Shown here piece by piece: positions 1 to 6,552 of a DNA stretch of 6,552 nt. This DNA comes from Candidatus Iainarchaeum sp. GTDB lineage: Archaea; Iainarchaeota; Iainarchaeia; Iainarchaeales; CSSED10-239. Location of the stretch: the NCBI GenBank assembly GCA_028700115.1, contig JAQVTI010000023.1, forward strand, positions 1 to 6,552, given 5' to 3'. The notes under the pieces were generated by a model. That model had not been told where the DNA came from. It saw nothing but the letters and a program-made list of their open reading frames with translations, and searched no databases. A program made the translations under genes and the position numbers. The first letter of the stretch is position 1; each line of letters begins with the position of its first letter.

Positions 1-834
1 ATTAGACAGAATGTTGACACAAATGTTGACACAAATGTTGACACAAATCCTTTAATAAGACAAAATTGGATTATTTATTATTTAAAAGCAAACAGATCTA
101 TAAGATCAAAAGATATAATTCAGAAAAGAAGAGATAAAGAACTATTAAATAAAATAATTACTCCATTACTTGAAGATTTAAAATATAATTTATTAATCTC
201 TGGAAAAACTGAATTAGAGGTTGAAAAAGAGATTGACGATTTTAAGAAAGAATATAAATTATATAAATATCCAAGTCATATCTTTGTAAATGGAGTTATA
301 AGACCTGCAACAGATAATGATAATATAAAATTAACAATGGATATGAATCGTATTCATTTTATTAAAAAAGATTTTCAAAGAAAAAATTTAGTGATTAATA
401 ATCTATTAGAACTAATCAAATCTTTAAGATATATAGTTATTCATATTAATATGGGTGTCTTATCTTTTGATAACTTTAAAGATAAAATCTTGAATTTAGA
501 AGAATGTATTTTAAAAAACAGATTTTATTATTATGAATTACTAGAAAATGATTTTTTAACTAAAGATGATGATGAGGTAATGGCTAGTTATAAATTAAAA
601 GACAAAGATATTGAACTTTTTAAAGAAGTATTAGATAAAGGCATAATTGATTATTTTATTGATTTTTTTGAAAAGGATATAAAAGGATACAGAGAAGACT
701 CTAAAAAATCAATTGAACAAATTAAAAATGAATTAAAAGAAGATAATGGTTTTATTGAAGACTATCAATTAGACTATCCAAACAAAAAAATTAATTTTAG
801 AGAAGAAGCAAATGAACAAAAGAAATTTTTATAA
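1..834 (+). CDS. Hypothetical protein, 5'-partial (start lies upstream of the window); contains an (NVDT)x3 tetrapeptide repeat
   Basis: Frame 1 has no stop from base 1 to TAA 832-834. Hand translation of 1-336 gives IRQNVDTNVDTNVDTNPLIRQNWIIYYLKANRSIRSKDIIQKRRDKELLNKIITPLLEDLKYNLLISGKTELEVEKEIDDFKKEYKLYKYPSHIFVNGVIRPATDNDNIKLT, which runs straight into the track ORF 337..834. There is no in-frame ATG/GTG/TTG in 1-336, so the true start is off-window. By my rough estimate about 1 random codon in 10 would be a stop at this composition, so 112 stop-free codons are not chance. I do not recognise the product. Confidence 0.75.
   Translation: MRQNVDTNVDTNVDTNPLIRQNWIIYYLKANRSIRSKDIIQKRRDKELLNKIITPLLEDLKYNLLISGKTELEVEKEIDDFKKEYKLYKYPSHIFVNGVIRPATDNDNIKLTMDMNRIHFIKKDFQRKNLVINNLLELIKSLRYIVIHINMGVLSFDNFKDKILNLEECILKNRFYYYELLENDFLTKDDDEVMASYKLKDKDIELFKEVLDKGIIDYFIDFFEKDIKGYREDSKKSIEQIKNELKEDNGFIEDYQLDYPNKKINFREEANEQKKFL
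11..46 (+). repeat. Perfect tandem repeat, 12 bp x 3 (ATGTTGACACAA), in frame within the partial CDS
   Basis: Direct reading: 11-22, 23-34 and 35-46 are identical. In frame 1 they encode NVDT NVDT NVDT. Confidence 0.95.
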
Positions 835-862
835 ATAAATAATTAAAACAAGGAGATGACTT

Positions 863-880
863 GATTTTAAATTTAAAATC
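863..880. repeat. 18-bp perfect palindrome GATTTTAAATTTAAAATC between the upstream ORF and mod
   Basis: The sequence equals its own reverse complement (checked base by base). It lies 29 nt after the TAA at 834 and 110 nt before the mod ATG. The half-site GATTTTA recurs at 931-937. Function (operator or weak terminator hairpin) is unknown. Confidence 0.85.
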
Positions 881-910
881 TTTAAAAGATACTTAAGATA
901 TTGTTTTATT

Positions 911-930
911 AAAAATGACCAAAAATGTCC
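911..930 (+). repeat. Tandem 10-mer AAAAATGACC / AAAAATGTCC (9/10 identical) upstream of mod
   Basis: Direct reading of 911-920 and 921-930. These two units hold most of the G/C in an otherwise almost pure A/T spacer. A regulatory role is only a guess. Confidence 0.55.
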
Positions 931-989
931 GATTTTAGATATATTTTTATATTCTTTTAACAATATAAGATTTATAAATAGTGATAATT

Positions 990-2666
990 ATGGTTGATCA
1001 AGAAATTTCTAAATTATTAAAAGAGATTAATAAACTTAAAGATGAAAACCAAAAATTAAAATCAAGAAAAAAATATGGTTTAGTTTGGGAAGAAGAGAAA
1101 GAACCTGAACAAGTAGTTTTAGATTGTCAAAAAAAGATTCCTATCTTAAAAGAAGTAAAAAGTAAAGAGATACTTACTGATAAAGATAAACCAATTAATA
1201 TTTTAATAGAAGGCGATAATTATCACGCTTTACAAGTTTTAAATTATACTCATAAAGGAAAGGTTGATGTCATTTATATTGATCCTCCTTATAATACTGG
1301 TAAAGCTAAAGAGTGGAAATATAATGATAAATTTATAGATGAAAATGATAATTATAAACATTCTAAATGGCTTAACTTTATGAATAAAAGATTGCTTCTT
1401 GCAAAAAATCTTTTAAAAAATGATGGAGTTATTTTTATTTCTATTGATGATAATGAAGTTTCACAATTAAAACTTCTCTGTGATGAAATATTTGGAGAAG
1501 ATAATTTTATTTCTAAATTTGTTTGGGAAAAAAACTTCGCGCCAAAAAATGATAATAAATATATTTCTACATCTCAAGAGTATATTTTACTTTATGCAAA
1601 ACAAAAAATTTTATTTAAAAGAAATTTGTTAGAAAGAACAGAAGAACATAACAAAGGTTATTCTAATCCTGATAATGATCCAAGAGGCAATTGGTCTTCA
1701 GGAACAATGTTAGCAACAACATTTAGTGAAAAATATGTTTTTTCAATAAAAAGACCTAATAGTACAGAAATTTACCCCCCAAAAGGGAGGTGTTGGAGAT
1801 ATTCTAAAGATAAAATTCAAAAATTATTAAATGATAATAGAATTTGGTTTGGTAAAACTGGATCTAATGTTCCAAGAATAAAAAGATTTTTAACAGAGGT
1901 TCAAGCAGGAATTGTGCCTGTTACTTTATTGAAATATAAAGAAGTTGGTAGTGGGCAAGATGGTACTAATGACTTAAAAAACATTTTTGGAGAACAAATT
2001 TTTGATTTTCCGAAACCAATTAAATTAATAAATTATATTTTAAAAATAAGTTCTAAAAAAAATGCAATTATTTTAGATTTTTTTGCAGGTACTGGTACAA
2101 CAGCTCATTCAGTTTTAGATTTAAATGTTGATAAAGGAAATAGAAAATTTATTTTATGTACTAATAATGAAGATAATAATGGGGACGGTAAAAAAGTTTG
2201 TTCAGATATTTGTTATCCAAGAATTGAAAAAGCAATAAAAGGTTATAAAACAATTAAAAATGTAAAAGTAGAAGGTATGGGTGGTAATTTAAAATATTTT
2301 AAAACTAATTTTATAGATGTTGATAGTATTTATAAAGTATCAGATAATAAAAAATTAAATTTAACTTATCAAGCAGGAGAATTAATTGCAATTAAAGAAG
2401 ATGCTTTTGAAGAATTAGAAAAAAATGAATATTACCAAATCTTTAAGAATGATAAAAAAGTTGTAGGTATTTATTTTATAGAATCTCATAAAAAATTAAA
2501 TGAATTATTAAAAAAGATTAATAAATATGATTCAAAGAAAATTATATATTTATTTAGTTGGGGTAAAACAGAATATACTGGAGAAGAGCTAGGTTATTCT
2601 AATATAAAAATAAAAGATATTCCCCAACCAATAATTGATGTTTATAAAGAAATAAACAAATTATAG
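990..2666 (+). CDS. mod: Type III restriction-modification system methyltransferase (Mod), beta-class, probably N6-adenine
   Basis: - Catalytic motif IV DPPY at 1281-1292, in context GKVDVIYIDPPYNTG.
- AdoMet motif I FFAGTGTT at 2079-2102.
- Motif IV precedes motif I, which is the beta-class order typical of the N6_N4 MTase family.
- The N-terminal YGLVWE and NILIEGDNYHALQVL segments are typical of Type III Mod proteins.
- The res gene follows 8 nt downstream.
- The track starts at GTG 981. I prefer ATG 990 (3 codons later), because GTGAT at 981-985 then acts as an SD-like element 4 nt upstream. Confidence 0.9.
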   Translation: MVDQEISKLLKEINKLKDENQKLKSRKKYGLVWEEEKEPEQVVLDCQKKIPILKEVKSKEILTDKDKPINILIEGDNYHALQVLNYTHKGKVDVIYIDPPYNTGKAKEWKYNDKFIDENDNYKHSKWLNFMNKRLLLAKNLLKNDGVIFISIDDNEVSQLKLLCDEIFGEDNFISKFVWEKNFAPKNDNKYISTSQEYILLYAKQKILFKRNLLERTEEHNKGYSNPDNDPRGNWSSGTMLATTFSEKYVFSIKRPNSTEIYPPKGRCWRYSKDKIQKLLNDNRIWFGKTGSNVPRIKRFLTEVQAGIVPVTLLKYKEVGSGQDGTNDLKNIFGEQIFDFPKPIKLINYILKISSKKNAIILDFFAGTGTTAHSVLDLNVDKGNRKFILCTNNEDNNGDGKKVCSDICYPRIEKAIKGYKTIKNVKVEGMGGNLKYFKTNFIDVDSIYKVSDNKKLNLTYQAGELIAIKEDAFEELEKNEYYQIFKNDKKVVGIYFIESHKKLNELLKKINKYDSKKIIYLFSWGKTEYTGEELGYSNIKIKDIPQPIIDVYKEINKL

Positions 2667-2674
2667 GCGATAAT

Positions 2675-5068
2675 ATGAATATTGAATTAAAGACTTTTCA
2701 AAAAAAAGCAATTGCTGAATTAAGAAATCAATTTTTAAAATTGTGGAATACAGATAATAGACAAATAGATTTAATATTTAAATCTCCAACAGGTTCAGGA
2801 AAAACAATAATGATTGCACAATTTTTAAAAGATTTAACAATAGATCCTCAATTTGATGTTGATAAAGCATATTTGTGGATTACTTTTAGTGAAGAATCAT
2901 ATGAACAAAGTAAAAATAAATTAGATAATTATTATGATAATGTAGGAGAATTGGGTTTATTAGATTTAAATGATCTAAATAAAAAAAAAATGACTAAAAA
3001 CGAAGTTTTTTTTATAAATTGGCAAAAAATAAAATCTTCAACAAAAGAAGGAAGAATATTAAGAAGAGATTCTGAAAAATCAGAATGGGATAAAGGAATA
3101 TTTGATGAATTTATTATCAGAACAAAAAAAGAAGGAAGAGAATTAATATTAATAATTGATGAAGCACACAGAGATAAAGATACAACACTTGCTAAAGAAA
3201 TAATTGATATAATTGATCCAAAGATAATATTACATATAACTGCAACTCCTAAAGAAGAACCAACCTATTCAGAAGTAACTAATTTAAAAAAAGGTTTTGT
3301 AGAAGTAGATAGATTAGATGTAATTAAAGAAGGATTAATTAAAGAAAAGATAATTACTCAAACAAAAGAAAACTTAGATGTAGTTTCTAAAAAAGAGATT
3401 GATCAAGACATTTTACTTTTAGAGTTAGCACACAATAAAAGACAAGAATTATTGGAGATATTTTCTCAAAAAAACATTAATATTAATCCTTTAGTTTTGA
3501 TACAATTACCAAATGATGACAAAGCAAGAAAAGAGACACAAGATAAATCTAAATTAGAATTAGTTAAAGAGTTTTTAAGAGAAAAAAAAATAAAAGATGA
3601 AAATATTGCTATTTGGTTATCAGAAAAAAAAGAAAATTTAGAATATATTGAGAAAAATAATTCTGATATTTCTTATTTAATATTTAAACAAGCTGCAGCA
3701 ACAGGATGGGATTGTCCAAGAGCACAAATATTAGTAATGTTTAGAGAAATAAAAAATCCTGTTTTTCATACTCAAACAGTAGGAAGAATATTAAGAATGC
3801 CTGAAGCAAAACATTATGATATTTTAGATTTAAATTATGGTTATTTATATACTAATTATGAAAGAAATCAAATTAATTTGCCTGATAATAAACAAGGAGA
3901 AAATAAACCTTTTGTACATCAATCAAAAATAAAAAAAAATATTGAACCAATTGTATTAAATTCTACATATTTAAGTAGAGTAGATTATAATGATCTAGGG
4001 GCTAGTTATGAATATACATTAGATAAAGTGTTTAATGAATATTTTAATATAGTTGATGGATTTAAAGGAGAAAGTTGGAACAAATTAAAAGAAAAAGGAT
4101 TAGAGCTAAAAAATCCAATTGTAAATAATAAAATGATTGTTGATGCAGAAATAGAGTGTTACGATAATTTTGTAAAAGAAATTAAAGATAAAGGGATTGA
4201 TTATAATAATGAAACTTCTCAAAATGATATTGAAAAAACATATAATTTATTATGTTACAATAAAATTGCAAAACAAGAAGAGGAAAGTAGAAAATTTGCT
4301 CCAGAAAGATCTTGGGCAACATTAAAAAGATCATTAAATGTGTGGTTTCAAAATACTATAGATTCTGATAGAGAAATATATTATAAAATTATTGTTTGTG
4401 ATTTATTAAAAGAAAATAGTGTTCTATATAAAGCCATATCAAAATCTTTTGAAGTTCATAAAGATGTAAGACTAAAAGAAGTTAAAGAAAAAGAAGAAAG
4501 AAAAGAGCAGTTTATTAAATTAGAAGTTCCTTTAAAAAACTTATTTTATACAGATGATTATGAAGAAAAGAGTGTAAAAAAATGTGCAATTAGTCCATTT
4601 TATATAAAAAAATCTTATTCTGGAAAAGATAATGAAGAAAAATTTATAAAATATTTAGAATCTAAAGACACTATCGATTGGTGGTATAAATCAGGAGATT
4701 CTGGAAGAGATAATTTTGCAGTAAAATATTTTAATAAAGATGATAACAAATTTAAATTATTTTATCCAGATTGGATTATTAGACTAAAATCTAACAAAAT
4801 CTTAATATTAGACACAAAGAAAGGTAATACTGCTAAATCAAATGACACTATTTATAAAGCTGAAGCATTACAAGAGTGGATAAAAAAACAAAAACAAGAT
4901 ATTATAGGTGGAATTGTAGTAAATTTATCTGATATTTGGATGTTAAATAATAGACATATTTATAGTTATAAATCAAATAATGTTGATAATTCTGAGAATA
5001 GTTTAAAAGATAGTATAAGTAAATCTGATTTTAAAGATTGGATTGATTTAGATAATGTGTTGATTTAA
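2675..5068 (+). CDS. res: Type III restriction endonuclease subunit (Res): SF2 DEAH-box helicase/translocase plus C-terminal PD-(D/E)xK nuclease
   Basis: - Walker A PTGSGKT at 2786-2806.
- Motif II DEAH at 3158-3169 (LIIDEAHR).
- Motif III TATP at 3239-3250.
- Motif VI QTVGRILR at 3773-3796.
- C-terminal nuclease signature YPDW...x11...LDTKKG: P698-D699 at 4766-4771 and D713-x-K715 at 4811-4819.
- Located directly after mod, the canonical mod-res order. Confidence 0.9.
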   Translation: MNIELKTFQKKAIAELRNQFLKLWNTDNRQIDLIFKSPTGSGKTIMIAQFLKDLTIDPQFDVDKAYLWITFSEESYEQSKNKLDNYYDNVGELGLLDLNDLNKKKMTKNEVFFINWQKIKSSTKEGRILRRDSEKSEWDKGIFDEFIIRTKKEGRELILIIDEAHRDKDTTLAKEIIDIIDPKIILHITATPKEEPTYSEVTNLKKGFVEVDRLDVIKEGLIKEKIITQTKENLDVVSKKEIDQDILLLELAHNKRQELLEIFSQKNININPLVLIQLPNDDKARKETQDKSKLELVKEFLREKKIKDENIAIWLSEKKENLEYIEKNNSDISYLIFKQAAATGWDCPRAQILVMFREIKNPVFHTQTVGRILRMPEAKHYDILDLNYGYLYTNYERNQINLPDNKQGENKPFVHQSKIKKNIEPIVLNSTYLSRVDYNDLGASYEYTLDKVFNEYFNIVDGFKGESWNKLKEKGLELKNPIVNNKMIVDAEIECYDNFVKEIKDKGIDYNNETSQNDIEKTYNLLCYNKIAKQEEESRKFAPERSWATLKRSLNVWFQNTIDSDREIYYKIIVCDLLKENSVLYKAISKSFEVHKDVRLKEVKEKEERKEQFIKLEVPLKNLFYTDDYEEKSVKKCAISPFYIKKSYSGKDNEEKFIKYLESKDTIDWWYKSGDSGRDNFAVKYFNKDDNKFKLFYPDWIIRLKSNKILILDTKKGNTAKSNDTIYKAEALQEWIKKQKQDIIGGIVVNLSDIWMLNNRHIYSYKSNNVDNSENSLKDSISKSDFKDWIDLDNVLI

Positions 5069-5104
5069 AGTTATTAATAGTTATAAATATTTTATTGATT
5101 ATAA

Positions 5105-5938
5105 ATGATTAAAATATATCCTGATTTAACAAATACAATTTATCAAAAATATATTTATGATTTATATGATGGTGAATTTCCTGAAGAAATAATTACTTCT
5201 AAATATTTATTAACTGAAATTGATCTTCCTTTTGCCAAAAAATTATCTCCAGGAGATTATTATAGATCTAAATCAAAATTACAAGAATGGTATAATATTA
5301 GAAGCGAAATAATTGAAATGTATAGAAAATTAATTGAATATTATAATTGTCATTCGATTAATTTAGCTGGTTTTTTTTCTTTATCCGGAATACTATTAGA
5401 ATATTTATTTAAGTATGAAATATCAAGAAGAAATCAAAGTAATACTAATTTAATTAAAGATATATTTTATACAAATAAATGTAATCTATCAAATATAGTT
5501 ATAAATAAACCTAAAAGTATTATTAATTTATTTAATTATTTAAAAGAGTTGGAATCATTAAGAAGTGAAATAGAGTCTTTTGTAGAATTAAGAAATTCAT
5601 TTGTACATTGTAATATTGAGAAAAGAAAATCATCAATGGCCAATTTTAAGAAAGTAATTGGCCTTAACAGTGGTTATTTTATAATTAAAAATAAAAAAAC
5701 TTTAGTTAAACACGTTGTAGGATACATTGGAAGGAATAAAAAACCAAAAGAAATTGATGAATCTGACCCTGAAAATTATTTTTATGGTAGAGATGAAGCT
5801 TATTTAAGTATTTCTTTAATATTTGAAATATTCAAAAAATTATATGGAGATATAAATTATTTAAGATGCGATAATTTATTTATGCAATTAAATAAAGGAA
5901 AATTACCTGTTAAATTAAAATATTTATACGATAGATAA
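5105..5938 (+). CDS. Hypothetical protein with an HEPN-like RNxxxH motif (candidate RNase, toxin or abortive-infection effector)
   Basis: A 277-codon ORF in AT-rich DNA is a confident coding call. The motif R-N-S-F-V-H at 5591-5608 (aa 163-168, context LRSEIESFVELRNSFVHCN) fits the HEPN Rx4-6H signature, including the common polar N after R. It follows long predicted-helical segments (GILLEYLFKYEISRR, NLFNYLKELESLRSEIESF). The function call rests on motif and context only. Confidence 0.7.
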   Translation: MIKIYPDLTNTIYQKYIYDLYDGEFPEEIITSKYLLTEIDLPFAKKLSPGDYYRSKSKLQEWYNIRSEIIEMYRKLIEYYNCHSINLAGFFSLSGILLEYLFKYEISRRNQSNTNLIKDIFYTNKCNLSNIVINKPKSIINLFNYLKELESLRSEIESFVELRNSFVHCNIEKRKSSMANFKKVIGLNSGYFIIKNKKTLVKHVVGYIGRNKKPKEIDESDPENYFYGRDEAYLSISLIFEIFKKLYGDINYLRCDNLFMQLNKGKLPVKLKYLYDR

Positions 5939-5971
5939 CATTTAAATTAACTTTATATTATTAAATACTAT

Positions 5972-6106
5972 ATGAAGTGCTCAAAGTGTTCTAAAAAAGC
6001 AGAATATTATATTACTAAAGATAATAAAAAGATATATTTATGTAAAGAACACTCTAGGGAAAAATTAATTAAAGAGGGTTATAGTTATATTCCTAAAATT
6101 AATTAA
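5972..6106 (+). CDS. Small (44 aa) putative zinc-ribbon protein, CxxC-x17-CxxH; absent from the ORF track
   Basis: Hand translation: ATG 5972, MKCSKCSKKAEYYITKDNKKIYLCKEHSREKLIKEGYSYIPKIN, TAA 6104-6106. C3/C6 and C24/H27 form a paired-knuckle metal-binding pattern in an otherwise Cys/His-poor region. It fills the 165-nt gap between flanking genes. No clear SD is present, and the short length limits confidence. Confidence 0.4.
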   Translation: MKCSKCSKKAEYYITKDNKKIYLCKEHSREKLIKEGYSYIPKIN

Positions 6107-6381
6107 AATCTATTTGTTTCTTCAGTGAACTTATAAATTAATTCTAATACTATCCAAATTCCTAAAATTATCCAAAAAATATTCCATCCTAATAAAATTA
6201 TAATTAAAATAAATATTCCTGGTATTAGTATTATTCTTCTTGTTATTAAAAATAATATAAATTTGATAAGAAATAGCCATTCTGAAAAGTTATCTGTAAA
6301 ATCATCTGTTTTATCAGAAAGCGTATATACTAATTCAACTAATTTAAATGATTCAATAAACTTTATTATTTTTTCCCACAT
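6103..6381 (-). CDS. Small hypothetical membrane protein (92 aa; soluble N-terminus plus 2-3 hydrophobic helices)
   Basis: Track ORF. About 34 acidic/polar N-terminal residues are followed by WLFLIKFILFLITRRIILIPGIFILIIILLGWNIFWIILGIWIVLELIY (about 6130-6279). This is strongly hydrophobic with an RR loop. 92 stop-free codons are unlikely by chance at this composition. Confidence 0.6.
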   Translation of the reverse strand: MWEKIIKFIESFKLVELVYTLSDKTDDFTDNFSEWLFLIKFILFLITRRIILIPGIFILIIILLGWNIFWIILGIWIVLELIYKFTEETNRF

Positions 6382-6427
6382 TACACATCATATTTATTAA
6401 ATGAAGGGCTTTTAACTTTTTAAAATA

Positions 6428-6500
6428 AGCCTCTAATGGGATTTGAACCCACGACCTACAGTTTACAAGACTGTTGCTCTAGCCACTGAGCTATAGAGGC
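6428..6500 (-). tRNA. tRNA-Thr (anticodon UGU), no encoded CCA
   Basis: Reverse complement of 6429-6500 reads GCCTCTA TA GCTC AGTGGCTA GAGC A ACAGT CTTGTAA ACTGT AGGTC GTGGG TTCAAAT CCCAT TAGAGGC.
- Perfect 7-bp acceptor stem, 4-bp D stem and 5-bp anticodon stem.
- 5-bp T stem with one G-U pair; T-loop TTCAAAT.
- U8 and U33 present; anticodon TGT.
- 72 nt plus discriminator T (6428), followed by TATTTT rather than CCA. Confidence 0.93.
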
Positions 6501-6552
6501 AAAATAAATTAGATCTCTTTAGAAACAAAAAGATATAAATAATATCTGTAAA

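Follow-up and report, generated by a model that had tools for sequence, protein, structure and literature searches.

The window, that is, the whole stretch of 6,552 nt analysed here from a Candidatus Iainarchaeum contig, carries on its forward strand gene mod (coordinates 981–2,666), coding for a Type III restriction-modification (R-M) methyltransferase of 561 aa (Pfam N6_N4_Mtase, 6.5e-41; PADLOC MTase_III, 9.7e-109), and gene res (2,675–5,068), coding for the 797-aa restriction subunit (Pfam ResIII, 1.2e-19, and Helicase_C; PADLOC REase_III, 5.8e-16). Both genes are adjacent on one strand, as expected for a Type III R-M system, and from our reading of the sequence the C-terminus of Res contains a PD...(D/E)xK-like motif (YPDW...LDTKKG). 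An ORF for a 277-aa HEPN-like protein (5,105–5,938, forward strand) begins 36 nt past the TAA stop codon of res, confirming the position and strand given in the first-pass annotation; its start agrees with the N-termini of its homologues, and an identical protein is on record as the hypothetical protein PHN22_04565. It is followed by a zinc-ribbon-like ORF of 44 aa (5,972–6,106, forward strand), with a CxxC...CxxH pattern in its translation, and, at the right contig end, by a gene for tRNA-Thr (TGT; 6,428–6,500, reverse strand; ARAGORN, and Rfam tRNA with 75.7 bits), which might mark the border of an island or serve for integration. A scan for bacterial promoters and terminators did not exceed the shuffled controls and is not meaningful here, because the models are bacterial and the host is archaeal.

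A presence/absence cassette behind R-M operons

Blastn comparisons with a related locus, L025 (related loci are designated by L numbers), aligned positions 944–5,068 of the window with 743–4,870 (85 % identity) and positions 5,922–6,100 with 4,857–5,036 (78 %). The junction reads such that the intergenic sequence TAACATTTAAATTAACTTTAT follows res in L025 and the 277-aa ORF in the window, with the flanking Mod and Res products being 88 % and 85 % identical in amino acids, respectively. Loci L026 and L027, like L025, contain the same R-M system, at 85 % nucleotide identity, and lack the 277-aa gene. The gene is a discrete cassette of ca. 867 nt (36-nt leader plus ORF; 5,069–5,935, forward strand, by blastn against L025) that is cleanly present or absent, although a search for conserved cassette flanks or recombination sites found none. 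Two apparent traces of the cassette were discarded: another ORF of 277 aa in L025 (5,388–6,221 of that locus) is not a displaced homologue, showing no similarity by BLASTP and corresponding to a 281-aa ORF of L013, and a supposed 47-aa remnant of res in L013 belongs to a res frame that is open to the contig end.

In each of its seven settings, the 277-aa gene comes immediately behind an R-M system and shares its strand, in agreement with the R-M neighbourhood anticipated for its homologues. Six of these settings are Type III systems, from three mutually divergent R-M lineages, and the seventh is a Type II system composed of an NgoPII-like REase and a C5 MTase (locus L001). The earlier description of the gene as an orphan attached to a Type III system is thus borne out by six settings, but the cassette is mobile and occurs also behind a Type II system, so that it is not tied specifically to Type III R-M. 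One copy (L009) is situated inside an integrase-bearing island. No antitoxin or regulator was evident in the neighbourhood and no gene was consistently paired with the 277-aa gene across its loci; a gene of 115–121 aa situated upstream is limited to one clade. The guilt-by-embedding survey of Payne et al. (2024) covered systems other than Type III R-M; here the gene is found in the same orientation beside a known system, in several independent contexts and with L025 as empty-site comparator. Strictly, it trails the operon on the 3′ side instead of lying between the system genes.

The zinc-ribbon ORF was identified by tblastn, with 67–86 % identity, in L004–L006 and L008–L012, and by ORF listing in L013 and L016–L018; its product matches DUF6757 with E=1.3e-5 and 25.7 bits (gathering score, 27). 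Both in the window and in the lineages of L005 and L009 it is the next gene after the 277-aa gene; in the L004, L013, L017 and L023 loci an additional Cas4-like gene precedes it. Nevertheless, the Type II locus L001 lacks it downstream of the 277-aa gene, and in other genomes it occurs without the 277-aa gene: directly behind the R-M system in L021 and L025–L027, preceded by different cargo in L024 and L030, and next to housekeeping genes in L029. It was therefore rejected as a dedicated partner or antitoxin, and is probably the conserved right flank of an insertion slot. This slot can hold other genes, since L030 contains in it a 197-aa ORF with an RNxxxH motif and weak matches to HEPN_MAE_28990 and Swt1, and L013 contains a 261-aa ORF also with RNxxxH. 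A defined slot, from res to the conserved zinc-ribbon gene, that harbors different RNxxxH proteins in different genomes is to be counted among the new findings.

Motif conservation and predicted domain layout

Relatives of the 277-aa protein are extremely scarce: the family comprises about six distinct sequences from four lineages, among billions of proteins, and all of them come from AT-rich metagenome contigs of DPANN-type archaea. An exhaustive HMMER search of 1.84 billion representatives returned three relatives only, which precluded a deeper alignment and left the AF2 model at a pLDDT of 64.8. Tblastn searches of phage and plasmid records, and of viral contigs in IMG/VR, identified no relatives, and searches of PADLOC, NCBIfam, PHROGs and PDB sequences with single-sequence and family profiles gave no useful match. 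The values of dN/dS between homologues (0.14–0.35) show that the gene is under purifying selection.

The protein contains exactly three His (residues 83, 168 and 203) and 12 Arg, and its translation confirmed the presence of R163-N-S-F-V-H168 (5,591–5,608, forward strand), a putative catalytic Rx4H with N after the R that was the starting point of the first-pass annotation. The chance of finding RNxxxH, previously estimated as about 1–2 %, was 1.1 % in 100,000 composition-preserving shuffles; the looser Rx4-6H appeared in 33 % of 100,000 such shuffles, which means that the motif in a single sequence is not strong evidence by itself. What carries it beyond chance is its conservation: R163, N164 and H168, which had been singled out as the residues that homologues should keep, are invariant in 9/9 family sequences from four lineages with 38–57 % identity. 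Given the small size of the family (Neff about 2), few independent lineages underlie this invariance. Neither His83 nor His203 is conserved among the family sequences. Additionally, we screened 14 related loci, which together contain 97 distinct ORFs with a length of 100 aa or more: RNxxxH was limited to the six distinct family members that these loci contain and to two further ORFs, each located in the genomic slot of the 277-aa gene.

HEPN domains are defined by an Rx4-6H motif closing helix 3, with a polar residue (N, D or H) after the R, and by Ex3[KR] in helix 2, and typically possess an insert between helices 2 and 3 (PMC3710099). The predicted helix order of the 277-aa protein fits this definition. 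The AF2 model (pLDDT 64.8, pTM 0.73; residues 90–200 mostly 75–95) contains a helix 1 (residues 66–80), ending in an invariant Y80-N81, and a helix 2 (residues 87–109), which together span coordinates 5,300–5,431; these and all the following features are on the forward strand. Predicted helix 2 supplies a second HEPN hallmark that was absent from the earlier annotation, with the acidic residue of Ex3[KR] present twice, in E99-Y-L-F-K103 (5,399–5,413) and in E105x3R109 (5,417–5,431), both invariant in the family. After an insert in the model (residues 110–146; 5,432–5,542), a predicted helix 3 (residues 147–168; 5,543–5,608) closes with the motif R163-N164-S-F-V-H168, which has the polar residue after the R; the pLDDT reaches 92–95 in residues 141–160. 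The motif is followed by a predicted break at residues 169–170, where an invariant N170 (codon 5,612–5,614) lies just ahead of a predicted helix 4 (residues 171–185; 5,615–5,659) that includes an invariant R174.

About half of the protein, residues 1–65 and 186–277, resembles nothing known. The N-terminal region (residues 1–65; 5,105–5,299) is conserved in sequence, with invariant columns L8, T9, Q14, K15, Y16, G23, P26, E28, I29, P42, P49 and W62, but lacks a confident predicted structure (residues 19–63 with pLDDT mostly <50), and has no Pfam match or known relative. The stretch after the motif that had been regarded as an insert, GYFIIKNKKTLVKHVVGYIGRNKKPKE, corresponds to a predicted β-hairpin (residues 190–201; 5,672–5,707), with an invariant G190-Y-F-x-I194, and then to a low-confidence linker of variable length (residues 203–227; 5,711–5,785; pLDDT about 41–45), with alignment gaps due to indels among the homologues. 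A conserved C-terminal helix, EAYLxIxLIFEIxKKLY, is predicted for residues 229–247 (5,789–5,845).

Comparisons with HEPN families

Profile searches with individual family members showed similarity to DUF3644 (PF12358) for P0001 (E=0.0046, 17.0 bits) and P0002 (E=4.8e-4, 20.2 bits), and to HEPN_Apea (PF18739) for residues 78–180 of P0004 (E=0.004, 18 bits). The gathering scores of these families are 27.6 and 24.4 bits, respectively, and no profile match attained a curated threshold (17–20 bits versus 24–28). Sub-threshold matches to HEPN families were obtained for three of the seven members scanned, in the same region, and these were the only Pfam families matched in the core; the P0003/P0005 clade and the family consensus gave no Pfam match at all. 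As a positive reference, EC042_2821 itself scored 160 bits with DUF3644. With all Pfam matches below the gathering scores and none in PADLOC, the earlier opinion that the protein fits no named HEPN family was substantiated. An in silico change of RN..H to AA..A abolished all three matches to DUF3644 and HEPN_Apea, indicating that the motif aligns with the catalytic columns of these profiles, and a change of ExxxK to alanine reduced the score with DUF3644 by 6 bits, from 20.2 to 14.0. Conversely, none of ten decoys retaining the motif within shuffled or reversed flanks matched a HEPN profile. Family sequences also showed matches to the unrelated families DUF3877 and Mqo with E values of 0.002–0.1, so that the range of E values of the HEPN matches is noisy.

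We aligned the family with a 26-sequence alignment of DUF3644 using hhalign, which placed YN, ExxxK and RxxxxH in register and paired IEYYN of the family with LELYN of DUF3644 (P=0.021–0.026; probability about 2 %). When the templates were shuffled in blocks of 12 columns, the real score was reached in 14/150 trials (9 %), and in an alignment with the single sequence of EC042_2821 the HEPN region remained unaligned. A Foldseek search with the model retrieved no HEPN structure but only generic helical bundles. The HEPN-like nature proposed from the first inspection thus receives weak support from Pfam (E values from 5e-4 to 5e-3, in 3/7 members) and hhalign (P ca. 0.02), and none from Foldseek or from the consensus. 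The proposal of a HEPN-type effector stands on the invariance of the motif and of Ex3[KR], on the predicted helix order and on the adjacency to R-M systems, whereas its profile and fold support is weak.

Proposed role and rival explanations

From its sequence, the 277-aa protein probably represents a very small family of the HEPN superfamily not previously described. As an overall explanation, we give somewhat better than an even chance to a new HEPN family of single-gene RNase effectors attached to R-M systems; the HEPN fold, the RNase activity, its trigger and the abortive outcome are features that we infer. In the window, the protein most likely would act as a back-up abortive-infection effector behind the Type III R-M system. 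According to this model, a single-gene cassette of ca. 870 nt would insert directly 3′ of R-M operons in AT-rich archaea of the DPANN type, and its product would be made in a latent form. The helices of residues 66–185 would constitute the HEPN helical core, in which R163, N164 and H168, together with E99 and K103, may form a metal-independent endoribonuclease site, probably completed through dimerization, as in other HEPN enzymes. An infection escaping the R-M system would switch on the RNase, which would cleave cellular or viral RNA, with tRNA anticodon loops or mRNA as precedents for the target; growth of the infected cell would then be halted, providing a second, abortive layer of defense. 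Sensing or gating would likely reside in the first 65 residues, which are conserved, and in the hairpin and helix of the C-terminal region. A bolder version of this model, which we regard as quite unlikely, is that of a guard-type HEPN effector, the first in DPANN archaea, whose N-terminal 65 residues or C-terminal hairpin-helix would monitor the R-M system, for instance through contact with Res or Mod or, in the manner of ApeA, through recognition of DNA degradation products, and the RNase would fire only if restriction were blocked or overwhelmed; the slot from res to the zinc-ribbon gene would then be a dedicated exchange site for HEPN families.

An unlikely alternative is that the protein is not HEPN but a novel helical accessory of R-M systems, such as a restriction modulator, an anti-anti-restriction factor or a DNA-binding protein, in which the conserved R, N, H, E and K serve otherwise. 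All homology signals being sub-threshold and in a noisy range of E values, the block-shuffled controls that match the hhalign score in 9 % of trials, the generic helical bundles from Foldseek and the half of the protein without likeness to anything known are compatible with this possibility. It does not, however, account for three co-linear and correctly spaced hallmarks that are invariant (YN at the end of helix 1, Ex3K in helix 2 and RNx3H at the end of helix 3), for the restriction of the core Pfam matches to HEPN families, or for the RNxxxH of the other occupants of the slot; besides, bona fide DUF3644 itself lacks a sequence-level match in PDB, which suggests that weak signals are normal for HEPN. 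If the fold is HEPN-like, the protein could still be a non-catalytic or regulatory subunit, binding RNA or nucleotides and tuning the neighboring R-M system like a controller, as certain HEPN domains, MtlR and the NTase-associated HEPN among them, bind substrates or have a regulatory function (PMC3710099), and the gene is co-directional with the R-M genes after a short gap. We consider this improbable: non-catalytic HEPN domains typically lose Rx4-6H (PMC3710099), whereas R, N, H and Ex3K are invariant here, the gene accompanies both Type II and Type III systems, and the same R-M system is conserved in L025 without the gene, which is thus not needed for its regulation.

Comparably improbable is a selfish HEPN-type toxin, an addiction or stabilization cassette hitch-hiking on R-M islands that would kill cells, or arrest their growth, upon loss of the island, instead of being a defense layer triggered by viruses. 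HEPN toxins are common in toxin-antitoxin modules (PMC3710099), and a cassette that comes and goes behind an otherwise identical R-M system, is found behind unrelated R-M types and in L009 resides in an integrase-bearing island would suit such an element; however, it has no conserved adjacent antitoxin gene of the kind that Type II toxin-antitoxin systems possess, because the gene of 115–121 aa is limited to one clade and the zinc-ribbon gene is independent, and searches for recombination sites or conserved flanks, and for copies on phage, plasmid or viral contigs, found none. A two-gene module, with the zinc-ribbon protein as antitoxin or sensor partner, would echo HEC-08, in which zinc-finger-like domains belong to the same polypeptide as the DUF3644 HEPN domain, and would agree with the order of both genes in the window and the L005 and L009 lineages and, past the Cas4-like gene, in the L004, L013, L017 and L023 loci. 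This is highly improbable in view of the loci where the zinc-ribbon gene occurs without the 277-aa gene (L021, L024, L025–L027, L029 and L030) and its lack downstream in L001; moreover, its conservation of 67–86 %, versus 38–57 % for the 277-aa protein, is as expected of a resident flank gene.

The preferred reading, a single-gene RNase effector, has a functional analogue in PrrC, the latent anticodon nuclease of the EcoprrI Type I R-M operon, which acts as a back-up layer. In both cases a HEPN-type RNase would be situated within or beside an R-M operon, but PrrC has an ABC-ATPase domain and is encoded inside Type Ic operons, whereas the 277-aa protein has no NTPase domain and its gene closes Type III or Type II operons on their 3′ side. 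The best profile match, although sub-threshold (17–20 bits versus the gathering score of 27.6; about 2 % by hhalign), is DUF3644/EC042_2821 (PF12358), covering from helix 1 to helix 4; this family and the ApeA HEPN family have been described in R-M operons. The DUF3644 protein HEC-08 is a single-gene defense that requires the His of the motif, and it and the DUF3644-type Ishtar act as single genes, an arrangement shared by the cassette. Unlike DUF3644 systems, the 277-aa protein lacks wHTH, REase and zinc-finger domains, having instead its unique 65-residue N-terminal region and its hairpin-plus-helix C-terminus; the motif is RNxxxH versus RDQAVH in DUF3644, and DUF3644 is bacterial whereas the 277-aa family is archaeal (DPANN). 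The motif-dependent match of P0004 to HEPN_Apea (18 versus 24.4 bits) points to ApeA, a HEPN protein that causes abortive infection as a single gene by cutting tRNAs in the anticodon loop, and that forms large ring oligomers activated by deoxydinucleotides. Nothing like these rings or like the beta-rich N-terminal domain of ApeA, of ca. 300 aa (PMC3710099), is detectable in the 277-aa protein, which as a whole is too short to contain that domain. HEPN-MNT systems (HepT/MntA, e.g., SO_3166) have a small HEPN RNase with Rx4H and are often near R-M systems (PMC3710099), but the 277-aa protein is twice the size of HepT, its gene is not adjoined by an MNT nucleotidyltransferase or other antitoxin, and comparison with solved HepT structures gave no match by sequence or Foldseek.

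The idea that HEPN RNases form a second, abortive layer with R-M systems has been an accepted one since the description of PrrC and the HEPN survey of 2013, and single-gene HEPN effectors were recently validated in HEC-08, ApeA and Ishtar. New here is an extremely rare sequence family, absent from Pfam, PADLOC and the phage and plasmid collections, from archaea of the DPANN type, in which little is known of immunity other than CRISPR and R-M. Should the RNase activity and its trigger be true, the protein would offer a compact model for the latency of HEPN effectors, being small and having no partner genes. Nature has already performed part of the experiment, since one and the same Type III R-M system is known in cassette-bearing and cassette-free form, and both Type III and Type II systems can have the cassette behind them; a comparison of R-M alone with R-M plus the gene is therefore straightforward to build.

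Genomic context of the cassette

The window spans a whole contig of 6552 nt, with a GC content of ca. 22 %, and contains a Type III restriction-modification (R-M) system formed by genes mod (981–2666, + strand; N6_N4_Mtase, 6.5e-41; PADLOC MTase_III, 1e-108) and res (2675–5068, +; ResIII, 1.2e-19; PADLOC REase_III). Directly 3′ of res lies a gene for 277 aa (5105–5938, +), deposited as hypothetical protein PHN22_04565, which the first-pass annotation had described as HEPN-like; its account of the ORF, of the distance of 36 nt from res, of the motif RNSFVH (5591–5608) and of only three His residues is correct in every detail.

The strongest new evidence on this gene came from its genomic context. 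Wherever upstream sequence is visible, genes of its family are situated directly 3′ of an R-M system and on the same strand. The upstream genes are the mod-res pair in the window; a different Type III mod-res pair in loci L005–L008; a third Type III system in L009–L012 and L018, where it is joined by a 115-aa gene on an island that carries an integrase; a close relative of this third system plus a 120-aa gene in L004, L017, L023 and L014; in L013 and L016, a 261-aa gene and a res of the L004/L009 type whose frame stays open as far as the contig end; and a Type II NgoPII-like restriction endonuclease with a C5 methyltransferase in L001–L003.

The R-M system of the window is also present on contigs L025–L027, with 85 % nucleotide identity over 4.1 kb (88 and 85 % amino-acid identity for mod and res, respectively), where a small zinc-ribbon gene comes 37 nt after res and the 277-aa gene is absent between them. 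Compared with these contigs, the window contains an insertion of ca. 867 nt (5069–5935) comprising a 36-nt leader and the ORF. In L025 the intergenic sequence TAACATTTAAATTAACTTTAT comes after res, whereas in the window it stands behind the inserted ORF. Neither conserved flanks nor repeats were found at the edges of this cassette.

Two other genes accompany particular members of the family. A gene of 115–121 aa lies between res and the family gene only in the clade of members P0003 and P0005 (L009:9633–9980, L004:995–1360, L017:1215–1577, L014:5051–5413, L023:5481–5846); its products share 60–68 % identity, with a weak match to DUF2513, and its role may be that of a partner or regulator specific to this clade. 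After a Type II-linked member, a 398-aa ORF (L001:3160–4356) carries RSNQYH (Rx4H) near its C-terminus and a faint N-terminal match to AbiTii, and may be another HEPN-type protein.

Conservation and predicted fold of the family

When 5.8 billion clusters were searched by a word index, a single relative (P0002, 56 % identity) of the window protein (P0001) was identified, and HMMER, run exhaustively over 1.84 billion representatives, identified three; a profile search gained P0005, and a few further loci, from an archaeon and a Woesearchaeota MAG, turned up when GTDB genomes and JGI metagenomes were scanned. No relatives were found in the IMG/VR, phage and plasmid collections. The family thus totals nine sequences, about six of them distinct, from four lineages and with 38–57 % identity. 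The dN/dS of 0.14–0.35 among its members shows that the gene is real and subject to purifying selection.

The motif RNxxxH appeared in 1.1 % of composition-preserving shuffles of the protein, within the ca. 1–2 % originally estimated, and the looser Rx4-6H in 33 %; therefore, the motif in one lone sequence is only suggestive and conservation must bear the argument. Among 97 distinct ORFs with a length of 100 aa or more from 14 loci, RNxxxH occurred only in family members and in the two slot ORFs of L030 and L013 described below. Residues R163, N164 and H168 proved invariant in the nine family sequences, as did N170, R174, the pair Y80-N81 and the block E99-Y-L-x-K103-Y-E105-x-x-R108-R109. The gene is a selected single-gene cassette attached to R-M systems, with invariant HEPN-type residues.

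The 2013 survey of HEPN proteins (PMC3710099) defines the domain as a bundle of four helices, the second and third separated by an insert, in which helix 2 carries a conserved acidic residue, usually as Ex3[KR], and Rx4-6H closes helix 3, with N, D or H after the R; every sequence-level feature of this definition is found in the family. An AF2 model from a five-sequence alignment (pLDDT 64.8, mostly 75–95 for residues 90–200; pTM 0.73) predicts helices at residues 66–80 and 87–109, an insert (110–146), a helix with RNSFVH at its end (147–168), a further helix (171–185), a beta-hairpin (190–201), a variable linker and a last helix (229–247).

Relationship to HEPN families and putative function

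The homology statistics linking the family to HEPN proteins are weak. In Pfam scans, P0001 and P0002 matched DUF3644 (E = 0.0046 and 4.8e-4), known in the 2013 survey as the EC042_2821 HEPN family, and P0004 matched HEPN_Apea (E = 0.004), in all cases over ca. residues 75–180 and below the gathering score; clearly spurious families also scored E values of 0.002–0.1 in the same scans, and neither the P0003/P0005 clade nor the family consensus had a Pfam match. The three matches were all lost when the R, N and H were changed to alanine, and none of 10 decoys that kept the motif, with 125 flanking residues shuffled or reversed, gave a HEPN match, indicating that the motif and its context are both required for the matches. 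Replacing ExxxK lowered the DUF3644 score by 6 bits. For a profile-profile comparison, EC042_2821 was located in E. coli 042 (L020:13188–14501; DUF3644, 160 bits) and 52 relatives were collected; the top hhalign alignment covered residues 77–183 of the family with YN, ExxxK and RxxxxH all in register, at P 0.02 and a reported probability of ca. 2 %; the real score was reached by 2 of 150 column shuffles and by 14 of 150 twelve-column block shuffles.

We consider it probable that the core of the protein is a HEPN domain. Membership of DUF3644 or HEPN_Apea was tested with both gathering thresholds and the scores fell below each, so the protein is placed outside these families and is best filed as a new family among the known R-M-associated single-gene HEPN effectors. 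The RNase effector coupled to R-M put forward in the first-pass annotation finds partial support: the HEPN hallmarks and the adjacency to R-M genes stand in its favour, whereas the sub-threshold profile matches and the low hhalign probability count against it; on balance, we lean slightly towards a HEPN RNase acting in defence. Such a protein would be a latent, metal-independent endoRNase, probably dimeric, with a putative site formed by R163, N164 and H168 plus E99 and K103, which would be triggered upon failure of restriction and lead to arrest of the infected cell. No antitoxin for it is evident. Precedents for this mechanism are ApeA, which cleaves tRNA anticodons on activation by deoxydinucleotides, HEC-08, a DUF3644 protein whose motif His is required, and Ishtar, as well as PrrC, which belongs to Type I operons.

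The slot and its neighbouring genes

The zinc-ribbon gene (5972–6106, +, in the window; 44 aa, MKCSKCSKK...CKEH) codes for a CxxC...CxxH protein of 44–46 aa, with a just sub-threshold match to DUF6757 (E = 1.3e-5), 67–86 % identity across loci and ca. 30 members that fall into four 90 % clusters. It is situated after the family gene, after the family gene plus a Cas4-like gene, directly after R-M genes (L021, L025), after other cargo (L024, L030) or beside housekeeping genes with no R-M system immediately upstream (L029). Given these varied arrangements, we read it as a resident hot-spot flank instead of a partner of the HEPN-like protein; it forms the right-hand border of a slot in which R-M systems and accessory genes are exchanged.

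Two unrelated ORFs also occur between a Type III res and the zinc-ribbon gene: one of 197 aa (L030:1638–2231), with RNIIAH and weak matches to HEPN_MAE_28990 and Swt1, and one of 261 aa (L013:545–1330), with RNTMVH and an hhalign match to the helix-3 region of the family (P = 0.007). Their sharing of this slot suggests that it is a site at which several HEPN-type families replace one another. The L013 slot also contains a family gene and the Cas4-like gene. The latter, of 415–416 aa, lies between the HEPN-like and zinc-ribbon genes in one clade (L004:2233–3483, L013:2204–3451, L017:2450–3700, L023:6719–7969); by eye it has Cas4/RecB-like features, with a Cys at the N-terminus, a CxxC...C cluster at the C-terminus and a stretch resembling PD-(D/E)xK, and Pfam gave no match at an E of 1 or better.

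Downstream of the R-M system in the empty site, L025:6293–8256 codes for an AAA_15/AAA_21 ATPase followed by a RloB-domain protein, a further defence-type pair that shows this region to be a defence island. Another Ca. Iainarchaeum MAG contains a Type III R-M system (L021:349–5381; the C-terminal domain of mod is EcoP15I-like, and res has RE_endonuc), then a 46-aa zinc-ribbon copy and a 399-aa Peptidase_M78 (ImmA/IrrE-like) gene.

The gene order in the window starts with a 165-aa ORF without an assigned function (337–834, +). It is weakly similar (24 % identity, E = 1.6e-4) to the 232-aa ORF that occupies the corresponding place in L025 and, because of this, may be a conserved companion of the R-M system; it has RYIVIH near its N-terminus, a misfit to the HEPN position. 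At the other end, a 92-aa hydrophobic ORF (6103–6381, −) faces the zinc-ribbon ORF tail to tail, with an overlap of 4 nt between the two 3′ ends; other loci have instead a membrane ORF of 64–66 or 107–110 aa on the same strand. A tRNA-Thr(TGT) gene (6428–6500, −) at the contig end may mark an island boundary.
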